UHGV virus genome: UHGV-0024034
Source of the DNA: a virus
Length of the DNA: 30,722 nucleotides
Strand: one strand, 5' to 3'
The translations under genes were made by a program, and so were the position numbers. Shown one piece after another: positions 1-30,722 of the stretch. Positions within the stretch are counted from its first letter, which is position 1, and each line of letters opens with the position of its first letter. The notes under the pieces were generated by a model. The model was not told the origin of the DNA, made no database searches, and saw nothing but the letters and a program-made list of their open reading frames with translations.

Positions 1-2
1 GA

Positions 3-32
3 TAAAAAAGGGCCAGCCAATTGGCCAGCCCT
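3..32 (-). terminator. Rho-independent terminator, probably the original host rplS terminator now separated from the gene by the prophage
   Basis: On the minus strand: 10-bp stem (8 Watson-Crick plus 2 G-U), 4-nt loop AAUU, followed by a run of six U (plus-strand A-run at 4..9). Confidence 0.55.
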
Positions 33-63
33 TCTTAACAGGATGTCGCTTAAGCGAAATCTT

Positions 64-76
64 AGTTAAGACGCTC
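64..76. repeat. attL core, 13-bp direct repeat AGTTAAGACGCTC
   Basis: Identical 13-mer at 30647..30659. Its reverse complement encodes ...ERLN plus a TAA stop, the same C-terminal residues as the host gene at attR. Confidence 0.75.
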
Positions 77-157
77 CTATTAACACCCCACAGCGAACAA
101 ACACTTACCATATAAAACAACTAGTTAAAGTAATTTTTAATGCAGTGAATTGCAGTG

Positions 158-1207
158 TTATGCAACCTCTGCCGCCACATTGTCGCCAACATACAGCGAT
201 AACGGATTGAGGGTTACAGCTTGTTCAAGGTGGTCAGGAGCAAAGTGCGCATACTTCATTGTTTCTCGAATATTGGCATGTCCGAGAATTTTCTGCAGCA
301 CCAGTATATTCCCTCCGTTCATCATAAAATGCGCACCAAAAGTATGACGCAAAACGTGCGTCTTCTGCCCTTCCGTCAATTCAATATTCGTTAGTTTGAG
401 CATCTTTTTAAACTCCTGATAGCAGGGTTTAAACATTCTGCCTTGACGTACGGACAACTCGTCGTACAGCCATTTAGGAATAGGAACTGTGCGATTCTTC
501 TTACCTTTGGTTTTGGTGAACGTTAGTTTATATGGAGAAAGTTGAGGTCGGGTCAATCTCTCCGCTTCCCCCCATCGAGCGCCGGTTGCAAGGCACACCT
601 TAACAATCATGGTGAGGTCTTCTTTGCCGTATTGCTCGCAGGCTCGAAACAGCTCCGGGAGCTGAGACAAAGTTAGCCAGGACATTTCTTTCTCAGCTTC
701 TTTGAATACTCGGATCCCATCAAGTGGATTGGGTAGGCTCCACTCCCCTAACCGGCGGAGCTCATTAAACACTGCTTCTAGGTATTGTTGTTCGCGATTG
801 ACGGTTATAGGTTTGGCGATCCATTTCGAGGGGTCTTTATGATAACCATTGTCTATTTCACCACGTAATCGACGGTCACGATAATGAGCCCAGTCTTTCG
901 CGGTAAGGCGAGATGCAATCGGGTCGCCAAGTCCATTACATACGATTTGAAGCTTTGCAAATCTCGACTTACTGGCGACTAACGCTTGACCGTGCAAATT
1001 GTGCCAAAGCTGAATAATCTCGCTTAAGCGTCGGCGGTCTTCTTTCTTGCCGAGCCACGGCTTATCTTCACTCTCGCTTTTGGTAAATGCTTCAAATGCC
1101 TCGGCCTCACCTTTGGTATTGAACTGCCGACGTATACGCCGCCCTTCTCGACCATTTGGATAGAGTTCACACAACCATTTTCCACTTTTTTGTTTACTTA
1201 CAGTCAT
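158..1207 (-). CDS. int: Tyrosine integrase, P2 Int-like
   Basis: 349-aa ORF; N-terminal GRxGxRIRRxF and C-terminal HxLRHTFxxHFMMNGG...YAHFAP motifs typical of the P2 integrase family; adjacent to attL. Confidence 0.95.
   Translation of the reverse strand: MTVSKQKSGKWLCELYPNGREGRRIRRQFNTKGEAEAFEAFTKSESEDKPWLGKKEDRRRLSEIIQLWHNLHGQALVASKSRFAKLQIVCNGLGDPIASRLTAKDWAHYRDRRLRGEIDNGYHKDPSKWIAKPITVNREQQYLEAVFNELRRLGEWSLPNPLDGIRVFKEAEKEMSWLTLSQLPELFRACEQYGKEDLTMIVKVCLATGARWGEAERLTRPQLSPYKLTFTKTKGKKNRTVPIPKWLYDELSVRQGRMFKPCYQEFKKMLKLTNIELTEGQKTHVLRHTFGAHFMMNGGNILVLQKILGHANIRETMKYAHFAPDHLEQAVTLNPLSLYVGDNVAAEVA
163..190. repeat. attP arm repeat (candidate integrase arm-type site), copy 1
   Basis: CAACCTCTGCCGCCACATTGTCGCCAAC, about 24/28 identical to 30542..30569 in the same orientation; overlaps the int 3' end. 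Confidence 0.4.
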
Positions 1208-1231
1208 TGCGATACCGAGGCTAAAAGAAAA

Positions 1232-1570
1232 TTAATTACAAAGGGCTGTAGCGGCATCAATCACCGGTGAAATTGAAATTTTAACGCCGTCATACTCAGG
1301 GTCATCCTTCCATACGTCATCTAAGTTAGACCCCTCCAGCTTTCCTGATTTAACAGCATCTACCGCCATGCCATTCAGAGGATATCTATCATCAGTTTTG
1401 ATGTCATACACAAAAGCATAAGCACGGTTAACACATGATACCTTTGCCTTTTCAAAGGTTAGAGGCCACTTGTCACCATATGCAGCGCCGTCTATCTCTT
1501 TAAACTTCTCAGCGGCTATGGCTGAGGAAGAAAGTGCAATGCAGACTATCGCAAATATAAACTTTTTCAT
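1232..1570 (-). CDS. Small secreted protein (signal peptide, two Cys), accessory gene downstream of cI
   Basis: 112 aa; N-terminus MKKFIFAIVCIALSSSAIA is a typical Sec signal peptide; GGAG Shine-Dalgarno 5 nt before the ATG, only 9 bp after the cI stop; locally AT-richer than the structural genes. Confidence 0.6.
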   Translation of the reverse strand: MKKFIFAIVCIALSSSAIAAEKFKEIDGAAYGDKWPLTFEKAKVSCVNRAYAFVYDIKTDDRYPLNGMAVDAVKSGKLEGSNLDDVWKDDPEYDGVKISISPVIDAATALCN

Positions 1571-1579
1571 TACTGCTCC

Positions 1580-2425
1580 TTAAACATGCTTTTCCAAAGT
1601 AAAAATAACCGCACCTGATGGTGTGATATCTGAAATATTACATTCAAACTCAGCAGACTTATTTGATAACCTGACCTTTCCGCCTGGCAACCTGATTACG
1701 TCAAAAACATCGAGTGCGCCATCAATACCAATAAGCCAGCGACCATTTCCTATCTTCGAGTTAGAACTATCAACAAGCCAAGATGTGCTCACACCATCAA
1801 TAAACACTAAATCATCAGTATTTGATGGAACCATAGATATATCAGGAGTCCAGCGTCCGATATCTTTGAGTTCGCCAGCCTCGAGGCGGCACTTTCTAAT
1901 CGTTAAAGCATTTGCCGGTTCACCATCATTACTGTTACGCATCTGGCCTTTTCCGGTTGATAACCATTCTAACGATACGCCAGTATCAAGGGCGCAAGTG
2001 ACAACCACGTCACCGGGGAAAAAATCGCGTCTAACCCAAGTGCTTATAGTGCCGGAAGATATACCTAATAAATCTCCAAGCTCTTTTTGCAGAGTAAAAC
2101 CATACGCATCGAGAATCCGACGCAGAACCGCCCTCCCTCCATTTGCCATGATTTCATCATAGAGTTGCTTACCTTTAAGCTTAGTTTTCACCACTTCAAA
2201 TCTTGCATTTGCAAGCTCACCATTAATTAGCCATCGCAGGTCAGCTCCAGTATCAAGAGCACACTCAACGAAAACGTTGCTAGGGATTACGTTTCTAGCA
2301 AGCCAGCTACTCACGTTGTTTGCATGTATGCCAAGCCTTTCGGCTAGTTCCTTTTGCTGCTTAAAGCCGTATGCAGAAAGGACACGTTCCAATGCGGCAG
2401 ACGCATTAACATCATTTTTAGACAT
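1580..2425 (-). CDS. cI: CI-type immunity repressor (186 CI-like) with tandemly duplicated N-terminal HTH domain
   Basis: Two internal repeats (..VLSAYGFKQQKELAERLGIHANNVSSWLARNVIPSNVFVECALDTGADLRWL.. and ..ILDAYGFTLQKELGDLLGISSGTISTWVRRDFFPGDVVVTCALDTGVSLEWL..) resembling the 186 CI HTH domain, plus a C-terminal domain. Start taken at Met-64 of the ORF-track frame, because the upstream part of the ORF runs through the promoter region. Confidence 0.8.
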   Translation of the reverse strand: MSKNDVNASAALERVLSAYGFKQQKELAERLGIHANNVSSWLARNVIPSNVFVECALDTGADLRWLINGELANARFEVVKTKLKGKQLYDEIMANGGRAVLRRILDAYGFTLQKELGDLLGISSGTISTWVRRDFFPGDVVVTCALDTGVSLEWLSTGKGQMRNSNDGEPANALTIRKCRLEAGELKDIGRWTPDISMVPSNTDDLVFIDGVSTSWLVDSSNSKIGNGRWLIGIDGALDVFDVIRLPGGKVRLSNKSAEFECNISDITPSGAVIFTLEKHV

Positions 2426-2446
2426 ATGACACCAACAAGAATTTTG

Positions 2447-2475
2447 TTTACAACCAAAATTTAGCGATCTATATT
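2447..2475 (+). promoter_or_regulatory. Putative rightward early (lytic) promoter pR: -35 TTTACA (2447..2452), 17-bp spacer, -10 TATATT (2470..2475)
   Basis: Sigma70-like hexamers with canonical spacing in the cI-apl switch region; CI operators and the leftward cI promoter not resolved. Confidence 0.4.
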
Positions 2476-2538
2476 GGTGCTCACCGACCAAGATGCACAC
2501 CACTGCACTACATTTCAAACAACAGGAGATAATGCGAT

Positions 2539-2910
2539 ATGTCAGATGCAAAATCAATCTCGACGCACGACTCGCAAAACTCACAAAATCAAACTGTGCT
2601 GCTAGACCCAACACAGTTTGATGCCATCGTTACCGCCATGCTGCCAGCTCTACAGACAATGATTCGCTCCGCTATGTCAGACACGATGACTGTGAAAGAC
2701 TTCGCCGCTACTCGCGGTGTTAGCGAGCGTCTGGTCTGGCAATGGCTCGATGAGGGAGTCCTTCTCAAAGCTCCGACCAAAGACTTTTCCAACAAAGAGG
2801 AAGCTGCTAAACGAAGCCGAACCCTCGTAAATGTAAAAGCATGGCGCGATAAGCTGACTCAACAAGCGATTGATTGTCGCTACATCGACCAGCGCACCGC
2901 TCTTAACTGA
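2539..2910 (+). CDS. Apl/Cox-like excisionase and transcriptional regulator
   Basis: First rightward gene after the switch region; HTH-like segment TVKDFAATRGVSERLVWQWLDEGVL; AGGAG RBS about 10 nt upstream. Longer than 186 Apl, so the true start may be an internal Met. Confidence 0.55.
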   Translation: MSDAKSISTHDSQNSQNQTVLLDPTQFDAIVTAMLPALQTMIRSAMSDTMTVKDFAATRGVSERLVWQWLDEGVLLKAPTKDFSNKEEAAKRSRTLVNVKAWRDKLTQQAIDCRYIDQRTALN

Positions 2911-2942
2911 ATTTGATTATGCAAGTTAGAGGGAATTTAACC

Positions 2943-3452
2943 ATGTTTGATTTTCAGGTTTCCAAACATCCCCACTATGACGAAGCATGCCGCATTTTCG
3001 CACAGCGTCACAACATGGCGAAGCTGGCCGAGCGTGCAGGTATGAACGTTCAAACGTTACGTAACAAGCTCAACCCGGAACAGCCTCACCAGTTCACGCC
3101 GCCTGAATTGTGGCTGCTGACTGACCTGACCGAAGACTCAACCCTCATTGATGGTTTTTTAGCGCAGATTCACTGCCTACCATGCGTGCCGGTTAATGAG
3201 TTGGCTAAAGACAAATTGCAGTCTTATGTCATGCGCGCGATGCGTGAACTCGGCGAACTGGCGAGCGGCGCGGTATCTGATGAACGTCTGACCACTGCCC
3301 GTAAGCACAACATGATTGAAAGCGTTAACTCCGGCATTCGCATGTTGTCATTGTCGGCTCTGGCGCTGCATGCACGTCTGCAGACTAATCCAGCTATGTC
3401 GAGCGTGGTCGATACCATGAGCGGTATTGGCGCATCGTTTGGTCTGATTTGA
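2943..3452 (+). CDS. cII: CII-like lysogeny establishment regulator
   Basis: 169 aa from MFDFQVSKHPHYDEACRIF...; matches my memory of 186 CII in sequence and length; GAGGG RBS. The ORF-track start at 2913 is probably an overextension. Confidence 0.8.
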   Translation: MFDFQVSKHPHYDEACRIFAQRHNMAKLAERAGMNVQTLRNKLNPEQPHQFTPPELWLLTDLTEDSTLIDGFLAQIHCLPCVPVNELAKDKLQSYVMRAMRELGELASGAVSDERLTTARKHNMIESVNSGIRMLSLSALALHARLQTNPAMSSVVDTMSGIGASFGLI

Positions 3453-3453
3453 G

Positions 3454-3660
3454 GTGCGTATGCTGAAAAGTGAACCGTCATTCGCATCGCTGCTCGTTAA
3501 GCAAAGCCCCGGCATGCACTACGGCCACGGCTGGATCGCAGGTAAGGACGGCAAGCGCTGGCACCCGAGCCACTCGCAGGCTGATTTACTGGCTGGCCTC
3601 TCTACTCAAAAGCGGGGGGGATCATGGCTATCGAAGCTGTTTCCGCGACTGTTCCGCTAA
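3454..3660 (+). CDS. Hypothetical early protein (position of 186 fil/dhr-type genes)
   Basis: 68-aa ORF starting 2 nt after the cII stop with a GGTG RBS; no recognisable motif. Confidence 0.4.
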   Translation: MRMLKSEPSFASLLVKQSPGMHYGHGWIAGKDGKRWHPSHSQADLLAGLSTQKRGGSWLSKLFPRLFR

Positions 3661-3962
3661 AAGCGGGTGAACGTCTGGCCGGTCTCAATCATGTTGCCGA
3701 ATTGCGCGCGAGATATTGGGGCGATAGCTGGAAAGAGGTTGAACGTTTTGTCGATGATATGCGCGATAAACGTGACCCACAATTTGAAGAAAATAATCGG
3801 GCGCTGGCCGCTATTTTCTTTCTGGCAAAAATACCGGCGGCTCGTCATGAACTCGAATTAAGTGAGCTGACTACTGACGAGAAAAAGGCGCTTATTACAG
3901 CGATGAATCATTTTCGTGCAGTAGTGAGCTTATTTCCCAAACGGCTAACCATGCCGAATTAA
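3624..3962 (+). CDS. Hypothetical early protein
   Basis: 112-aa ORF; G-rich RBS before the ATG; overlaps the previous ORF by 37 nt. Confidence 0.45.
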   Translation: MAIEAVSATVPLKAGERLAGLNHVAELRARYWGDSWKEVERFVDDMRDKRDPQFEENNRALAAIFFLAKIPAARHELELSELTTDEKKALITAMNHFRAVVSLFPKRLTMPN

Positions 3963-4029
3963 TCCAAACAGAAATTTAATGGCGTAAACCCGCCGGGCAT
4001 CTTATTGCCCGAAAGCAGGAGAGTTAATT

Positions 4030-4257
4030 ATGCGTAATACCGAAATCCGTAGTTTTAACACTGATAGCGATGCGCTGGCCGTATTGCTGACCGATGCAAA
4101 AAAAGAAGAGCGTAAAGACCGCGCGCTCGCTGTTTCCATCCGCCTTGAGGCGCTGGCTATTCATATTACCAGAGAGGGTATGAGCGGCACCGAAGCTGCC
4201 GAACTGCTGCGCCGTGAAGCAACCCGCTTTGAGAATGAATCACAGGAGCTGCACTAA
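4030..4257 (+). CDS. Hypothetical early protein
   Basis: 75-aa ORF with AGGAG RBS; its stop overlaps the start of the next gene. Confidence 0.5.
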   Translation: MRNTEIRSFNTDSDALAVLLTDAKKEERKDRALAVSIRLEALAIHITREGMSGTEAAELLRREATRFENESQELH

Positions 4258-4478
4258 TGGCCGACGCAATGGATTTAGCACAACTGCGCGAGCAGGAAGA
4301 CCGCGAACGCCACATCAGCAACGCACGCACCCGTATCGCTGCACCTTCCCGTTTTCTTTGCGAGGAATGTGACACACCAATCCCGGAAGCTCGCCGCATT
4401 GCGATTCCGGGCGTGGCTTTTTGCGTAACCTGCCAGCAAATAGCAGAGCTAAAAAACAAACACTATCGGGGGGTATAA
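4257..4478 (+). CDS. TraR/DksA-family C4 zinc-finger protein
   Basis: 73 aa with CxxC-(17)-CxxC (CEECDTPIPEARRIAIPGVAFCVTC), the pattern found just upstream of gene A in P2-like phages. Confidence 0.7.
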   Translation: MADAMDLAQLREQEDRERHISNARTRIAAPSRFLCEECDTPIPEARRIAIPGVAFCVTCQQIAELKNKHYRGV

Positions 4479-4479
4479 A

Positions 4480-6702
4480 TTGGCTGTTCAATTCGCTTAT
4501 CCGTGGAACGTCCCACGGTCGGCAATCTCCAGCCCATACCTTACTTATGAGCAACAGCATCGCCGCGACCGTATGTTCGCGGCTTTGCTGCATGCAAAAA
4601 AGGTGCTTTCTCTCCAGCCCGACTGCGTGCGGTTAGATGTTTATCGCACTGCTGCGGTGCTGGAGCAAAATCAGGGTAGTCAACGAGCCAATGCATTTTT
4701 AATCAGCTTCTGCAAAAAGGCATTGCCGCGTCTTGAACTGGTCGCAAAAAAATACGAATGCGCTGGTATCAACAGCAAGGTATCAACCGCTGTTTTTGGA
4801 AGTCATTTTGATACTCAGCAAATGCAATATCTGTCGTCACGCATGGTTAATATGGTCGCCCAATATAACCGTCTCCCGGACATGTCGCGCGCTGATGTTG
4901 ACCTGTTGGCCGCTGATATTGCTAATTTCATTCGTGGTGAACTTGCCAACATTAATGACCACGGATTCGGCGAGCTTAAAACGCTGTACACCTGGTATAT
5001 TCGTGCTGGCTTTATTTCCCTCCAATTCAACGTTATCCCACCACATTGGGAGCGGGTTGAAAAAAAATATGTCGGTGCGGATGAAATCGCACCGGCTATC
5101 GCCAAAATGTTTAACGATGGGTGGTGGCGCGGTCGTTTGCGCCGTGTTGCAGCTACGTGGCGCGAACACCTGCAAATTGCAGTCGGCAACGTCAGTAAGA
5201 AAAAAAACACTTACGCGAGTAAAAACTGCGTGACTGACTGGCGTGAACAAAAGCGCCGCACTCGTGAATTTCTCAAAGGTCTGGATCTCGAAGACGAAGA
5301 CGGCAACCGTATCAGCCTAATTGAAAAATATGATGGCTCAGTTGCTAACCCTGCGATTCGCCGCTGTGAGCTCATGACCCGCATTCGTGGGTTTGAAAAC
5401 ATCTGTAATGAGCTCGGTTATGTCGGTGAGTTTTACACTCTAACCGCGCCGTCAAAATATCACGCCACGACTAAAGCCGGTTACCGTAACAGCAAATGGA
5501 GCGGTGCCAGCCCGGCTGACACGCAAAACTATCTAACCGGTATCTGGGCGCGTATCCGTGCCAAACTACATCGGGAAGATGTCCGTATTTTCGGTATTCG
5601 TGTCGCCGAGCCCCATCACGACGGCACTCCACACTGGCACATGCTGATGTTCATGCTGCCGGAAGATGTTGAATATGTTCGCTCCATCGTCCGTAAATAC
5701 GCATGGAAAGAAGACCGCCACGAACTGAAAAGCGATAAATCCAAAAAAGCACGTTTCCACGCCGAGTCCATTGACCCGGAGAAAGGCAGCGCAACCGGCT
5801 ATGTTGCTAAATACATTTCAAAAAATATCGACGGTTATGCTCTCGATGGTGAAACCGATGATGAAAGCGGTGAGCTGCTGAAAGAGACAGCCCCCGCCGT
5901 TTCAGCATGGGCTGCGCGCTGGCACATCCGTCAGTTTCAGTTTATTGGTGGTGCGCCGGTGACGGTTTACCGTGAGTTGCGTCGCCTCGCTGATACCGAA
6001 ACCGCGCACGGTCTGAGCGTTGAGTTTGCCGCCGTCCATGATGCCGCCGACGCTGGTGACTGGGCTGGTTATGTTAATGCTCAGGGTGGGCCGTTTGTCC
6101 GTCGCGATGATTTACAGGTGCGCACACTGTATGAACCGCGCACCGAGCTTAATCAGTACGGTGAGGAAACGGTATGTATTAAGGGGGTCTACGATTCCTC
6201 CATAGGTGCAGGAAGCCCGATTTTAACCCGGCTCACTCAGTGGAAGATTGTTCCGAAGCGTGCTGTTGATTTGGCCGTTGACCTTCAGGACGGCAAAGCC
6301 GTCCCTCGGAGTTCTGTCAATAACTGTACGGGAAGCGAAAGCGATCCACCGATACTGGATTTAACAAAACCACTGAGTCGGCGTGAAAGACGAGAATTGA
6401 CCAACCGACTCAGGAAGCAAAAGCCAGCAGCACGGCGAAAATTCATCCACGGAACGGATGAGCAAAACGCAGCTATAGCTAAAACTATCGATGAGATACA
6501 TCTGACAACCGGCATTAATATCAGCCGGGGCGAAGCCCTGCACCTGATGGCCGGTGGTAAAAGTTGTTTTGATGGTAAATGGCTACGCGGAACGGCCAAA
6601 GGAGAAATATTTTCCGCAGCACCATCGCATGAGGCTAAAGCTCGGAAAATCCTTAATCGTGTTGCGGCGATGGCTGAAGCATCAAAACCAATACATGAGT
6701 AA
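4480..6702 (+). CDS. A: Replication initiation endonuclease gpA (rolling-circle initiator)
   Basis: 740 aa; conserved EPHHDGTPHWHMLMF and GYVAKYISKNIDGYALDG motifs; N-terminus aligns with P2 gpA; apparent TTG start with a G-rich RBS. Confidence 0.95.
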   Translation: MAVQFAYPWNVPRSAISSPYLTYEQQHRRDRMFAALLHAKKVLSLQPDCVRLDVYRTAAVLEQNQGSQRANAFLISFCKKALPRLELVAKKYECAGINSKVSTAVFGSHFDTQQMQYLSSRMVNMVAQYNRLPDMSRADVDLLAADIANFIRGELANINDHGFGELKTLYTWYIRAGFISLQFNVIPPHWERVEKKYVGADEIAPAIAKMFNDGWWRGRLRRVAATWREHLQIAVGNVSKKKNTYASKNCVTDWREQKRRTREFLKGLDLEDEDGNRISLIEKYDGSVANPAIRRCELMTRIRGFENICNELGYVGEFYTLTAPSKYHATTKAGYRNSKWSGASPADTQNYLTGIWARIRAKLHREDVRIFGIRVAEPHHDGTPHWHMLMFMLPEDVEYVRSIVRKYAWKEDRHELKSDKSKKARFHAESIDPEKGSATGYVAKYISKNIDGYALDGETDDESGELLKETAPAVSAWAARWHIRQFQFIGGAPVTVYRELRRLADTETAHGLSVEFAAVHDAADAGDWAGYVNAQGGPFVRRDDLQVRTLYEPRTELNQYGEETVCIKGVYDSSIGAGSPILTRLTQWKIVPKRAVDLAVDLQDGKAVPRSSVNNCTGSESDPPILDLTKPLSRRERRELTNRLRKQKPAARRKFIHGTDEQNAAIAKTIDEIHLTTGINISRGEALHLMAGGKSCFDGKWLRGTAKGEIFSAAPSHEAKARKILNRVAAMAEASKPIHE

Positions 6703-6776
6703 TTCATATCCATATCATGCACATACAGCAATCGCTCTATTCGTTTTTTTTCTTCCCATCTTTTGCCAATACGTGC

Positions 6777-6796
6777 TACTGTATAAATATACAGTA
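6777..6796. promoter_or_regulatory. LexA box (SOS operator) TACTGTATAAATATACAGTA
   Basis: Perfect CTGT-N8-ACAG palindrome with an AT-rich core; -35-like TTGCCA at 6763..6768; about 20 bp upstream of the ORF at 6816. Confidence 0.8.
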
Positions 6797-6815
6797 ACCC
6801 TGTGGGAGGGATTTC

Positions 6816-6998
6816 ATGGTTGGCGAACATTTCAGCCGAACGCAGCAAAAGTGGGCTTGTGTGCAATTTATTGCCGAGGTATCTCTGATTGCAAACTGCA
6901 AGCCATCAGACTTAAAGCTCGCGCTCACTCTCATTGCAGACCTAGCAAACAGCGAAAATAACGAAACCGAAGATGATAATTTTTATAAGGCTGATTAG
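6816..6998 (+). CDS. Small protein in LexA-controlled operon; candidate Tum-like antirepressor N-terminal part
   Basis: 60-aa ORF with GGGAGGG RBS directly downstream of the LexA box; function inferred from context only. Confidence 0.45.
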   Translation: MVGEHFSRTQQKWACVQFIAEVSLIANCKPSDLKLALTLIADLANSENNETEDDNFYKAD

Positions 6999-7001
6999 AT
7001 T

Positions 7002-7235
7002 ATGAGAATCAATATCACGTTGGATAAAGAGCAAAAAATTAGTCAGGCAACATTGGATGCACTTGAGGCTGAACTGTACCGCAATCTTCAACCTATTTAC
7101 CCAAAGACTGCTATCCGAATTCGCAAGGGCTCCGCTAATGGCGTTGAACTAAGCGGTTTGAAACTGGACGAAGATAAAAAACGAGTAATGGAAATCATGC
7201 AGCAGGTATGGGAGGACGATAGCTGGCTGCATTAA
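7002..7235 (+). CDS. DinI-family protein
   Basis: 77 aa, MRINITLDK...LDALEAELYRNLQ...EIMQQVWEDDSWLH; same length and pattern as E. coli DinI as I recall it (MRI.V...DAL..EL.R...I.Q..WE..D.W). Confidence 0.75.
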   Translation: MRINITLDKEQKISQATLDALEAELYRNLQPIYPKTAIRIRKGSANGVELSGLKLDEDKKRVMEIMQQVWEDDSWLH

Positions 7236-7237
7236 CA

Positions 7238-7306
7238 AACGCCGCCGGTGCTGAAACTTGCTTTCAGTGCTGGCGGGGTTGAACAACTCGCACCGCGAGG
7301 CGCTAG
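7238..7306 (+). repeat. Hairpin-containing 69-bp repeat, copy 1 (15-bp stem 7242..7256 / 7262..7276)
   Basis: Direct repeat of 7643..7711 with about 9 mismatches; imperfect inverted repeat forms a stem with G-U pairs on the plus-strand RNA only; begins immediately after the stop codon of the DinI-like ORF. Confidence 0.6.
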
Positions 7307-7430
7307 TTCTTCCTCTCAAAGTTTCTCGATGTTTTATTGGTTACACACCAGTGATGAATGGGACGTTACCTTAGCGGGTTTTATAGTGGCGCTGTGGCAG
7401 CGCTAAATAAAATTCATTGAGGGCGATAAT

Positions 7431-7640
7431 ATGCATCGACTACCGGGCGAAATTCCGCAGCACAAAACTAAAAGCATCAAACTGATGGCCATCGTTCATC
7501 GTCTGCAGCAGATAATGGTCAATGAGAATTTGACACCCGCCGAGCTGGTCGGGTGTGCCGAAATAGTCAGGGATAATTACGGCAAGCTGGATAGCATCAG
7601 CAAGCCGACACATTACTCACCGCCACCACGTCGACCATAG
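7431..7640 (+). CDS. Hypothetical protein
   Basis: 69-aa ORF with GAGGG RBS, flanked on both sides by the hairpin repeats. Confidence 0.4.
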   Translation: MHRLPGEIPQHKTKSIKLMAIVHRLQQIMVNENLTPAELVGCAEIVRDNYGKLDSISKPTHYSPPPRRP

Positions 7641-7642
7641 AT

Positions 7643-7711
7643 AACGCCGCCGGAGCTGAAACTCGCTTTCAGGTCTGGCGGGGTTGAACAACGAGCTACG
7701 CGAGGCGTTAG
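7643..7711 (+). repeat. Hairpin-containing 69-bp repeat, copy 2 (stem 7647..7661 / 7667..7681)
   Basis: See copy 1; begins immediately after the stop codon of the ORF at 7431..7640. Confidence 0.6.
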
Positions 7712-7773
7712 CCGGTCATAGCGTCGCAAATACTTCAACCGTCTGCTGGTTAAATAATTCGAGGTTTTTGGAC

Positions 7774-7968
7774 ATGCAAAATCCCCTTTCATCGAAAAAT
7801 GACCCGTTTGCCGATTGGGCAAAGAATCTGACTTTAATGGCTTTAAATAACGACCTGAGCTCTCGCGAGGTGGAAAGCTACACCGCAAAAATGGTCGAGC
7901 AGGCCGGTAAAGATGAGCTATCAGTCGTTATCAAACACCTGTTAAATCACATCAGAATGCGCAAATAA
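7774..7968 (+). CDS. Hypothetical protein
   Basis: 64-aa ORF from an internal Met of the ORF-track entry 7684..7968, whose N-terminal part lies inside repeat copy 2; weak RBS. Confidence 0.35.
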   Translation: MQNPLSSKNDPFADWAKNLTLMALNNDLSSREVESYTAKMVEQAGKDELSVVIKHLLNHIRMRK

Positions 7969-7984
7969 GAGGAACTATATAAAT

Positions 7985-8086
7985 ATGTTATCTCTCGTTT
8001 ATGAAAATCCGTGGACGACGATTTTTCTGATGATTTTTGCCAGCATGTGCCTCAACAGTGTTATTGGCGCATTGCGCGGCCATTAA
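7985..8086 (+). CDS. 33-aa hydrophobic peptide (candidate small membrane protein)
   Basis: MLSLVYENPWTTIFLMIFASMCLNSVIGALRGH; AAGAGG RBS about 11 nt upstream; followed by a strong terminator. Below the 60-aa cut-off of the ORF track. Confidence 0.3.
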   Translation: MLSLVYENPWTTIFLMIFASMCLNSVIGALRGH

Positions 8087-8104
8087 TCGCGACAAAACCA
8101 GACT

Positions 8105-8134
8105 AAAACCGGCACCCTGAATGCCGGTTTTTTT
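8105..8134 (+). terminator. Rho-independent terminator
   Basis: Stem ACCGGCA/TGCCGGT (8108..8114 / 8122..8128), 7-nt loop, then a run of seven T; preceded by an A-run, so possibly bidirectional. Confidence 0.7.
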
Positions 8135-8294
8135 ATGCCATTTTTCCGCGAATTTCCCGTTTTTTAGTCGTGCATGCATTAGGTGCATGGTTTTGCATGC
8201 GTCAGTCTTGCCCGTTCTGTCCGTGCGCCGCCAGAGCTAGCGCGGATCCAGAGTTGTCATGCAACTGCATTAAAACCGCCCCATAAAGCGGGCA

Positions 8295-8313
8295 GGCGTG
8301 GCGGGGAAAGCAT
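8295..8313 (+). other. cos: cos site, 19-nt cohesive-end sequence GGCGTGGCGGGGAAAGCAT
   Basis: Exact match to the 186 cohesive end as I recall it (P2 differs at two positions); lies between the replication side and the packaging genes, as expected in a P2-type prophage. Confidence 0.7.
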
Positions 8314-8532
8314 TGCGCGCCAGCAGTGATGCATAATAATAAAAATTATCCTCTGAGCGCGTCGTGATGGCGCTGTCGTGGTCGCTGCTGGTTCGTTGGT
8401 GGTCGAGTGTGTTCGTGCGCGTGAGACGCATCTGATGCGTGATGGTGGTGTGCATGGAAAAGCCACCAGGAGCAGCGGCTTTACAGGAGTGGCAGGATTC
8501 AAACTGCTAATTATGTTTCTACTATGATTAAA

Positions 8533-9537
8533 CTAATTTACATGTATGTAGAGTTCACCGTCGCCAGACCAATCGGGACACTCTAAAACAAGCCCAAACT
8601 GCTTGAATATTTCATCAATGATTATTGTTATCTCCCGAAAATCACCAAAACCTGTAATGTGCTGGTCATTAAACTTCCCATAAAGATTCTGAAAAGCAAT
8701 GCCTAATTCTGATAATTGATATCTTATCTTTGAGTTGGATAGTGTAAGGGATAGCTTTGGATCGTATTCTTTAATATTGATGTTTAGAGAATGGACATAA
8801 CCCATCGCATAAGCATAAGAGTTGATGATTAGCCTGATACGTTTTTTTACTTCAAGATACATGTCATTCAGAGAAATATTACCGTACTTATAACCCCAGA
8901 TGAGTTTTTCAATCTCGTCAGATACTTCATTTACAACAGTGTCAAGATTCTCTAAAAATAAATCGATAGTTTCTTGAGGGGCAGACCCCGAAGACATGTA
9001 ATTAGCGAGATATTCAGACCATGCACGCGTGGCTGAGATAAGAAGCGCGCTACCATACTCGTTGACTGTAAAGTTTTGGGCTAAGCATGTTAGTAAGTTT
9101 TTTTCATGTACGTGCACTAATTCATGGTGAATGCGATGGATGACTGCGAGGTATCCTTCTTCTTTCAGTTTTAAGAAGCTACCATCATTGAAAAGCTCAA
9201 CAAAAAAATCAATCGATAGCACAAGGGTATATTCTTCACATAGCCCATCATTGCCAATTTTTGTTACTAACTGCCCGACGGCTGCGCCCTGTTTGCTATT
9301 GGTAAATGAACTAGGGGATTTGTGTTGGTAAGAGGATGTTACCTTTTGAAGAGCTTCACTGAAGTTATAGGAAACAATCACGCATTTTAATTTGGAGATA
9401 TCAAGATTGAGATTTTTTGTTAAAGCTCGGATAGCTTCTAGTGTGAAATTACCGATATTATTTGCTTCTTGCTCAGTAGCGAAACCTTCGAGGGTTATTT
9501 TAAAATCAGTTTCCAAAATATTAATCTCCGCGCCCAT
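8533..9537 (-). CDS. AT-rich orphan protein with HExxH motif; candidate anti-phage or abortive-infection effector
   Basis: 334-aa ORF, markedly AT-rich by eye relative to the GC-rich flanks; HELVHVHE at residues 138..145 (nt 9126..9103); no resemblance to P2/186 core proteins that I recognise; lies between cos and portal gene Q. Confidence 0.6.
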   Translation of the reverse strand: MGAEINILETDFKITLEGFATEQEANNIGNFTLEAIRALTKNLNLDISKLKCVIVSYNFSEALQKVTSSYQHKSPSSFTNSKQGAAVGQLVTKIGNDGLCEEYTLVLSIDFFVELFNDGSFLKLKEEGYLAVIHRIHHELVHVHEKNLLTCLAQNFTVNEYGSALLISATRAWSEYLANYMSSGSAPQETIDLFLENLDTVVNEVSDEIEKLIWGYKYGNISLNDMYLEVKKRIRLIINSYAYAMGYVHSLNINIKEYDPKLSLTLSNSKIRYQLSELGIAFQNLYGKFNDQHITGFGDFREITIIIDEIFKQFGLVLECPDWSGDGELYIHVN

Positions 9538-9555
9538 TGTTTTGATATTCGATGC

Positions 9556-9584
9556 ACTATAGCTTTCGCAGATTGCATCTTCAA
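9556..9584 (-). promoter_or_regulatory. Putative sigma70 promoter for the AT-rich gene: -35 TTGAAG (9584..9579), 17-bp spacer, -10 TATAGT (9561..9556)
   Basis: Hexamers with canonical spacing on the minus strand in the 77-bp gap between the Q stop and the ATG at 9537; no clear Shine-Dalgarno. Confidence 0.35.
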
Positions 9585-9614
9585 TAATGAGCGCAGAGAT
9601 TGTGGCGGCCTAAG

Positions 9615-10661
9615 TTATTCTGGGTTGTCGAGGGTGTACTCTTTGAATCTGATGACCTCCATGCCGAGCCAGTCATTTACCTCCCTGAACCTGTCCTGTA
9701 GCGGCGACAGCTCGTTGCGCACAAATACCTTTGCCACCTTCTCAACATCACCGAGTGAACCGATATTCTCGGGCTTGCCGCCCATGAGCTGGAACGGTAC
9801 GCGGTGCGCGTCCATCAGATCGGCGGCACTGGCCTTCTTGATGTTGAAAAAGTCATCCTTTGTGGCGACCTCGCTCAGTGGCACGATTTTGATGCCGTCC
9901 GGTTTTCCGCCGGGAGCGTAGAAAAACAGGTTCTTAAAGTTGCCGAGCCCTTTTGAGTTGCGCATCGCCTCGCGCAGCGATTCGACGTCGGTCGCGCTCT
10001 GCGCCGGGTCAGTCACATACATGATGTAGCCTGCGTGCGCGCCGTTCTGATAATACTTGCGGCGGAACAGCGTCGCGGATTCATTCAGCCAAGCGGAATT
10101 AAGCGCGCTGAGATATTCCGGCAGACCGTAAATCTCCTGATTAATGTCGGGCTCCAGCAGGTGAAACACGGTATCAGGCGCGAACTCGTGCGGCTGGGTG
10201 AAGTTTTCCACAAACCAGAAAATCGAATCGTCGACTCCGCGTCGGGTGTATTTGGCTGGCGAGGCCAGCAGTTTGATTAACTGGCCGGTGACGCTGTGGC
10301 GCTGCTCAAGAAAGGCGTTACCGAACACCAGATAATCGAGCGCAAAGCGGCTGAAATCCTGACGGGATAACAACGGGTGCGGAATGTAGGTGCTCGCGAG
10401 CACGTTACGCTTAACATAAATTGGCGAGCTGTGATGCACGGCAGAGCGCAGGCTCTTTGCCAGCCCTGAGAAGCTGACCGGCGGCTCGTACCATTTGCCG
10501 TTACTGATGCACTCGACGTAATCCAGAATGTCGCGCTTATCGAGTACCGGCACCGGCTCGCCGAAGGTGAACGCTGTCGTTTTTGGCGGTGCGCTGGCGG
10601 TCAGTTGTTGTGGTTTGCTGGCCTTTTGTGCGTTGGCTTTACGGGATTTTTGTTTACCCAT
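9615..10661 (-). CDS. Q: Portal protein gpQ
   Basis: 348 aa; long conserved blocks shared with P2 gpQ (FTFGEPVPVLDRRDILDYVEC, LPEYLSALNSAWLNESATLFRRKYY, FFNIKKASAADL). Confidence 0.95.
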   Translation of the reverse strand: MGKQKSRKANAQKASKPQQLTASAPPKTTAFTFGEPVPVLDKRDILDYVECISNGKWYEPPVSFSGLAKSLRSAVHHSSPIYVKRNVLASTYIPHPLLSRQDFSRFALDYLVFGNAFLEQRHSVTGQLIKLLASPAKYTRRGVDDSIFWFVENFTQPHEFAPDTVFHLLEPDINQEIYGLPEYLSALNSAWLNESATLFRRKYYQNGAHAGYIMYVTDPAQSATDVESLREAMRNSKGLGNFKNLFFYAPGGKPDGIKIVPLSEVATKDDFFNIKKASAADLMDAHRVPFQLMGGKPENIGSLGDVEKVAKVFVRNELSPLQDRFREVNDWLGMEVIRFKEYTLDNPE

Positions 10662-10662
10662 T

Positions 10663-12432
10663 TTAGTTGAACTCCAGAATAGATTTAGGCTGCATGCCGC
10701 TACCGGCAGAAAGCGGTTCGTTTAACAGGGCGTGCATGGTCGCCCATGCGATATCGGCGTGGCTGGCTTCCTCGGTGCGGCTGGCCTCATAGGTGGCGCA
10801 GCGCCCGCTGCTGGTCATGGTTTTGCGGATGGACATAAACGACTGCGTGACGTCGGTTGCTCCGGCGTCGTACTCCAGACAGCCACGGCGTATGGTGTCT
10901 TTCGCCTTGAGTACCATTGCGGTTTTCATTTCAGGTGTGTAACGGATGCCGCGTGCCGCCGGGTAAAATGAGCGCACCAGCTGGAACACGCCGAGACCGA
11001 GGCCGGTTGCGTCAATGCCGATGTATTCGACGTTGTATTTCTCGGTCAGCTTGCGGATGCCCTCTGCCTGTGCTGCAAAATCCATGCCCTTCCACTGGTG
11101 GCGCTCCAGCATGCGGAACTTGCCACCAGAGACCACCGGCGGCGCGAGCACGACGCACCCGGCACTGTCGCCGGTGTGTGACGGGTCGTAGCCAATCCAG
11201 ACAGGACGAGAGCCGAACGGATGGTCGGCGAACGGGGCAAAGTCCTCCCATTCCTCCATCACATCGACCATGCAGCGCTGCAGCTCCTCGAACGGGAATA
11301 CCGACGCTTTATCGTCGACAAACTCGCACATAAACAGGTTCTTAAAGTCCTCATCACTGTTTTCGCGTTTGAGCTGGTCGAGGTCGAACAGGGTGCAGCC
11401 ACCCGCAAGGGCGTCCTCAATGGTGACAATCTGCCGCCACTGGCCATCGTCGCAGAGCTGGCCACCGGCGAGCGCGCTGTGACTGATGTCGATTTCGATG
11501 CGGTCGGCAATCCGGCTGCGCCCCTTGTTGAACAGCTCGCCAGACCAGAAGGGGTAAGCGCCGTGCGCCAGCGTGGAAGGTGTCGAAAAATAGGTCGAGC
11601 GCAGGTGCTTTTGCGAGGCCATGCCCGAGGCGACTTTGCGCAGTTTCTGAAAATTCGGGATCCAGAATATTTCATCGACATACAGATCGCCGTTATGGCT
11701 CTGCGCGGTGTTGGAATTGGTACCGAGAAAAATCAGTTTTGCGCCGTTGTTACCGATGACAATCGGGTCGCCAGTCAGATCAACGTCGACCAGTCGCGCA
11801 AACTGGATGATGTATTCGCGGAACACGTAAGCCTGCGTTTTACTGGCTGATAAAAATATCTGGTTATGGCCGGTTTTGAGTGCGCGCAGCAGTGCCTCGC
11901 GGGAGAAATAGAATGTCGCGCCAATCTGGCGGGATTTGAGAATGTCACGAATACGGTGCTCCAGTCCTGCGCGGTACCACTGCAACTGGTACTCGAAAGA
12001 CTGGTCGAAAAATAATTCCTCTAGTTTATCGATAGCCTCGTCGCTGAAAAAATTCTTTTTCGGCTTTTTGCGCTCCCCTTTGTTGCGGTTGGCGACGTTG
12101 GGGTTAAGGTCGGCTTCGTTGCCGGTCTGGCTGTAGCGGTTGACTCGCGCCAACCGTTCAATCTGCCGTCCGAGCAGGTCAATCTCTTTGAAATCACCCC
12201 CTGTCTTTTGCGGCTTGGCGATGAGCTGAATCAGCCTGGCCTCAAGGCTGCTTTCAACGCGGGAAATCGGCGCGATGCCGTCCCAGCCGTCGCGCTGCTT
12301 CCAGCTCTGCACGGTCGGGCGCTTGACCTGCAGCATTTCGGCAATCTGTGGCACGGAAAAACCCTGCCAGTAAAGCAGCGATGCCTGCCGTCGCGGGTCA
12401 TGCAACAAGGTTGTATCGGTGGAAATGGTCAT
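10663..12432 (-). CDS. P: Terminase large (ATPase) subunit gpP
   Basis: 589 aa, same size and position as P2 gpP; its stop abuts the Q start. Confidence 0.9.
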   Translation of the reverse strand: MTISTDTTLLHDPRRQASLLYWQGFSVPQIAEMLQVKRPTVQSWKQRDGWDGIAPISRVESSLEARLIQLIAKPQKTGGDFKEIDLLGRQIERLARVNRYSQTGNEADLNPNVANRNKGERKKPKKNFFSDEAIDKLEELFFDQSFEYQLQWYRAGLEHRIRDILKSRQIGATFYFSREALLRALKTGHNQIFLSASKTQAYVFREYIIQFARLVDVDLTGDPIVIGNNGAKLIFLGTNSNTAQSHNGDLYVDEIFWIPNFQKLRKVASGMASQKHLRSTYFSTPSTLAHGAYPFWSGELFNKGRSRIADRIEIDISHSALAGGQLCDDGQWRQIVTIEDALAGGCTLFDLDQLKRENSDEDFKNLFMCEFVDDKASVFPFEELQRCMVDVMEEWEDFAPFADHPFGSRPVWIGYDPSHTGDSAGCVVLAPPVVSGGKFRMLERHQWKGMDFAAQAEGIRKLTEKYNVEYIGIDATGLGLGVFQLVRSFYPAARGIRYTPEMKTAMVLKAKDTIRRGCLEYDAGATDVTQSFMSIRKTMTSSGRCATYEASRTEEASHADIAWATMHALLNEPLSAGSGMQPKSILEFN

Positions 12433-12597
12433 TGATGCCTCGCCGTAGTGGATTCAGGGCAAGGCTACTTAATGGCCGTCAGTGATTCGCTAAGGTGCTG
12501 TTGTGTGGGCGGTTGTCCAGTCGTCATTAGTGGTCTGGCGTGTCCTGAGTCTGGAAACTGGCGGTGACCAGTAACCTCAACCTCAGGACTCCTGACA
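12433..12597. promoter_or_regulatory. Divergent late-promoter region between P and O
   Basis: Positional only (P and O diverge here as in P2); I could not confidently locate an Ogr-type TGT-N12-ACA element. Confidence 0.3.
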
Positions 12598-13452
12598 ATG
12601 GCAAAAAAAGTCTCAAAATTCTTTCGCATCGGCGTCGAGGGTGACACCTGCGACGGCCGCATTATCAGCGGCAACGATATTCAGGAAATGGCCGAATCGT
12701 TTGACCCTCGCGTCTACGGTTGCCGCATTAACCTTGAGCATATTCGCGGTCTCTTTCCTGATGGCGACTTCAAACGCTTAGGCGATGTGGTTGAACTGAA
12801 AGCTGAAATAATTGACGACGATTCTGCGCTTAACGGCAAATGGGCGTTGTTCGCCAGAATCACCCCAACCGACGACCTGATTGCTATGAATAAAAAATTG
12901 CAGAAGGTCTACACCTCAATGGAAATTCAGCCGAATTTTGCCAATACCGGCAAATGCTACCTCGTCGGCCTTGCTGTCACCGATGACCCGGCGAGCCTCG
13001 GCACTGAATACCTCGAATTCTGCCGCAACGCGAAGCACAACCCGCTGCAGCGCTTTAAGACCAACCCTGAAAACGTCTTTTCCGCTGCCACTCTGGCCGA
13101 GCTGGAGTTTGAAGACGTTCCCGACACGGTGCTCAACAGCCTGGCCGATAAGGTGAAAGCCATTTTCAGCCGTAAGCAGGTCAGCGACGATGCGCGCCTG
13201 AATGATGTGCATGAAGCGGTGACCACCGTCAGCGAACATGTGCAAACCAACCTGACAAAACAGGACGAGCGCCTTTCCGCTATGGAAACCGCGTTTGCCA
13301 CTTTCAAACAGGAACTGACCGGCAAGGTTGAAGAAACCAGCCAGGCATTTTCCGACCTGAAAACCACCCTCGATAAAACCGAAAGTTTCAGCCAGCCGCG
13401 ACGCACGAAAGCCAGCGGCGGTGGTGGCGATGAGCTGCTGACAGACTGCTGA
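12598..13452 (+). CDS. O: Capsid scaffolding protein gpO
   Basis: 284 aa; conserved N-terminal region similar to P2 gpO; AGGA RBS. Confidence 0.9.
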   Translation: MAKKVSKFFRIGVEGDTCDGRIISGNDIQEMAESFDPRVYGCRINLEHIRGLFPDGDFKRLGDVVELKAEIIDDDSALNGKWALFARITPTDDLIAMNKKLQKVYTSMEIQPNFANTGKCYLVGLAVTDDPASLGTEYLEFCRNAKHNPLQRFKTNPENVFSAATLAELEFEDVPDTVLNSLADKVKAIFSRKQVSDDARLNDVHEAVTTVSEHVQTNLTKQDERLSAMETAFATFKQELTGKVEETSQAFSDLKTTLDKTESFSQPRRTKASGGGGDELLTDC

Positions 13453-13528
13453 TAAACCGCAGACCAGAAACCGGGCGGCATCCCCGCCCGATGCAGTGAC
13501 TAACCGATAAATTCAAACAGGAAATACT

Positions 13529-14596
13529 ATGCGCCCGGATACCCGTTTTAAGTTCAATGCCTATCTGACCCGCGTCGCTGAGCTGAACGGCATCAGCACT
13601 GATGACGTCAGTAAAAAATTCACCGTCGAGCCGTCCGTCACGCAAACACTGATGAACAAAGTGCAGGAGTCATCCGCGTTTCTGCAGACGATTAATATTC
13701 TGCCGGTCGCAGAAATGAAGGGTGAGAAAATCGGCGTCGGTGTGACCGGTACTATCGCCAGCACGACCGACACCTCGGGCGATGATGAGCGTAAGACCGC
13801 CGACTTCACCGCGCTTGAGTCCAACAAGTACGAGTGCGACCAAATTAATTTTGACTTCCATCTGAAATATAAAACCCTCGACCTGTGGGCGCGTTTTCAG
13901 GACTTCCAGCGCCGCATCCGCGACGCCATTGTCAAACGTCAGGCACTGGATTTCATCATGGCCGGTTTTAACGGTACCACCCGCGCCGCCACCTCTGACC
14001 GCACCAAAAATCCGATGCTGCAGGATGTGGCCGTCGGCTGGCTGCAGAAATACCGCAATGAAGCCCCGACGCGCGTGATGAGCAACATCACCGACGCTGA
14101 CGGTAAGGTCGTTTCAGCAGTGATTCGTGTAGGTCGAAACGGCGACTATGAGAACCTCGACGCGCTGGTGATGGACGCCACCAACAACCTGATTGACGAG
14201 GTTTATCAGGATGACCCGAAACTCGTTGCCATCGTTGGCCGTAAGCTGCTGGCCGACAAATATTTCCCGCTGGTGAACAAGCCGCAGGAAAACAGCGAGG
14301 CGCTTGCGGCAGATATCATCATCAGCCAGAAGCGAATCGGCAACCTGCCTGCTGTGCGTGTGCCGTACTTCCCGGCGAATGCCGTGTTAGTGACCACGCT
14401 GGAAAACCTATCTATCTATTTCATGGATGAGAGTCACCGCCGCAGCATTGATGAAAACCCGAAAAAAGACCGCGTTGAAAACTACGAGTCGATGAATATC
14501 GACTATGTGGTCGAGGCGTATGCCGCCGGGTGCCTGCTGGAAAACATCACCCTGGGCGATTTCACCGCACCTGCAGCACCGGAAAGCGGAGCCTAA
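13529..14596 (+). CDS. N: Major capsid protein gpN
   Basis: 355 aa; position and sequence character of P2 gpN. Confidence 0.9.
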   Translation: MRPDTRFKFNAYLTRVAELNGISTDDVSKKFTVEPSVTQTLMNKVQESSAFLQTINILPVAEMKGEKIGVGVTGTIASTTDTSGDDERKTADFTALESNKYECDQINFDFHLKYKTLDLWARFQDFQRRIRDAIVKRQALDFIMAGFNGTTRAATSDRTKNPMLQDVAVGWLQKYRNEAPTRVMSNITDADGKVVSAVIRVGRNGDYENLDALVMDATNNLIDEVYQDDPKLVAIVGRKLLADKYFPLVNKPQENSEALAADIIISQKRIGNLPAVRVPYFPANAVLVTTLENLSIYFMDESHRRSIDENPKKDRVENYESMNIDYVVEAYAAGCLLENITLGDFTAPAAPESGA

Positions 14597-14599
14597 ACC

Positions 14600-15349
14600 A
14601 TGACGAGCCCCGCACAGCGTCACATGATGCGGGTCTCGGCCTCTCAAGCCGCGCAGCGGGAGCAAGCCCCGCTGCGCCATGCAACCGCCTATGAGCAGAT
14701 GCTGGTTAAGCTGGCCGATGACCGCCGCACGTTAAAAAACATCCGTTCAAACGAACGTAAAGCCGAGAAAAAGCGCGAGCTGCTGCCGTTCTATGCGCCG
14801 TGGGTCGCCGGTGTGCTGGCTGATGGCCGTGGTGCGCAGGATGACATTGTCATGACCGTCATGCTGTGGCGTCTCGATGCCGGTGATATCGCTGGCGCGC
14901 TGGAAATTGCCCCGTACGCGCTGAAATACGGCCTCACCTCTGACCACCGCCGCACAACACCTTACATGCTGGTTGAGGAAGTGGCGCTTGCTGCGCAGCG
15001 CCTGCGCGATGCCGGTGAGTCTGTCGACCTTTCCTGGCTGCAGACCACTATCGACCTGACCGACGGCGCTGACGTTCCCGATATGGTGCGCGCCCGTCTG
15101 CATAAGGTGACAGGCCTGACCCTGCGTGATGCCGGTATGAATGCAGAGGCGCTGGCGCAGTTTCAGCGCGCGATGCAGCTCGACCGCAATGCCGGTGTGC
15201 GCAAGGAGATTGAGCGACTGGAACGGGCATTGAAGCCAAAGCCAGAGGCCGCGCCCCGTAAAACGACTAAACCGCGCACGCGCAAACCTGCCAACAAACC
15301 GGCGGCAAAGCGCGGGCGTCCACCAAAGGCGGTAAAAACCGCCGGTTAA
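14600..15349 (+). CDS. M: Terminase small (endonuclease) subunit gpM
   Basis: 249 aa with a basic Lys/Arg/Pro-rich C-terminal tail; follows N as in P2. Confidence 0.85.
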   Translation: MTSPAQRHMMRVSASQAAQREQAPLRHATAYEQMLVKLADDRRTLKNIRSNERKAEKKRELLPFYAPWVAGVLADGRGAQDDIVMTVMLWRLDAGDIAGALEIAPYALKYGLTSDHRRTTPYMLVEEVALAAQRLRDAGESVDLSWLQTTIDLTDGADVPDMVRARLHKVTGLTLRDAGMNAEALAQFQRAMQLDRNAGVRKEIERLERALKPKPEAAPRKTTKPRTRKPANKPAAKRGRPPKAVKTAG

Positions 15350-15442
15350 CTGAACGCTCCCCGAGCCGGGCGGCACGCCGGTCAAAGCGGGTTTTGACCC
15401 TGACGGCGACCGGCGTCCACCGCCCAACCTAATGAGGTTGTC

Positions 15443-15952
15443 ATGACGACAGTAATACTGAATCAGCCCGACGAACCGCAGGACGTACCGGGCGTGGTGA
15501 TTCCCGCACCGGAGACGGGCGACGCAGTGATTAAAAACACGTTCTTTTTCCCTGATGTGGATCCGAAGCGGGTGCGCGAACTGATGCGCCTTGAGCAGAC
15601 GGTTTCCGATGCGCGCCTGCGCAACGCCATCAAGACCGGCATGGCGGAAACCAATGCGGAGCTTTACGACTACCGGCTGCGCCAGATTGCCGCAGGGTTT
15701 AAGACACTGGCCGACGTGCCTGACTCCGAGGAAATCGACGGCGAGAATGTGCGCGTTTTCCACTACCTCAGCGCCGTGACGGCGATGGCGACCGCCACCC
15801 TGTATGAGCGTTATCGCGGGGTTGAGGCCACGGGCAAGGGTGACAAAAAAGCCGACAGCGTCGAAACCACCATTGATGACCTGTGGCGGGATATGCGCTG
15901 GTCGGTCTCGCGTCTGCAGGACAAGCCGCGCTGCATCGTGGGTCAGCTCTGA
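15443..15952 (+). CDS. L: Head completion/stabilisation protein gpL
   Basis: 169 aa; size and position of P2 gpL. Confidence 0.85.
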   Translation: MTTVILNQPDEPQDVPGVVIPAPETGDAVIKNTFFFPDVDPKRVRELMRLEQTVSDARLRNAIKTGMAETNAELYDYRLRQIAAGFKTLADVPDSEEIDGENVRVFHYLSAVTAMATATLYERYRGVEATGKGDKKADSVETTIDDLWRDMRWSVSRLQDKPRCIVGQL

Positions 15953-16155
15953 TGAAAGTCTACGCGATGCAGGGCGACACCCTCGACGCGCTTTGCGCCC
16001 GGTATTACGGGCGCACTGAGGGCGTGGTCGAGACGGTGCTGCAGGCTAATCCCGGTCTGTCTGAGCTGGGCGTCATTCTGCCGCATGGCACGGCGATTGA
16101 CCTGCCCGACGTGGCATCGTCACCCGTAACAGAAACTATCAACCTTTGGGAGTAA
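15952..16155 (+). CDS. X: Tail protein gpX
   Basis: 67 aa from MKVYAMQGDTLDALCARYYGRTEGVVETVL..., near-identical in pattern to P2 gpX; ATGA overlap with the L stop. Confidence 0.85.
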   Translation: MKVYAMQGDTLDALCARYYGRTEGVVETVLQANPGLSELGVILPHGTAIDLPDVASSPVTETINLWE

Positions 16156-16158
16156 ACC

Positions 16159-16455
16159 ATGACAGAAGGGGAAAAAGGCGTCCTGTCACTGTTTGTGATT
16201 GGCGTGATGATTGTTGTCGGAAAAGTGCTGGCGGGTGGTGAGCCCATTACCCCGCGCCTGTTTATCGGCCGCATGCTGCTCGGCGGTTTTGTTTCAATGG
16301 TCGCCGGTGTTGTTCTGGTGCAGTTTCCAGATATGTCACTGCCTGCCGTTTGCGGGATTGGATCCATGCTCGGCATTGCAGGTTATCAGGTGGTGGAAAT
16401 CGCCATTCAGCGCCGCTTTAAGTCACAACAGGGGGATAGCGATGCCGGTCATTAA
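16159..16455 (+). CDS. Y: Holin gpY
   Basis: 98 aa with hydrophobic transmembrane segments; first gene of the lysis cassette. Confidence 0.8.
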   Translation: MTEGEKGVLSLFVIGVMIVVGKVLAGGEPITPRLFIGRMLLGGFVSMVAGVVLVQFPDMSLPAVCGIGSMLGIAGYQVVEIAIQRRFKSQQGDSDAGH

Positions 16456-16939
16456 TACTCACCAGAATATCGCCGCATTTCTGGACATGCTGGCCTATTC
16501 CGAAGGGACGGCGACGCATCCGCTGACGAAAAATCGTGGTTACGACGTCATTGTCACTGGCCTTGATGGCAAGCCGGAAATTTTCACCGACTACACCGAC
16601 CACCCTTTCGCACATGGCAGACCAGCGAAAGTGTTTAATCGACGCGGCGAAAAATCCACGGCATCAGGGCGTTACCAACAGCTTTATCTCTACTGGCCGC
16701 ATTATCAGAAACAACTCGCATTGCCTGATTTCAGCCCGTTGTCGCAGGACAAACTTGCGATTCAGTTAATCCGCGAACGCGGTGCCATTGAGGATATTAA
16801 GGCGGGGCGTATTGAGCGGGCAATTTCACGGTGCCGCAATATCTGGGCGTCGTTACCGGGTGCCGGTTACGGCCAACGTGAGCACAGCCTCGACAAACTG
16901 GTCACCGTATGGCGCACCGCTGGCGGGGTAATGGAATGA
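16442..16939 (+). CDS. K: Endolysin gpK
   Basis: 165 aa from MPVINTHQNIAAFLDMLAYSEGTA..., near-identical to P2 gpK as I recall it; GGGGGA RBS; the ORF-track start at 16211 is an overextension. Confidence 0.9.
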   Translation: MPVINTHQNIAAFLDMLAYSEGTATHPLTKNRGYDVIVTGLDGKPEIFTDYTDHPFAHGRPAKVFNRRGEKSTASGRYQQLYLYWPHYQKQLALPDFSPLSQDKLAIQLIRERGAIEDIKAGRIERAISRCRNIWASLPGAGYGQREHSLDKLVTVWRTAGGVME

Positions 16940-17349
16940 AAATCCTGATTACACTTCTGGTGCTGACTGTGCTCGGGATGTTGTGGTTGCGCCATGAGAA
17001 CGGCAATTTATCCCGCTCCTTTGAGACAGCAAACCGCGTCGCGAGCGAACAAAAGACGACGATTGGCATGCTGAAAAATCAGCTCAGTGTTGCCGGTCAG
17101 CTTGCCAGACGTAATGAATCTGCGCAGGTGGCACTGCGTGAACAGCTCGCAAAGGCCAGCGAGGAAGCCAGCCGCCGCGAGCAATCAATAACGAGGTTAC
17201 TTAATGAAAATGAAGCCTTTCGCCGCTGGTATAACGCTGCTTTACCTGATGTTGTGCGTCGGTTGCACATCCGCACCGCCTGCGCCAGCGCCGGTGATTG
17301 TGGTCAACGGATGCCCGAGAGTGAGCCTTTGCCCGATGCCGGGAAGTGA
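16936..17349 (+). CDS. lysB: LysB (Rz-like inner-membrane spanin)
   Basis: 137 aa with an N-terminal transmembrane helix and coiled-coil-like remainder; its start overlaps the K stop. Confidence 0.8.
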   Translation: MKILITLLVLTVLGMLWLRHENGNLSRSFETANRVASEQKTTIGMLKNQLSVAGQLARRNESAQVALREQLAKASEEASRREQSITRLLNENEAFRRWYNAALPDVVRRLHIRTACASAGDCGQRMPESEPLPDAGK

Positions 17350-17494
17350 CCCGAAAACCAATGGTGACCTGAGCGCAGATATCCGCCGCCTTGAGGGTGC
17401 GCTGATCGCCTGCGCGCTACAGGTCAAAACCGTCAAACACTGTCAGGATGAACTCGATGCAGAAGCACAAAAGCCTGCGCAAAGCGCTGATTAA
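17204..17494 (+). CDS. lysC: LysC (Rz1-like outer-membrane lipoprotein spanin), embedded in a different frame of lysB
   Basis: 96 aa with signal peptide and lipobox-like LCVGC, Pro-rich; arrangement as in P2 lysB/lysC. Confidence 0.65.
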   Translation: MKMKPFAAGITLLYLMLCVGCTSAPPAPAPVIVVNGCPRVSLCPMPGSDPKTNGDLSADIRRLEGALIACALQVKTVKHCQDELDAEAQKPAQSAD

Positions 17495-17924
17495 CGCCGT
17501 GCCGCAGCTCCGAAACAACCCCGATATGCTGCGCCTTTTTGCCGACAACGGCCATACCGATTCCAGACTGGCGAGCTCGCTGTCGTTTGAAAAGGTGTAC
17601 GTGCTTAACGTGGTGGTGACCGACTTCACCGGTGACCTTGATTTGATATTCGTGCCGGTGCAGGCGTGGCTGCGTGAACATCAGCCGGACATTATGACCA
17701 CCGACGACGGGCGGGAAAAAGGATTCACCTGGATTATTGATATCAATAACGACGATTCGCTCGATATCAGTATCAGCCTGAGGCTCACCGAGCGCACGCT
17801 CGTCAAAGAGGTCGACGGCGCGCTGCATGTCAGCTATGCCCCTGAGCCGCCGCTGCCTGAGCCGGTGACGCGCCCGGTCGAGCTGTACGTTAATGGCGAA
17901 CTGGTGAGTAAGTGGGATGAGTGA
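17457..17924 (+). CDS. R: Tail completion protein gpR
   Basis: 155 aa from MQKHKSLRKAL...; blocks shared with P2 gpR (NPDMLR, LSFEK, VTDFTGD, PEPVTRP, LYVNGELVSKWDE). Confidence 0.85.
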   Translation: MQKHKSLRKALINAVPQLRNNPDMLRLFADNGHTDSRLASSLSFEKVYVLNVVVTDFTGDLDLIFVPVQAWLREHQPDIMTTDDGREKGFTWIIDINNDDSLDISISLRLTERTLVKEVDGALHVSYAPEPPLPEPVTRPVELYVNGELVSKWDE

Positions 17925-18366
17925 GTTAACCGCACTGCAGGAACGCCTTGCCGGTCTGATTGCCAGCCTGTCACCGGCGGCGCGTCGGCAAATGGCGGCT
18001 GAGATTGCGAAAAGGCTGCGTACCAGTCAGCAACAGCGTATCAAGCGCCAGCAGGCACCAGACGGCACCCCGTATGCGGCACGAAAGCGCCAGCCGGTGA
18101 GGAGCAAGAAAGGTCGGATTAAACATGAAATGTTCGCCAAACTGCGCACCAGTCGCTTTATGAAAGCCAAAGGCAGCGACAGTGCGGCGGTGGTGGAGTT
18201 TACCGGCAAGGTGCAGCGCATGGCGCGGGTGCATCAGTACGGGCTCAAAGACAGACCAAACCGCAACAGCCGGGATGTGCAGTACGAGGCGCGCCCGTTA
18301 CTCGGTTTCACCCGCGACGATGAGCAGATGATTGAAGACGTCATTATCAGGCATCTCGGCAAATAA
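17917..18366 (+). CDS. S: Tail completion protein gpS
   Basis: 149 aa; size and position of P2 gpS. Confidence 0.85.
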   Translation: MSELTALQERLAGLIASLSPAARRQMAAEIAKRLRTSQQQRIKRQQAPDGTPYAARKRQPVRSKKGRIKHEMFAKLRTSRFMKAKGSDSAAVVEFTGKVQRMARVHQYGLKDRPNRNSRDVQYEARPLLGFTRDDEQMIEDVIIRHLGK

Positions 18367-18434
18367 ATATTGTGTGAACCACCACCGGAGCCGCGCGAAT
18401 TGGCGCGACTCCAGACCAGAGGCATCCTTGCACT

Positions 18435-19070
18435 ATGAATACGTTATACACGATACAGGAGCTCGCGCGTGCGATTCGCAACCTCATCCGCTCAGGTGTG
18501 GTGACTGAGGTTGATACCGTGCAGGGGCTGTGCCGCGTACAAAGCGGCGGGATCCAGACTACATGGCTGAACTGGCTGACCACCCGCGCCGGTCGTTCGC
18601 GGACGTGGTGGGCTCCCTCGGTCGGTGAGCAGGTTCTGCTGCTGGCAATCGGTGGCGAGCTTGATACCGCTTTCGTGCTGCCTGGAATTTTCTCCGACGA
18701 TAACCCCGCCCCCTCTGCCTCGGCGGATGCGTGGCATGTGGTTTTCCCTGATGGTGCGGTCATTGAGTACGAGCCCGAGACCGGCGCGCTGACGGTCAGC
18801 GGTATCAAAACTGCCGACGTGACGGCATCGGAGTCCATCACTGCAACCGTACCGCTGGTACTGGTGAAAGCCTCGACCAGTATCACCCTCGACACCCCGG
18901 AGGTAATTTGCACCAATAAGCTGACGACAGCGACGCTTGAGGTACAAAAAGGCGGCAAGATGAGCGGCAATATCGAACATACCGGCGGGTCACTGTCGTC
19001 TAATGGCAAGGTACTCCACACCCATAAACACCCGGGGGACAGCGGCGGGCAAACGGGGACACCGTTATGA
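18435..19070 (+). CDS. V: Baseplate spike protein gpV
   Basis: 211 aa, same length as P2 gpV. Confidence 0.85.
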   Translation: MNTLYTIQELARAIRNLIRSGVVTEVDTVQGLCRVQSGGIQTTWLNWLTTRAGRSRTWWAPSVGEQVLLLAIGGELDTAFVLPGIFSDDNPAPSASADAWHVVFPDGAVIEYEPETGALTVSGIKTADVTASESITATVPLVLVKASTSITLDTPEVICTNKLTTATLEVQKGGKMSGNIEHTGGSLSSNGKVLHTHKHPGDSGGQTGTPL

Positions 19071-19414
19071 CGGCGCGCTATCAGGGTATGAACCGAAATA
19101 CCGGCCTCGGCATCAGCGATACCGAGCATATCAGCCAGAGCATGCGCGATATTCTGCTGACGCCGGTCGGTTCGCGGGTAATGCGTCGAGAATATGGCTC
19201 GCTTCTGTCGGCGCTGATTGATATGCCGCAAAACCCGGCGCTCAGGCTGCAAATTATGGTGGCGTGCTATTCGGCTATCCAGAAGTGGGAGCCGCGCATC
19301 AGGCTTACCGCCATCAGCTTTGAGACCGGCGACGCTGGCGAAATGTATGTCGATATTACCGGGATGCGTACCGATACCGGTGCGTCAGTTTCAACCACTG
19401 TTTCACTGAGTTAA
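19067..19414 (+). CDS. W: Baseplate protein gpW
   Basis: 115 aa; position and size of P2 gpW. Confidence 0.85.
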   Translation: MTARYQGMNRNTGLGISDTEHISQSMRDILLTPVGSRVMRREYGSLLSALIDMPQNPALRLQIMVACYSAIQKWEPRIRLTAISFETGDAGEMYVDITGMRTDTGASVSTTVSLS

Positions 19415-19420
19415 ATCACT

Positions 19421-20329
19421 ATGGCAAACGTTGACCTGAGTCAGTTACCCGTTCCCGATGTGGTTGAGGAACTGGACTATGAAACCATCCTTGCGGAACG
19501 CAAAGCGATACTGATTTCGCTCTATCCCGAAGACCAGCAGGAGGCCATTGCCCGGACGCTCGCACTTGAGTCAGAGCCGATTGTTAAGCTGCTGCAGGAA
19601 AACGCCTACCGTGAAATTATCTGGCGTCAGCGGGTGAACGAAGCCGCGCAGGCGGTAACGCTGGCCTATTCTGCCGGTAACGACCTCGACGTCGTGGCCG
19701 GGAACAACAATACCGAGCGCCTGACCATCACCCCGGCGGATGACACTACCATCCCGCCGACGCCTGCCGTTATGGAATCAGATACTGACCTGCGACTGCG
19801 CACGCAACAAGCGTTTGAGGGCTTGAGTGTGGCGGGGCCGGTCGGAGCATATGAGTATCATGGTCGCAGTGCCGACGGGCGGGTCGCTGACGTTTCGGTC
19901 GCCAGTCCGTCGCCAGCCTGCGTGACGATTACTGTGCTATCACGTGAGGGCAACGGCACCGCCAGCCCTGATTTACTGGCGATTGTTGATAAAGCGCTGA
20001 ATGCCGAAGATGTGCGCCCGGTGGCTGACCGGGTGACCGTCCAGTCAGCCGAGATTGTGCCGTACCAAATTGACGCGACGCTCTACGTTTACCCCGGCCC
20101 CGAGTCTGAGCCCATCAGGCAGGCATCAGAACAAAAGCTGCAGAGTTACATCAGCGCGCAGCACCGCCTCGGGCGTGATATCCGTCTGTCGGCCATTTAC
20201 GCGGCGCTGCATGTTGAGGGGGTGCAGCGTGTCGAACTGGCATCACCGCAGGCCGACATTGTGCTGAGTAAGTCGCAGGCGTCGAATTGTACTGAGTACC
20301 AGATAACTATCGGGGGCTCGGATGAGTGA
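19421..20329 (+). CDS. J: Baseplate protein gpJ
   Basis: 302 aa, same length as P2 gpJ. Confidence 0.85.
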   Translation: MANVDLSQLPVPDVVEELDYETILAERKAILISLYPEDQQEAIARTLALESEPIVKLLQENAYREIIWRQRVNEAAQAVTLAYSAGNDLDVVAGNNNTERLTITPADDTTIPPTPAVMESDTDLRLRTQQAFEGLSVAGPVGAYEYHGRSADGRVADVSVASPSPACVTITVLSREGNGTASPDLLAIVDKALNAEDVRPVADRVTVQSAEIVPYQIDATLYVYPGPESEPIRQASEQKLQSYISAQHRLGRDIRLSAIYAALHVEGVQRVELASPQADIVLSKSQASNCTEYQITIGGSDE

Positions 20330-20930
20330 CCGGCTATTACCCGTTGGCTCGTCGCCGCTGGAGGTTGCCGCCGCCGCTGCGTTCTCTGAGATTCAGCGCG
20401 TGCCGGTACCGCTGCGCACCCTGTGGAACTGGCGCACCTGCCCGGTAAAGCTGCTGCCGTATCTGGCGTGGGCGCTGTCGGTCGACAGGTGGGATGAGAA
20501 ATGGCCGGAGGCGACAAAGCGCAACGTCTGCGCGTCCTCGTTTTTCGTCCATCAGCACAAAGGCACCATCAGCGCATTGCGTCGGGTCGTCGAGCCGCTC
20601 GGCTTTCTGATTGAGGTGCGCGAGTGGTGGCAACTCGACGAGGAGCCAGGCACATTCCGCCTCGTTGTTGGCGTCCTCGACAGCGGCATCACTGACGAAA
20701 TGTATCAGGAGCTTGAGCGCCTGATTGAAGACGCCAAACCGGCAAGTCGCCACCTGACCGGGCTGGCTATCAGTCTGAGCTCGACCGGCGAACTGTATGT
20801 CGGCGCGGGATGCTATCACGGCGACGCGCTGACTGTTTACCCCTACACCCCCGAGGAGATTGTCGTCGGCGGTGAATATTACCCGGCCTCGGCCATCCAT
20901 TTGATTGATAACCTGAGAGTGAACGCATGA
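20322..20930 (+). CDS. I: Baseplate/tail formation protein gpI
   Basis: 202 aa; position of P2 gpI. Confidence 0.8.
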
Positions 20931-21886
20931 CCGCAAAATATTTTGCCATTCTGACCAATCAGGGCGCGGCGCGGCTGGCGAACGCGGCGGCACTCGGTAC
21001 CAAACTCAACCTGACGCAGATGGCCGTCGGTGATGCGAATGGTACGTTGCCGACCCCTGACCCGGCGCAGACGAAGCTCATTAACCAGAAACGCATCGCG
21101 CCGCTGAACCTGCTGACCGTTGACCCGGCCAATACCAGTCAGATTATCGCGGAACAGATTATTCCCGAGAATGAAGGTGGTTTCTGGATCCGCGAGATTG
21201 GTCTCTATGACGATGATGGTATTCTGATTGCCGTGGCGAACTGTCCGGAGACCTACAAGCCACAACTGCAGGAGGGAAGCGGTCGCACGCAGACCATTCG
21301 CATGATTCTGGTTGTGTCGAGCACATCGGCAATCACCCTGAAAATCGACCCGGCAGTCGTGCTGGCAACGCGCCAGTATGTCGACGACAAGATTATCGAG
21401 GTGAAAGGATATGCTGATGACCTGATGAAAAAACATGTTGAGGCCGCCAATCCACACAAGCAGTACCCGTTAATCGCTAATGCTCTGAAAGAAATGGTTG
21501 ACGCGGGACTGGCCGGCGACGTTCTTAAAAACCTTGGTTTGGGAGAAGCGGCTAAAAGGAATGTAGGGACAGGGGCGAATCAGATACCTGATATGGGTAG
21601 CTTCACGCTTTCTGTTTCAGGTACTGGATATCAAAAATTACCATCTGGTTTTATTCTTCAGTGGGGCTCAATCGGCGCTCCAGGCATTGCACAGGATGTG
21701 GTAACCCATTTCCCGATTGCATTTCCGAACAGATGTCTGCGTGTTTTGGTCTCACAAGACTACACACCAGATAGCGGGGCTGTTGGTTATATTGCCTGTG
21801 CAGGTTTTAGTCCCGACCCGGTTAAATTTATATCCAGAGCCAGTACTCCAGGTCTCGGCGCTTCATTTTTAGCGTTAGGCTGTTAA
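20927..21886 (+). CDS. H: Tail fibre protein gpH (conserved N-terminal domain plus variable C-terminal receptor-binding part)
   Basis: 319 aa; N-terminus [20 protein letters not shown]... is the conserved P2 H-type N-terminal domain; the C-terminal third is AT-richer; contains the hix-like crossover site. Confidence 0.85.
21522..21547 (+). promoter_or_regulatory. Invertase crossover site, left (hix/gix-like) TTCTTAAAAACC-TT-GGTTTGGGAGAA
   Basis: 26-bp site resembling my memory of hixL (TTCTTGAAAACCAAGGTTTTTGATAA); the inner half plus core is repeated in inverted orientation at 23418..23432. Confidence 0.65.
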
Positions 21887-21907
21887 TTTAGCTATATGGA
21901 ATGAGAA

Positions 21908-22348
21908 ATGAATTATATATATTCCGCGACTACAAACTCTTTCTATCCGTTAGAGATGAAAGAGGATTACACTCAAGCTGACTCATGGCCAGATGATGCT
22001 GTTGAAGTTGACGAGCAGGTGTATATTGAGTTTTCCGGATTACCGCCGAAAGGAAAAATCCGTATCGCTGGAGAAAATGGTTTTCCTGCATGGTCTGAAA
22101 TTCCACCACCAACACATGAGGAACAGATTGCTGCAGCCGAACTGGAAAAGCAGCAATTGATTAATCAGGCCAACGATTATATGAACAGTAAACAATGGCC
22201 TGGTAAAGCGGCTATTGGTCGTCTGAAAGGTGAGGAACTGGCGCAATATAATTTGTGGCTGGATTATCTGGACGCACTGGAACTGGTCGATACTTCCGGT
22301 GCGCCAGATATTGAATGGCCTACGCCTCCGGCAGTTCAGGCCAGATGA
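21908..22348 (+). CDS. G: Tail fibre assembly chaperone gpG (Tfa)
   Basis: 146 aa; sits where the fibre assembly chaperone lies in P2; C-terminus ...WPTPPAVQA resembles that of the inverted partner. Confidence 0.8.
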   Translation: MNYIYSATTNSFYPLEMKEDYTQADSWPDDAVEVDEQVYIEFSGLPPKGKIRIAGENGFPAWSEIPPPTHEEQIAAAELEKQQLINQANDYMNSKQWPGKAAIGRLKGEELAQYNLWLDYLDALELVDTSGAPDIEWPTPPAVQAR

Positions 22349-22922
22349 CATCCGGCGCGGTGCTGGTATCTGTTGCCGTCACCGCGTCAATGTAATCCAG
22401 CACAGCGTTAAGGCGGGTTGTTTCTGCCTGCGTCAGTTTACGTCCGGCCTGCAATTTCAGCTGAATCAGACTGATGGAGGCCATTGCAGTATCAATCAGC
22501 GACTGGCGCTGTGCTTCTGCTGCATCTACTGCTGCGCCGTGCTGTGCCTCGGTATCCGTCACCCATTTCTCACCATCCCATTTATCGTATGGCGTTAACG
22601 GGGCGATAGTGGTTGTATTTTCAGGGTAATCACCCGGAGCTGTGATTTCTTTTGATTCTCCTGTTTCAGTGCTATATACCGTTTCACCACGGTGGTCTGG
22701 CACATATACCCATGAGTTAAAATCTGCAGAACGGCAGATTGCATAACCAGCTTTATATGAGTCAGGAGCATCTAAACAGGAGCATGCCGGAATGCCGACA
22801 CCCACAGCAAGATATTCAGTTGATGTGAAAATATATTCCCGTGTTTCACCATCATAGTTATAAACAGTAATATTTCCTGCTTGGGTGGCGATAAATTCGT
22901 TATTTAATACGGCGTAATCCAT
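22320..22922 (-). CDS. Alternative tail fibre assembly chaperone (Tfa'), inverted orientation
   Basis: 200 aa; C-terminus ...DVIWPELPEA; overlaps G tail-to-tail by 29 bp, as U/U' do in the Mu G segment. Confidence 0.75.
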   Translation of the reverse strand: MDYAVLNNEFIATQAGNITVYNYDGETREYIFTSTEYLAVGVGIPACSCLDAPDSYKAGYAICRSADFNSWVYVPDHRGETVYSTETGESKEITAPGDYPENTTTIAPLTPYDKWDGEKWVTDTEAQHGAAVDAAEAQRQSLIDTAMASISLIQLKLQAGRKLTQAETTRLNAVLDYIDAVTATDTSTAPDVIWPELPEA

Positions 22923-23430
22923 TATGCAGCCCTCACGATATACGCAAATGCCAGGTTCCGTGGTCTGGTTTCTTTAATTAAAGAGGAGGCATCAGGTGAA
23001 CTCACTGATTCAGCACCATTTCTTCCACCAGTGGTATAAGTAAAAACTCTTTCACTGTTAGACCAGTAATCCACACCAACTGTTTTTGCTGATGAAAAAA
23101 TGGTTTCATCAGATATAACCTGTTCTATTCCATACGGGATATTAGTAACTGACCCCACTTTTGTAGGTATTCCATGATTATGAGAAATTACTGCATGCTC
23201 TTGATTCGTTAATAAAGTACGACCGCTATCCACTCCACGCCCGTCATCCCAGCCACGAATAAACTCACCACGTAAATCAGGCAATTTATTTGTCGGATAA
23301 GCCTTTGCCAGTTCCGGGTATTCTTCAGCAGAAAAAGCGGCACCGTTGCATTTCAGCCAGCCTGTTGGCGGAGTGGCGGAAGGCCACGGAACAGGCACGC
23401 CAACGGGTAATGCCGAACCTTCTCCCAAAC
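22922..23430 (-). CDS. Alternative tail-fibre C-terminal cassette (Hv'), no promoter or start codon of its own
   Basis: Phage tail collar motif PTGWLKCNGAAFSAEEYPELAKAY...LPDLRGEFIRG; reading frame is continuous with the H constant region across the shared GGTTTGGGAGAAG repeat only after inversion. Confidence 0.75.
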
Positions 23431-23444
23431 CAACCTTTTAGAAA
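23419..23444 (+). promoter_or_regulatory. Invertase crossover site, right (hix-like) TTCTCCCAAACC-AA-CCTTTTAGAAAA
   Basis: Inner half-site is the exact reverse complement of the left site's inner half; outer half-site is degenerate. Confidence 0.6.
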
Positions 23445-23499
23445 ATGCAGATATTCCGTTCAGTTGGCATGATCCCGACTTTTTACCGGGTTATTTCTC

Positions 23500-23742
23500 A
23501 TGTTTATCGGTTATGTACGTGTATCAACAAATGACCAGAACACCGCATTACAGCGAAATGAACTGGAGTGCGCAGGATGCGAGCTGATTTTCGAAGATAA
23601 AATCAGCGGCAAAACATCAGACTGGCCGGGGCTAAAGAGGTTACTCAGAACCTTGTCAGAGGGCGATACGCTTGTGGTCTGGAAACTGGATCGCCTCGGG
23701 TATCTCAACGCTATACAAAAAATTTCCCGCATCCGTTGCTGA
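23500..23742 (+). pseudogene. Truncated serine DNA invertase (Hin/Gin/Pin/Cin family)
   Basis: MFIGYVRVSTNDQNTALQRN...VVWKLDRLG matches the invertase catalytic N-terminus through about residue 66, then diverges and stops at 80 aa; the C-terminal HTH domain is absent. Confidence 0.8.
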
Positions 23743-23840
23743 TGTCTCAATGTGTCAGACATCACCCAACACTGACAAATAGCCCCTCAACAGACCAGCC
23801 AGGACAATAACACTTGCCCACTAACCACGGAGTTAACCGG

Positions 23841-25019
23841 ATGAGTGATTTTCACCACGGCGTGCAGGTGCTTGAGATTAACGACGGCACCCGCGTCATT
23901 TCCACTGTTGCAACCGCAATCGTCGGCATGGTCTGTACAGCCAGCGATGCGGATGCGGCAACCTTTCCCCTCAACGAGCCGGTACTGATTACCAATGTGC
24001 AAAGCGCCATTGCGAAAGCCGGTAAAAAAGGCACGCTGGCCGCGTCCCTGCAGGCCATCGCCGACCAGTCAAAACCTGTCACAGTTGTCGTGCGTGTTGC
24101 CGAAGGTACCGGAGAAGACGCCGAAGCGCAGACCATTTCCAATATCATCGGCGGCACGGATGAGAGCGGTAAATATACCGGCATCAAGGCGCTGTTGACT
24201 GCCGAAGCAGTCACCGGCGTTAAGCCGCGCATTCTCGGCGTGCCGGGTCTCGATACCAAAGAGGTCGCAGTCGCACTTGCTTCGGTCTGTATCAGCCTGC
24301 GCGCCTTTGGCTATATCAGCGCATGGGGTTGTAAAACCATTTCCGAGGCGATGGCCTATCGCGAGAATTTCAGCCAGCGCGAGCTGATGGTCATCTGGCC
24401 TGATTTCCTTGCATGGGATACCACCACAAACGCCACCGCACCGGCATACGCAACTGCGCGCGCACTCGGCCTGCGTGCCTATATCGACCAGACCGTCGGC
24501 TGGCACAAAACCCTGTCTAACATCGGCGTGCAGGGTGTTACCGGCATCAGTGCGTCAGTGTTTTGGGATTTGCAGGCATCCGGCACCGATGCTGATCTGC
24601 TCAACGAGGCCGGGCTCACAACACTGGTGCGTAAGGATGGCTTCCGCTTTTGGGGTAACCGCACCTGCTCTGATGACCCGCTTTTCCTGTTTGAGAACTA
24701 CACCCGCACCGCGCAGGTGCTGGCCGACACGATGGCCGAGGCGCACATGTGGGCGGTCGATAAGCCCATCACCGCATCACTTATCCGTGACATTGTCGAC
24801 GGCATTAACGCCAAATTCCGCGAGCTGAAATCAAACGGCTACATCGTGGACGGTGAATGCTGGTTTGACGAGGAATCGAACGATAAGGAAACCCTCAAGG
24901 CAGGGAAACTGTATATCGACTACGACTATACACCGGTTCCACCACTGGAAAGCCTGACCCTGCGCCAGCGTATCACCGATAAATATCTGGTAAATCTGGC
25001 CGAATCGGTCAACAGCTAA
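23841..25019 (+). CDS. FI: Tail sheath protein FI
   Basis: 392 aa from MSDFHHGVQVLEINDGTRVIS...; near-collinear with P2 FI; the ORF-track start at 23814 is an overextension. Confidence 0.95.
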   Translation: MSDFHHGVQVLEINDGTRVISTVATAIVGMVCTASDADAATFPLNEPVLITNVQSAIAKAGKKGTLAASLQAIADQSKPVTVVVRVAEGTGEDAEAQTISNIIGGTDESGKYTGIKALLTAEAVTGVKPRILGVPGLDTKEVAVALASVCISLRAFGYISAWGCKTISEAMAYRENFSQRELMVIWPDFLAWDTTTNATAPAYATARALGLRAYIDQTVGWHKTLSNIGVQGVTGISASVFWDLQASGTDADLLNEAGLTTLVRKDGFRFWGNRTCSDDPLFLFENYTRTAQVLADTMAEAHMWAVDKPITASLIRDIVDGINAKFRELKSNGYIVDGECWFDEESNDKETLKAGKLYIDYDYTPVPPLESLTLRQRITDKYLVNLAESVNS

Positions 25020-25034
25020 GGAGCCTGAAACAAC

Positions 25035-25553
25035 ATGGCACTACCCCGCAAACTTAAATATCTGAACATGTTCAATGACGGCCTTAGCTACATGGGCGTT
25101 GTTGAATCCGTGACGCTGCCGAAGCTGACCCGCAAGCTCGAAAACTATCGCGGCGGCGGCATGAATGGCGCGGCGGCGATTGACCTTGGTCTCGACGATG
25201 ATGCGCTCACCGTCGAATGGTCTGTCGGTGGCCTGCCTGATGTGGCGCTGTGGGCGCAGTACGCCGCGCCGGGTGCTGACGCTGTGCCGTTGCGTTTTGC
25301 TGGCTCTTACCAACGTGACGACACTGGCGAAATCGTGGCGGTCGAGGTGGTCATGCGTGGCCGTCATAAAGAAATCGACGGCGGCGAGAATAAGCAGGGT
25401 GAAAACACCTCGACCAAACTGTCGACCGTATGCACCTATTACCGCCTCACGATTGATGGTAGCGACGTCATCGAAATCGATACCGTCAACATGGTTGAGA
25501 AGGTGAACGGCGTCGACCGTCTGGAACAGCACCGCCGCGCAATCGGGCTGTAA
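25035..25553 (+). CDS. FII: Tail tube protein FII
   Basis: 172 aa; position and sequence character of P2 FII. Confidence 0.9.
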   Translation: MALPRKLKYLNMFNDGLSYMGVVESVTLPKLTRKLENYRGGGMNGAAAIDLGLDDDALTVEWSVGGLPDVALWAQYAAPGADAVPLRFAGSYQRDDTGEIVAVEVVMRGRHKEIDGGENKQGENTSTKLSTVCTYYRLTIDGSDVIEIDTVNMVEKVNGVDRLEQHRRAIGL

Positions 25554-25616
25554 TTCCCTGACCGGTCAGCACTGCTGGCCGGTTATTAATCCCCATTCAG
25601 AGCAGAGAAAAACATC

Positions 25617-25952
25617 ATGGCAAAAGCACCACGTAAAACCGCTGAATTTGTTGATATGGCTGGCAATGAAATTGACACCGTAAACCCGAACGTCGTGACC
25701 CTCGACAAGCCGATTAAGCGCGCCGGTCAGACGATTGATAAAGTCACACTGATTGAGCCGAACGCCGGTACCCTGCGCGGTGTCAGTCTGGCAGCGGTGG
25801 CGCAGTCCGAAGTCGATGCGCTGATTAAGGTATTGCCACGCATGACCTACCCCGCGCTTACGGCGCAGGAGCTTACCGCAATGAACCTGCCCGATATGCT
25901 GTCGCTGGCCGCTAAGGTGATTGGTTTTTTGTCACCGGCTTCGGCGGAGTAG
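25617..25952 (+). CDS. E: Tail assembly chaperone gpE
   Basis: 111 aa; position as P2 gpE; slippery heptamer near its 3' end. Confidence 0.85.
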   Translation: MAKAPRKTAEFVDMAGNEIDTVNPNVVTLDKPIKRAGQTIDKVTLIEPNAGTLRGVSLAAVAQSEVDALIKVLPRMTYPALTAQELTAMNLPDMLSLAAKVIGFLSPASAE

Positions 25953-26104
25953 ATTTCCCGCCCGACCTGTCGACCGATGACCTGATGGCGGATATCGCGG
26001 TGATATTCCACTGGCCGCTATCAGAGCTCTATTCCCTGAGCCTGACCGAGCTCATCACATGGCGCGAAAAGGCGCTGCAGCGTAGCGGACACCACAATGA
26101 GTAA
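25617..26104 (+). CDS. E': gpE' produced by programmed -1 frameshift (E+E' fusion)
   Basis: The -1 frame after the TTTTTTG heptamer stays open to a TAA at 26102..26104 and encodes ...DIAVIFHWPLSELYSLSLTELITWREKALQRSGHHNE, resembling the P2 E' extension. Confidence 0.7.
25925..25931 (+). promoter_or_regulatory. Slippery heptamer T_TTT_TTG for the E/E' -1 frameshift
   Basis: Heptamer in the E frame (ggt ttt ttg) 21 nt before the E stop. Confidence 0.65.
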
Positions 26105-28541
26105 TAACCTGAGACTTGAGGTTTTGCTGAAAGCGGTCGACCAGGCGACCCGACCGCTTAAATCCATCCAGACCGCGAGTAAAACCCTGTCGGGCGATAT
26201 TCGCGAAACACAAAAAGGGCTGCGTGACCTGAATGGTCAGGCGTCAAAAATCGACGGCTTTCGTAAGGCCAGTGCGCAACTGGCCGTGACCAGTCAGGCG
26301 CTTGAGAAAGCGAAACGCGAAGCCGGTGAACTGGCCGTGCAGTTTAAAAACTCCACCAGTCCGACCCGCGCGCAGGCGCAGGCACTCGAAGCGGCAAAGC
26401 GTGCTGCCTCTGAGCTACAGACGAAGTACAACAATCTGAGAACGTCTGTACAGCGCCAGCGCTCCGAACTGATGCAGGCCGGTATTAATACCCGCACCCT
26501 TTCTGCCGATGAGCGTCGGCTCAAAACCTCCATCAGCGAAACGACGGCGCAGCTTAACCGCCAGCGTGAGGCACTGGCGCGCGTCAGTGCGCAGCAGGCG
26601 AAATTAGGCCGGGTGAAAGAGCGATATAAATCAGGCAAGGAGCTTGCCGGTAACATGGCCGCTGCAGGGGCTGCCGGGGTAGGTATCGCGACAGCGGGAA
26701 CGATGGCCGGGGTGAAATTACTGATGCCCGGTTATGACTTTGCGCAGAAAAATTCCGAGCTGCAGGCCGTGCTCGGGGTCGATAAGCAGTCGCCAGAAAT
26801 GGAGGCGCTACGCAAACAGGCACGCCAGCTCGGTGACAATACAGCCGCTTCTGCTGATGATGCAGCCAGTGCGCAGATTATTATCGCCAAAGGGGGCGGC
26901 GATGCGGCAGCCATTCAGGCGACGACACCGGTCACCCTCAATATGGCGCTTGCCAACCGTCGCACGATGGAAGAAAACGCCGCATTACTGATGGGGATGC
27001 GCTCTGCGTTTCAGCTTTCCAATGACAAGGTGGCGCACATTGGCGACGTTCTGTCGACGGTGATGAATAAAACTGCTGCCGATTTCGACGGGCTGAGCGA
27101 TGCGCTGACATACGCCGCGCCGGTGGCGAAAAATGCCGGTGTCAGCATTGAAGAAACTGCCGCAATGGTGGGCGCCCTGCATGACGCCAAAATCACCGGC
27201 TCGATGGCCGGCACCGGGAGCCGTGCGGTTTTAAGCCGCCTGCAGGCTCCGACCGGTAAAGCGTGGGATGCGCTTAAGGAGCTGGGTGTCAAAACTTCCG
27301 ACAGTAAAGGCAACACGCGCCCGATTTTTACCATCCTCAAGGAAATGCAGGCCAGTTTTGAGCGTAACAATCTCGGCACCGGTCAACAAGCCGAATACAT
27401 GAAAACGATATTCGGTGAGGAAGCCAGTTCGGCGGCGGCGGTGCTCATGACTGCCGCCTCAACCGGCAAACTTGACCAGCTAACCTCCACCCTGAAAGCC
27501 TCAGACGGAAAAACCGCAGAGCTTGTTAAAATTATGCAGGATAACTTAGGTGGCGACTTCAAAGAGTTTCAATCCGCTTATGAGGCCGTCGGTACCGACC
27601 TCTACGACCAGCAAGATAGCTCATTGCGTCAGCTAACTCAGACAGCAACACGGTATGTGCTAAAGCTTGATGACTGGATCAAAGACAACAAGGAGTTAGC
27701 GGAAACTATCGGCATCATCGCCGGTGGTGCGCTGGCGCTGATTGGTATCATCGGCGGCATTGGTCTCGTTGCGTGGCCGGTTGTCATGGGGATTAATGCC
27801 ATTATCGCCGCTGCTGGCGTGCTGGGTACGGTCTTTACTGTCGTCGGTAGTGCCATTGCGACAGCGCTCGGTGCGATTACCTGGCCGATAGTGGCCGTCG
27901 GTGCGGCGATTGTGGCGGGGGCGCTACTCATCCGTAAATATTGGGAGCCCATCAGCGCATTTTTCTCGGGAGTGATTGAGGGCATCATGAGTGCCTTTGC
28001 CCCAGTCGGGGAAATGTTCGCTCCACTGGCTCCCATTTTTGATGGTCTCGGCGAGAAACTGCGCGGCGTCTGGCAGTGGTTTAAAGACCTGATAGCACCG
28101 ATTAAGGCCACGCAGGAAACGCTTGATAGCTGCAAAAGTGTCGGCGTCATATTTGGTCAGGCACTGGCCTCTGCCTTGATGGCTCCGCTCAATGTTTTTA
28201 ACAAGCTGCGCAGCGGTGTCGACTGGCTTCTCGAAAAGCTCGGCATCATCAACAAAGAGTCGGACAGCCTCGACCAGACCGCCGCCAAAACCAATGCCGC
28301 CACACAGGGTAATTCCTACATCCCGGCAACCAGCACATATGGCGGCTATCAGGCTTATCAGCCAGTTACCGCACCGGCGGGGCGCTCTTACATTGACCAG
28401 AGCAAAAGCGAATACAACATCAATCTGCCGGGAGGTGTTGCGCCGGGGCATCAGCTTGACAGACAACTACGCGACACGCTCGAACAGATTGAGCGCGATA
28501 AACGCGCCCGCCAGCGTGCCAACATGACCCACGACTATTGA
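26097..28541 (+). CDS. T: Tail tape measure protein gpT
   Basis: 814 aa; coiled-coil-rich N-terminus and Gly/Ala-rich hydrophobic segments; P2 gpT is of similar size. Confidence 0.9.
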   Translation: MSNNLRLEVLLKAVDQATRPLKSIQTASKTLSGDIRETQKGLRDLNGQASKIDGFRKASAQLAVTSQALEKAKREAGELAVQFKNSTSPTRAQAQALEAAKRAASELQTKYNNLRTSVQRQRSELMQAGINTRTLSADERRLKTSISETTAQLNRQREALARVSAQQAKLGRVKERYKSGKELAGNMAAAGAAGVGIATAGTMAGVKLLMPGYDFAQKNSELQAVLGVDKQSPEMEALRKQARQLGDNTAASADDAASAQIIIAKGGGDAAAIQATTPVTLNMALANRRTMEENAALLMGMRSAFQLSNDKVAHIGDVLSTVMNKTAADFDGLSDALTYAAPVAKNAGVSIEETAAMVGALHDAKITGSMAGTGSRAVLSRLQAPTGKAWDALKELGVKTSDSKGNTRPIFTILKEMQASFERNNLGTGQQAEYMKTIFGEEASSAAAVLMTAASTGKLDQLTSTLKASDGKTAELVKIMQDNLGGDFKEFQSAYEAVGTDLYDQQDSSLRQLTQTATRYVLKLDDWIKDNKELAETIGIIAGGALALIGIIGGIGLVAWPVVMGINAIIAAAGVLGTVFTVVGSAIATALGAITWPIVAVGAAIVAGALLIRKYWEPISAFFSGVIEGIMSAFAPVGEMFAPLAPIFDGLGEKLRGVWQWFKDLIAPIKATQETLDSCKSVGVIFGQALASALMAPLNVFNKLRSGVDWLLEKLGIINKESDSLDQTAAKTNAATQGNSYIPATSTYGGYQAYQPVTAPAGRSYIDQSKSEYNINLPGGVAPGHQLDRQLRDTLEQIERDKRARQRANMTHDY

Positions 28542-28554
28542 GGGGGATTAAACG

Positions 28555-29040
28555 ATGATGCTTGCTCTCGGAATGTTTGTGTTTGAACTTCGCACCCTGC
28601 CTTACCAGTCGATGCAGCATTCGAAAGATTATCGCTGGGTGTCCAATGACCGGGTGGGTAAACCACCTGCCTATCAGTTTATTGGCGAGGGGGAAACCTC
28701 TATACAGCTTGCTGGTACGCTATACCCCGCTATCACTGGCGGTTGGATCTCACTTAAGGCTGTAGAGGTGATAGCCAATGAAGGCAGAGCGTGGCCGTTG
28801 ATAGAGGGAACCGGAAATATCCTCGGGATGTATATCGTCGATAAAGTATCGACTACACGCACCGAGTTTTTCAGTGATGGTGCGGCCAGAAAGATTGATT
28901 TCACGCTTTCGCTAAAACGGGTTGATGAATCGCTGACAGAGATGTTTGGTGACCTGAATAAACAGGCCAGTGAGCTTCTCGGCTCTGCCGGTAATTTGAC
29001 AGATAAACTGCAGGGTATGCCCGGAGGTTTCACTGCATGA
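28555..29040 (+). CDS. U: Tail protein gpU
   Basis: 161 aa; position and size of P2 gpU. Confidence 0.85.
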   Translation: MMLALGMFVFELRTLPYQSMQHSKDYRWVSNDRVGKPPAYQFIGEGETSIQLAGTLYPAITGGWISLKAVEVIANEGRAWPLIEGTGNILGMYIVDKVSTTRTEFFSDGAARKIDFTLSLKRVDESLTEMFGDLNKQASELLGSAGNLTDKLQGMPGGFTA

Positions 29041-30206
29041 TAACGGGGATGGCAATTGACGCCGGTGCCAGCCTTGCACCGGCTTTTATGCTGACGCTGA
29101 ACAGTCAGGACATTACCAGCAACTTCAGCGACCGGCTGATTTCTCTCACCATGACGGACAATAGGGGCTTTGAAGCTGACCAGCTCGACATTGAGCTCGA
29201 TGACACCGATGGGAAAGTCGAGTTACCCCTGCGCGGGGCAGTGCTGACGTTGTGGCTTGGCTGGCAGGGTTCGGCGCTGCTGAATAAGGGGGATTTTACG
29301 GTCGATGAGATTGAGCACCGGGGGGCTCCTGATACCCTGACCATCCGGGCGCGCAGCGCGGACTTTCGCGGCACGCTAAATTCCAGGCGTGAAGAGTCAT
29401 GGCACGACACCACCATCGGCGAACTGGTCAGTACCATCGCAAAGCGCAACAAACTGACGGCCAGCATTGCGGAATCGCTGAAAAAAATCCCGGTACCGCA
29501 TATCGACCAGTCGCAGGAATCCGACGCGGTATTTTTGAGTCGACTGGCTGACCGCAACGGGGCAACGGTATCGGTGAAGGCAGGGAAACTGTTGTTTCTG
29601 AAAGCCGGTAGTGCGATGACGGCCAGCGGCAAACCCGTCCCGCAAATGACGCTGACCCGCAGTGATGGTGACCGTCATCAGTTTGCCATTGCCGACCGTG
29701 GGGCTTATACCGGCGTCACTGCTAAATGGTTGCACACCAAAGACCCGAAGCCACAAAAGCAGAAAGTAACGCTGAAACGCAAGCCAAAAGAGAAGCACCT
29801 GCGCGCACTGGAACACCCAAAAGCAAAGCCGGTCAGCAAAAAGACAAAGGTCAAAAAAGAACAGGAAGCACGTGAGGGTGAGTACATGGCCGGTGAAGCC
29901 GATAACGTGCTGGCGCTGACGACAGTCTATGCCTCAAAGGCACAGGCGATGCGCGCCGCTCAGGCTAAGTGGGATAAACTGCAGCGAGGCGTTGCGGAGT
30001 TTTCAATCACACTGGCGCTAGGGCGAGCGGATTTATTTCCTGAGACGCCTGTACGCGTGTCAGGCTTTAAGCGCGTCATAGACGAGCAGGCATGGTTAAT
30101 CAGCAAGGTGACCCACAACCTCAATAATAACGGTTTCACGACGGGCTTAGAGCTTGAGGTTAAACTCTCCGATGTGGAGTACAGCTCAGAAGAAAATGAG
30201 GAGTGA
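29037..30206 (+). CDS. D: Tail protein gpD
   Basis: 389 aa with a basic Lys-rich internal segment; position of P2 gpD. Confidence 0.85.
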   Translation: MITGMAIDAGASLAPAFMLTLNSQDITSNFSDRLISLTMTDNRGFEADQLDIELDDTDGKVELPLRGAVLTLWLGWQGSALLNKGDFTVDEIEHRGAPDTLTIRARSADFRGTLNSRREESWHDTTIGELVSTIAKRNKLTASIAESLKKIPVPHIDQSQESDAVFLSRLADRNGATVSVKAGKLLFLKAGSAMTASGKPVPQMTLTRSDGDRHQFAIADRGAYTGVTAKWLHTKDPKPQKQKVTLKRKPKEKHLRALEHPKAKPVSKKTKVKKEQEAREGEYMAGEADNVLALTTVYASKAQAMRAAQAKWDKLQRGVAEFSITLALGRADLFPETPVRVSGFKRVIDEQAWLISKVTHNLNNNGFTTGLELEVKLSDVEYSSEENEE

Positions 30207-30281
30207 AAAAGCAAACCAAAACTTGCAAATGCAATTTTGAAGTTTATTATTCCCTCAGATACGCCAGCAGGGGAAATAATT

Positions 30282-30500
30282 ATGATGCACTGCCCGTTAT
30301 GCCAAAACGCCGCACATGCTCGCACTAGCCGGTACCTTAGCACCGAAACAAAAGAACGTTATCACCAGTGCCAGAACATAAATTGCGGATGTACATTTAT
30401 CACTTTTGAGACGCTATCAAGATTCATTGTGAAACCGGGTACTGTTGATCCTGCTCCGCCACACCCCATCAGAAACCAACAACAGCAACTTTGGCTTTGA
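30282..30500 (+). CDS. ogr: Late gene activator, Ogr/Delta (186 B) family zinc finger
   Basis: 72 aa from MMHCPLCQNAAHARTSRYLSTETKERYHQCQNINCGCTFITFETLSRFIVKPG, near-identical in pattern to P2 Ogr; the ORF-track start at 30237 is an overextension. Confidence 0.9.
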   Translation: MMHCPLCQNAAHARTSRYLSTETKERYHQCQNINCGCTFITFETLSRFIVKPGTVDPAPPHPIRNQQQQLWL

Positions 30501-30522
30501 ACCTGCTTCGGCAGGTTTTTTT
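30499..30522 (+). terminator. Rho-independent terminator after ogr
   Basis: Stem AACCTGC/GCAGGTT with TTCG loop, followed by a run of seven T. Confidence 0.75.
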
Positions 30523-30541
30523 ATATCTGTCGCCATCGCTC

Positions 30542-30569
30542 CAACCTCTGCCGCCAATTTGCCGCCACC
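30542..30569. repeat. attP arm repeat (candidate integrase arm-type site), copy 2
   Basis: CAACCTCTGCCGCCAATTTGCCGCCACC; see copy 1 at 163..190. Confidence 0.4.
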
Positions 30570-30572
30570 ACC

Positions 30573-30610
30573 AATAAAGAAGGGGTTAGCAATTCGCTAA
30601 CCCCTTGTTT
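30573..30610 (-). terminator. Phage-supplied replacement terminator for the host rplS transcript (hairpin is bidirectional)
   Basis: Perfect 9-bp stem GGGGTTAGC/GCTAACCCC with a 5-nt loop (30582..30604), flanked by T-rich tracts on both strands; lies about 40 nt downstream of the host gene stop on the minus strand. Confidence 0.6.
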
Positions 30611-30644
30611 CATAACACGCTTTGGATGTAGCGCGAATACGTTA

Positions 30645-30722
30645 TCAGTTAAGACGCTCTTTGATACGAGCAGCCTTACCAGTACGCTCACGCAGGTAGT
30701 ACAGTTTAGCTTTACGAACAGC
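30645..30722 (-). CDS. rplS: 50S ribosomal protein L19, 3' end (partial; runs off the window)
   Basis: Minus-strand translation ...AVRKAKLYYLRERTGKAARIKERLN* matches the E. coli L19 C-terminus as I recall it; codon usage typical of highly expressed genes. Confidence 0.75.
   Translation of the reverse strand, partial: AVRKAKLYYLRERTGKAARIKERLN
30647..30659. repeat. attR core, 13-bp direct repeat AGTTAAGACGCTC
   Basis: Identical to 64..76; overlaps the last four codons of the host gene. Confidence 0.75.

Follow-up and report, generated by a model that had tools for sequence, protein, structure and literature searches.

Temperate phages leave a recognizable architecture around the point at which they integrate, and the window analysed here (the whole stretch of 30,722 nt of UHGV virus genome UHGV-0024034) carries a short repeat on either side of an attachment (att) core, near the integrase gene int at one end and the late activator gene ogr at the other. 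Which protein, if any, recognizes these repeats, and how much of them matters? A first-pass annotation of the window read them as integrase arm-binding sites of attP. By our own comparative analysis, the repeats very probably are Int arm-type sites of a 186/PsP3-like attP at rplS, split between attL and attR. The motif, its layout, and the kind of site are already known, as they have been described for 186, PsP3, and P2, and PsP3-type phages with identical sites have been deposited. The result confirms the prophage boundaries and the attP anatomy of a PsP3-like phage at E. coli rplS. It also provides a clean example of a gene whose 3′ coding end contains the (predicted) DNA-binding sites of its own product.

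The window is a complete 186/PsP3-like (Eganvirus, P2-family) prophage at the 3′ end of E. coli rplS, with short host flanks. A 13-nt exact repeat, AGTTAAGACGCTC, is found on the int side at 64–76 and again at 30647–30659, with this second copy extending over the stop codon of rplS, the host gene for L19 (minus strand). When positions 1–76 are joined to 30660–30722, the product has 100% identity to the unoccupied rplS site found in E. coli genomes. Because the joined flanks restore an intact rplS 3′ end, the two 13-nt repeats are the attL and attR cores, respectively. The reconstructed empty site is uninterrupted in 5341 of 5426 complete E. coli genomes; in the remaining 85, the rplS site is <80% covered by a single piece, which suggests that it is occupied in roughly 1.6% of E. 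coli genomes. A literature search on rplS with P2-like prophages found no paper.

At the right end of the window, the P arm of this attP is bounded by the ogr/pag late activator gene (30282..30500, plus strand; Pfam Ogr_Delta, E = 1.8e-20). At the left end lies int (158..1207, minus strand), encoding a tyrosine integrase of 349 aa with the N-terminal strand GKWLCELYPNG. The nearest deposited phages are vB_EcoM-613R3 (95%), SW9 and SI22 (91–94%), RCIP0057, Midge, and PsP3 together with SEN1, the latter two having 93% identity over the ogr-side arm. SW9, PsP3, and SEN1 belong to the genus Eganvirus, which is also the genus of coliphage 186; the records of Midge and RCIP0057 carry no genus. Within the int region, DNA identity is 86–95% for vB_EcoM-613R3, SW9, RCIP0057, and Midge; int of PsP3 and SEN1 is more divergent and was not retrieved by the int-region search.

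The most conspicuous feature of the two arms is a 15-nt exact direct repeat, CAACCTCTGCCGCCA, that starts at 163 and at 30542, one copy on either side of the att core. In their longer form, the blocks at 163–190 (CAACCTCTGCCGCCACATTGTCGCCAAC) and 30542–30569 (CAACCTCTGCCGCCAATTTGCCGCCACC) lie where the first-pass annotation had placed them, in the same orientation, with 24/28 positions identical and the first 15 exact. This 15-nt stretch is the longest direct word common to both 150-bp arms; the maximum in 2000 shuffles was 12 nt. The ogr-side block is 78–105 bp from the core, as had been reported. The int-side block is 87–114 bp away when measured from the exact 13-bp core; the earlier figure of 85–112 bp arose because a slightly longer core was assumed.

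The functional unit is shorter than the 15-nt repeat: it is the 8-bp sequence TGYCGCCA, arranged in tandem at 11 bp. This 8-mer occurs seven times in 30.7 kb (both strands), and five of these occurrences are in the two arms, all on the plus strand. On the int side, the predicted units are P′1 (TGCCGCCA, 170..177, inside int codons 344–346) and P′2 (TGTCGCCA, 181..188, 11 bp from P′1, int codons 340–342). On the ogr side, they are P1 (TGTCGCCA, 30528..30535, directly past the ogr terminator), P2 (TGCCGCCA, 30549..30556, conserved in relatives, including ogr-linked loci), and P3 (TGCCGCCA, 30560..30567, 11 bp from unit P2). The spacing of 11 bp in 170/181 and 30549/30560 corresponds to one helical turn. 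With the int stop at 158–160, the int-side units (170–188) occupy codons 340–346 of 349; the proposed overlap of the first repeat copy with the last int codons is thus borne out, and P2 has the same arrangement. The paired block of the earlier inventory is real, but the inventory lacked the third ogr-side unit at 30528–30535.

All five units read TG[CT]CGCCA, matching the 186-type consensus tgccGCCActt. None of them matches the strict consensus of the 186 record, YAYCGCCAYTY, as position 2 is G here and A in 186. Among the arm units, the relaxed form YRYCGCCAYNY matches 170–180 only, and it is not enriched window-wide. For these reasons, the 8-mer TGYCGCCA was used as the search motif. The P2-type arm motif TGTGGACA (tgTGGaCa) was also considered and is absent from both arms of the window attP. 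The 5′ part of the 15-nt repeat, CAACCTC, varies on the ogr side among relatives, and part of the long identity in the window phage may therefore be incidental; of the repeat as first delimited, it is the 8-mer core that is kept.

Comparison with the attP of related phages, which the first-pass annotation had put forward as a check, supports these units. In SW9, PsP3, SEN1, Midge, and RCIP0057, all five are invariant, while the flanking bases diverge (six aligned attP sites, including that of the window). On the ogr side, for example, CCAACCTC in the window is replaced by GCAATCTC or TAAAACTC in other phages. The unit at 30528–30535 is kept in 6/6 aligned attP sites and is also found in ogr-linked loci. 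More broadly, many phages have tandem pairs directly past the ogr terminator. This ogr-anchored sample is heterogeneous, as the strict-frame TGNNGNCA pair is present in only 19/53 distinct downstream regions, the others having looser P2-type or 186-type pairs, or extra genes.

The location of two units within int enabled a synonymous-constraint test, in which pairwise identity at third codon positions was determined for 22 distinct 349-codon int genes. This identity is 0.533 over the whole of int versus 0.864 for the final 10 codons, the highest of 340 windows. It reaches 100% at codons 340, 341, 342, 344, and 345, which are in or overlap the two units, compared with 68% at codon 346 (which includes the final two bases of the second unit) and 36% at the codon separating the two units. 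Judging from these third positions, the constraint at the int 3′ end is evidently one on the DNA itself.

The Int protein reflects this arrangement at its C-terminus. Its tail past ...LNPL (here SLYVGDNVAAEVA; window 158–190) consists largely of translated arm units, and where inserted ORFs separate int from its arm units, Int stops soon after LNPL (L016, L067, L078, L085, and L006, i.e. 186). As these tail-less Ints keep the tandem pair downstream (+278 to +1206), the tail seems to exist because the reading frame runs into attP, and not because it is a conserved functional part of the protein. Unrelated ORFs are inserted directly past the int stop, at the position of the window's P′ arm, in many relatives (L024, L039, L043, L044, L051, L055–L058, L067, L068, and L084–L086), which makes the position a possible cargo hotspot.

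The part of Int that would recognize the units is its N-terminal domain. Window Int and 186 Int are 51% identical overall and much closer across the first 40 residues, with W11, E14, and Y16 of the window protein located in GKWLCELYPNG, compared to GGWICELYPNG in 186. Candidate residues discriminating the Ints of the P2 and 186 groups have been proposed, namely Y/W, D/E, and R/Y (Nilsson et al. 2011, PMC3448106), and window Int has the 186-type W, E, and Y (alignment positions 16, 19, and 21). Pfam identifies Int_N (residues 57–169, E = 1.3e-30) and Phage_integrase in the protein, which also matches the HP1 integrase 1AIH by sequence (E = 2e-58). The N-terminal 56–62 residues match no Pfam family and no PDB sequence. 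In a single-sequence AlphaFold2 model of residues 1–75 (mean pLDDT 74.6), strands at 2–5, 11–15, and 25–29 are followed by a helix at 32–48, a modelled beta-beta-beta-alpha order as expected for an arm-binding domain. A Foldseek search of this model against the PDB returned no match with E below 1; the second-ranked match, the GCC-box domain of AtERF1 (E = 1.6, TM 0.41–0.47), is not significant.

Co-variation of the units with this N-terminal strand was followed across 80 viral-contig loci and reference phages (~85 related loci), whose counts are not independent events as the loci are relatives. Ints with a ..E.Y strand have a TGGCG-N6-TGGCG pair (int strand) in 42/47 loci, which is located at the int end in 37 and, in five loci including 186, 278–1206 bp downstream, past inserted ORFs. 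The other five of the 47 have no pair within the available DNA. Ints with a ..AQ.F strand are accompanied by TGGCAGCA pairs in 7/7 cases. For D-class Ints, a TGGCG pair is found at the int end in 0/33. Five of these have an identifiable int-end pair (three of the TGTCCACA type, which is P2-like, and two of the TGAC[AT]ACA type), and no pair was scored for the other 28, many of whose contigs end at the int stop. Furthermore, both arms switch type together. This is seen for the AQ.F type in L142 (an intact attP) and L148/L152 (two ends of one contig), and for the P2 type in L211/L273 (one contig, rplS site) and L268. The concordance of the two arms is drawn from viral contigs, since a phage-collection search for complete genomes with AQ.F- or D.FR-type rplS integrases found none.

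The arrangement of the units can be compared with that of the characterized relatives. A survey of the regulatory regions of P2-like phages, PsP3 among them, found repeats in all phages but one (Nilsson et al. 2011, PMC3448106). Two groups of repeats were distinguished, that of P2 (tgTGGaCa) and that of 186 (tgccGCCActt) (Nilsson et al. 2011, PMC3448106). The GenBank record of 186 lists "predicted" Int arm-type sequences, YAYCGCCAYTY, with three sites to the left of attP and two to the right. It places the terminator hairpin of the lysogenic operon between the left sites and the core; to the right, the interval from the core to the arm-type sites contains IHF footprints and five Apl sites. The window resembles 186 in its CGCCA-centred tandem units at 11 bp (in 186 at 1398/1409 and 1627/1638), of which three are on the B/ogr side and two on the int side. 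Both have a terminator hairpin that separates the left units from the core, and the IHF-like site and putative recombination directionality factor (RDF) repeats of the window, like the IHF and Apl sites of 186, fall between core and int-side units. In both phages, the int-side CGCCA pentamers begin at ~+103 and +114 from the middle of the core. The two differ in the start of the unit (TG in the window versus TA in 186), in the orientation of the third left-hand site (direct versus inverted), in the core (rplS 3′ end versus a tRNA-Ile gene), and in the RDF (a candidate RdfS-like protein with TGCA repeats versus Apl). In addition, the 186 units do not overlap int because Orf69 sits between int and the int-side units.

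PsP3, SW9, SEN1, Midge, RCIP0057, and vB_EcoM-613R3 have essentially the attP of the window (five units, TGCA repeats, IHF-like block, and core), with point differences only; the window copy sits in E. coli. In the record of P2, the ogr terminator is followed by the Int P arm, IHF, the core, the Cox boxes, and the Int P′ arm, the last of these inside the final int codons. The window shares with it the ogr terminator, P arm, core, RDF repeats (putative in the window), and P′ arm inside the int 3′ end, as well as 8-bp tandem units at 11 bp, with both motifs falling within the frame TGNNGNCA. The unit itself differs, being TGTGGACA in P2 versus TGYCGCCA in the window (relatives with D..R N-domains carry P2-type units), as do the Int N-domain residues (D and R in P2 versus E and Y in the window). 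Moreover, P2 has a single IHF site, on the ogr side.

Read from ogr to int, the window has the ogr terminator, three units, a minus-strand hairpin, the core, an IHF-like site, the TGCA repeats, and two units inside int. The IHF-like site AAACAACTAGTTA (115..127, plus strand) has one mismatch to WATCAANNNNTTR, belongs to a block conserved in all relatives, and is the positional equivalent of the right-hand IHF footprint of 186. A weaker IHF-like site is present at 30598–30610. The ogr terminator hairpin is located at 30499..30518 (plus strand) with a T-run to 30523, and the P-arm units start just past it, as in P2. A second, phage-borne terminator hairpin with a 12-pair stem lies between the P-arm units and the core (30580..30606, minus strand). 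It ends rplS transcription in the prophage, and would end the int operon in the free phage. Compared by eye with the host flanks of L028 and L052, the region 30570–30646 looks similar to the sequence that naturally follows rplS, terminator hairpin included; the host rplS terminator itself is displaced to window 8–34 and replaced by the phage-borne hairpin in the prophage.

With two units inside int and three just past the ogr terminator, the units might instead be mainly regulatory, serving Int autoregulation, acting as a roadblock at the end of Int's own gene, or functioning as CI or Ogr sites. We regard this as highly unlikely, given that the units co-vary with the Int N-domain and that cI regions differ among relatives with identical units. 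Int bound to the units may still have a regulatory side-effect.

A second alternative concerns the excisionase, and has to be weighed together with the other repeat of the int-side arm. Between the core and the int-side units, the window has three TGCA-centred repeats with 10-bp spacing (141..164, plus strand). Two are the TGCAGTG copies that the first-pass annotation had noted, 10 bp apart at 141–147 and 151–157; the third is a TGCA at 161–164 (TGCAACC). The array TGCA-N6-TGCA-N6-TGCA occurs once in the window versus 0.01 expected. The pattern TGCAS-N5-TGCAS has only two matches in the window, the TGCAGTG array and a TGCAC-N5-TGCAC pair at 2494..2508 (plus strand). This pair lies in the switch region, between cI and the first early gene, and is probably a second RDF operator. 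The first early gene (2539..2910, plus strand) encodes a 123-aa candidate excisionase and Cox/Apl analogue; the protein has no Pfam match, and the annotation of a near-identical Midge protein names it Cox and cites HHpred similarity to RdfS. In 21/21 loci with a homologue of this gene, ATGCAC-N4-yTGCA (with a spacer that varies) is found 45 nt upstream of the RDF-gene start.

CTGCA repeats by the int stop are present in loci with the RDF gene homologue, including those of the AQ.F type, and are absent from E.Y-type loci without a detectable homologue, although the 1.5-kb flank may miss the gene there. The TGCA array hence tracks the RDF gene and not the Int type, and its position is that of the Apl sites of 186 and the Cox boxes of P2. 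These patterns point, with moderate confidence, to the TGCA repeats being excisionase (RDF) sites. The TGCAGTG pair was rejected as Int sites, as the repeats follow the RDF gene and recur only in the lysis–lysogeny switch region. The original integrase reading therefore gains comparative support for the TGYCGCCA units and is given up for the TGCAGTG pair, which more likely is part of an RDF array.

Could the TGYCGCCA units, too, be bound by the excisionase or another accessory protein instead of Int? RDF sites in this family are likewise direct repeats about one helical turn apart that adjoin arm sites. We give this reading a very small chance nonetheless. The motif is common to 186, which uses an unrelated RDF (Apl) with separately mapped sites next to its CGCCA units, and relatives with a homologue of the window RDF and an AQ.F-type Int switch to TGGCAGCA, so that the unit motif tracks Int. 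Furthermore, a separate repeat, the TGCA triplet, tracks the RDF gene, and the units are found on both arms; RDF sites (Apl and Cox), by contrast, are annotated on the int side only in the records of 186 and P2.

That the repeat has no function at the DNA level, arising by chance, from coding of the Int C-terminus, or by recent duplication or gene conversion between the arms, is scarcely credible: the int-side copy is coding sequence and the exact 15-mer includes the CAACCTC that is unconserved on the ogr side in relatives, but shuffles of both arms never reach 15 nt, the ogr-side copies are non-coding yet conserved, synonymous positions are frozen within the units only, and Ints lacking the C-terminal tail keep a tandem pair at +278 to +1206.

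How Int would use its arm-type sites can be outlined by analogy. In lambda attP (P1, P2, and P′1–3), distant arm sites are bound by a separate N-terminal domain of Int, and IHF and excisionase bend the DNA; this heterobivalent mechanism is established for lambda. The lambda arm sites have mixed orientation and do not overlap int, and neither the sites nor the N-domain have detectable sequence similarity between lambda and the window. In the window phage, the Int N-terminal domain (~residues 1–50, including the strand GKWLCELYPNG) would bind the TGYCGCCA units, while the core-binding (Int_N) and catalytic domains of the same Int molecules would bind the core ~100 bp away. IHF, bound near 115–127, would bend the intervening 80–110 bp, thereby allowing one Int to bridge arm and core. 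During excision, excisionase on the three TGCA repeats (141–164) may add further DNA bending. We infer Int binding to the units and arm–core bridging from lambda and from the P2 record, which annotates Int binding at both P2 arms; the corresponding 186 sites are labelled "predicted".

The different unit types have a common frame, TGNNGNCA (ogr-to-int strand), that fits every one of them. The pairs of Int N-terminal strand and unit are CE.Y with TG(C/T)CGCCA, AQ.F with TGCTGCCA, D.FR with TGTGGACA, TDFL with TGTTGTCA, and CDFY with TGTAGTCA. Phages that target rplS carry at least three of these pairs and phages that target tRNA-Ile carry two, and the sharing of the rplS target by several pairs suggests modular exchange of arm specificity. 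On these sequence patterns, we see an even chance that the arm units and the Int N-terminal strand form a small recognition code, in which pairs would be exchanged as a module among integrases with the same core. The strand variants, of which there are at least five, are a modest extension beyond the two classes (P2 and 186) of 2011. If the recognition code is true, the Int substitutions C13A/E14Q/Y16F are predicted to shift binding from CGCC to CTGC units. Such putative specificity pairs of arm site and N-domain have a possible use in the design of orthogonal integrases.

The W.AQ.F / TGGCAGCA arm class is unnamed in the 2011 survey. It occurs with two core specificities, with both arms concordant: the rplS site (L028, L038, and L040–L042) and the tRNA-Ile site (L142 and L152). 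Attachment-site-like (attP-like) junctions with pair types that differ across the core are found in L030 (+189 past the int stop), L045 (+174), and L063 (+189). In L030, TGTCCACA/TGACCACG is on the int side and two copies of TGGCGGCA lie beyond the core. These junctions could be prophages from different phages in tandem at rplS, remnants, or hybrid attP sites. A different organization is seen in L402 and L347, where ogr is followed by a perfect LexA-box-like sequence, CTGTTTAAATATACAG. In L402, int is located downstream of this site and oriented as ogr, a gene order unlike that of the window.

The genes next to int show some further features. Within the switch region (2428–2538), the left half, with the promoter and presumed CI operators, differs among the window, PsP3, and Midge. 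The right 57 nt, including the TGCAC pair, and the next gene are nearly identical in the three, which suggests different immunities with a common RDF module. The CI repressor (281 aa, window 1583–2425, minus strand) contains two Phage_CI_repr helix-turn-helix stretches and a CI C-terminal domain. Its length exceeds that of 186 CI, which agrees with a published comment on PsP3, whose CI is described as longer (Nilsson et al. 2011, PMC3448106). Between int and cI, the window has a DUF2511 gene (1232–1570, minus strand), annotated in Midge as encoding a periplasmic protein. It is kept in SW9, PsP3, SEN1, and Midge, with an unnamed gene of equal size and position in RCIP0057, and is likely a lysogenic-conversion or moron gene.

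What the first reader, a model, noticed from the sequence alone, without database searches (positions are those of the whole stretch)
1232..1570. Secreted small protein co-transcribed with the repressor: candidate lysogenic-conversion (moron) gene
Seen: a 112-aa ORF with a typical Sec signal peptide and two cysteines starts 9 bp after the cI stop with a good Shine-Dalgarno, between cI and int. No terminator was noted between cI and this ORF, so it should be expressed in the lysogen together with the repressor. Inference: a periplasmic factor affecting host fitness or excluding superinfecting phage.
Basis: partly seen in the sequence, partly recalled or inferred. Interest (0 to 1): 0.5.

Follow-up and report, generated by a model that had tools for sequence, protein, structure and literature searches.

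The report
Phage-borne periplasmic YebY-like protein gene
The small secreted-protein gene between the repressor and integrase genes of this E. coli prophage is real, but it is an already catalogued gene (PSP3 gp28, YebY/DUF2511 family), so it is a plausible but untested lysogen-expressed accessory gene, not a new kind of element.

Summary
A 112-aa ORF lies on the minus strand at 1232-1570. It starts 9 bp after the cI stop, behind an AAGGAG Shine-Dalgarno, and ends 24 bp before int. No terminator-like structure sits at either junction.

It is not an orphan. It matches Pfam DUF2511/YebY (67.8 bits) and PHROG 2950 over its full length, and it is the orthologue of Salmonella phage PSP3 gp28. A pLDDT 89 model superposes on E. 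coli YebY (7N0J) at TM 0.90-0.93. The conserved Trp and the two disulfide cysteines are present.

The window is a PSP3/186-type (Eganvirus) prophage of E. coli. The order cI-DUF2511-int recurs in all 92 comparable loci examined, and in Yersinia and Edwardsiella prophages whose copy is only 38-39% identical. Phage 186 lacks the gene. dN/dS is 0.08-0.27.

The window allele is a recombinant: its mature-domain cassette was swapped independently of immunity. Related phage-borne copies sit elsewhere, including as a stand-alone unit between att and ogr.

Expression in the lysogen is inferred from the phage 186 lysogenic operon, not shown. The function is untested. I favour periplasmic protection or exclusion of the lysogen over modulation of YebZ copper import. 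A 2021 JBC paper already noted this gene context. Novelty and interest are low to moderate.

The parts
1232..1570 (-). DUF2511/YebY-family ORF (PSP3 gp28 orthologue), 112 aa including the stop codon
   Evidence: Pfam PF10709 scores 67.8 bits, phrog_2950 matches 1-112/112, and 7N0J YebY matches at E = 3.8e-8.
1514..1570 (-). Signal-peptide coding part (residues 1-19, MKKFIFAIVCIALSSSAIA). It is about 95% or more identical at DNA level to the P0019-type allele of phages with the same immunity.
1235..1513 (-). Mature-domain coding part (residues 20-112), with W35, C46 and C111. It is a recombinant cassette: 93-100% identical to SW9/L027-type alleles but only 43-72% identical to the allele found with the same cI (L047).
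1576..1581 (-). Shine-Dalgarno AAGGAG overlapping the cI stop codon, 5 nt before the ATG
   Evidence: Other alleles have TAAGGGAA at the same place.
1580..2425 (-). cI repressor, 281 aa, with two Phage_CI_repr HTH domains plus the CI C-terminal domain; first gene of the lysogenic operon
1208..1231 (-). 24-nt spacer between the ORF stop and the int ATG; no hairpin-plus-U-tract
158..1207 (-). Tyrosine integrase (349 aa); it must be transcribed through the DUF2511 ORF
2529..2557 (-). Candidate pL: TTGATT (2557-2552), 17-nt spacer, CATTAT (2534-2529). It brackets the apl-like ATG as in phage 186. It matches 8 of 12 consensus positions, below the scan threshold.
   Evidence: Read; layout compared with the 186 annotation. 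Inference only.
2447..2475 (+). Candidate pR (TTTACA-17-TATATT), convergent with pL
2943..2969 (+). CII binding site ATGTTTG-N13-CAAACAT, 27 of 27 identical to the annotated 186 CII site that activates pE (the leftward establishment promoter)
2539..2910 (+). apl/cox-like early gene (phrog_3554; weak match to Cox-like excisionase)
2943..3452 (+). cII (Phage_CP76)
11..26 (-). First terminator-like hairpin plus T-run downstream of int. It probably ends the lysogenic operon in the prophage. It lies in the int-yfiB gap and may be host DNA.

Best explanation
Identity (shown). The ORF encodes a small (about 10 kDa mature, pI about 4.6) Sec-exported protein of the YebY/DUF2511 family. It is the orthologue of PSP3 gp28.

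Operon position (shown). The gene sits in the lysogenic operon cI-gp28-int of a PSP3/186-type (Eganvirus) prophage of E. coli. It is tightly packed and has a Shine-Dalgarno overlapping the cI stop.

Expression (inferred from the phage 186 paradigm). It is transcribed with cI and int from the maintenance promoter pL in the lysogen. It is also transcribed from the CII-activated promoter pE during establishment. It is then exported, its signal peptide is cut after A19, and C46-C111 are oxidised to the family's disulfide.

Status (shown by comparison). It is a dispensable accessory gene of the lysogeny module. It is absent from phage 186 and present in a deep lineage of related prophages. It is under purifying selection, yet it diverges as fast as the immunity repressor, and its mature domain is shuffled between phages by recombination.

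Mechanism I commit to (inferred, about 0.35-0.4). In the periplasm of the lysogen it acts as a small binding protein that protects the cell. It would intercept something that attacks through the envelope, such as a component of a superinfecting phage or a bacteriocin-like agent. This is analogous to how the family member MlbQ binds a lantibiotic. Confidence in the identity and operon placement is above 0.9. The number given below refers to the mechanism.
For: Family and fold:
- Pfam DUF2511 scores 67.8 bits against a cutoff of 21.
- phrog_2950 matches over the full length.
- YebY 7N0J matches at E = 3.8e-8, ungapped over 80 residues.
- The AF2 model has pLDDT 89.3. It gives TM 0.90-0.93 (normalised to the target) and rmsd 1.1-1.5 A to YebY, then MlbQ at TM 0.49-0.71, and no other fold.
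- The family-invariant residues W35, C46, Y63 and C111 are present.

Operon:
- The gaps are 9 bp and 24 bp, with no terminator-like sites.
- Promoter-like hits are no more frequent than chance (5 found, 4.6 expected).
- The 186 CII site is identical, 27 of 27.
- The 186 annotation gives pL and pE as the promoters of the cI-int operon.

Accessory status:
- Phage 186 has cI overlapping int.
- Only 10 of 42 related phage records carry the gene.

Conservation:
- Among 90 freshly fetched loci, 88 have a cI-ORF gap of 8-9 bp, and 82 of the 89 where int could be scored have an ORF-int gap of 21-25 bp. The 7 isolated-phage records show the same order.
- The same order holds in Yersinia and Edwardsiella prophages at 38-39% identity.
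- dN/dS is 0.08-0.27.

Hints toward a protective role:
- The gene sits next to the repressor.
- Its divergence equals or exceeds that of cI. Against PSP3, cI is 72% identical, the ORF 66% and int 91%.
- The mature-domain cassette was swapped between phages that share 98% identical cI.
- The same slot elsewhere holds another secreted 134-aa ORF and a bPH_3/SHOCT gene.
- Independent phage-borne DUF2511 copies exist. One is a stand-alone unit flanked by terminators between att and ogr. Another lies among the tail genes of an unrelated phage-like contig.
- MlbQ is proposed to confer immunity by binding NAI-107 (PMC8689200).
Against: - No experiment on any phage-borne member was found in the searchable literature.
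- The protein has no match in PADLOC or NCBIfam.
- dN/dS is well below 1, so there is no signal of positive selection at the whole-gene level.
- Cassette swapping is also what ordinary phage mosaicism produces.
- The closest characterised homologue, YebY, acts in copper handling, not in defence.
- Transcription in the lysogen is inferred, not measured. The pL and pE -10 elements are weak or ambiguous here.
Confidence: 0.38

Rival explanations
1. Copper-related lysogenic conversion. The phage protein acts like chromosomal YebY, binding or competing at the host YebZ (CopD)/YobA (CopC) importer. Constitutive expression from the prophage would then dampen copper import, with downstream effects on MarR and mar signalling or on NDH-2 metallation.
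For: - YebY is the closest characterised relative: 30-34% identity and TM 0.9.
- YebY lowers YebZ-dependent copper accumulation and is needed for full NDH-2 activity (PMC11923076; PMC8689200).
- AZY operons are reported across Enterobacteriaceae, Erwiniaceae and Yersiniaceae, the host families of these prophages (PMC8689200). I saw the operon directly only in Serratia and Winslowiella loci.
Against: - The phage-borne clades fall outside the AZY-linked YebY clade in a rough NJ tree.
- No copC or copD gene ever lies inside the phage.
- The JBC authors list the recombinase/CI-repressor context among operons unrelated to copper homeostasis.
- YebY binds copper only when its disulfide is reduced.
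- Alleles only 63-65% identical occur in prophages with 98% identical cI. That is hard to reconcile with docking on a single host partner if those prophages share one host species, which I did not check.
Confidence: 0.2
2. A different host-fitness function in the envelope, such as stress tolerance, resistance to host antimicrobial peptides or niche adaptation, that involves neither phage exclusion nor copper.
For: The protein is periplasmic and lysogen-expressed by inference. The gene persists across four enterobacterial families. MlbQ provides a precedent for peptide binding.
Against: There is no specific evidence. The module is rare in E. coli: 67 of 5426 complete genomes carry it and 17 carry this allele. 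There is no association with virulence loci.
Confidence: 0.17
3. A role in the phage's own life cycle. Because the gene is also transcribed from pE with int during establishment, it might condition the envelope at establishment or at induction and lysis. It would then be lineage-core rather than cargo.
For: Synteny with cI and int is strict and ancient, holding down to 38-39% identity. The CII/pE site is conserved.
Against: Phage 186 and many Eganvirus phages lysogenise without it. Related copies sit outside the operon as stand-alone units. An exported protein cannot act directly on integration or repression.
Confidence: 0.08
4. A passenger with no current function, retained because it lies between two essential lysogeny genes.
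For: No function has been demonstrated.
Against: All 92 comparable loci carry an intact ORF of 112-113 aa. dN/dS is 0.08-0.27. Twenty-six residues are invariant across 59 alleles, and the signal peptide and both cysteines are kept in 58 of 59.
Confidence: 0.03

Closest known systems
Salmonella phage PSP3 gp28 (orf28) and its orthologues in SW9, SI22, SEN1, Midge, RCIP0057 and vB_EcoM-613R3
   Same: The gene sits in the same position (cI, 8-9 bp, gene, 22-24 bp, int). It has the same length (112 aa) and the same family. Amino-acid identity is 63-84%.
   Different: The window allele is a chimera. Its signal peptide is of the P0019 type and its mature domain of the SW9 type. None of these orthologues has been tested functionally.
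E. coli YebY (PDB 7N0J), third gene of the yobA-yebZ-yebY (AZY) copper operon
   Same: Same Pfam family and same fold (TM 0.90-0.93). Both have a signal peptide, the conserved Trp and the Cys-Cys disulfide positions, and both are about 113 aa.
   Different: Identity is only 30-34%. The window protein lies outside the AZY clade. It is not next to copC or copD but between a phage repressor and an integrase. Copper-related activity is untested.
MlbQ (PDB 2MVO/6QFP), lantibiotic NAI-107 self-resistance lipoprotein of Microbispora
   Same: Same family and fold (TM 0.49-0.71, 19-21% identity). It is an extracytoplasmic small binding protein proposed to give immunity by binding an envelope-targeting peptide.
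   Different: MlbQ is a lipoprotein with a long linker and is encoded with ABC transporters in an actinomycete. The window protein has no lipobox and no transporter neighbours.
Accessory genes carried in temperate-phage lysogenic operons (lambda rexA/rexB; phage 186 orf69 downstream of int)
   Same: Non-essential genes co-transcribed with the repressor in the prophage state. The 186 operon cI-int-orf69 is annotated in the record itself. The lambda example is from general knowledge.
   Different: There is no sequence relationship. RexAB are cytoplasmic and membrane proteins with a demonstrated exclusion phenotype, whereas nothing has been demonstrated here.
Morons in the sense of Hendrix and colleagues
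   Same: An extra gene present in some members of a phage group and absent from close relatives. The P0212-type copy between att and ogr has the classic layout with flanking terminators.
   Different: In the window the gene has no promoter or terminator of its own. It is an operon-embedded insert.

Membership tests
YebY / DUF2511 (Pfam PF10709) | Profile match above the curated gathering score | tested here: met
   67.8 bits against a cutoff of 21, E = 1.1e-18, profile positions 5-87 of 87.
YebY / DUF2511 (Pfam PF10709) | Two conserved cysteines that form the stabilising disulfide (YebY Cys48-Cys113) and the conserved Trp (YebY Trp37) | tested here: met
   C46, C111 and W35 align with them. 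They are kept in 58 of 59 phage alleles. Formation of the disulfide itself is not testable here.
YebY / DUF2511 (Pfam PF10709) | Fold: four-stranded antiparallel sheet packed by helices | tested here: met
   The AF2 model has pLDDT 89.3. Against 7N0J it gives TM 0.90-0.93 and rmsd 1.1-1.5 A over 91-93 residues.
YebY / DUF2511 (Pfam PF10709) | Extracytoplasmic location through an N-terminal signal peptide | tested here: inconclusive
   The sequence features are met: n-region +2, a 10-residue h-region, and AIA|A. In 58 of 59 alleles they are kept. No dedicated predictor and no experiment were available.
AZY-operon YebY orthologue (copper import module) | Encoded next to copC (yobA) and copD (yebZ) | tested here: not met
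   The neighbours are cI and int. True AZY members such as P0213 and P0221 have CopC-CopD upstream and form a separate clade.
AZY-operon YebY orthologue (copper import module) | Modulates YebZ-dependent copper uptake; binds copper with low affinity when reduced | not testable with these tools
   Needs ICP-MS or reporter assays.
MlbQ-type lantibiotic immunity lipoprotein | Lipoprotein signal (lipobox Cys) and linkage to an immunity ABC transporter | tested here: not met
   C10 is preceded by A-I-V, which is not a lipobox, and lies only 9 residues from the N-terminus. No transporter genes lie nearby.
Moron (strict sense) | Present in some phages of a group and absent from close relatives | tested here: met
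   Phage 186 has cI overlapping int by 1 bp. Only 10 of 42 related phage records carry the gene.
Moron (strict sense) | Own promoter and terminator, forming an autonomous transcription unit | tested here: not met
   The gaps are 9 bp and 24 bp with no terminator-like site. Promoter-like hits are at the chance level. The related P0212 copy does have flanking terminators.
Member of the 186-type lysogenic operon (pL/pE: cI ... int) | Same strand as cI and int, between them, no intervening terminator, CII-dependent pE upstream | tested here: met
   The CII site is identical to that of 186. The pL assignment is by position only.
Member of the 186-type lysogenic operon (pL/pE: cI ... int) | Transcript present in the lysogen | not testable with these tools
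   Needs RNA-seq, Northern analysis or 5' RACE.
Known anti-phage defence or superinfection-exclusion families | Match to a curated defence-protein model | tested here: not met
   No PADLOC hit at E <= 0.01.

The most novel reading that the evidence does not exclude
Phage-borne YebY-fold proteins form a previously unrecognised class of soluble periplasmic protection or superinfection-exclusion factors. They are carried in the lysogeny module of 186/PSP3-type phages and, independently, at other phage loci. Their exchangeable mature domains would set the specificity.
Probability: 0.2. Interest if true: 0.6.

Novelty: already known. Interest (0 to 1): 0.3.

Why it matters
If the phage copies do something measurable, this would give a function to a widespread DUF family whose chromosomal member, YebY, is still only loosely understood. 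It would also add an envelope-acting cargo gene to the well-studied 186/P2 lysogeny switch. As it stands, the value of this check is mainly negative. The ORF is real and probably made in lysogens. However, it is an annotated member of a known family, in a context already noted in the literature, with no functional data.

Tried and rejected
- NCBIfam and PADLOC gave no hit for the ORF.
- The first AF2 model, from a shallow 22-sequence alignment, was poor (pLDDT 65). Its fold search was only suggestive. I replaced it with a 76-sequence alignment.
- The scan of species-representative genomes returned only 3 loci, so I took contexts from IMG/VR and from exact-protein look-ups instead.
- Lipoprotein reading: rejected, because there is no lipobox before C10.
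- Internal promoters for int inside the ORF: two 9-of-12 matches (1407-1379 and 1305-1278). The total number of hits in the region equals the shuffled expectation, so I did not use them.
- The longer leftward ORF 1580-2614 (GTG start): rejected as the cI gene. Homologues start at the ATG at 2425.
- Recent capture of the host yebY: rejected. The AZY clade is separate and identity is about 30%.
- Whole-gene positive selection: not seen (omega 0.08-0.27).
- I could not place the pE -10 element confidently by spacing from the CII site.
- Searches for papers on phage gp28 or YebY in prophages found nothing functional.

Full report
**What is in the sequence**

The ORF is on the minus strand. Its ATG is at 1570, its stop codon at 1234-1232, and it encodes 112 aa. 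It lies between a 281-aa CI-type repressor (1580-2425) and a tyrosine integrase (158-1207). The repressor has two Phage_CI_repr HTH domains and a CI C-terminal domain.

The cI stop codon TAA is followed by GGAGCAGTA and then the ATG. The Shine-Dalgarno AAGGAG therefore overlaps the stop codon and sits 5 nt before the start. Twenty-four nt separate the ORF stop from the int ATG.

No terminator-like site was found between the three genes. Folding of the two junctions is no more stable than shuffled sequence (z = -0.09 and +0.89). Promoter-like matches in the region are at the chance level (5 found, 4.6 expected).

The N-terminus has the three parts of a Sec signal peptide: MKK, a 10-residue hydrophobic core, and SSSAIA|AEK. 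The precursor has three cysteines, one of them in the signal peptide. The mature protein has two.

**What the gene is**

The protein matches Pfam DUF2511/YebY at 67.8 bits against a cutoff of 21. It matches PHROG 2950 end to end. It matches E. coli YebY (PDB 7N0J) at E = 3.8e-8, with an ungapped 80-residue alignment.

A structure model built on a 76-sequence alignment has pLDDT 89.3. It superposes on YebY with target-normalised TM 0.90-0.93 and rmsd 1.1-1.5 A. [quoted passage not shown] No other fold matches.

W35, C46, Y63 and C111 are invariant or nearly invariant across the wider family. C46 and C111 correspond to the Cys48-Cys113 disulfide of YebY. That protein was shown experimentally to be periplasmic and disulfide-bonded (PMC8689200).

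**What the window is**

The first 2.6 kb are 100% identical to prophages in complete E. coli genomes. The region is 80-91% identical to Peduoviridae/Eganvirus phages of the PSP3 group: vB_EcoM-613R3, SW9, SI22, SEN1, Midge, RCIP0057 and PSP3.

In each of them a 112-aa DUF2511 gene lies between cI and int. It is annotated as gp28/orf28 in PSP3 and as 'putative periplasmic protein' in Midge. The exact protein is in public databases as 'DUF2511 domain-containing protein'.

[quoted passage not shown] The gene and its context are therefore already known. Its function is not.

**Operon logic**

In phage 186, cI overlaps int by 1 bp and orf69 follows. The record annotates pL (maintenance) and CII-activated pE (establishment) as the promoters of this lysogenic operon, with a terminator after orf69.

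The window keeps that architecture:
- The 186 CII site ATGTTTG-N13-CAAACAT is present, 27 of 27 identical, at the start of cII (2943-2969).
- A pR-like promoter lies at 2447-2475.
- A pL candidate (TTGATT-17-CATTAT, 2557-2529, minus strand) brackets the apl-like ATG as in 186. This assignment is positional inference.

Int has no separate promoter, so any transcript that reaches int must pass through the DUF2511 ORF. Co-transcription with cI in the lysogen is therefore a strong inference, but it was not measured.

**Comparative evidence**

I fetched 90 further loci from IMG/VR, representative genomes and exact-protein look-ups. All have the order cI-DUF2511-int:
- The cI-ORF gap is 8-9 bp in 88 of the 90.
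- The ORF-int gap is 21-25 bp in 82 of the 89 where int could be scored.
- Two loci carry an extra secreted 134-aa ORF between cI and DUF2511.
- Seven loci carry an extra 166-aa bPH_3/SHOCT gene between DUF2511 and int.

Pooling those loci that have all three genes scorable with the window and six isolated-phage loci gives 92 copies. All 92 are intact, and they represent 59 distinct alleles. Fifty-eight of the 59 keep the signal-peptide features and both mature cysteines, and 26 residues are invariant.

dN/dS is 0.08-0.27, against 0.05-0.21 for cI and 0.02-0.04 for int. The gene is therefore under purifying selection.

The same order is found in Yersinia and Edwardsiella prophages whose DUF2511 is only 38-39% identical. 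It is also found in Pantoea. A Winslowiella prophage remnant retains cI-DUF2511 without an adjacent int. Phage 186 and many other Eganvirus phages lack the gene.

It is thus a long-standing but dispensable member of the lysogeny module of one lineage. It is not a core phage gene.

**Evolution of the allele**

The gene diverges as fast as the immunity repressor. Against PSP3, cI is 72% identical, the ORF 66% and int 91%.

The window allele is a recombinant. The comparisons are:
- L047, which has a 98% identical cI: DNA identity stays at about 95% or more through cI and about 88% in the 60-nt bin covering the signal-peptide codons. It falls to 43-72% across the mature-domain codons (about 1500-1232) and recovers in int.
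- SW9 and L027: the pattern is the reverse. Identity is 45% in the signal peptide and 87-100% from about 1507 to 1207.

The mature domain has therefore been exchanged independently of immunity.

In a search of 1.84 billion representatives, the close relatives of the window protein collapse into a single 50% cluster (175 bits). The next hit scores 94 bits, and 867 family representatives match in all. In a rough NJ tree the copper-operon (AZY) YebY proteins form their own clade, and the phage-borne lineages lie outside it. This is not a recent capture of the host yebY.

**Other phage-borne copies**

- A second lineage (P0212 type, 45-51% identical) is a stand-alone gene flanked by terminators. 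It lies between the tRNA-borne att site next to mug/rpoD and ogr in other 186-like prophages. This is the classic moron layout.
- A third copy (P0046, 31% identical) lies on the opposite strand among the tail and baseplate genes of an unrelated phage-like contig.

Recurrent carriage by phages argues that a periplasmic DUF2511 protein benefits the phage or the lysogen.

**Mechanism**

Nothing functional is known for any phage copy. The protein matches no known defence model.

Two characterised relatives give two leads:
- YebY diminishes YebZ-dependent copper import and contributes to NDH-2 activity.
- MlbQ is proposed to give immunity by binding a lantibiotic.

I favour a protective binding role in the periplasm of the lysogen, acting against an incoming phage component or a bacteriocin-like agent, at about 0.35-0.4. 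The reasons are:
- the position next to the repressor;
- the cI-like rate of divergence;
- the cassette swapping;
- the other secreted proteins that occupy the same slot;
- the separation from the AZY clade.

The copper rival gets about 0.2, other host-fitness roles about 0.17, a phage life-cycle role about 0.08 and no function about 0.03. All of these are inferences. The decisive experiments are listed separately.

**Verdict**

The gene is an already known member of a known family in a known context. Interest is modest. It rests on the comparative findings made here: deep synteny, domain-level recombination, and independent phage acquisitions.

Noticed in passing
window 1580-2425 (-): The CI repressor is 281 aa and has two tandem Phage_CI_repr HTH domains plus the CI C-terminal domain. 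Phage 186 CI is 192 aa with one HTH. Related prophages with the same DUF2511 gene carry either the double-HTH form or a 194-202-aa single-HTH form.
   Followed up: partly
L026 3570-3974 and L008 (same position): An extra 134-aa ORF with its own signal peptide (MKRSIFALVLLTSFAVHA|QP...) is inserted between cI and the DUF2511 gene. The slot therefore collects a second secreted protein.
   Followed up: partly
L014-L016, L034-L036, L040 (about 5362-5862 in L014); also L120/L121 5475-5975: A 166-aa GRAM/bPH_3/SHOCT gene is inserted between DUF2511 and int in some prophages. Separately, protein P0269 (186 aa) carries both PF10709 and the SHOCT domain, a possible fusion hint of a functional link.
   Followed up: no
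L098 178-540; L102 2832-3194; L103-L106: A second phage-borne DUF2511 lineage (45-51% identical to the window protein) is a stand-alone gene. It lies between the tRNA(CAU) att site next to mug/rpoD and the ogr gene of other 186-like prophages. Int arm-type-like repeats lie upstream and terminators lie on both sides.
   Followed up: yes
L120/L121 1-6000; L101 2665-5734: In Winslowiella a prophage remnant carrying cI-DUF2511-bPH/SHOCT lies directly beside the chromosomal CopC-CopD-YebY operon. In another genome a different prophage integrase sits immediately downstream of yebY. The yebY flank may be an integration hotspot, or a route by which phages picked up family members.
   Followed up: no
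L122 5001-5333: A 110-aa DUF2511 gene (31% identical) lies on the opposite strand among the baseplate and tape-measure genes of an unrelated phage-like metagenomic contig.
   Followed up: no
window 7002-7235 (+) and 8533-9537 (-): A DinI-like gene (84 bits) and a 334-aa ORF with no Pfam or PADLOC match lie between the replication gene A and the portal gene. By general knowledge this is the region where P2-like phages carry cargo such as tin and old.
   Followed up: partly
window 163-177 and 30542-30556: A 15-bp direct repeat, CAACCTCTGCCGCCA, occurs near both ends of the window. One copy lies inside the last codons of int. It is a candidate att core, which would make the first 162 bases of the window host DNA (the int-yfiB gap).
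   Followed up: no
L074/L075 DUF2511 allele: One allele has Trp in place of the C-terminal disulfide cysteine (ALWE instead of ALCE). It could be a decaying copy or a sequencing error.
   Followed up: no
window 2539-2910 (+): The apl/cox-position gene is a 123-aa protein of PHROG 3554 with only a weak Cox-like match. A 2011 survey called the PSP3 counterpart a singleton without detectable domains.
   Followed up: no

Follow-up and report, generated by a model that had tools for sequence, protein, structure and literature searches.

A CI repressor with two diverged HTH domains in a PSP3-like, 186-type prophage, and a candidate division of operators between them

The CI repressor of phage 186 is a protein of 192 aa in which a single HTH domain serves both pR and the annotated FL, FR and pB sites. 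In the model of its switch, seven dimers form a wheel that brings three pR operators together with the distal FL and FR sites (PMC3675496). What, then, is to be made of a 186-type CI that carries its DNA-binding domain twice, and which DNA would each copy read? The question is raised by UHGV virus genome UHGV-0024034, of which a stretch of 30,722 nucleotides, referred to here as the window, was analysed. The repressor gene and the parts of its product are laid out as follows.

1580..2425, minus strand: cI gene (ATG at 2425, stop at 1580-1582; 281 aa and the stop codon), coding for a two-HTH immunity repressor of 186 type
2222..2404, minus strand: D1, the N-terminal variable HTH (aa 8-68, the Pfam stretch), recognition helix at about aa 35-43 (HANNVSSWL)
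2138..2221, minus strand: D1-D2 linker (aa 69-96), delimited by the AF2 model and alignments
1955..2137, minus strand: D2, the near-invariant HTH (aa 97-157), recognition helix SSGTISTWVRR
1583..1900, minus strand: C-terminal oligomerisation domain (CTD; aa 176-281) with the 186 CI CTD fold, assigned by PF16452 and Foldseek

The 281-aa protein matches Pfam family PF07022 (Phage_CI_repr) in two stretches (E 1.5e-47) and PF16452 (Phage_CI_C) at aa 176-269 (E 4.6e-19), the same HTH family and CTD fold as in 186 CI (PDB 2fjr, 2fkd). A BLASTP comparison of aa 1-85 with aa 86-281 places aa 10-70 on aa 99-159 without gaps, with 31 of 61 residues identical (51%, E 3e-22). These results match the original prediction, which had described two consecutive segments of about 60 aa sharing one pattern, followed by a distinct C-terminal domain; it had also described 186 CI as shorter and single-domained, as indeed it is, with 2fjr aligning to aa 100-274 only (phmmer, E 4.3e-21). 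In the AF2 model each of D1 and D2 is a five-helix bundle, the helices of D1 spanning aa 8-19, 24-31, 35-43, 49-59 and 63-68. The linker is predicted to be disordered over aa 69-85 (pLDDT below 50 at aa 75-80) and continues into a conserved helix, LKGKxLYDEI, at aa 86-95, which contains Met93. On the geometry between the domains the model, with a pTM of 0.60, gives nothing usable. The CTD compares with 2fkd_A at TM 0.88 and rmsd 2.0 over 109 columns (Foldseek), and Asp235 aligns with Glu146 of 186 (Lys in the 2fjr chain), an acidic residue at the same position. A single chain here holds two diverged 186-type HTH copies, a flexible linker of about 17 residues and a 186-type oligomerising CTD.

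The window cI encodes the immunity repressor of a prophage that is PSP3-like and of 186 type (Eganvirus), and the two-HTH layout itself is not unique to the window. Over its full length the protein is 91.5% identical to the CI of SW9 and 73% to that of PSP3; the CIs of PSP3 (AAN08403.1), SW9, SI22, SEN1, Midge, RCIP0057 and vB_EcoM-613R3 have the same layout at 67-92% full-length identity, and the window cI belongs to the PSP3/SW9/Midge group. It fits the PSP3-like two-HTH subfamily, defined in this analysis by the order D1-linker-D2-CTD with the invariant D2 helix ISSGTISTWVRR and by alignment over the full length to the CI of PSP3 or SW9. The two-HTH form is found in 66 of 80 Enterobacterales loci and in more than 120 protein clusters, labelled only 'CI', while most 50%-identity representatives of the 186-CI family are about 190 aa long. 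The doubt whether two domains might simply be the rule has a divided answer: they are standard in the PSP3-like subfamily and a minority in the 186-CI family as a whole. The extra length of PSP3 CI has been ascribed to a 'longer C-terminal domain' (PMC3448106), which is a misreading of that length. A literature search found no description of a duplicated HTH in PSP3-type CI, and the two-HTH form seems to be common in databases but never studied.

The setting of the gene is that of a 186-type switch. The order int (158-1207), DUF2511, cI, Apl analogue, cII (PF06892) and replication gene is the same in PSP3, SW9 and Midge. As in 186, cI leads a leftward lysogenic operon that ends in int and faces a lytic operon with cII, the convergent pR/pL pair being a candidate one here; candidate operator-like sites are found within cI, close to the apl/cII junction and at the promoter of the late activator; and a LexA-boxed module of Tum/DinI type is present. 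The window differs from 186 in its two HTHs of unequal conservation and in its operator sequences; an additional gene, DUF2511, separates cI from int, and the Apl analogue is an unrelated one. Three features outside cI are of importance to what follows.

2539..2910, plus strand: first lytic gene, Apl/Cox analogue of 123 aa (phrog_3554 and a weak Cox-like match)
6779..7235, plus strand: likely SOS induction module, with a perfect LexA box CTGTATAAATATACAG (6779-6794), a 60-aa ORF (6816-6998) and a DinI-like ORF (7002-7235)
30282..30500: ogr/B/pag-like late-activator gene

The first lytic gene has no Pfam match, and its PSP3 homologue has been described as a singleton (PMC3448106). In 186-type switches SOS induction works by way of a Tum-type antirepressor under LexA control and not by self-cleavage. 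The order of LexA box, 60-aa ORF and DinI-like ORF agrees with what has been reported of PSP3, where tum is split (PMC3121763), and the three together likely form an SOS induction module with a putative Tum-type antirepressor.

Where did the additional HTH come from? D1 is closest to D2 and to D2-type single domains (49-51% identity, with other lineages at 38% or less), which bears out the intragenic tandem duplication first proposed. Such duplications also occur elsewhere. The CIs of Klebsiella phage 4LV2017/P0138 and of P0180/P0193/P0194 consist of two PF07022-type domains and then a 186-type CTD, with recognition helices that have diverged much less from one another than those of the window; in each, D1 is nearest to its own D2 (62-64% and 52-69%, respectively) and at most 51% identical to other lineages. 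Since D1 is most like its own D2 in each lineage, the duplications are separate ones, and the HTH has been duplicated independently in at least three lineages of the 186-CI family. In 4LV2017, half-sites of the GTTCAC type are seen upstream of cI and in the linker DNA, with no interpretable pattern. Single-HTH relatives are found in Rahnella, Ewingella and Chimaeribacter prophages (loci L075-L087), whose CIs of 196 aa are without D1; their one HTH has the recognition helix of D2, to which it is 80% identical, and their CTD is the same. These D2-type proteins nest inside the double-HTH clade in a neighbour-joining tree, a nesting that is unsupported, in a tree that does not separate gain from loss of D1; they may represent secondary losses rather than ancestors.

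Within the PSP3-like proteins the two copies are conserved to opposite degrees. Across 72 sequences from more than 20 genera, mean entropy is 0.52 bits in D2, 1.16 in D1 and 1.65 in the CTD, so that D2 is the most conserved region of the protein and D1 is the variable HTH. S123, T126, S128, W130, R132 and R133 of D2 are invariant, the D2-helix residues are the most invariant of CI, and the helix is unchanged even in homologues that are 41-46% identical overall. As the synonymous sites of D2 are close to saturation, this constancy is due to selection on the protein and not to recent DNA exchange. In D1 the residues of the family HTH signature, Q24, S39, W41 and R44, are invariant in the closer homologues.

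What DNA might so constant a domain recognise? A perfect TTGCA-NN-TGCAA occurs twice in the 30.7-kb window, against an expectation of 0.02 copies, in places that correspond to the FL (inside cI) and pB sites annotated in 186, and a weak copy occupies an FR-like position.

2200..2217, no strand: FL-like candidate operator inside cI, AGCTTGCAAATGCAAGAT, core TTGCA-NN-TGCAA at 2203-2214, over linker codons 71-75 (LANAR)
2913..2924, no strand: weak FR-like copy TTGATTATGCAA, matching 8 of the 10 specified bases, in the gap that follows the first lytic gene (stop at 2910) and precedes cII (ATG at 2943)
30223..30234, no strand: late-promoter (pB-like) candidate operator TTGCAAATGCAA, overlapping the ogr/B/pag-like promoter at its -35

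With at most one mismatch, the internal palindrome is present at the equivalent place in 55 of 71 other double-HTH loci, clustering at +211 to +229 of cI; a good copy is absent from the other 16. The codons that lie over it are near-fixed (GCA in 55/57, 96%; AAT in 50/51, 98%; GCA in 37/44, 84%; CTT in 27/28), where GCA usage at other conserved alanines is only 10-29%; the palindrome is held by synonymous-site constraint. The peptide that it encodes belongs to the linker modelled by AF2 as disordered. At FR-like positions many loci have copies with at most one mismatch, and Yokenella and Kosakonia loci have better copies than the window does at the corresponding place, -452 to -507 relative to the cI start. 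The late-promoter palindrome is the same in PSP3, SW9, Midge and RCIP0057, the phages checked, and the 15-mer AACTTGCAAATGCAA at this promoter is invariant in these four and the window. One-mismatch copies at +324 in Kosakonia loci were set aside; they coincide with the codons for FQMQK, a conserved peptide of D2, and probably arise as by-products of coding.

It is the single-HTH relatives that connect the palindrome with D2. The pR spacer of the Rahnella, Ewingella and Chimaeribacter prophages carries TTGCA-NN-TGCAA, in Rahnella and Ewingella between the -35 and -10, and the shared recognition helices together with this co-occurrence suggest that D2 pairs with the palindrome. In the window, 2426-2482 contains no TTGCA or TGCAA half-site, and pR is not overlapped by any D2-type copy with at most one mismatch. 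At 2494-2508 the direct repeats TGCAC-N5-TGCAC resemble D2 half-sites but were rejected as such: D2 is invariant, yet their block differs from one type of first lytic gene to another, and the Apl analogue is the likelier protein to bind them. A further idea, that the linker is a fossil of an ancestral 5' region with an ancestral pR operator some 54-66 nt before a vestigial Met93, is kept as speculation, as no DNA similarity was found beyond the palindrome itself.

The DNA around pR behaves quite differently from these distal sites, and its candidate elements are the following.

2447..2475, plus strand: pR candidate, -35 TTTACA (2447-2452), 17-nt spacer, -10 TATATT (2470-2475), position conserved across loci
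2529..2557, minus strand: pL candidate, convergent with pR, -35 TTGATT (2557..2552), 17-nt spacer, -10 CATTAT (2534..2529)
2436..2464: candidate D1-type operators over pR, O1 CAAGAATTTTG (2436-2446) and O2 CAAAATTTAG (2455-2464)

The switch block 2483-2600 is identical in six phages, namely in the window and in PSP3, SW9, Midge, RCIP0057 and 613R3 (those checked), and the putative pL is read from the sequence within it. The pR DNA at 2426-2482, on the other hand, differs between D1 types. In the PSP3 group D1 and the adjacent pR DNA come in at least three types (window/SW9, PSP3/613R3 and Midge/RCIP0057), which are probably heteroimmune. O1 and O2 flank and overlap the pR -35 and form the inverted repeat AATTTTG-N8-CAAAATT (2440-2461); SW9, L010 and L033, which have the D1 helix of the window, keep them, and in the other D1 types they give way to different DNA, although as imperfect A/T-rich palindromes defined post hoc they are weak when taken alone. 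Other loci have a perfect palindrome as their pR spacer, and both of its arms change with the D1 helix, for instance ATCGCA-TT-TGCGAT, TCCCGCA-AAA-TGCGGGA or ATCCA-TA-TGGAT. In the window the pR spacer is no clean palindrome, and a conserved GCGATC element adjoins the variable part. The pR operator DNA (2426-2482) co-varies with D1. Since D1 physically adjoins this DNA, the co-variation could also reflect the inheritance of one recombining block.

Other repeats were considered at the switch. No perfect inverted repeats with 6-bp arms were found that had the same arms at the switch and the late promoter. The octamer ACCAAAAT, common to pR and the late promoter, was discarded, its late-promoter arm not being conserved in SW9, which has the same D1, as was an inverted repeat at 2588-2622 in the first lytic gene that is conserved in neither PSP3 nor SW9.

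The arrangement that we favour, with somewhat better than an even chance of being right, is a two-headed repressor that binds through D2 pairs at the conserved sites, both flanking and late-promoter, and through D1 pairs at the phage-specific pR operators. In a CI dimer the two D2 domains would read the family-wide palindrome AACTTGCA-NN-TGCAAGTT, with targets in the window at 2203-2214 (FL-like), weakly at 2913-2924 (FR-like) and at 30223-30234 (pB-like), and the two D1 domains would confer immunity specificity by recognising the operators over pR (about 2436-2464), which are particular to the phage. If the CTD were to oligomerise as in the 186 wheel, one particle could by analogy hold pR and the distal sites together, and the jobs that 186 gives to one HTH for pR and distal sites would here be split between two domains. 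We infer the assignment of domains to sites, the oligomeric state and the regulatory outcome from these comparisons. That the jobs were split after the duplication, with a fast-evolving D1 for the immunity-specific pR and a frozen D2 for the group-wide distal and late sites, one of them within the linker DNA, is a tentative history to which we give slightly less than an even chance.

The original prediction saw the duplication otherwise, as a pseudo-dimeric module: D1 and D2 of a single chain would lie on the two halves of one asymmetric operator, with a changed half-site geometry. In its favour, the flexible linker is long enough to span adjacent major grooves, the two recognition helices differ, and the pR spacer of the window is not cleanly palindromic, with GCGATC beside the variable part. 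However, the conserved D2-associated site is symmetric and, whether FL-like, FR-like or at the late promoter, stands by itself, unaccompanied by any conserved variable half-site; many related loci have a perfect pR palindrome of which both arms track D1; and 2426-2482 contains neither a TTGCA nor a TGCAA half-site. Candidate operators, as far as sequence comparison can judge, are symmetric palindromes in two separate classes, which makes the pseudo-dimer unlikely. Of the predicted change in immunity specificity and operator geometry, the part that stands is that D1 tracks the immunity-region DNA; a module straddling the halves of one operator is not supported as stated. Engineered single-chain 434 and Cro repressors do have two DNA-contacting modules per chain, both on one operator. 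The same arrangement is reported for a monomeric two-domain mycobacteriophage repressor (PMC9283540). Compared with these proteins, the window CI would use two operator classes, with a symmetric pair on each.

Could one reading head suffice? If D2 were the sole DNA binder, D1 would be a diverged HTH-fold module that docks or decoys the Tum-like antirepressor or modulates oligomerisation, a role consistent with a variable D1, with a conserved D2 that matches the sole HTH of single-domain relatives and with the LexA-controlled antirepressor-like module. Yet pR would then be left without an operator, since no D2-type site with at most one mismatch lies over it, and D1 keeps its HTH signature residues, is under strong purifying selection within its type and has a helix with which the pR palindromes co-vary; D2-only binding is quite unlikely. 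The converse, with D1 as the only operator reader, D2 as a spacer or protein-interaction surface and the palindrome as a site for another factor or a promoter or RNA element, can appeal to the late-promoter palindrome coinciding with a -35-like TTGCAA. It is very unlikely given that the palindrome is also conserved inside cI, where no promoter is expected, that it is the only one between the pR -35 and -10 in relatives with a D2-like sole domain, and that the D2 recognition helix has the most invariant residues in the protein. Finally, an annotation artefact, by which Met93, aligned as it is with the start codon of single-HTH relatives, would be the true start of an ordinary single-HTH CI below an untranslated first copy, is extremely improbable: SW9, Midge and many genomic homologues begin at the same ATG, D1 differs between the window and SW9 by 23 synonymous and 2 nonsynonymous changes (dN/dS 0.01), the frame is open and conserved across the 72 sequences, the candidate pR lies directly upstream of ATG 2425, no Shine-Dalgarno motif was found upstream of Met93, and Met93 is not kept in more distant double-domain homologues, with Leu or Val in several. 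D1 lies inside the real gene, and the substitution pattern indicates that it is translated and under purifying selection.

What is new here is (i) the contrast in conservation between D2 and D1, (ii) the co-variation of pR with D1, (iii) the palindrome inside cI and at the late promoter, and (iv) the identity of this palindrome with the candidate pR operator of the single-HTH relatives that have the D2 helix. It would also improve the annotation of two-HTH proteins that are now labelled simply 'CI'. Few alternatives to lambda are well understood, the 186 switch being one of them; it poses the puzzle of how one HTH copes with two kinds of site on a 14-mer wheel, and a widespread two-headed variant would offer a direct handle on this puzzle. 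That the duplication recurred, in three lineages, speaks for a selective advantage of a general kind. If sites are indeed divided between D1 and D2, this would be a natural case of subfunctionalisation within one repressor chain, with immunity diversifying while the long-range switch architecture is left untouched. Such a separation of immunity specificity from long-range looping would explain the immunity diversity among prophages that share the rest of the switch.

The prophage in the window is P2-like and belongs to the 186/PSP3 (Eganvirus) type. Its cI gene, which almost certainly encodes a functional 186-type CI repressor with a translated tandem duplication of the HTH domain, is a typical representative of a large, uncharacterised PSP3-like subfamily.

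Features of the window (positions 5' to 3' on the given strand)
158-1207, integrase gene
1232-1570, DUF2511 gene, between int and cI in the lysogenic operon
1580-2425, minus strand, cI (ATG at 2425, stop at 1580-1582, 281 aa)
2203-2214, TTGCA-NN-TGCAA copy inside cI
2436-2446, candidate operator O1, CAAGAATTTTG, A/T-rich imperfect palindrome
2447-2452 and 2470-2475, sigma-70-like pR candidate (TTTACA, TATATT), strand opposite cI, just upstream of cI
2455-2464, candidate operator O2, CAAAATTTAG, A/T-rich imperfect palindrome
2557..2552 and 2534..2529, convergent pL candidate (TTGATT, CATTAT), read from the sequence
2539-2910, strand opposite cI, first lytic gene, Apl/Cox analogue of 123 aa
2913-2924, weak FR-like palindrome copy (8/10) between the first lytic gene and cII
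2943-3452, strand opposite cI, cII (PF06892), followed by a replication gene
6779-6794, perfect LexA box CTGTATAAATATACAG, directly upstream of a 60-aa ORF
8533-9537, minus strand, 334-aa ORF with no Pfam match
30223-30234, TTGCA-NN-TGCAA copy on the -35 of an ogr/B/pag-like late activator promoter

The original prediction of two similar segments of about 60 aa followed by a distinct C-terminal domain is correct throughout: PF07022, the 186-type HTH, matches CI as two stretches (E 1.5e-47), aa 10-70 and 99-159 are 51% identical without gaps (E 3e-22), and PF16452, the 186 CI C-terminal domain, lies at aa 176-269 (E 4.6e-19). The statement that 186 CI is shorter and has a single such domain also stands, in that the alignment gives it 192 aa and one HTH as against 281 aa and two, and the 186 CI chain 2fjr_A, from the only related protein with a solved structure, covers aa 100-274 alone, which is the second HTH (D2) plus the C-terminal domain (CTD). 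In an AlphaFold2 model (mean pLDDT 78.9) the N-terminal HTH (D1, aa 8-68) is a five-helix bundle, followed by a low-confidence stretch (aa 69-85), an extra helix (aa 86-95), D2 as a second helix bundle (aa 97-157), a low-confidence linker (aa 158-175) and a beta-rich CTD (aa 176-278) that superposes on the 186 CTD (2fkd_A) with a TM of 0.88 and an rmsd of 2.0 Å.

D1 is translated, since the ATG equivalent to window 2425 is also the start in SW9, Midge and many genomic homologues, and since D1 differs between the window and SW9 by 23 synonymous and 2 nonsynonymous changes (dN/dS 0.01). A mis-called start, with the first copy untranslated and CI beginning further down, is excluded for practical purposes. 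Met93 lines up with the start of the single-HTH relatives, but it has no Shine-Dalgarno motif ahead of its codon in the window and is replaced by Leu or Val in several homologues; this Met looks vestigial.

Full-length matches to the window CI (67-92% identity) are found in PSP3 (AY135486), SEN1, SW9, SI22, Midge, RCIP0057 and vB_EcoM-613R3, where they are annotated merely as CI or repressor, and searching at the protein level gave over 120 clusters (90% identity) of 267-289 aa, all of them called 'phage repressor protein CI' or the like. When one genome was surveyed for each species, 80 loci were recovered, made up of 66 with intact double-HTH cI genes, spread over more than 20 genera of Enterobacterales, two disrupted and 12 true single-HTH. 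The two-domain form is thus standard among the surveyed loci but not across the wider family, where about ten 50%-identity representatives are double-HTH and most others have around 190 aa. Two double-HTH loci (L039 and L073) carry the assembly labels Pseudomonas lundensis and Vagococcus sp., although in sequence they look like typical prophages of the Serratia and Kosakonia types; the labels likely reflect contamination or mislabelling. A literature search for a duplicated HTH in PSP3-type CI found no description, and the sole comparative paper to mention the size of PSP3 CI puts it down to a 'longer C-terminal domain' (PMC3448106). Two further two-HTH lineages were found in the 186-type family, one comprising Klebsiella phage 4LV2017 and representative P0138, the other representatives P0180, P0193 and P0194. 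In each of the three lineages D1 is closest to its own D2, which bears out the proposed intragenic duplication and means that it arose at least three times, with independent events in the two further lineages. The 4LV2017 CI (L006) also retains a vestigial Met ahead of D2, and GTTCAC-type half-sites lie upstream of its cI and inside its linker DNA.

The two HTH domains differ markedly in how they have evolved. In 72 double-HTH proteins D2 has a mean column entropy of 0.52 bits, compared with 1.16 for D1 and 1.65 for the CTD. Among homologues with as little as 41-46% overall identity the D2 recognition helix, ISSGTISTWVRR, still stays practically invariant; since D2 is nearly saturated at synonymous sites in the same comparisons, this conservation reflects selection on the protein. 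The D1 recognition helix is variable: the window has HANNVSSWLARN, PSP3 has AKHSVSGWVQRD, Midge has PSNSVSTWVQRN, and many other versions occur elsewhere.

The 30.7-kb window has exactly two copies of the palindrome TTGCA-NN-TGCAA, where shuffles predict 0.02, and the two copies match in position the annotated FL (inside cI) and pB sites of 186. At the late promoter a 15-mer is shared without change by the window, PSP3, SW9, Midge and RCIP0057. When copies with at most one mismatch were counted, 55 of 71 related loci had one at +211 to +229 of cI, the other 16 lacking a good internal copy; further copies cluster at FR-like positions (-370 to -507) and, in Serratia, at -36. The internal copy falls within the disordered D1-D2 linker, on codons 71-75 (LANAR), which are nearly fixed across loci (CTT for Leu71 in 27/28, GCA for Ala72 in 55/57, AAT for Asn73 in 50/51, GCA for Ala74 in 37/44), whereas other conserved CI alanines use GCA in no more than 10-29% of cases, a mark of DNA-level selection on these synonymous positions. 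In Rahnella and Ewingella the single HTH of CI shares its recognition helix with D2 and is 80% identical to it, and the palindrome lies between the -35 and -10 of pR, where the operator must sit. As a neighbour-joining tree without support values nests such single-HTH, D2-type CIs within the double-HTH clade, they may be secondary losses and not the ancestral state; D2 could read the palindrome whether D1 was gained or lost. The palindrome stands 54-66 nt ahead of Met93, and in single-HTH genes it keeps this distance from the start codon; descent of the linker from an ancestral 5' region is speculation from this position, no DNA similarity beyond the palindrome having been found.

At the switch itself, six phages have the same sequence over 2483-2600, even at synonymous positions in the opening ~20 codons of the first lytic gene, whereas 2426-2482, with the pR hexamers and surroundings, comes in three versions, one for each of the three D1 types. 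To the right of ~2483-2500, 613R3 and the window are 96-100% identical, and to the left 50-76%; a mosaic recombination junction therefore lies there, and cI and pR are exchanged as one module. Across the 66 loci the pR spacer is usually palindromic, and both arms change with the D1 helix (AATCGCA-TT-TGCGATT in Kosakonia, TCCCGCA-AAA-TGCGGGA in L071, ATCCA-TA-TGGAT in L061, ACACG-TTA-CGTGT in Dickeya). Because D1 and pR are neighbours on the DNA, some of this co-variation is to be expected of any recombining block. Candidates O1 and O2, the counterparts of these palindromes for the D1 type of the window, are kept in SW9, L010 and L033; they were defined after inspection of the region and carry little weight on their own. 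A GCGATC / GATC (Dam) site adjoins the pR -10 (GCGATCTATATT, window 2464-2475) and is conserved in most double-HTH loci regardless of D1 type, but is missing in single-HTH relatives and 186. The 2483-2600 block holds direct repeats, TGCAC-N5-TGCAC at 2494-2508 and CAAAATCAA at 2549 and 2584, 35 bp apart; since the block type tracks the first-lytic-gene type, these may be Apl/Cox-analogue binding sites or pL elements. The first lytic gene product has no Pfam family and a weak Cox-like excisionase match (aa 48-110, E 8e-5); its PSP3 homologue has been termed a singleton (PMC3448106), and at least three different proteins occupy the position in related loci.

The reading that we favour, by a little over even chances as a whole, is of a two-headed repressor; which domain binds which site, how the protein oligomerises and what follows for regulation are inferred. 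D2 would pair on the conserved palindrome at distal and late-promoter sites, D1 would pair on phage-specific pR operators, and the 186-like CTD would oligomerise so that one particle holds pR and distal sites together, a step modelled on the 186 wheel, in which three pR operators and FL or FR sites are held on one 14-mer (PMC3675496; bioRxiv 10.1101/2021.10.29.466366). The pseudo-dimer originally proposed, which would alter half-site geometry and predicts asymmetric composite operators, is unlikely and probably wrong in its specifics: the palindromes found at pR and distal sites form two symmetric classes, the conserved one occurring alone. That D2 is the sole DNA-binding head is quite improbable, as it would leave the window pR without an operator and the D1-linked palindromes unexplained. 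D1 as sole head is very doubtful, given the invariant D2 helix and the operator of the single-HTH relatives.

Induction of the two-headed repressor would proceed via a LexA-controlled antirepressor-like module. The region 6779-7235, where the LexA box is followed by the 60-aa ORF (phrog_1993, no Pfam match) and a 77-aa DinI-like ORF, resembles the split tum arrangement of PSP3, antirepressor plus DinI (PMC3121763). Between the DinI-like and portal genes (7431-9537) lie ORFs without Pfam matches, a position reported to hold variable anti-phage cargo in P2-like phages (PMC9122126). The DUF2511 gene, whose product has a signal-peptide-like N-terminus, is present at the cI-int junction in the window, PSP3, SW9 and Midge but not in 186, and is likely lysogen-expressed cargo.

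The window CI would thus be a testable variant of the 186 repressor, moderately surprising to phage-switch specialists, with two heads of opposite evolutionary behaviour and a candidate operator within the repressor's own linker-coding DNA.

Follow-up and report, generated by a model that had tools for sequence, protein, structure and literature searches.

The tumA-tumB region of a PSP3/186-type Escherichia coli prophage and its very probable role as an SOS induction operon

The prophage and its tum region

The window analysed here (the whole stretch of 30,722 nucleotides, UHGV-0024034) represents a whole P2-like prophage, a member of the 186/PSP3 group (Eganvirus) with E. coli as its host. 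Its plus strand carries, in this order, a gene in the Apl position, CII, DUF5347, DUF2732, a TraR/DksA-like gene and replication gene A, and the first two of these form a 186-type switch together with CI. The tumA gene follows directly on gene A under a promoter that contains a LexA box; tumB comes next, then a set of cargo genes and then the portal gene. The features referred to in the text are:

158-1207, minus strand: integrase gene
1232-1570, minus strand: DUF2511 gene between int and cI, with an N-terminal signal-like sequence, corresponding to PSP3 gp28
1580-2425 (including the stop codon), minus strand: cI immunity repressor, presumed target of TumA, with two Phage_CI_repr helix-turn-helix (HTH) domains and Phage_CI_C
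4480-6702, plus strand: replication gene A
6753-6758, plus strand: -35-like hexamer TTCCCA of a p95-type promoter, aligned with the annotated 186 p95 -35 hexamer TTCACA and one base apart from it, function assigned by homology
6777-6782, plus strand: -10-like hexamer TACTGT within the LexA box, identical to the annotated 186 p95 -10 and at the same 18-bp spacing
6777-6796, plus strand: LexA operator (SOS box) TACTGTATAAATATACAGTA, 19 of 20 consensus positions matched, the sole site in the window, aligned with the annotated 186 LexA site
6805-6809, plus strand: ribosome-binding site GGAGG of tumA, seen directly in the sequence 6 nt ahead of the start codon (ATG, 6816)
6816-6998, plus strand: tumA, 60-aa presumed CI antirepressor, assigned from PSP3 TumA homology, phrog_1993 and a profile test
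7002-7235, plus strand: tumB, 77-aa DinI-family protein, assigned from Pfam DinI, PSP3 TumB and residues 71-145 of 186 Tum
7238-7280, plus strand: strong hairpin after tumB (-35.9 kcal/mol, z -5.6), at the position of 186 t95a

Over 851 bases around the module the window is 94% identical to Salmonella phage PSP3, and the tum region is found at 100% identity in two E. coli chromosomes, those of strain 1008S13 and strain MB06232; in 1008S13 the prophage adjoins yfiB. The closest phage records include vB_EcoM-613R3, SW9, SI22, Midge, RCIP0057, SEN1 and PSP3. The layout of PSP3 (AY135486 / NC_005340) is the same, with the same LexA box after gene A, ORFs of 60 and 77 aa separated by 3 nt, and a CI of the same double-HTH type, although its host is Salmonella rather than E. 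coli and its downstream cargo genes differ. In record AY135486 tumA is described as "similar to 5' end 186 tum; UV induction of prophage" and tumB as "similar to dinI and 3' end of 186 tum". The module is therefore an ordinary one that was already known: its split layout was annotated in PSP3 in 2002, and the form entered GenBank in that year and the literature in 2002 and 2011, which leaves it with low discovery value.

Phages 186, PSP3, Fels-2 and SopEphi are UV-inducible owing to tum (Lavigne et al. 2009, PMC2771037). A p95-tum fragment alone brings about UV derepression of a reporter of the 186 switch (Murchland et al. 2020, PMC7708051), and 186 Tum binds CI and blocks its binding to operators (Lemire et al. 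2011, PMC3121763). In PSP3 and Fels-2 tum is split by a stop codon, and a personal communication relayed second-hand in the same article assigns the antirepressor activity of PSP3 to the upstream gene alone (Lemire et al. 2011, PMC3121763). The literature search found no paper that pairs the names TumA and TumB. The primary paper on the PSP3 antirepressor assignment is reportedly that of Bunny et al. from 2002.

The LexA operator and its promoter

In gamma-proteobacteria the SOS box is an inverted repeat of 16 bp, CTGT-N8-ACAG, that is AT-rich at its centre and resembles TACTGTATATATATACAGTA. The box that the original prediction placed ahead of the 60-aa ORF is indeed there: the 20-mer TACTGTATAAATATACAGTA departs from TACTGTATATATATACAGTA at a single, central position, and its CTGT-N8-ACAG core, at 6779-6794, occurs once in the 30.7-kb window. 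The core motif has a chance expectation of 0.34 in the window and appeared at least once in 26 of 100 shuffles, and a match to TACTGTATATATATACAGTA with three or fewer mismatches appeared in none of the dinucleotide-preserving shuffles. Across seven diverged loci (the window, 186, ENT90, YenM_324, Kosakonia, Buttiauxella and Salmonella) the sequence ACTGTAT-N5-TACAGT does not vary, in contrast to the flanks, which have drifted apart.

The sequence that starts with a run of T near 6745 and continues through the LexA box is nearly identical to the region of p95, the LexA-repressed promoter of 186, and the box coincides with the -10 of this p95-homologous sequence. The claim that the box overlaps a promoter-like region shortly before the 60-aa ORF thus agrees with what was found, the box lying 19 nt before the ORF and overlapping the core promoter. 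Measured against the consensus both promoter hexamers are weak, and a generic sigma-70 scan of 6400-8600 called no promoter, so that the assignment of a p95-type promoter rests on homology to 186 p95. Judging from work on 186, PSP3 and Fels-2, LexA would be expected to bind at 6777-6796.

A second CTGT-N8-ACAG sequence, GACTGTCTTTCCAAACAGCA, lies inside gp28 of PSP3-type phages (L006, 942-957). It was judged to be a chance occurrence, since it matches the consensus poorly, falls within a coding region and is not found in the window.

TumA, its relation to 186 Tum and the CI repressor

TumA is identical to PSP3 TumA at 59 of 60 residues (98%). Alignment of the 60-aa product to 186 Tum, a check suggested along with the original prediction, gave a result that depended on the method: pairwise BLASTP returned no alignment, but phrog_1993 matches both TumA (E 1e-31) and residues 1-70 of 186 Tum (E 1.5e-23), and a TumA profile built from 107 homologues scores 12.8 bits on the same 70 residues, where the best of 5000 shuffles reached 7.0. 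By these sequence comparisons TumA is homologous to residues 1-70 of 186 Tum and, as there is no similarity at the level of BLASTP, the homology rests on profiles together with synteny. Within the family the core from K12 to A44 is almost invariant, and AlphaFold2 predicts for TumA a hairpin of two helices (residues 8-25 and 30-51; pLDDT 71), too simple a shape to make a fold search informative. RefSeq names the protein 'hypothetical protein' (WP_000232651.1). PADLOC gave no match for TumA, TumB or the downstream ORFs. Four TumA-like families in PHROGs (1993, 698, 8554 and 37919) match one another, and all are labelled 'unknown function'.

The CI of this prophage has 281 aa and a tandem duplication of the HTH, whereas that of 186 has 192 aa and one HTH. 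It is 74% identical to PSP3 CI, with the difference mostly in the first HTH, and 32% identical to 186 CI. Given the duplicated HTH and the low identity to 186 CI, contact between TumA and CI could differ from that in 186, and the different first HTH suggests an immunity type other than that of PSP3. The C-terminal domain, Phage_CI_C (PF16452), belongs to a family distinct from the S24 peptidases of LexA and lambda CI, and the domain search listed no S24 match for CI (1580-2425); by analogy with 186 CI, self-cleavage of this repressor is thus unlikely.

The context of tumA was surveyed in 26 genomes, each representative of a species and each with a gene for a TumA homologue. At the 22 loci where CI was recovered TumA is always accompanied by a 186-family CI, which is of the double-HTH type in 20 of them. 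Two loci (L025 and L026) have a PSP3-type TumA (84% identical) and a CI whose alignment begins no earlier than residue 70-86; this suggests a single-HTH CI and makes them exceptions to the pairing of TumA with double-HTH CI. Two of the module-bearing contigs are labelled 'Bacillota bacterium MAG' (L023) and 'Chryseobacterium sp. 18061' (L026), with TumA 84-90% and gpA 77-80% identical; the module there is probably the result of assembly contamination or mis-binning.

The tumA-tumB region is very probably the SOS induction operon of this PSP3/186-type (Eganvirus) E. coli prophage, with TumA as the CI antirepressor. In the lysogen, host LexA seated on 6777-6796 would keep tumA-tumB silent, because the operator overlaps the -10 of the p95-type promoter. 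DNA damage would activate RecA and lead to self-cleavage of LexA, so that the operon would be transcribed. TumA would then bind the prophage CI and prevent it from binding its operators, and the lytic promoter would be released without cleavage of CI. TumB would be an accessory, dispensable for antirepression; its probable target is the RecA filament, through which it would tune the SOS signal. The proposed contact of TumA with CI and the proposed role of TumB draw on work with 186, PSP3, Fels-2 and DinI.

It is improbable that TumA is instead an SOS-induced protein with another role, such as exclusion or host modulation, in a prophage that is induced in some other way. The database labels ('unknown function' in PHROGs, 'hypothetical protein' in RefSeq) would sit with such a role, as would a CI whose architecture is unlike that of 186 CI, but TumA has as its homologue the N-terminal half of 186 Tum, a proven antirepressor, and has retained both the genomic position and the control of tum, and it co-occurs strictly with a 186-family CI wherever CI was recovered. 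PSP3 genetics, as reported second-hand (PMC3121763), and the low likelihood of self-cleavage by CI, on the analogy of 186, also speak for TumA as the antirepressor.

TumB and the region behind it

The tumB gene has its own ATG, 3 nt past the TAG stop of tumA. Its product matches Pfam DinI (PF06183) with an E of 7.4e-24 and 84.3 bits (cutoff 24.2) over profile positions 2-63 of 63, and the structure of E. coli DinI (1GHH) with an E of 2.6e-9, so the DinI pattern that had been read in the 77-aa ORF after the 3-nt gap is well founded. TumB is identical to PSP3 TumB at 76 of 77 residues (99%), and the suggested alignment to both 186 Tum and DinI succeeded on each side, with 47% identity to Tum 71-145 in addition to the 1GHH match. 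Its start corresponds to the internal GTG start in 186 from which a short form of Tum is initiated ("truncated Tum - modulates SOS induction").

In the DinI family an acidic C-terminal helix contacts RecA. The TumB segment EDKKRVMEIMQQVWEDDSW aligns with this helix and keeps several of its acidic residues. The alignment to E. coli DinI covers the full length of TumB, including the C-terminal helix with its W-E-acidic pattern; TumB differs in being phage-borne and in being closer to the C-terminal half of Tum than to the host protein.

The hairpin at 7238-7280 is kept in PSP3. In 186 the element at this position, t95a, is a partial terminator; as a canonical intrinsic terminator the hairpin was rejected, having no U tract on the plus strand. 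It may serve in transcript termination or stabilisation. Two small plus-strand ORFs lie further on, one at 7431-7640 that matches phrog_11386 (PSP3 gp37) and one of 94 aa at 7684-7968 that matches phrog_2454 from residue 31 onward. As the scan found the stretch that separates them from tumB to contain no promoter-like site, they may be expressed by read-through from the SOS promoter, as is orf97 in 186.

Split, fused and solitary forms

Compared with the window, 186 has a nearly identical LexA-repressed p95 and the same two parts, an N-module similar to TumA and a DinI-like C-module similar to TumB, with short Tum starting where TumB starts. In 186, however, the modules are fused in one polypeptide of 146 aa that acts on a single-HTH CI, and the operon runs on into orf97, for which the ORF list and PHROG matches of the window give no counterpart after tumB. 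The Fels-2 prophage of Salmonella LT2 also has a small ORF followed by a DinI-like ORF (STM2728 and STM2726.1) after gene A and behind CTGT-N8-ACAG, but its 62-aa protein belongs to a sister family, phrog_698 (E 0.002 to phrog_1993), the gap is 10 nt, and its CI has 210 aa and a single HTH. The dinI-gfoA/gftA operons of the Gifsy prophages resemble the module in being LexA-controlled and in combining a DinI homologue with a small antirepressor that binds the repressor and does not cleave it (PMC3121763). They differ in that dinI comes first, and their antirepressors and repressors are, by description, those of a separate, lambdoid system.

A search with TumA recovered 208 clusters at 90% identity across the Enterobacteriaceae; in the best 120 of these the proteins are 51-93 aa long (59-63 aa in 107 clusters), and some carry the name TumA in UniRef. 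Among 5426 complete E. coli genomes the split module was matched in 111 (37 with at least 80% coverage) and the p95-tum DNA of 186 in 42 (5 with at least 80% coverage), so that in E. coli the split form is no rarer than the fused one. In the 26-genome survey CTGT-N8-ACAG stands just upstream of tumA in every genome, at 19-25 nt by the distance measure of the script, and tumA is always an ORF of 59-62 aa with its own stop; a fusion to a DinI domain was found in none. Only 9 of the 26 have a DinI-like gene, 2-18 nt 3' of tumA, and in the other 17 tumA is alone. ENT90 and YenM_324 likewise have a lone 186-like Tum-N gene behind the LexA box. Fused in 186, adjacent in PSP3 and Fels-2, and with the antirepressor gene alone in ENT90, the system thus has three architectures. 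The LexA box and the small N-module are its constant elements; a DinI gene may or may not accompany them.

These counts bear on the two parts of the original prediction that did not hold. The module is the counterpart of the LexA-controlled tum of 186, as proposed, with a homologous promoter and operator and with both halves of Tum matched, but neither the rarity ascribed to it nor the sharing of one function between its parts stands up. The split is not unusual, the survey having found the box throughout, no fusion, and a DinI part that is optional; it had been annotated in PSP3 and described for PSP3 and Fels-2 (PMC3121763), and in E. coli it outnumbers the 186 form by 111 genomes to 42. A division of the antirepressor function between the two ORFs is unlikely in view of the many genomes with tumA alone, of ENT90 and YenM_324, and of the sufficiency of the PSP3 upstream gene as far as it is relayed.

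The corresponding mechanism, an antirepressor of two subunits in which TumA and TumB associate and both are needed against CI, is accordingly given a very low probability. In its favour stand the presence of both modules in one polypeptide in 186, the 3-nt gap in the window, which suggests coupled translation, and the high conservation of both proteins between the window and PSP3. Against it, two thirds of the lineages have no TumB, and TumA homologues stand behind a LexA box without a DinI gene in loci such as L015-L017; the upstream gene of PSP3 is reported, in the second-hand account, to be active by itself (PMC3121763); and deletion of the co-transcribed dinI homologue in Gifsy left induction without significant change, which likewise argues against TumB as part of the antirepressor (PMC3121763). 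That the stop between the ORFs is a recent nonsense mutation in the fused tum of a defective prophage can hardly be credited, even though the split falls at the boundary between the halves of 186 tum: the TumA homologues in the best 120 clusters are all short (51-93 aa), as are those of the surveyed genomes (59-62 aa in every one), tumB starts with an ATG of its own, PSP3, SEN1, SW9, SI22, Midge and RCIP0057, all deposited as phage isolates, share the layout, the 186 linker (about 24 extra nucleotides plus diverged sequence) is missing altogether and not merely interrupted, and the survey pattern is the opposite of scattered recent derivatives of fused genes.

Accessory genes in the window

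In this prophage a 334-aa ORF (8533-9537, minus strand) with no Pfam or PADLOC match occupies the cargo slot that separates the tum operon from the portal gene. Its relatives form 78 clusters, all named 'hypothetical'. Residues H137, H138, E139, H142, E145 and E175 are invariant. The same slot holds a 918-aa HD-CE protein in Buttiauxella (L016, 6460-9216) and GmrSD_N and HEPN_RiboL-PSP genes in Salmonella (L017, 6230-8076), as would be expected if a variable hotspot of accessory or defence genes adjoined the tum operon. At the other end, the DUF2511 gene between int and cI, the Midge counterpart of which is recorded as 'putative periplasmic protein', is a candidate for an accessory gene expressed in the lysogen. 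Rfam and tRNA scans of the whole window found nothing.

A possible shared antirepressor and its implications

Seven phages whose TumA proteins are 98-100% identical have CI repressors of three types, as defined by the first HTH. Pairwise identities among the seven differ by domain:

CI residues 1-72, first HTH: mean 65%, minimum 47%
CI residues 96-160, second HTH: mean 94%, minimum 91%
CI residues 176-281, C-terminal domain: mean 85%, minimum 73%

This pattern fits an arrangement in which the first HTH would set immunity specificity and a conserved surface elsewhere on CI would receive a shared antirepressor. It is conceivable, though we hold it only tentatively, that TumA is a key common to PSP3-type phages that docks on the second HTH or the C-terminal part of CI, with TumB as an optional timer acting through RecA. 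If so, a prophage would, through its TumA, also bring about induction of heteroimmune PSP3-like prophages in the same cell, much as Gifsy prophages cross-induce one another, and duplication of the HTH would separate operator specificity from sensitivity to the antirepressor.

The value of the locus otherwise lies in annotation. As long as TumA is labelled 'hypothetical protein' in RefSeq and 'unknown function' in PHROGs, many enterobacterial P2-like prophages are missed as SOS-inducible by way of an antirepressor.

Follow-up and report, generated by a model that had tools for sequence, protein, structure and literature searches.

The two direct repeats in the UHGV virus genome UHGV-0024034 are copies of one cis-element of P2/186-type phages, which we named E. 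From the 30,722-nucleotide stretch analysed (the window) and related loci, we found that E is composed of a strand-specific hairpin just past a stop codon and a tail of nearly invariant sequence, and that variable cargo genes begin exactly at its 3' edge. E is apparently undescribed so far: a literature search found no paper that describes it or prints its tail, though an earlier remark may still exist. Rfam 15 at gathering thresholds gave no match in the whole window, and at E<=10 the lone overlap within 6700-8300 was a chance-level minus-strand miRNA (19.5 bits vs a threshold of 52).

Two copies of E in an SOS operon

The repeat search gave a direct repeat of 69 nt at 7238-7306 and 7643-7711, with copies 87% identical and 405 nt apart, in agreement with the initial annotation, which had described 69-bp repeats of about this identity. 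A 46-nt degenerate pattern found two sites in the window, namely both copies (chance expectation 0), and a covariance model of E found no site there besides them. Through RNA folding, we found that both copies form AAC, an unpaired G, a 15-bp stem, a 5-nt loop, an unpaired G and GTT, which recovers the imperfect 15-bp stem, 5-nt loop and plus-strand G-U pairs first described. The 43-nt hairpins lie on the plus strand at 7238..7280 (copy 1: 15-bp stem, loop CUUGC, closing GUU) and 7643..7685 (copy 2: loop CUCGC). The plus-strand RNA energies were -39.4 kcal/mol for copy 1 and -37.8 kcal/mol for copy 2 (z -5.2 and -3.9) vs -33.2 and -30.4 kcal/mol for the minus strand, and the plus-strand hairpins were also stable as ssDNA (-16.6 and -18.3 kcal/mol). 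The stem of copy 1 contains three G.U pairs; copy 2 differs from it by one compensatory change of U-G to A-U and by one change of G-U to a G.G mismatch, as had been noticed. The AAC of copy 1 starts at 7238, after the dinI stop codon (7233-7235), and that of copy 2 at 7643, after the orf69 stop codon (7638-7640); the gap is 2 nt in both, within the distance of about 3 nt originally given. No U-run was found 3' of the stem, where GAACAAC stands instead, and the terminator scan calls neither copy, which also agrees with the first description. The tails, both on the plus strand, are GGTTGAACAACTCGCACCGCGAGGCGCTAG at 7277..7306 in copy 1, of the minority 'TCG' type, and GGTTGAACAACGAGCTACGCGAGGCGTTAG at 7682..7711 in copy 2, of the majority 'GAG' type and exactly the family consensus.

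The operon around the copies had been taken to be SOS-controlled, and the genes found there support this. A perfect LexA box, TACTGTATAAATATACAGTA (CTGT-N8-ACAG), lies at 6777..6796 on the plus strand and marks an SOS promoter equivalent to p95 of phage 186, for which the 186 record annotates a LexA binding site at the equivalent position. Downstream of it on the same strand are a tumA-like ORF of 60 aa (6816..6998; phrog_1993, 1e-31), which is the first gene of the SOS operon and whose homologue in PSP3 carries the annotation tumA, and the DinI/TumB gene of 77 aa (7002..7235; Pfam DinI PF06183, E 7e-24), an order identical to that of 186 and PSP3. Also on the plus strand, orf69 of the PSP3 gp37 family (7431..7640; phrog_11386, 2e-47) lies between both copies, and copy 2 is followed by orf64 (7774..7968), the first cargo ORF, which matches phrog_2454, and by the small hydrophobic orf33 (7985..8086), the last ORF ahead of the terminator, which matched no Pfam or PHROG family. 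The faint similarity suggested between orf69 and orf64 did not hold up, BLASTP giving no alignment between them up to E<=100. The bidirectional canonical terminator at 8105..8136 (plus strand) is homologous to a 186 sequence annotated 't95b; p95 transcript terminator' and is, as judged from the sequence, the real operon end. A sigma-70-like promoter scan of 6650-8350 called no site. Since E of phage 186 precedes the annotated p95 terminator t95b, we take E to be transcribed.

This arrangement bears on whether E is a partial terminator, an attenuator or a Rho-related insulator that limits SOS/early-operon read-through into cargo, which we consider unlikely. Its stem is strong and G+C-rich, and several downstream classes carry a convergent cargo gene that ends 2-36 nt past the tail with nothing structured between. 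The position of copy 1 in the SOS operon, directly past the Tum/DinI coding region, is that of the partial terminator t95a after tum in 186; however, t95a, which is unrelated in sequence, has a canonical hairpin followed by a U-run, and E of 186 lies instead behind orf97, between the orf97 stop codon and t95b, which is 24 nt beyond E. While E has the G+C-rich hairpin of an intrinsic terminator, it has GAACAAC and not a U-tract directly 3' of it, and the scan does not call it. The p95 transcript of 186 is annotated as ending beyond E, at t95b, and copy 1, lying upstream of orf69, is internal to its operon. Being G-rich, the tail is not rut-like, and termination would leave its invariance unexplained. 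The attenuator proposed in the initial annotation is disfavoured by the same missing U-tract and by t95b 24 nt beyond E. That terminator, annotated as ending the p95 transcript 24 nt past E, would by this annotation also speak against E being an antiterminator of the put type, which makes RNA polymerase read through terminators downstream; put of HK022 consists of two stem-loops vs one in E.

Fold, strand and tail across the family

We recovered 246 copies of E, 163 of them unique, from phages, prophages and metagenomes. The hairpin structure is under selection. In the family alignment 92.6% of the cells pair, vs 35-51% with slid partners, and 277 double-change cells were observed vs 78+-16 in shuffles, with 0/500 shuffles reaching the observed number. 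Compensatory changes occur in 13/18 stem pairs, and RNAalifold independently recovers the same stem. The stem sequence drifts freely while pairing is retained, and the loop is variable, with CUUGA, CUCGC, CUGGU and UUUAU among its forms. The plus strand is the folded strand: G.U/U.G outnumber A.C/C.A by about 7:1 (225 vs 32), and among the 163 unique members the mean MFE was -25.1 kcal/mol on the plus strand and -17.6 kcal/mol on the minus strand, with the plus strand the more stable in 142. The family-wide covariation and the strand ratio support the structured, strand-specific element of RNA type that had been proposed from the two copies.

The helix has 19 positions with one conserved internal mismatch, position 4 being G.G in 100/123 members. 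It is similar in this to the RNase III sites of T7 (early R) and lambda (sib), which are phage stems of about 19-20 positions with one internal mismatch, placed between cistrons or downstream of a regulated gene. Like R1.1 of T7 or lambda sib, E is a ~20-bp irregular hairpin in a polycistronic phage transcript, and if it were processed, the upstream message would end in a 3' hairpin that protects it. E differs from these sites by its invariant tail and by its position behind three unrelated genes across genera, and no sequence similarity to them is claimed. With REP/BIME sequences it shares an imperfect, strand-specific palindrome that is transcribed, lies in an intergenic or 3' position just past stop codons and has no U-tract; as for intercistronic hairpins of this type, a block to 3'-exonucleases and differing cistron stabilities would be expected. 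In contrast to E, whose stem is free to vary, REPs share a consensus, and they have no counterpart of the invariant 30-nt single-stranded tail.

The tail consensus is GGTTGAACAAC-GAG-NNNN-GCGAGGCGTTAG, 30 nt and nearly invariant. GAACAAC stands directly 3' of the stem in nearly all members, and TCG-type tails occur in 13/163 unique members (8%); in that of copy 1 a local 5-bp hairpin (CTCGC/GCGAG) is possible. At loci picked solely by protein homology, the tail columns showed pairwise identities of 0.9-0.99, whereas third codon positions of the same loci were at ~0.4-0.6 and the positions just past GTTAG at 0.2-0.3. The tail is under nucleotide-level selection. Conservation runs 26 nt beyond GTT and stops after GCGAGGCGTTAG, the similarity dropping sharply directly past GTTAG.

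Several readings of the tail were tried and rejected. As coding sequence from TTG, it was followed by a median of 21 open codons and reached 60 codons in 4/42 classes. As a sigma-70 promoter, it was not called in the scan, and reading of the sequence found no acceptable -10 hexamer 16-18 nt from TTGAAC. A loop-tail pseudoknot (loop CUNG with tail CGAG) was discarded on a variable loop, a constant tail and no covariation, and an alternative helix between 5' AACGCC and tail GGCGTT would, on reading of the alignment, be possible in most members, with an invariant tail side, and is broken where helix position 4 is C. A secondary gene A nick site was considered because CGCCTCG occurs both in the P2 ori and in the tail read as its reverse complement; this match was treated as chance because the 186 ori lacks CGCCTCG despite an identical tail. 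Some further likenesses are post hoc and not claimed: tail GGCGTTAG may match ops GGCGGTAG at 7/8 positions, and there may be a resemblance to lambda boxA and to a CRISPR repeat (29 nt), with a local stem in the 8% TCG-type members only.

We hold it rather improbable that the tail serves to regulate the cargo behind it or acts in trans, be it as an Hfq/sRNA site, a translation-initiation region for the next ORF or a 3'-UTR-derived RNA. The largest of the downstream classes, with 65 contexts, has an ORF start 3-5 nt past the tail, which places the tail GAGG at Shine-Dalgarno distance, and AACAACGA may resemble the Hfq motif AAYAAYAA. The order in 186, where hairpin, single-stranded tail and terminator follow one another, could also be read as an sRNA-like layout. 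Against such a platform, the next start codon lies 3 to >140 nt away, many neighbours are on the opposite strand, most copies have no terminator behind them, and the TTG frame of the tail is not preferentially open. Nor was a complementary target found in the prophage, where the complement of the tail matched only the E copies themselves or sequences at chance level.

Distribution of E and its junction with cargo

The E copies are all in the interval from replication gene A to cos of P2/186-type prophages or prophage remnants, on hundreds of contigs from Escherichia, Salmonella, Klebsiella, Yersinia, Erwinia, Citrobacter, Enterobacter, Kluyvera, Trabulsiella and other hosts. A P2-type gene A lies upstream in the same orientation in 177/184 copies, the remaining copies being in prophage remnants, and the orientation of E relative to the gene A ori is constant. 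Among E. coli genomes, 416/5426 contain E, with a median of 1 place and never more than 2 in a genome; these 453 places compare with ~2150 P2-type and 123 186-type gene A, so that E is missing from ~80% of the E. coli P2-family prophages. Phage P2 itself has no E. The accessory character of E, absent in P2 and present at 453 places, points away from an essential role in replication or packaging. The dispersed REP-like family that had been considered does not agree with these counts: E has 1-2 copies per genome, against the tens to hundreds of chromosomal copies of REP/BIME, and the contexts examined were all P2-family prophages.

The same distribution weighs on the idea that the hairpin forms in the displaced plus-strand ssDNA of gene A-driven rolling-circle replication, for example as a signal for lagging-strand priming or helicase loading. 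As ssDNA, only the plus strand gives a stable hairpin, E lies downstream of the gene A ori in one orientation (177/184), and it is restricted to P2-family replicons; the ssDNA stability and constant orientation leave a DNA-level role some probability. Yet E is missing in P2 and most E. coli relatives, two copies stand 404 nt apart in some phages, the occurrence of E goes with that of three accessory genes, at whose stop codons it lies, rather than with the replicon, and the CGCCTCG likeness to the P2 ori nick site is absent in 186, whose tail is the same. We regard this replication role as very unlikely.

E follows three unrelated accessory genes, DinI/TumB, orf69 and 186 orf97, and a DinI-like ORF is upstream in 141/194 contexts. 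The gap from stop codon to AAC is 2 nt in 111/194 contexts and 1-4 nt in 149/194. The 2-nt gap is common to two unrelated families, DinI and orf69 (32/36), and comes from these two independent gene families only; gaps in the orf97 family are 4, 8 and 14 nt. The position relative to the stop codon links E to translation. E was present behind the gene in 79/79 loci picked by DinI and 74/80 picked by orf69, vs at least 42 downstream classes, which indicates that E travels with its upstream gene.

The arrangement E-orf69-E was found in 17 distinct loci with a spacing of ~404 nt, which fits the duplicated ORF-plus-hairpin cassette envisaged in the initial annotation. The similarity of E copies was 0.78 within a locus vs 0.79 between loci, and the presence of the two-copy arrangement in 17 loci without concerted evolution suggests that it is old. 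A recent local duplication, which had been named as a way to refute the element, or a functionless chance inverted repeat, might have been read from window copies 87% identical and just 405 nt apart. It is refuted by 246 copies on hundreds of contigs in many enterobacterial genera, by covariation that supports the fold and by paralogous copies no closer than copies from different loci, and we give it practically no credence.

At least 42 mutually unrelated sequence classes adjoin the 3' edge of E. This edge is the exact point where variable cargo, defence genes included, begins. Across lineages we see a mixture of tail types and hairpin types, which we regard as a sign of exchange at E. The invariant 30-nt tail, the family-wide distribution and the sharp junction with variable cargo are observations beyond those of the initial annotation.

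E might, then, be mainly a DNA-level recombination module or cassette junction, at which ORF-plus-E units and cargo would be inserted, excised and swapped by a homologous or site-specific route, much as for T4-type PeSL cassettes or at integron attC sites. The very sharp 3' edge with its many downstream classes, the same 3' element on three unrelated genes, and the position of E at the left border of the gene A-portal gene hotspot are in its favour, as is the ~404-nt spacing of E-orf69-E, which is that expected if a circular orf69+E integrated into a resident E. For this hotspot Rousset et al. postulated an unidentified homologous crossover (PMC9122126); their 2022 paper makes no mention of a hairpin or junction (PMC9122126). 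However, homology exchange requires identity and not a fold, while the stem stays paired through compensatory change and strand-specific G.U; E has no recombinase of its own associated with it, no gene conversion was seen between within-locus copies, and E does not match the attC core sites as a pair. On this analysis the module is a doubtful alternative.

Like the T4-type PeSL, a conserved stem-loop motif of 50-70 nt whose copies flank the variable ORFs of a hyperplastic region and are held to drive modular shuffling by recombining with one another, E is a repeated stem-loop motif bordering variable ORFs. E differs from it by lying 3' and not 5' of genes, in another phage family, and by the lack of an early promoter (no sigma-70-like site in 6650-8350); unlike PeSL, its stem is kept by compensatory change, which indicates a structural role beyond homology. 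Both E and integron attC have an imperfect hairpin that folds on one strand right behind a cassette ORF, with an unpaired (extrahelical) base that is conserved and an AAC...GTT base; GTTGAAC of E fits GTTRRRY. The 5' side of E does not match RYYYAAC, the bases before AAC being mostly purines (GCG, AGA, ACA, GAT), so that only AAC/GTT pair, and conservation continues 26 nt past GTT, where an attC junction would be at G|TT. No integron integrase is found, and the E copies are at a single locus of one phage family. An attC-like site was rejected, since only AAC/GTT and GTTGAAC fit and the junction is misplaced.

Proposed role and significance of E

We favour, with less than even confidence, the reading that E is an intercistronic or 3'-UTR mRNA module which regulates the message of the gene before it and, incidentally, gives cargo exchange an anchor. 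E consists of a stop codon, a 43-nt hairpin about 2 nt on and a single-stranded tail whose 30 nt hardly vary; it would be transcribed within the mRNA of its upstream accessory gene (DinI/TumB, orf69 or orf97). The hairpin would fold directly behind the terminating ribosome and set the fate of the upstream message, as a barrier to 3'-exonucleases or as a processing site, and the tail may be where a factor common to the enterobacterial hosts binds or cleaves. Hairpin and tail together would uncouple the conserved upstream gene from the downstream cargo. As a by-product, the ~70 nt of conserved junction DNA could act as a homology patch for swapping cargo, defence genes included, and permit gain or loss of an ORF-plus-E unit. 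The analysis shows the element with its fold, strand, conserved tail, position and junction character; we infer from these features that E acts as RNA rather than ssDNA, stabilises or processes the message and takes part in recombination. Of the transcripts of BTP5, a 186-like prophage, that of tum is the most abundant, and those who reported it suspect regulation at the post-transcriptional level (PMC7067206). Two points limit the mRNA module: a simple 3'-exonuclease barrier would be redundant in 186 because the terminator hairpin of t95b follows 24 nt on, and the invariant 30-nt tail is not explained by a plain stabiliser hairpin, which counts against this reading.

More speculatively, and in our estimate improbably, E may be a portable RNA/DNA 'cassette end' specific to P2-family phages. 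Its hairpin and tail would be recognised by a factor common to enterobacterial hosts, for which RNA polymerase, the ribosome, an RNase and Hfq are candidates, and these 70 nt would also fix the exact place of capture and exchange of accessory and defence cargo in the gene A-cos hotspot. If so, E would be a functional analogue of integron attC and T4 PeSL, and the missing left-hand crossover site postulated by Rousset et al. 2022.

P2 and 186 belong to the temperate phages that have been studied best. Their gene A-cos interval is a major reservoir of anti-phage defence systems, with 1,650 gene arrangements in E. coli alone (PMC9122126). If E is merely a stabilising hairpin, it would be a modest addition to what is known of phage gene expression. 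Beyond this, E may give a handle on the expression and insulation of accessory genes after SOS induction, is a candidate crossover point for cargo exchange, and offers a precise sequence landmark that delimits hotspot cargo in genome mining. As a new RNA motif, its invariant tail implies a conserved binding partner, which we predict.

An SOS operon with two copies of a hairpin element

A complete 186-like (Eganvirus-type) prophage makes up the window. Its replication gene A (4480-6702; Pfam Phage_GPA, 2e-130) is followed by a perfect LexA box (6777-6796), a tumA-like ORF (6816-6998), a DinI/TumB gene (7002-7235), the first copy of a hairpin-and-tail element named E (7238-7306), orf69 of the PSP3 gp37 family (7431-7640), the second copy of E (7643-7711), orf64 (7774-7968) and orf33 (7985-8086, plus strand; MLSLVYENPWTTIFLMIFASMCLNSVIGALRGH), a small hydrophobic ORF just 5' of an operon terminator (about 8105-8136) homologous to t95b of phage 186. 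Because of this layout around E, with the LexA box, tumA-like ORF and DinI/TumB gene, the SOS-controlled accessory operon proposed in the initial annotation is correct, and its equivalents are the 186 p95 operon and the PSP3 tumA-tumB operon. orf33 had no family match, and its product could be a membrane peptide or type I toxin-like. A 26-nt direct repeat (77% identity) links the LexA-box/promoter region (6765-6790) with the sequence just 5' of orf33 (7961-7986); the latter copy lacks the CTGT...ACAG halves, and the repeat is probably due to chance.

Beyond the operon lie cos (about 8295-8313, positioned from homology with the right-hand end of the 186 record), a 334-aa ORF (8533-9537, minus strand), and the portal (9615-10661) and terminase genes. 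The sole match of the 334-aa ORF was phrog_11743 (3e-157), a family of unknown function, with no match in Pfam or PADLOC. Since it is located between cos and the portal gene, it falls within the gene A-to-portal interval, a known P2 defence hotspot (PMC9122126), and may encode accessory or defence cargo.

A repeat search recovered the previously noticed 69-nt direct repeat (7238-7306 and 7643-7711; 87% identical, 405 nt apart), and the two matches of a degenerate 46-mer pattern in the window were these copies, with 0 expected by chance. In both copies a 15-bp stem closed by a 5-nt loop is flanked on each side by one unpaired G, with AAC and GUU as the outer 5' and 3' ends of the fold, and the plus-strand RNA folding energies are -39.4 (copy 1, z -5.2) and -37.8 kcal/mol (copy 2, z -3.9), and the minus strand folds more weakly at both. 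The finer details of the initial annotation also held: three of the pairs in copy 1 are G.U, copy 2 differs from copy 1 by one compensatory U-G to A-U change and one new G.G mismatch, no U-run follows either stem, and the gap from the stop codon, put at within about 3 nt, is 2 nt at both copies. The faint similarity claimed between the ORFs following the repeats (7431-7640 and 7774-7968) was absent on comparison.

The E-orf69-E arrangement was found at 17 distinct loci with a spacing of 397-433 nt. Because the identity of copy 1 to copy 2 within a locus (0.78) equals that across loci (0.79), a recent duplication was rejected as their origin; orthologous identity was 0.91 among copy 2s and 0.77 among copy 1s, and the 17 loci gave no sign of concerted evolution between the copies. 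The arrangement is old, with both folds kept, and is the product that would be expected if an orf69+E unit had integrated at a resident E.

Selection on the hairpin and its tail

The plus-strand, single-stranded fold of E is under selection. In an alignment of 96 members, each less than 93% identical to any other, 92.6% of helix cells were paired, compared with 35-51% when the 3' partners were slid, and double-change cells numbered 277 against 78±16 in shuffles, none of 500 reaching 277. Covariation across related prophages, the check suggested in the initial annotation, supports the fold, with compensatory change in 13 of 18 helix pairs. RNAalifold independently found the same stem and predicted nothing in the tail. 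In fixed register, G.U/U.G pairs occurred 225 times against 32 for A.C/C.A, and of 123 members, 100 shared a conserved G.G at helix position 4. For the 163 unique members, mean folding energy was -25.1 kcal/mol on the plus strand and -17.6 on the minus strand, the plus strand was the more stable in 142, and the loop was mostly CUNGN. One rival reading is that E is an ssDNA replication signal, and by computed folding the hairpin is stable as ssDNA too. The folded species is nonetheless probably RNA (mRNA) rather than displaced ssDNA, because G.U makes up ~10% of pairs, E is tied to stop codons and tracks genes rather than the replicon, and most P2-type phages lack it.

The tail 3' of the stem reads GGTTGAACAAC-GAG(C)-NNN-GCGAGGCGTTAG. 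Because the search pattern had imposed part of this sequence, loci were re-sampled by protein homology only to test tail conservation. In this sample, E lay 3' of the DinI gene in 79 of 79 cases and 3' of orf69 in 74 of 80, with orf69 protein identity from 100% down to 68%; for the six orf69 loci without an E match, all three distinct downstream sequences examined were visibly degraded or deleted remnants. Mean pairwise identity in the tail columns was 0.9-0.99, a variable spot of 3-4 nt aside, compared with about 0.4-0.6 at orf69 third codon positions, and dropped to 0.2-0.3 directly 3' of the terminal GTTAG. Diverged tails (e.g., GCGACGTGTTAG and GAAAGGTGTTAG) are rare and showed no sign of paired changes. 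The tail is sequence-constrained and single-stranded.

Two tail forms, related by an exact 4-nt inversion, were seen among the 163 unique members: 149 have a GAG form (A-CGAG-C NNN GCGAG, in which CGAG is directly repeated), including copy 2 of the window (7693-7705), and 13 have a TCG form (A-CTCG-C NNN GCGAG, which makes a perfect local hairpin of 5 bp), including copy 1 (7288-7300). The inversion looks like a quasi-palindrome template-switch mutation. At locus L390, within the 90 nt that follow the stop codon of orf69, an internal deletion fuses the start of the 5' arm to the tail end (CAAACCCCGCC to AGGCGTTAG), which suggests slippage between the GCC/GGC motifs bracketing E. The tail end GGCGTTAG, shared by the family (7700-7711 in the window), is one base off the ops core, GGCGGTAG. 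The ops element recruits RfaH, for which the differing base is important; the bases 3' of the ops-like end are not conserved, and the likeness is best regarded as a post hoc resemblance.

Distribution and neighbouring genes

An unannotated E was found in 186 (30341-30412, with the stop codon of orf97 on one side and t95b on the other), two unannotated copies in PSP3, and others in SW9, SEN1, Wphi, Erwinia EtG, and Klebsiella and Yersinia phages. Scanning with the 3' tail as anchor gave matches in at least 120 contigs of IMG/VR and at least 120 of a metagenome collection, and a stricter pattern matched species representatives of Citrobacter, Trabulsiella, Kluyvera, Erwinia, Symbiopectobacterium, Scandinavium, Enterobacter and Escherichia. 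After filtering, the family holds at least 246 members and at least 163 unique sequences. E is accessory, because phage P2 (L011, NC_001895) has no copy and complete E. coli genomes have 453 places with E, compared with about 2,150 that have a P2-type gene A and about 123 that have a 186-type one. In P2 (4100-4260), tin adjoins orf91, 38 nt past its stop codon; unlike P2, Wphi has a frameshifted orf69 homologue, then E, then cargo.

In the chromosomes of Trabulsiella odontotermitis and T. guamensis (L014 and L022), a small remnant consists of an orf69 homologue and E with no gene A upstream, and the ORFs around it, judged by sight, do not appear phage-like; here E outlasts prophage decay. One IMG/VR contig (L069, 3300011853_000021) carries two E copies on opposite strands, which appear to belong to two adjacent P2-like prophages, and a 406-aa ORF upstream of one DinI gene may be a transposase.

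Among copies with enough flank, P2-type gene A lay upstream on the same strand in 177 of 184, the other seven being degraded or IS-interrupted P2-like remnants, and portal or terminase lay downstream on the opposite strand in 174 of 176. E is attached 3' of three unrelated accessory gene families (DinI-like, 141 contexts; orf69/PSP3 gp37-like, 36; 186 orf97-like, 13) at a near-fixed distance: of 194 contexts, 111 have AAC beginning 2 nt after the stop codon and 149 have it beginning 1-4 nt after. The junction with the unrelated cargo is sharp: 193 distinct contexts gave at least 42 unrelated downstream sequence classes, each starting from the tail's end, including plus-strand ORF starts 3-140 nt on, minus-strand ORF ends 2-36 nt on and the t95b terminator. 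A Dcm methyltransferase, a retron-type reverse transcriptase and a DUF3696 ATPase are among the genes next to E where E. coli prophages are annotated, a setting that is the gene A-to-portal defence hotspot of P2 (PMC9122126). In the largest class (65 contexts; e.g., L026, L053 and L205), a conserved ~86-88-aa ORF (...NYQVV(Y/F)...) begins 3-5 nt past the tail, so that the tail GAGG stands at Shine-Dalgarno distance. Such spacing would suit a rival reading in which E is a regulatory platform that acts on the gene after it; a trans-acting RNA is its variant.

A possible role in the operon message

The existence of E as an element is solid, and it is apparently an undescribed phage cis-acting RNA element. 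Rfam gave no match, a literature search, covering the older P2 literature in part, found no tail sequence in print, and Rousset et al. 2022 (PMC9122126) make no mention of a hairpin or conserved junction. E lacks a defining feature of every known family tested. In behaviour it resembles intercistronic stabiliser or processing hairpins such as REP and T7 RNase III sites, but it is not dispersed as a REP-type family is. A recombination cassette end is another rival reading; in its evolution E behaves like a cassette border of the T4 PeSL or integron attC kind, but it has neither the promoter of the former nor the core sites of the latter. For a partial terminator or insulator, a further rival, the hairpin is present, but E has no U-tract, unlike an intrinsic terminator.

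According to annotation, E is transcribed within the operon in 186, where a real terminator hairpin lies 24 nt beyond it. This hairpin weakens a plain exonuclease-barrier reading, as does the invariant tail, which a barrier leaves unexplained. We tentatively regard as its most likely role an intercistronic or 3'-UTR module that would set how stable the upstream message is or how it is processed, and would uncouple that message from the cargo; the tail would be a platform bound by some conserved host factor. The 70 conserved nt would also provide, as a side effect, a crossover point for cargo exchange.

Follow-up and report, generated by a model that had tools for sequence, protein, structure and literature searches.

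In coliphage 186, an SOS operon has been described that comprises the promoter p95, the genes tum and orf97, and the terminators t95a and t95b (Brumby et al. 1996, as cited in PMC5322425; GenBank U32222). The 186 Orf97 protein has hydrophobic segments at its start and, according to the annotation in the record, 'blocks 186 infection' when expressed. In the 186 genome, the junction motif and t95b come immediately after orf97. Imm and Sp of phage T4 are superinfection-exclusion membrane proteins made early in lytic growth. In the host, the TisB/IstR-1 and DinQ/AgrB systems include inner-membrane peptides of 27-29 amino acids under LexA control, and MgrB, AcrZ, MgtS, PmrR, and CydX are small single-pass regulatory membrane proteins of enterobacteria (PMC12648545).

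Here we studied a short ORF in a stretch of viral DNA of 30,722 nucleotides (UHGV virus genome UHGV-0024034; hereafter, the window), which is a 186/P2-like (Peduoviridae) prophage of E. coli. We found that the ORF, which has 33 codons and lies at the end of an operon headed by a LexA box, is very probably a real gene that is translated into a small membrane protein.

The region 7960-8140 of the window is 100% identical to a prophage in E. coli MB06232 and is present in 35 of 5426 complete E. coli genomes. The nearest phage records are those of Salmonella phages SI22/SW9 and Escherichia phage Midge, with about 92% identity. The replication endonuclease gene, A, extends to 6702, and the operon occupies the interval between this gene and the cohesive end, cos. 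We placed cos at 8295-8313, because the records of PSP3, EtG, and 186 begin at that point with an annotated cos. From 10661, the portal and terminase genes are oriented leftward. On the plus strand, the 33-codon ORF is followed by cos and then by the antisense of convergent genes, and no plus-strand gene is found before cos.

The operon is of the p95 type and is headed by the LexA box CTGTATAAATATACAG (6779..6794, plus strand), which is the only zero-mismatch match to CTGT-N8-ACAG within the window. Its position matches that of the p95/LexA site in the annotation of phage 186, and an identical box is also found 5' of the operon in another phage locus, L042. Five ORFs follow in order, all on the plus strand: a 60-aa ORF (phrog_1993), a 77-aa Tum/DinI-like ORF, a 69-aa ORF, a 64-aa ORF (7774..7968), and the 33-codon ORF. 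The 77-aa protein, the second cistron, belongs to the DinI family (Pfam, E = 7e-24) and shows 47% identity to residues 71-145, the C-terminal half, of 186 Tum (E = 5e-28). The 64-aa ORF is the usual partner of the 33-codon ORF. It belongs to a PHROG that carries no function (phrog_2454, E = 4.6e-40) and has 54 homologues across Enterobacterales, every one of which is named hypothetical. A three-helix bundle was predicted for its product (pLDDT 71), and PDB fold and sequence searches gave no informative match, fold, or family for it.

Our scan gave no terminator-like site on the plus strand between the LexA box (6794) and 7985. On the basis of this terminator-free interval, together with the LexA box, the Tum homology, and a downstream homologue of t95b (see below), the 33-codon ORF is the putative last cistron of the tum/DinI operon. 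The preliminary description had placed it last in an SOS-inducible accessory operon adjoining cos, which is right by homology and anatomy; co-transcription with the upstream cistrons and control by LexA are predicted on the same grounds. A possible second LexA box at 7961-7986, a 26-nt stretch similar to the LexA-box region, was rejected because the right half-site is absent (GTTA versus ACAG). The operon setting differs in an Edwardsiella locus, in which the 64-aa ORF and the 33-codon ORF stand as a pair directly after gene A and the SOS (tum) operon is absent.

The 33-codon ORF (7985..8086 with the stop codon, plus strand) starts at the ATG at 7985-7987 and ends at the TAA at 8084-8086; its deduced product, MLSLVYENPWTTIFLMIFASMCLNSVIGALRGH, is a predicted single-pass membrane peptide, as judged from sequence, conservation, and hydropathy. 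Both the ATG preceded by AAGAGG and the translation are exactly as given in the preliminary description. The Shine-Dalgarno (SD)-like sequence AAGAGGA (7967..7973, plus strand) is located 10-12 nt 5' of the ATG. Its AAGAGG portion (7967-7972) overlaps the TAA (7966-7968) that ends the 64-aa ORF, and the 33-codon ORF begins 17 nt after this stop codon. The predicted energy of pairing with the anti-SD sequence is -6.0 kcal/mol, compared with -5.9 to -6.6 kcal/mol for the neighbouring genes. The site had been described as strong; we grade it as moderate, because its pairing energy is like those of its neighbours and the spacer, at 10-12 nt, is longer than the optimum, although still workable. Translational coupling of the ORF to the 64-aa cistron is possible.

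In most homologues, AAGGA or GAGGA is kept at the position of the SD sequence, and some relatives have a weak one (TATGGA, -3.1 kcal/mol). In L042, in which the upstream DNA is unrelated, AAGAGGA is only 5 nt from the ATG, an optimal distance. No conserved hairpin that would sequester the SD sequence was found. The terminator scan listed one hairpin at 7995-8018, the sole internal hairpin of the ORF. It was rejected because both of its arms lose pairs through uncompensated substitutions in Klebsiella-type sequences; in the locus L006, G-to-A changes on both arms abolish pairs. A sequence resembling the IHF consensus, TATCAATATGTTA, spans the start codon in Midge-type sequences. It was not regarded as a conserved site, because the window, the SW9-type sequences, and L042 do not contain it.

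The intrinsic terminator, AAAACCGGCA-CCCTGAA-TGCCGGTTTT plus a T tail (8105..8134, plus strand), has a 10-bp stem, a 7-nt loop, and a U7 tail, with a folding energy of -14.2 kcal/mol (z = -3.9 against shuffled sequences). It aligns base for base with the region of 186 annotated as t95b, the 'p95 transcript terminator'. The preliminary description had called this element a strong intrinsic terminator; by its energy, its z score, and the alignment, it is a good one. It lies about 160 nt before cos. In 45 sequences, the stem is invariant and the loop is variable. A simple terminator scan reported 8105-8134 on the minus strand only, because the A-T pairs consumed the T tail; with an A-tract and a T-tract at its flanks, the terminator is potentially bidirectional.

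To examine the conservation of the ORF, we used two sets of loci. The first comprised 46 IMG/VR loci retrieved with a pattern back-translated from YENPWTT.F, and its ascertainment is thus derived from the peptide itself. The second, unbiased set comprised 35 loci gathered via the upstream 64-aa protein, without reference to the peptide. In the first set, an ATG followed by exactly 33 codons was found in 44 of the 46 loci; the other two have a 1-nt deletion, and the stop codon has been lost in L021 and L028. In the unbiased set, the frame is intact at exactly 33 codons in 29 of the 35 loci. The start codon was lost in four of the broken copies (L064, L072, L087, and L088) and a frameshift occurred in the other two (L056 and L065), so that about 17% of the unbiased copies are pseudogenes. 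This frequency shows that the gene is dispensable for the phage. Four further loci came from more distant hosts: the frame is intact in Edwardsiella and Lelliottia and broken in the other two, by a nonsense codon in Cronobacter and by loss of the start codon in a Kluyvera-like metagenome (L095). The five copies without a start codon (L064, L072, L087, L088, and L095) carry many additional changes, as expected in the absence of coding constraint.

Among the 35 distinct intact nucleotide sequences, no indel was found within the ORF. The column identity is 0.88 in the ORF, falls to 0.62 in the 18-nt spacer between the stop codon and the terminator, where indels are found, and returns to 0.89 in the terminator. 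The numbers of variable sites at codon positions 1, 2, and 3 are 14, 10, and 26, respectively, in the 35 distinct intact sequences, and 11, 8, and 18 in the unbiased set. With a pN/pS of 0.32, the frame of the ORF scores lower than all five others (0.52-3.8), and a value as low was not obtained in any of 500 column shuffles. For the unbiased set, the pN/pS is 0.36, and 1.2% of the shuffles were as low (p of about 0.012). The neighbouring 64-aa gene has a pN/pS of 0.15-0.34. The values for the 33-codon ORF, 0.32-0.43, indicate only moderate constraint, and part of the sample on which they are based was ascertained by the peptide pattern. Conservation in related prophages had been proposed as a check on the ORF, and this is what we observed: start, stop, and length are kept, with an excess of third-position changes and a low pN/pS.

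The ORF also behaves as a unit that is separable from its upstream neighbour. In SEN1-type phages, the 64-aa gene has been removed by a clean deletion corresponding to 7721-7965 of the window, and the SD sequence and the ORF are retained. The unit of SD sequence, ORF, and terminator is kept in three upstream contexts other than that of the window, namely in the SEN1-type phages, L042, and Edwardsiella.

On the opposite strand, an ORF at 7988-8188 is annotated in SW9 (as 'aI protein'), Midge, and E. coli S3. We consider it a shadow of the hydrophobic plus-strand frame, because its most variable sites would fall at its own codon position 1 and its length varies between phages.

The hydrophobic segment of the deduced peptide covers residues 12-30, with a Kyte-Doolittle mean over 19 residues (KD19) of 2.02, a value attained by only 1% of the 91 ATG-initiated ORFs of 25-45 aa in the window; in all the variants, KD19 is 2.0-2.4. 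AlphaFold2 predicted a short N-terminal turn, an Asn-Pro kink, and one long helix at residues 9-32 (mean pLDDT 88). The N-terminal motif MLSL(V/I)YENPW is nearly invariant. In the helix, C22-L-N-S25 and G28 are conserved, and the other changes there are conservative (I/V/L/M/F, A/T/S, and M/C). R31, near the C-terminus, is likewise conserved, and the C-terminus is basic (R31-G-Q/H/K). The positive-inside rule is an established principle of membrane topology, and on this basis the peptide is predicted to have an N-out/C-in orientation. The conserved frame, the codon periodicity, the pN/pS, the hydrophobicity, and the predicted helix together make the small membrane peptide with one helix suggested in the preliminary description likely.

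The strongest rival explanation is that the peptide is an SOS-induced, pore-forming or depolarising toxin like TisB or DinQ, which would oligomerise in the inner membrane, dissipate the proton-motive force, and slow the metabolism of the host; an RNA antitoxin might or might not accompany it. In favour of this, the peptide has a single helix, a small size, and a hydrophobic character, and it is encoded in an operon with a LexA box. With 33 aa, a KD19 of 2.02, and one predicted helix, it falls within the size (<60 aa) and hydrophobicity range of type I toxins, and an interface between oligomers could be lined by the polar Asn-Ser that is conserved in the helix. TisB and DinQ are membrane toxins of the SOS regulon of E. 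coli itself, and type I toxins are often found in prophages (PMC12648545). The architecture of the locus, however, argues against this reading. Because the ORF starts 17 nt after the preceding stop codon and its SD sequence overlaps that stop codon, it does not form a transcription unit of its own preceded by a long structured leader. Its SD sequence is accessible, whereas the mRNAs of type I toxins require processing before translation (PMC12648545). The predicted helix is neither amphipathic nor charge-zippered like that of TisB, and the near-invariant extramembrane YENPW suggests specific recognition over generic pore formation.

An antitoxin RNA was also looked for. A scan of 6600-8700 gave no promoter-like site on either strand, and a relaxed scan gave one weak minus-strand site (8001 to 7974, 8 of 12 matches), which reads away from the ORF; both scans are low in sensitivity, since neither detected the presumed p95-type promoter. 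Within this sensitivity, no minus-strand promoter-like site reading into the ORF was found, and the terminator hairpin would stop antisense transcripts coming from the right. Searches of Pfam, NCBIfam, and PADLOC and with phmmer did not place the peptide in any of the known toxin families (Hok/Gef, Ldr, TisB, Ibs, ShoB, DinQ, and Zor), and there was no match to a Pfam toxin family. The preliminary description had raised a type I toxin-like peptide as a possibility. As the locus is a coupled last cistron that lacks the architecture of such a system, and as neither a toxin family match nor, in the insensitive scans, an antisense promoter was found, we do not class it among the type I toxins, and a toxin of the TisB or DinQ kind is improbable. 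Pseudogenes of the ORF are frequent, and no cognate antitoxin is lost alongside; this would fit a toxin but carries little weight in either direction.

A second rival takes the ORF to be untranslated and its frame incidental. The conserved block would then be a nucleotide element, either a DNA site near cos or an sRNA that is formed next to the terminator by the 3' end of the operon mRNA and may bind Hfq. Codons 2-10 hardly vary, even at the wobble positions (0.06 versus 0.22, p = 0.009), and the conservation is therefore partly at the nucleotide level; this points to an added nucleotide-level constraint on these codons, in the translation-initiation region or of some other kind. Hfq-dependent sRNAs carry a tail like the U7 tail of the terminator. 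The DNA between the terminator and cos is conserved far beyond the distribution of the ORF, the approximately 17% of copies with a broken frame retain similar DNA, and RefSeq/PGAP does not call the ORF. Against these points, the third-position periodicity and the lowest pN/pS are found exactly in the frame of the ORF, the start, stop, and 33-codon length are kept with indels only just outside the ORF, and copies that have lost the start codon accumulate many further changes. Rfam gave no family at threshold, and the internal hairpin at 7995-8018 has no compensatory changes. Furthermore, 186, PSP3, and Yersinia phages share the terminator-to-cos DNA but do not have the 33-codon block, and the block is therefore not part of cos. 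We consider an untranslated element to be slightly less probable still than a toxin.

It is also conceivable, but hardly likely, that the locus has a dual function: an SOS-induced membrane effector without an RNA antitoxin, which would depolarise the host or close the route of DNA entry through its inner membrane at prophage induction, and a terminator-proximal regulatory RNA from the 3' end of the tum operon, formed by the wobble-invariant first 30 nt with the U7 terminator. The last alternative, a leader-peptide attenuator in which translation of the short ORF controls read-through of 8105-8134 past cos, has in its favour the position of the ORF immediately 5' of the terminator and weak Rfam matches over 8014-8136 (Thr_leader, 23 bits, E = 0.2; Phe_leader, 20.8 bits, E = 2.1), and it is scarcely credible, as the gathering threshold, 55 bits, is more than twice these scores, regulatory codons do not occur as a run in the ORF, its stop codon is 19 nt 5' of the stem so that a terminating ribosome would not reach the stem, no conserved alternative hairpin exists, no plus-strand gene lies downstream and there is thus nothing to regulate, and the same terminator in 186 is a plain operon end. 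Another Rfam candidate, C0465, likewise gave only a sub-threshold match and was rejected.

The preferred reading thus remains that of a genuine gene for a 33-residue single-pass inner-membrane protein with a transmembrane helix at about residues 11-30. Translation would probably occur by coupling or re-initiation after the 64-aa ORF, and the transcript would end at the t95b-homologous terminator just before cos. As the last cistron of a LexA-controlled operon, the gene would be expressed, and the peptide made, upon LexA cleavage at prophage induction. In relatives with the pair of 64-aa ORF and peptide right after gene A, the peptide would be made with the early lytic genes and not in the quiet lysogen. 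The helix would insert in the N-out/C-in orientation, and the peptide may bind a specific membrane-protein partner via the invariant YENPW and the polar Asn-Ser face of the helix, in a manner likened to that of the small regulators MgrB, AcrZ, and MgtS. By analogy, a fixed extramembrane motif combined with a polar Asn-Ser face resembles such partner-binding small membrane proteins more than it does amphipathic, charge-zippered pore formers. Provided that the ORF is translated, we lean slightly towards a modulator that binds a partner rather than a pore-former.

The likeliest job of the peptide would be that of an accessory at induction, for example, blocking the entry of sibling phage DNA or adjusting a function of the host membrane. 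Superinfection exclusion specifically, which the preliminary description had also mentioned, is doubtful. PADLOC, Pfam, and the annotated PHROGs gave no match of the peptide to an exclusion or defence family. The only pointer to exclusion is positional, in that Orf97 occupies the equivalent position in the 186 operon. Weighing the gene-level claim against the mechanism that we infer for it, we regard the explanation as a whole as a little better than evenly balanced.

The ORF had been described as unannotated. This holds for RefSeq/PGAP, which skips the ORF in the MB06232 prophage; it does not hold for GenBank and UniProt, which carry a 33-aa hypothetical protein, one example being that of Klebsiella phage ST147-VIM1phi7.1 (QBQ71544.1). 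Public collections contain at least 91 different sequences of the peptide in three clusters at 90% identity, some of them recorded on 1000 or more contigs; the names given are 'uncharacterised' and 'hypothetical protein'. When 1.84 billion representatives were searched exhaustively with phmmer, the peptide's own family alone was recovered, and no distant relatives; a match to a 1706-aa protein was rejected as a repetitive hydrophobic artefact. A query with the peptide duplicated in tandem retrieved frameshift or read-through variants only. No family in Pfam, NCBIfam, or PADLOC matched at E <= 0.1, and among the PHROGs there was only a marginal match to phrog_26968 (E = 0.033). The peptide sequence did not occur in any paper of the collection that was searched. 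A scan of species-representative genomes gave two true matches (Citrobacter and Escherichia sp.) and three chance matches, and look-ups among phages, plasmids, and protein clusters added Salmonella, Klebsiella, Edwardsiella, and Lelliottia. Since these searches gave only those hosts, the family, as defined by sequence, is narrow and confined to enterobacterial P2/186-like prophages.

If translated, the ORF would be a further case of a family of tiny membrane proteins of phages for which standard annotation is inconsistent: PGAP omits the ORF, and several phage records list the spurious antisense ORF in its place. The position of the gene as the last in a tum/DinI SOS operon provides a handle on the effect of a 186-type prophage on the host membrane at induction, with exclusion of sibling phages and membrane energetics as candidate roles. 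The practical value of the finding is mostly better annotation of Peduoviridae genomes, and current understanding is not challenged by it.

In comparison with known systems, the p95 operon of 186 is the closest. Both operons have a LexA box at the start and a Tum/DinI-like gene and are located in the interval from gene A to cos, they share homologous terminators and terminator-to-cos DNA, and the last cistron in both phages encodes a membrane-type accessory protein. In contrast, 186 has no copy of the 33-codon ORF or of the 64-aa ORF, its Orf97 (243 aa) is unrelated in sequence to the 33-aa peptide, and the region corresponding to 186 Tum is split or shortened in the window into the 60-aa ORF and the 77-aa DinI-like protein. 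T4 Imm and Sp, together with 186 Orf97, resemble the peptide as dispensable phage membrane proteins expressed at induction or early in lytic growth and not from a promoter active in the lysogen, a timing that for the peptide is suggested by the operon context. The peptide is much smaller than these proteins and has no homology to them.

TisB and DinQ are similar to the 33-aa peptide in size, in the single predicted helix, and in the association with a LexA box. They differ in being encoded by stand-alone genes with long leaders that require processing and with a dedicated antisense sRNA, whereas the ORF in the window is a coupled last cistron for which the insensitive scans gave no antisense promoter; their sequences show no similarity to the peptide. 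MgrB, AcrZ, MgtS, PmrR, and CydX likewise have no sequence relationship to the peptide, which is phage-encoded and restricted to P2/186-like prophages. What they share with it is a size of 30-50 aa and a single transmembrane helix, which contains polar residues, together with a short extramembrane motif that is conserved. In these regulators, such features bind a larger membrane protein, and by analogy the peptide may do the same. We regard the 33-codon ORF as an accessory gene for a small membrane protein; it is an ordinary representative of a known general kind, and its family is uncharacterised and narrow in distribution.

We compared the third positions of the codons among 35 distinct sequences of the peptide ORF (the 33-codon frame of the predicted membrane peptide). 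The wobble positions of codons 2-10 were almost invariant, with a heterozygosity of 0.06 versus 0.22 in codons 11-33 (p = 0.009); codons 1-10 correspond to window positions 7985-8014. Such near-invariance implies that a constraint at the nucleotide level is added to that of coding. It could reflect the region where translation starts, the seed of an RNA, or a site to which a protein binds. Opposite the peptide ORF and its terminator, the minus strand carries another ORF (7988-8188), with counterparts in the relative loci L001 (1939-2109), L002 (1769-2041) and L007 (2538-2807). Several records list this antisense ORF as a gene, namely as 'aI protein' in SW9 and as a hypothetical protein in Midge and in the RefSeq record of E. 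coli S3, and it seeded PHROG families 17882 and 6595. The substitution patterns argue against a real gene, and we regard this shadow ORF as spurious.

In a prophage of Edwardsiella anguillarum (CP094321; L096 1-1984), the 64-aa gene comes directly after gene A and is followed by the peptide ORF, which is intact; both are almost identical to the E. coli versions. The LexA/tum/DinI operon is absent. The pair must be expressed there either together with the early/replication genes or by means of a promoter of its own.

A 143-aa gene on the minus strand was found in Midge, FSL SP-004, a Klebsiella phage, and Cronobacter and Lelliottia prophages (for example, L002 1128-1559 and, in Klebsiella phage ST147-VIM1phi7.1, L006 2360-2791). 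In these relatives, its start and that of the 64-aa gene have 2 nt in common. At this place, the window carries no more than a 91-aa ORF (7613-7888, minus strand), which is probably a remnant of such a gene, the other part of which the 69-aa cassette would have replaced. The 69-aa ORF itself (7431-7640; phrog_11386) lies between the copies of a 69-nt direct repeat, which are 87% identical (7238-7306 and 7643-7711). With a repeat copy on either side, the 69-aa ORF looks as if it were a cassette put in at a recurring junction motif (GCTGAAACTCGCTTTCAG...GGGGTTGAACAAC). This motif also occurs 3' of orf97 in phage 186 and 3' of DinI in L042, a relative with unrelated DNA upstream of the peptide ORF.

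In phage ST147-VIM1phi7.1, genes for an XRE-family regulator and an RNA-directed DNA polymerase (L006 985-2221), which may be retron-like defence cargo, are flanked by a DinI remnant and the 143-aa/64-aa/33-aa module. This insert marks the stretch from DinI to the 64-aa/33-aa module as a cargo hotspot. Between cos and the portal gene, the window carries a 334-aa ORF (8533-9537, minus strand) with a GC content of 35-40%, whereas the core of the phage has about 55%. Among the PHROGs, the ORF matches phrog_11743 (unknown function); Pfam, NCBIfam and PADLOC gave no match. E. coli S3 has other genes in its place. This ORF looks like a horizontally gained moron in a cos-portal cargo slot.

The 60-aa ORF (6816-6998) belongs to phrog_1993, and the SEN1 record carries the note 'UV induction of bacteriophage'; it showed no similarity to Tum, the antirepressor of phage 186. 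The 77-aa DinI-family protein encoded after it (7002-7235) aligns with residues 71-145 of Tum at 47% identity. The function of Tum appears to be split over the 60-aa ORF and the DinI-family protein.

Follow-up and report, generated by a model that had tools for sequence, protein, structure and literature searches.

Gene organization around the cos site

The DNA analysed here, the virus genome UHGV-0024034 (30,722 nucleotides, referred to below as the window), contains genes encoding a GPA replication protein (4480..6702), a portal protein, a gpP-type large terminase subunit (TerL), a gpO scaffold, a P2-type capsid protein, a gpM-type small terminase subunit (TerS) and an integrase, and the portal, TerL and TerS genes are intact. 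A cos site was located between the replication gene A/accessory region and the leftward portal-terminase (Q-P) operon, as in the Peduoviridae. The portal gene (9615..10661, - strand), which encodes a homologue of gpQ and of 186 W, matches PF04860 and aligns to the 3' end of 186 W.

Two intrinsic terminators mark the limits of the region that is collinear with phage 186. The left limit is a t95b-like hairpin (8105..8135) that aligns with 186 t95b and ends the rightward SOS/accessory operon; its 12-pair stem (8105..8131) was reported on the - strand by the terminator scan, and on the + strand the stem is followed by a T run. The right limit is a tW/tQ-like terminator (8452..8485, - strand), in which a stem (8476..8462) is followed by TTTTCC. 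It aligns with the annotated tW of 186 and tQ of P2, and serves the leftward terminase-portal (and cargo) transcript.

Several features were observed in the accessory region to the left of these elements. A perfect LexA box (TACTGTATAAATATACAGTA, 6777..6796) is located upstream of a 60-aa ORF (6816..6998) and a DinI-family gene (7002..7235), and this operon, transcribed toward cos, corresponds to the p95/tum operon of 186, which is under SOS control. A 69-nt direct repeat (7238..7306 and 7643..7711, 87% identical), with a hairpin inside (GCCGCCGG..CTGGCGGGG), has one copy behind the dinI-like gene and one behind a 69-aa ORF (7431..7640), both of them small genes. The copy of this repeat in 186 is located after orf97, and the partial terminator t95a after tum in 186 may be another copy. 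The repeats flank a swappable gene cassette and could act as recombination sites. Just upstream of the t95b-like terminator, a 33-codon ORF (7985..8086, + strand), predicted to encode the hydrophobic peptide MLSLVYENPWTTIFLMIFASMCLNSVIGALRGH, had no PHROG match; its product may be a small membrane peptide, unless the ORF is not a gene.

Identification of the cohesive end

The 19-mer GGCGTGGCGGGGAAAGCAT is located at 8295..8313 on the + strand. No other match to it exists in the 30.7-kb window when up to three mismatches are tolerated, and 100 shuffles yielded none at all. The same sequence is annotated as the cos of 186 (NC_001317, 1..19) and is identical in PsP3. The cohesive end of P2 and P4, GGCGAGGCGGGGAAAGCAC, is two bases off, with A and C where the window has T5 and T19, and the family pattern GGCG(A/T)GGCGGGGAAAGCA(C/T) is found at 8295..8313 in its exact 186/PsP3 version. 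The initial annotation had placed a 186-type cohesive end of 19 nt at these positions and had proposed an alignment with the P2 and 186 cos regions. Both the position and the sequence proved to be correct, since they match the annotated 186 and PsP3 records exactly, and the alignment gave the 19-mer of 186 with two differences from P2.

The ends of sequence records fall at the same place. In a search of 50,697 phage records, the last base of the 186, SEN1 and EtG records aligned to 8294, and the first base of the PsP3 record aligned to 8295; cos annotations are carried by the 186 and PsP3 records. The predicted nicks of the 19-nt end lie between 8294 and 8295 on the top strand and between 8313 and 8314 on the bottom strand, and the 5' flanks of the two nick sites, as read from the sequence, are alike on both strands (GCGGGCA^G and GCGCGCA^A).

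Alignment of 8105..8485 with the joined ends of 186 was collinear in the order t95b, cos and tW, with an identity of about 86-88% in the flanks. In addition, the 1.6 kb around cos (8100..9700) are 100% identical to an E. coli chromosome. The 19-mer, the breaks between records, the collinearity with 186, the gene set and the identity to an E. coli chromosome all identify the site as the cos, still uncut, of a complete 186-like prophage (Peduoviridae) that resides in an E. coli chromosome. This is already-known biology, and the identification of cos is not new in itself, since the 186 cos occurs in the prophage of a few dozen sequenced E. coli strains. Cleavage of the prophage DNA would be expected at this cos.

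The cos regions of 186 and PsP3 (Eganvirus, Peduoviridae) share with the window the same 19-nt end, the t95b terminator, an array of TGCAT motifs, a conserved core, a G/T-rich region and tW, and the 186 cos has the same placing relative to the SOS/dinI-like operon and the portal-terminase operon. Unlike these shared features, the small accessory genes to the left of cos differ between 186 and the window.

Comparative anatomy of the cos core

Related cos regions were gathered by scanning for GGCGNGGCGGGGAAAGCA. The 120 viral contigs obtained were classified by tblastn as 98 P2-like, 18 P4-like and 4 unknown; 31 of 120 genome contigs had a P2-type core, the remainder being chance matches in GC-rich genomes, and 10 of the 31 were P4-like satellites, with a Psu only 41-66% identical to that of P4. 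All regions were anchored, ungapped, at the first base of the cohesive end, from which the positions below are counted. The pooled set comprised 137 distinct cos regions, from 110 P2-like phages and 27 P4-like satellites.

An information-content profile was computed for 41 non-redundant regions, the flanks of which are less than 70% identical to one another. Two conserved blocks were detected, a core at -36..+25 and a second block at -112..-95. The core (8259..8320, + strand), which is near-invariant in the 41 regions and was also delimited by a four-way anchored alignment, includes both nick sites and an internal pair of motifs with the arrangement ATGCA-N2-TGCAT, formed by an inverted ATGCA at 8259..8263 (site D) and a TGCAT at 8266..8270 (site E). 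It is common to P2, P4 and 186, as a conserved block of about 55-60 bp, and corresponds to the P2/P4 homology of 55 bp in the literature: two secondary sources (PMC9594776, PMC5694545) give a '55-bp core' of the P2/P4 cos and attribute it to Ziermann & Calendar 1990.

The identity between satellites and phages (mean ungapped) differed greatly from segment to segment. It was 0.28 in the far-left flank, 0.55-0.64 in the array of TGCAT motifs, 0.36 in the 58-bp spacer between array and core, 0.88 in the core, and 0.26-0.29 to the right of +26. The values for the spacer and the outer flanks (0.26-0.36) are those of background or close to it. In the window the spacer (8200..8258) is GC-rich; its length is fixed and its sequence poorly conserved. 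The P2 and P4 cos sites resemble that of the window nearly base for base from about -36 to +25 and have TGCAT at -111, -101 and -29. Unlike the window, P2 has old and tin to the left of cos and a more degenerate array, and the sequence of P4 past +26 is unrelated.

A distal array of TGCAT motifs at fixed positions

The array (8171..8199, + strand), a set of putative terminase recognition elements, comprises site A (8171..8179, TGCATGCAT, at -124), site B (8184..8188, at -111) and site C (8194..8198, at -101). The three TGCATG motifs listed upstream of cos in the initial annotation were found at 8171, 8184 and 8194 on the + strand. TGCATG is not enriched in the window as a whole (29 found, 31 expected), and the window has only one cluster of three; three TGCATG within 30 bp on one strand occurred in 2 of 500 dinucleotide shuffles of the window.

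Position-specific counts in the pooled set indicated that these motifs are conserved. Among the P4-like satellites, TGCAT was present in 27/27 at site A (-125..-119), at site B (-111), at site C (-101) and at site E (-29), and TGCA of the inverted ATGCA in 22/27 at site D (-35). The corresponding numbers for the P2-like phages were 71/110 for site A, 86/110 for site B, 92/110 for site C, 92/110 for site D and 106/110 for site E. Site A is thus the weakest in phages, and the array is degenerate in a few phage loci (e.g., L202 and L183). At least two TGCAT were found within -128..-93 in 61 of 73 phage regions that are non-redundant outside that block, and control 36-bp windows in the 73 regions never contained at least two. 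In regions with very diverse flanks the motif positions shift by only about 1 bp, and the array is also retained in the satellites with the divergent Psu (41-66% identity to that of P4).

The left edge of the array coincides with a boundary of homology. The similarity to the phage record vB_EcoM-613R3 begins at position 8170 of the window, as it does in 17 E. coli genomes among the matches listed, which fits, in these alignments, an array that would form the functional left boundary of cos. A breakpoint scan of 12 close relatives was biased by the choice of relatives and was not relied on.

Because two conserved blocks are held at a fixed distance, with an unconserved spacer between them, in elements that share only packaging, these comparisons indicate selection on the array rather than hitch-hiking. 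The TGCATG motifs of the array are therefore plausible recognition elements for terminase, position-conserved throughout the family, which probably help the enzyme to find its site. [quoted passage not shown] The window likewise combines a nicking site with short repeated elements at fixed distances from the nick (-124, -111, -101, -36 in inverted orientation, and -29), and by analogy with lambda these elements would be read by terminase. Unlike the lambda site, the cos of the window has no sequence similarity to lambda cos, its repeats are located across the cut from the terminase and portal genes, and the substrates of P2-family terminases are monomeric circles. No match to the IHF consensus WATCAANNNNTTR was found in 8100..8500, and without such a consensus between array and core the analogy is incomplete.

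In the papers searched, nothing relevant to P2 terminase binding sites or TGCAT repeats was found, nor any data on binding of the repeats by the small terminase subunit. A longer cos region was reported to have raised P2 cosmid transduction from 1.7e-5 to 0.035 (PMC9594776). The 55-bp core of the secondary sources would exclude the distal array.

Distant relatives and candidate readers of the motif

Two more distant phages were compared. In the Ralstonia phage RSA1, the cohesive end has diverged (GGTGAGGCGGGGTCCCAACC), and TGCAT is kept at -129, -110, -100 and -29, with TGCAC at -35. The Pseudomonas phage phiCTX retains the five positions, but with NGCAG in place of TGCAT at all of them (-110, -100, -84, -38 and -29 relative to its GGCG). 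This motif switch was seen in one lineage only, phiCTX; as a concerted change of distal and core-proximal sites it suggests, from the sequences compared, that all five sites may be read by one protein. The phiCTX record annotates "R4, R5, R6 repeats" across cos, and repeats near cos have thus been noticed before, at least for phiCTX.

Two window-encoded proteins are candidates for reading the motif. TerL, a gpP homologue of 589 aa (10663..12432, - strand; PF03237, PF17289, PF06056 and HTH_23), was aligned with its phiCTX and RSA1 counterparts in the N-terminal part, where it has a helix-turn-helix (HTH) domain (PF06056/HTH_23; residues 12-69, 12226..12399, - strand). TerS, a gpM homologue of 249 aa (14600..15349, + strand; PF05944), was aligned with the same two phages and is the other candidate. 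Since TerL has an N-terminal HTH of its own, the small subunit need not be the only determinant of site recognition. The HTH region of gpP reads VKRPTVQSWKQR and VKPVTVHSWKRR in the two phages of the TGCAT type and EKDKTLHSWKDR in phiCTX, so that the putative recognition helix differs between the pattern VK(RP/PV)TV(Q/H)SWK(Q/R)R of the TGCAT type and the phiCTX sequence. This difference, seen in a single lineage, is compatible with co-variation of HTH and motif.

It is possible, but unlikely, that the array has no role in packaging and was carried along with its surroundings. The flanks of cos are recombination hotspots (PMC9122126), the arrays of P4 and 186 are nearly identical in sequence, and just a 55-bp core is named in the secondary literature (PMC9594776, PMC5694545), all of which speak for this view. 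However, the 58-bp spacer has diverged to near background (0.36) and the array has not, the motifs remain fixed to about 1 bp despite the diversity of the flanks, and the observed recombination breakpoints are located at the outer edge of the array rather than between array and core. Furthermore, the sites have survived in RSA1 despite its different cohesive end, and the distal sites of phiCTX have changed in concert with the core-proximal pair.

The non-coding stretch to the right of cos

Between the core and the tW/tQ-like terminator lies a non-coding stretch (8321..8456) that is specific to the phage lineage; it is homologous to 186, more weakly to P2, and absent from P4. An A/T-rich tract (about 8324..8345) is followed by a G/T-rich region, and 8340..8456 has a composition of G44 T36 C22 A15 on the + strand, with a GC skew of +0.30. 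Both copies of the 8-mer CGTGATGG are located in this stretch, at 8363..8370 and 8438..8445 rather than at about 8355 and 8441, where the initial annotation had placed them. A repeated 8-mer was present in 37% of shuffles of 8314..8532, which puts the pair at chance level. In alignments, the first copy is replaced by CGTAATGG in 186 and by CGTGACGG in P2, and the second has no P2 counterpart. As a functional repeat, CGTGATGG was rejected, being at chance level, not conserved and absent from P4.

The suggestion of the initial annotation that the CGTGATGG pair may be a terminase element is not supported, for the same reasons, together with the lack of anything homologous in P4 beyond +26. A broader version of this view, in which the G/T-rich region as a whole (8321..8456, with the CGTGATGG copies) would be a terminase binding site on the Q side resembling lambda cosB, was considered and is quite improbable. 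The cosB of lambda is on one side of cosN, beside the terminase genes, and the right-hand stretch would have the corresponding position; it is also non-coding with a marked strand asymmetry, and is conserved among P2-like phages (0.40-0.45 ungapped identity). Common ancestry of the Q 3' region and its terminator, however, accounts for this conservation, and the P4-like satellites, which use the same terminase, share nothing past +26. Since P4 is unrelated from +26 onward, the stretch cannot be required for recognition, and it was interpreted as the untranslated end of the leftward late operon together with its terminator.

The statement that this stretch has little coding potential was borne out, as substitutions showed no third-position excess and the alignment with 186 contained indels. 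In the frame 8270..8455 (- strand), substitutions among relatives numbered 79/133/85 at codon positions 1/2/3, and two 1-nt indels fell inside the frame in the alignment with 186. This frame stays open, in many relatives as well, because the strand is poor in T and G. The ORFs at 8257..8502 (-), 8270..8455 (-), 8183..8329 (+) and 8378..8527 (+) were all rejected as genes, and the curated 186 record annotates no gene across cos. Public records were also observed to call a 'hypothetical protein' straight across cos in this frame (8270..8455 (-) in the window, 6101..6286 (-) in locus L004), for example in phage vB_EcoM-613R3; these are probably spurious gene calls.

An Rfam search of the whole window gave no family at the gathering score, and only sub-threshold chance matches in 7900..8700, so that nothing points to a structured RNA in the non-coding stretch. 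As a separate observation, the leftward transcript of 8340..8456, just downstream of the tW-like terminator, would be C/A-rich and G-poor, a composition that recalls Rho-utilisation sites and might provide a back-up against transcription entering cos.

A model for recognition of the cos site

The array might alternatively act on transcription, as a second terminator or a host-factor site that shields cos from the rightward accessory operon, but this is the least probable of the explanations considered: sites A and B do form an inverted repeat (CATGCA-N5-TGCATG, followed by GTTTTG) that was picked up by the terminator scan, and the array lies just 3' of a strong terminator both here and in P4 (there after psu), yet the stem is short and AT-rich, site A, which supplies one stem arm, is the least conserved (71/110), B and C are direct repeats 10 bp apart, the core itself has the motif at -36 and -29, where termination would be pointless, and the array is still present in P2, where the left-flank genes run oppositely (old is leftward).

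The preferred explanation for the region as a whole is a 186-type cos with a bipartite site, in which TGCAT motifs would be contacts for terminase, and next to which cargo has been inserted, and we estimate its probability at roughly 0.9. After induction, the window-encoded gpP and gpM would be expected to nick the top strand just ahead of 8295 and the bottom strand just past 8313, and virion DNA would have 19-nt 5' cohesive ends of the sequence GGCGTGGCGGGGAAAGCAT. The functional site would be in two parts, the core (8259..8320) and the distal TGCAT array (8171..8199), with a spacer, fixed in length and free in sequence, that keeps the array about 72-95 bp upstream of the core pair. The TGCAT motifs would be contact points for an oligomeric component of terminase, either gpM or the N-terminal HTH of gpP, which would engage the distal and the core sites alike and bring the nuclease to the core. 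The G/T-rich stretch on the right-hand side of cos, with the CGTGATGG pair, is the non-coding tail and terminator of the late P-Q operon and is not needed for recognition.

The cargo gene and the cos-adjacent hotspot

The distance from cos to Q (8295 to 9615) is 1320 bp, compared with 196 bp in 186, the difference being a 1.1-kb insert with a 334-aa cargo gene. The initial annotation gave this interval correctly as about 1.3 kb and took it to exceed a minimal packaging site; the distance holds, and the idea of an enlarged packaging site does not, as the length from terminator to terminator is that of 186. The interval is long because the cargo gene entered between the stop codon of Q and the tW-like terminator. 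Homology to 186 is lost just past this terminator (about 8486) and starts again at the stop codon of the portal gene (9615), and the inserted 1.1 kb have a GC content of 32-41%, compared with about 55% on either side. It was concluded that the cargo is foreign DNA, acquired horizontally, and that the packaging site is not enlarged.

The cargo gene (8533..9537, - strand) encodes a putative zinc hydrolase with an HExxH..E motif (H138, E139, H142, E145). Upstream of it, a sigma-70-like sequence (TTGAAG-17-TATAGT, 9556..9584, - strand) is a consensus match only; promoter-like matches in the region were as frequent as expected from shuffles, and the evidence for a cargo promoter is weak. The protein has 78 homologues in Enterobacterales, Shewanella and Psychromonas, in which H137, H138, E139, H142 and E145 are invariant (HHExxHxxE). 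It belongs to PHROG 11743, of unknown function, and matched no Pfam or PADLOC model, and so no recognised defence family.

The AlphaFold model of the cargo protein, a confident one (pLDDT 90), consists of an N-terminal alpha/beta domain that contains the motif helix, followed by a long helical bundle. Nothing significant was detected in a PDB sequence profile search or a Foldseek search of the PDB. The N-terminal 140 residues or so showed a weak resemblance to small zinc hydrolases (YbeY, Wss1, M61 and MMP), consistent with the HExxH motif. Distant homologues were found as single genes in unrelated variable neighbourhoods or islands, without a conserved partner gene. The cargo protein is thus an uncharacterised candidate zinc hydrolase in a defence hotspot.

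The gpA-gpQ interval around cos is known as a P2 defence hotspot (PMC9122126, PMC13586616), and the cosL-Q interval has been called a hotspot since the work on 186 and phiCTX (PMC5694545). Among 94 related loci, the cos-to-Q distance was 192-208 bp in 79 and 403-3237 bp in 15, which have an insert between cos and Q, with one locus sharing the 1.3-kb arrangement of the window, and the A-to-cos distance ranged from 555 to 6041 bp. Gene content varies in this way among otherwise collinear relatives, as is characteristic of a hotspot. The window resembles the P2 gpA-gpQ hotspot (Rousset et al. 2022) in having a foreign gene between cosL and the portal gene. In phiCTX this slot holds the ctx cytotoxin gene (362..1222 of locus L130), and in RSA1 it holds T6SS-type cargo encoding PAAR, DUF4123 and immunity-52 proteins (353..2917 of locus L256); RSY1 has cos-proximal cargo as well and was grouped with RSA1 and the cos-ctx region of phiCTX. 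Unlike the cargo of phiCTX, RSA1 and the hotspot, the HExxH protein of the window matches no known defence or toxin model. The occupation of the slot in both RSA1 and phiCTX indicates that the insertion point is used across host genera.

Implications for the P2 family

The more general proposal, that the signal read by P2-family terminases is bipartite, formed by the array and the core pair, that the motif co-evolves with terminase, and that P4-like satellites keep the array for packaging, is put forward tentatively, as one that we would sooner expect to need revision than to hold in full. If it is true, the left edge of the array would mark where cos truly ends and, with it, the limit of the neighbouring defence hotspot. 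In practice, the outer array edge and the Q terminator provide exact boundaries for both sides of the cos-adjacent cargo hotspot, which helps to annotate cargo genes and to remove spurious "hypothetical proteins" across cos. Furthermore, the minimal region to be retained in the construction of P2/P4 cosmids or cos-deleted helper strains may be about 150 bp (8171..8320) rather than 55 bp, and a minimum of this size would agree with the gains of 1000-fold and larger that were reported when cos fragments were lengthened.

What the first reader, a model, noticed from the sequence alone, without database searches (positions are those of the whole stretch)
20927..23430. Short chimeric tail fibre with two unrelated alternative receptor-binding domains
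Seen: gene H is only 319 aa, against about 670 aa that I recall for P2 H. Its conserved N-terminal part is GC-rich, while the variable part after the crossover site is AT-richer. The expressed C-terminus lacks the tail collar motif, whereas the silent inverted cassette carries a classic one (PTGWLKCNG...LPDLRGEFIRG). Inference: mosaic acquisition of receptor-binding modules from different phage lineages.
Basis: partly seen in the sequence, partly recalled or inferred. Interest (0 to 1): 0.4.

Follow-up and report, generated by a model that had tools for sequence, protein, structure and literature searches.

The report
Invertible two-tip tail fibre, dead invertase
This is an ordinary, already well-documented phage host-range switch: a P2-type E. 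coli prophage whose short tail-fibre gene can carry either of two unrelated receptor-binding tips by DNA inversion. Its own inversion enzyme gene is broken.

Summary
H (20927-21886) is 319 aa against 669 aa for P2 H. It ends in a Gp53-like_C domain (PF21882), the family of the R-pyocin "foot" lectin domain. The inverted cassette (22922-23419, minus strand) would give a 372-aa H' with a Collar domain (PF07484, as in T4 gp37/gp12). The two tips show no detectable similarity to each other or to the P2 H C-terminus. Each has its own chaperone gene, and two 26-bp crossover sites flank the segment.

None of this is new. E. coli K-12 e14 carries the same module with the same pairing (StfP is Gp53-like, StfE is Collar). 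The exact 319-aa protein is indexed in 108 blocks of the public assembly collection. Inversion in P2-like E. coli prophages has been shown experimentally.

The fibre is short because it has no copy of a ~74-aa shaft unit; relatives have one (392 aa) or two (466 aa).

Sister prophages with the same dead invertase occur in both orientations, precisely flipped at the sites. This points to flipping by an invertase supplied in trans, but is not proof.

Verdict: real, ordinary, already known.

The parts
20322..20930 (+). gpI-type baseplate/tail protein (202 aa) directly upstream of H. It is 66% identical to P2 and PsP3 I and has a 28-aa C-terminal extension.
   Evidence: PF09684 Tail_P2_I; BLASTP against P2 and PsP3 I
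20927..21886 (+). Expressed tail-fibre gene H (319 aa): constant part fused to the Gp53-like tip
   Evidence: ORF; Pfam; identical protein P0001 and near-identical P0002 (one substitution) in E. coli assemblies
20927..21376 (+). H N-terminal domain (aa 1-150), PF12571, 57.1% GC. By analogy with P2 H this is the baseplate-attachment domain (inferred).
   Evidence: Pfam 210.9 bits; 47-48% identical to P2 and PsP3 H; AF2 pLDDT mostly 72-92
21377..21547 (+). Minimal shaft/linker of the constant part (aa 151-207), 46.8% GC. It has zero copies of the ~74-aa shaft unit present once or twice in 392-aa and 466-aa relatives.
   Evidence: Alignment with P0032, P0036 and P0048; GC; predicted helical but at low confidence
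21522..21547 (+). Left 26-bp crossover site inside H: TTCTTAAAAACC TT GGTTTGGGAGAA. It encodes ..LKNLGLGE.
   Evidence: right half-site identical to e14's
21548..21886 (+). Expressed variable C-terminus (aa 208-319) with the Gp53-like_C domain, the family of the R-pyocin 'foot' lectin domain
   Evidence: PF21882, 53.7 bits; PDB sequence hits 9zd7, 4mtm, 6cxb, 6cl5; Foldseek hits 6ct8, 6cl6, 4mtm, 6cxb
21908..22348 (+). Tail-fibre assembly chaperone for the Gp53-like tip (146 aa); 60% identical to e14 TfaP
   Evidence: PF02413; BLASTP
22320..22922 (-). Silent tail-fibre assembly chaperone for the Collar tip (200 aa); 90% identical to e14 TfaE. It overlaps the other chaperone gene convergently by 29 bp, as in e14.
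   Evidence: PF02413; BLASTP; e14 annotation
22922..23419 (-). Silent alternative C-terminus Hv' (no start codon of its own). It has a Collar domain, one HxH motif and a variable head; 58% identical to e14 StfE.
   Evidence: In-silico inversion gives a 372-aa H'; PF07484; PDB hits 9cuy, 2xgf, 1ocy; the same tip is expressed as 372-, 445- and 547-aa proteins elsewhere
23420..23445 (-). Right 26-bp crossover site, inverted: TTTTCTAAAAGG TT GGTTTGGGAGAA on the minus strand
23500..23742 (+). Remnant of a Din-family serine invertase (80-aa ORF). An internal out-of-frame deletion of ~309 bp, with its joint near 23700, removes the rest of the catalytic domain and most of the HTH.
   Evidence: PF00239 matches residues 3-67 only; alignment to the intact 192-aa recombinase of PCN033 and frame analysis; same deletion in 11 related loci (L001, L002, L008-L015; L017)

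Best explanation
The region is a Mu-G / P1-C / e14-P type invertible host-range module in the tail-fibre position of a 186/PsP3-like (Peduoviridae) E. coli prophage.

Fibre layout: H has three modules. (1) An N-terminal PF12571 domain, taken to dock on the baseplate. (2) A minimal shaft with no ~74-aa repeat unit. (3) A receptor-binding tip encoded inside the invertible segment.

Present orientation: the tip is a Gp53-like jelly-roll domain of the kind that forms the foot of R-type pyocin fibres. It probably binds a sugar of LPS. The 146-aa chaperone downstream would fold it.

Flipped orientation: inversion between the two 26-bp sites would fuse the same constant part to a T4 gp37/gp12-like collar + HxH + variable head tip. 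It would also bring the 200-aa TfaE-like chaperone into the transcribed strand.

The enzyme: a Din-family serine invertase normally does the flipping. Here that gene has a ~309-bp internal deletion, so the phage cannot flip on its own. The sites are intact, and sister prophages with the same dead gene are found in both orientations. Flipping most likely depends on a related invertase supplied in trans by another element in the same cell.

Shown: gene anatomy, domain families, sites, the deletion, and both orientations among relatives. Inferred: receptor type, baseplate docking, chaperone pairing and trans-complementation.
For: - Anatomy and domains.
- Sites.
- Same architecture with an intact 192-aa recombinase (Resolvase + HTH_7) in E. 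coli PCN033.
- e14 has the same domain pairing, chaperones 60% and 90% identical, PinE 85% identical to the remnant, and an identical right half-site.
- Tip homologies to solved structures.
- The foot domain of R pyocins is proposed as their sugar-binding domain: PMC6363177.
- The two chaperones share only their C-terminal ~70 aa (37.5% identical). This fits the reported organisation of Tfa proteins, with a variable fibre-binding N-domain and a conserved C-domain: PMC9608196.
- Invertase deletion. It is shared by L001, L002 and L008-L015.
- L008 and L014 have 100% identical flanks. Their 1941-bp interior is 99.9% identical but inverted exactly at the sites, and both carry the dead invertase.
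- CP062811 has the Gp53 cassette silent next to the dead invertase and expresses a 355-aa collar H'.
- This exact constant region is fused to at least five different collar sequences in other genomes.
- Inversion in P2-like prophages of EPEC E2348/69 was shown experimentally: PMC4272514.
Against: - No read-level data exist for this DNA, so flipping of this particular copy is not shown.
- The fusion of this exact constant region to this exact collar allele was not among the 120 listed hits. The best full-length match, P0148, is 86% identical.
- The host genome is not in the window, so a trans-acting invertase cannot be demonstrated.
- Opposite orientations in sister prophages could also come from recombination with another prophage, or could predate the spread of the deletion.
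- The monomer AF2 model of the collar-type fibre was poor (mean pLDDT 51.9; C-terminal part mostly below 50). Its fold rests on sequence homology only.
- The Fis-dependent enhancer was not examined.
Confidence: 0.85

Rival explanations
1. One reading: this phage built a chimeric fibre by acquiring two receptor-binding modules separately from two different phage lineages.
For: The two tips belong to different families, and each is spread over many unrelated phages. The GC of the module (46%) differs from the rest of the tail operon (57-61%).
Against: The whole segment is one transferable unit: both tips, both chaperones and the sites. It is 97-100% identical in an e14-like remnant of E. coli A14. 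The Gp53-like + Collar pairing is already present in K-12 e14. GC is uniformly low over the whole module, including the shaft and invertase. That fits one donor unit rather than two.
Confidence: 0.1
2. Decay: the locus is a degenerating remnant. H is a truncated, non-functional fibre, the switch is frozen for good, and the silent cassette is a fossil.
For: The invertase is a deletion pseudogene. H is the shortest member of its series. Many Gp53-like cassettes in databases are annotated as partial.
Against: All four genes of the module have intact reading frames. The exact 319-aa protein is indexed in 108 blocks of the assembly collection. A second 319-aa lineage, 89% identical, sits next to an intact invertase in PCN033. 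Both orientations occur among prophages with the dead invertase. The near-identical genome vB_EcoM-613R3 is deposited as a phage with a 320-aa H.
Confidence: 0.12
3. The opposite orientations seen in sister prophages do not come from trans-acting invertases. They come from homologous recombination with other prophages that carry the segment in the other orientation, or from inversions that predate the invertase deletion.
For: Cassette content between the sites differs widely among prophages with near-identical flanks, which shows frequent recombinational replacement. E. coli genomes hold up to 9 related loci.
Against: L008 and L014 differ only by a precise inversion bounded by the two sites: 2 mismatches in 1941 bp and 100% identical flanks. 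That is the signature of site-specific inversion after the deletion. The same deletion is present throughout the lineage. Cross-complementation among Gin, Cin, Pin and Hin is established knowledge, and two invertases acting on one Salmonella segment are cited in PMC4272514.
Confidence: 0.25

Closest known systems
Invertible P segment of the cryptic prophage e14 of E. coli K-12 (stfP-tfaP / tfaE-stfE / pinE)
   Same: Same gene order, and the same 29-bp convergent overlap of the two chaperone genes. Same domain pairing: StfP is Gp53-like_C and StfE is Collar. TfaE is 90%, TfaP 60% and StfE 58% identical. PinE is 85% identical to the first 67 residues of the remnant. The right half-site GGTTTGGGAGAA is identical.
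   Different: e14 is a lambdoid remnant with an intact pinE, and its constant part is not a PF12571 P2-type N-terminus. Here the module sits in a complete P2-type tail operon and the invertase is internally deleted.
Invertible tail-fibre loci of P2-like prophages of E. coli, e.g. EPEC E2348/69 (PMC4272514), E. coli PCN033, and phages pro483 and vB_EcoM-613R3
   Same: PF12571 constant part, alternative C-termini, paired chaperones, and an invertase between the fibre genes and FI. PCN033 has the same 319-aa architecture. A DNA invertase with inverted neighbouring genes at this P2 hotspot is also noted in bioRxiv 10.1101/2024.10.15.618418.
   Different: PCN033 keeps an intact 192-aa recombinase. 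One EPEC locus is a three-site shufflon. The window's lineage shares one specific invertase deletion.
Phage Mu G segment (S/U, S'/U', Gin) and phage P1 C segment (Cin)
   Same: Same principle: a crossover site inside the fibre gene, two alternative tips each with its chaperone, and a Din-family serine invertase next to the segment (established knowledge; cited).
   Different: Different constant parts and longer fibres. Their invertases are functional. No sequence comparison with Mu or P1 was run here.
P2 gpH / PsP3 gpH
   Same: Same N-terminal PF12571 domain (47-48% identity) and the same position after gpI.
   Different: P2 and PsP3 H are 669 and 675 aa, with PF03406 repeats and a different C-terminus. 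They have a single chaperone G and no invertible segment.
R1/R2 pyocin fibre foot domain and Acinetobacter phage AP22 gp53 (PDB 6cxb, 6ct8, 6cl5, 6cl6, 4mtm)
   Same: The expressed tip matches by sequence (E = 0.004-0.03) and by predicted fold (Foldseek E = 2e-4 to 1e-3, probability 0.96-1.0).
   Different: Only the last ~85-110 residues correspond. Pyocin fibres are ~690-700 aa with head and shaft domains that are absent here.
T4 gp37 tip and T4 gp12 (PDB 2xgf, 1ocy) and the 'short tail fiber' of 9cuy
   Same: The silent tip matches their collar domain (E = 1.8e-14, 4e-4 and 3.6e-16). Its HNH motif aligns with an HSH of gp37.
   Different: It has a single HxH and a ~85-aa variable head instead of the long gp37 needle. 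The fold was not confirmed, because the model was poor.

Membership tests
Din-family (Gin/Cin/Pin/Hin) invertible tail-fibre segment | Two inverted ~26-bp crossover sites with a shared 2-bp core | tested here: met
   Sites at 21522-21547 and 23420-23445. Both have a TT core and the half-site GGTTTGGGAGAA, which is identical in e14. The pattern occurs 2 times against 0 expected.
Din-family (Gin/Cin/Pin/Hin) invertible tail-fibre segment | One site lies inside the fibre gene, so both orientations give an in-frame fibre with a common N-terminus | tested here: met
   H is 319 aa and in-silico H' is 372 aa. They are identical to residue 207.
Din-family (Gin/Cin/Pin/Hin) invertible tail-fibre segment | Each alternative tip is followed by its own assembly chaperone, and the two sets are convergent | tested here: met
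   Two PF02413 genes, 21908-22348 (+) and 22320-22922 (-).
Din-family (Gin/Cin/Pin/Hin) invertible tail-fibre segment | An adjacent functional serine invertase (Resolvase catalytic domain + HTH_7) | tested here: not met
   Only an 80-aa ORF matching positions 2-76 of the 145-position Resolvase profile, with no HTH_7. There is a ~309-bp out-of-frame internal deletion relative to the 192-aa PCN033 enzyme.
Din-family (Gin/Cin/Pin/Hin) invertible tail-fibre segment | The segment actually inverts | tested here: inconclusive
   Not testable on this single molecule. Sister prophages with the same dead invertase occur in both orientations, with breakpoints exactly at the sites.
Din-family (Gin/Cin/Pin/Hin) invertible tail-fibre segment | A Fis-dependent recombinational enhancer in the 5' part of the invertase gene | not tested
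   The first ~200 bp of the gene are retained. No enhancer analysis was done.
P2 gpH-type tail fibre | N-terminal PF12571 domain, with the gene placed after gpI in a P2-type tail operon | tested here: met
   210.9 bits. gpI (PF09684) is upstream and the FI sheath gene follows the module.
P2 gpH-type tail fibre | Shaft with PF03406 fibre repeats and a P2 H-like C-terminal region | tested here: not met
   No PF03406 or PF21446 hit in H or H'. BLASTP of the tips against P2 or PsP3 H gives nothing better than E = 0.004.
Gp53-like_C (PF21882) / R-pyocin foot lectin domain | Sequence above the Pfam gathering score, and a jelly-roll foot fold | tested here: met
   53.7 bits against 24.9. AF2 C-domain pLDDT is mostly 73-82, with a dip to 56-60 at residues 281-300. 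Foldseek hits 6ct8, 6cl6, 4mtm and 6cxb.
Gp53-like_C (PF21882) / R-pyocin foot lectin domain | Binds a surface polysaccharide through its distal loops | not testable with these tools
   Inferred from PMC6363177.
Phage tail Collar domain (PF07484) tip, T4 gp37/gp12-like | Collar domain above the gathering score, homologous to solved collar domains | tested here: met
   56.3 bits against 24. Hits to 9cuy (3.6e-16), 2xgf (1.8e-14) and 1ocy (4e-4).
Phage tail Collar domain (PF07484) tip, T4 gp37/gp12-like | HxH metal site on the three-fold axis, and an intertwined trimeric head | tested here: inconclusive
   HNH aligns with an HSH of gp37. H-x-H is present in the consensus of 36 homologues. The monomer model has low confidence.

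The most novel reading that the evidence does not exclude
An 'orphan' host-range switch. A widespread lineage of P2-type E. coli prophages has lost its own invertase but keeps intact crossover sites and two intact tip/chaperone sets. It goes on flipping by borrowing a Din-family invertase from another resident element such as e14 Pin or other prophages. Which tip its virions carry would then depend on the mobile elements of the host cell.
Probability: 0.45. Interest if true: 0.35.

Novelty: already known. Interest (0 to 1): 0.15.

Why it matters
It matters little as a discovery. Invertible two-tip tail fibres have been textbook knowledge since Mu, P1 and e14. They are documented in P2-like E. 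coli prophages, and this exact protein is already in public databases.

Three points have practical value:
- The 0 / 1 / 2-unit shaft series, plus a constant part seen with at least six different tips, is a natural catalogue of tolerated fusions at the LGLGE joint. That is useful for retargeting P2/P4 particles or tailocins.
- The lineage with a dead invertase but both orientations is a convenient natural system for measuring trans-acting inversion between co-resident prophages.
- Annotation pipelines list the silent cassettes as separate 'phage tail protein' or 'gp53-like' genes, which is misleading.

Tried and rejected
- Direct BLASTP of the two tips against each other and against P2 and PsP3 H gave nothing significant. 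The best was E = 0.004, 26% over 88 aa, for the collar tip against P2 H 474-556, which I treated as noise.
- The AlphaFold2 monomer model of the collar-type fibre (P0148, 372 aa) was unusable: mean pLDDT 51.9 and the tip mostly below 50. No fold search was run on it.
- The model of H was usable only for the two end domains. The shaft helices are low confidence.
- No PDB sequence match was found for the N-terminal domain at E <= 1. Foldseek gave only a weak partial match to a Haloferax virus tail protein.
- I looked for the exact flipped product (this constant part + this collar allele) in the protein collection. It was not among the listed hits; the best full-length match was 86% identical.
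- The paper on tail-engineered P2 (PMC9942202) and the global P2-like virus survey (PMC13100340) say nothing on inversion in P2-like phages.
- Two literature searches failed on a term that was too short.
- I considered that H might be a truncation artefact and rejected it. The protein is conserved and there is a clean 0/1/2-unit series.
- I did not use the search of protein representatives, the metagenome or genome scans, or the RNA tools. The question was answered without them.
Full report
**Context.** The 30.7-kb window is an integrated 186/PsP3-like (Eganvirus-type, Peduoviridae) prophage of E. coli. Bases 1-20900 are 96% identical to Escherichia phage vB_EcoM-613R3 and 87-89% identical to Salmonella phages PsP3, SW9 and SEN1. 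An integrase and a CI-type repressor lie at the left end and gpD near the right end. The finding sits in the tail operon between gpI (20322-20930) and the sheath gene FI, which starts at 23842.

**Observation check.** H is an intact 319-aa ORF at 20927-21886. P2 H is 669 aa and PsP3 H is 675 aa.
- Pfam finds PF12571 at residues 1-150 and PF21882 (Gp53-like_C) at 237-319, with no Collar domain.
- A 21-nt inverted repeat (19 of 21 complementary) links 21528-21548 with 23419-23439.
- Extended to the usual 26 bp, the sites are TTCTTAAAAACC-TT-GGTTTGGGAGAA (21522-21547) and TTTTCTAAAAGG-TT-GGTTTGGGAGAA (23420-23445, minus strand).
- The 19-nt core pattern occurs exactly twice in the window and never in 100 shuffles.
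- In-silico inversion gives an in-frame 372-aa H' that diverges from H at residue 208 and carries PF07484 (Collar) at 214-261.
- GC is 57.1% in the N-terminal domain and 47.5% in the variable part. The drop already begins in the shaft (aa 151-207, 46.8%) and continues through the whole segment (46.4%) and the invertase remnant (47.3%).

All elements of the observation are real.

**The two tips.**
- *Expressed tip.* It matches a short tail fibre gp92 (9zd7), Acinetobacter phage AP22 gp53 (4mtm) and R1 pyocin fibres (6cxb, 6cl5) by sequence. The AF2 model has mean pLDDT 69.5, with the C-domain mostly 73-82. Its C-domain hits R2/R1 pyocin fibres and AP22 gp53 by Foldseek, E = 2e-4 to 1e-3. In R pyocins this 'foot' is a jelly-roll lectin-like domain proposed to bind LPS sugars (PMC6363177).
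- *Silent tip.* It matches a short tail fibre (9cuy, E = 3.6e-16), the T4 gp37 tip (2xgf, 1.8e-14) and T4 gp12 (1ocy). Its HNH aligns with an HSH of gp37. Its monomer model was too poor to use.
- *Relationship.* BLASTP finds no similarity between the two tips (E = 1.1) or between either tip and P2 or PsP3 H. P2 H has PF03406 repeats and PF21446 instead.
- *Distribution.* Each tip type occurs in very different phages. The Gp53-like type is found in P2-likes, Shigella SfI/II/IV/V, and Ralstonia, Vibrio and Pseudomonas phages. The Collar type is found in lambda orf-314, T4-likes, cyanophages and Ralstonia and Aeromonas phages.

**The chaperones.** Each tip is followed by a PF02413 chaperone gene: 146 aa on the plus strand and 200 aa on the minus strand. 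The two share only their C-terminal ~70 residues (37.5% identity). This fits the reported two-domain organisation of Tfa proteins, with a variable fibre-binding N-domain and a conserved C-domain (PMC9608196). That each chaperone serves its own tip is an inference from this.

**The pair is a ready-made module.**
- From the crossover site onward the segment is 97-100% identical to an e14-like remnant next to pinE in E. coli A14.
- In K-12 e14 the classical P segment has the same order, stfP-tfaP / tfaE-stfE / pinE. StfP scores as Gp53-like_C and StfE as Collar.
- TfaE is 90% identical to the window's 200-aa chaperone and TfaP 60% to the 146-aa one. PinE is 85% identical to the invertase remnant. 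The right half-site and the 29-bp convergent overlap of the chaperone genes are the same.
- So 'mosaic' is right, but 'acquired from different lineages by this phage' is not. The unit of exchange is the whole invertible module, probably together with the shaft and invertase, given the uniform low GC.

**Why the fibre is short.**
- Proteins with the same tips and a near-identical N-terminal domain come in lengths of 319, 368, 392 and 466 aa (Gp53-like tip) and 372, 445 and 547 aa (Collar tip).
- The alignment shows that the 392-aa and 466-aa forms contain one and two copies of a ~74-aa shaft unit. The two copies are 44/74 identical to each other. The window's H has none.
- The 319-aa form is not rare. 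An identical protein (P0001) and one differing by a single substitution (P0002) are in E. coli assemblies, and P0002 alone is indexed in 108 blocks of the assembly collection. A second 319-aa lineage, 89% identical, is on 106 contigs. PCN033 has the full architecture with a 319-aa H.
- The window's exact constant part is also found fused to at least five other collar sequences, of 355-381 aa. In these the collar (~65 aa) and the last ~12 residues are conserved and the middle ~85 residues are hypervariable.

The ORF at 23500-23742 is only 80 aa and matches only the first half of the Resolvase domain.
- Alignment with the intact 192-aa recombinase of PCN033 shows an internal deletion of ~309 bp. 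It joins ..LDRLG to ..ISTLYKKFPA out of frame near 23700. It removes the rest of the catalytic domain and most of the HTH.
- The same deletion, at 98-99% identity, is present in vB_EcoM-613R3 and strains 40EC and DETEC-S565. It is also in all seven loci retrieved through proteins P0002 and P0191 and in Res13-Sevr-PER07-33.
- RefSeq annotates the remnant there as a frameshifted, incomplete recombinase.

**Does the switch still work?**
- DETEC-S565 (L008) and an ENA contig (L014) have 100% identical flanks. Their 1941-bp interior is 99.9% identical but inverted, with breakpoints exactly at the two sites. Both have the dead invertase.
- Strain Res13-Sevr-PER07-33 has the Gp53-like cassette silent beside the dead invertase and expresses a 355-aa collar fibre.
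- E. coli genomes contain up to 9 related loci. Strain EC1 carries both a dead-invertase prophage and a second locus whose match stops at the deletion joint, as expected for an intact gene.
- Cross-complementation among Gin, Cin, Pin and Hin is established knowledge.
- I therefore consider flipping in trans the most likely explanation (about 0.5-0.6). The rivals are recombinational replacement and inversion before the deletion spread.
- For the window itself nothing can be said. The host is not in the window and there are no reads.

**Comparison with what is known, and novelty.** Inversion-driven alternation of fibre tips has been known since Mu G, P1 C and e14 P.
- It has been shown by sequencing and PCR for P2-like prophages of EPEC E2348/69, including a three-tip shufflon (PMC4272514).
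- A DNA invertase with inverted neighbouring genes is reported as frequent at this P2 hotspot (bioRxiv 10.1101/2024.10.15.618418).
- The locus meets every structural criterion of a Din-type invertible fibre segment except a functional resident invertase.
- It is a P2 gpH-type fibre only in its N-terminal domain.

It is therefore already known in kind and in sequence. The interest is low (0.15). The only mildly novel angle is the invertase-less but apparently still flipping lineage.

Noticed in passing
window 23500-23742 (deletion joint near 23700): The invertase next to the invertible segment is a pseudogene. A ~309-bp out-of-frame internal deletion leaves 67 native residues. The same deletion is shared by a whole lineage of E. 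coli prophages, including phage vB_EcoM-613R3.
   Followed up: yes
L008 (NZ_CP116088 1992507-1999464) vs L014 (ERZ28528760 contig); L017 (NZ_CP062811 1244890-1252427): Sister prophages with the dead invertase occur in both orientations. One pair differs only by a precise inversion between the two 26-bp sites, with 100% identical flanks and 2 mismatches in 1941 bp. This suggests flipping by an invertase supplied in trans.
   Followed up: partly
window 21377-21547; proteins P0032, P0036, P0048: Shaft length in this fibre family varies by copy number of a ~74-aa unit: 0, 1 or 2 copies give 319, 392 or 466 aa, and a partial unit gives 368 aa. The window has the zero-copy form.
   Followed up: yes
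window 22922-23419 (-); proteins P0175, P0176, P0178, P0191, P0217: Collar-type tips share a conserved ~65-aa collar and a conserved last ~12 residues (ETRPRN[IL][AS]F[NA][YF]IVRAA). Between these lies a hypervariable ~85-aa insert, usually with one HxH motif. The same constant part is seen with at least five such sequences.
   Followed up: partly
window 20322-20930 and about 20765: gpI is only 66% identical to P2 and PsP3 gpI and has a 28-aa C-terminal extension. High nucleotide similarity to PsP3-like phages ends at about 20765, inside gpI. The gpI C-terminus and the H N-terminal domain (47% identical to PsP3 H) may therefore be exchanged as one unit.
   Followed up: partly
window 8533-9537 (-): A 334-aa ORF lies between the DinI-like gene (7002-7235) and the portal gene, in the position of the P2 old/tin cargo hotspot. 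It has no Pfam hit and no PADLOC hit, so it is an uncharacterised cargo gene.
   Followed up: partly
window 22320-22348 and 22920-22924: The two chaperone genes overlap convergently by 29 bp, exactly as tfaP and tfaE do in e14. The stop codon of the silent tip overlaps the start codon of its chaperone by one base (TAATG), which suggests translational coupling.
   Followed up: no
one search hits (P0249-P0329): Hundreds of ~130-aa 'gp53-like domain-containing' or 'hypothetical' proteins in E. coli annotations are most likely silent Gp53-like cassettes called as stand-alone genes. This is an annotation artefact of invertible fibre segments.
   Followed up: no
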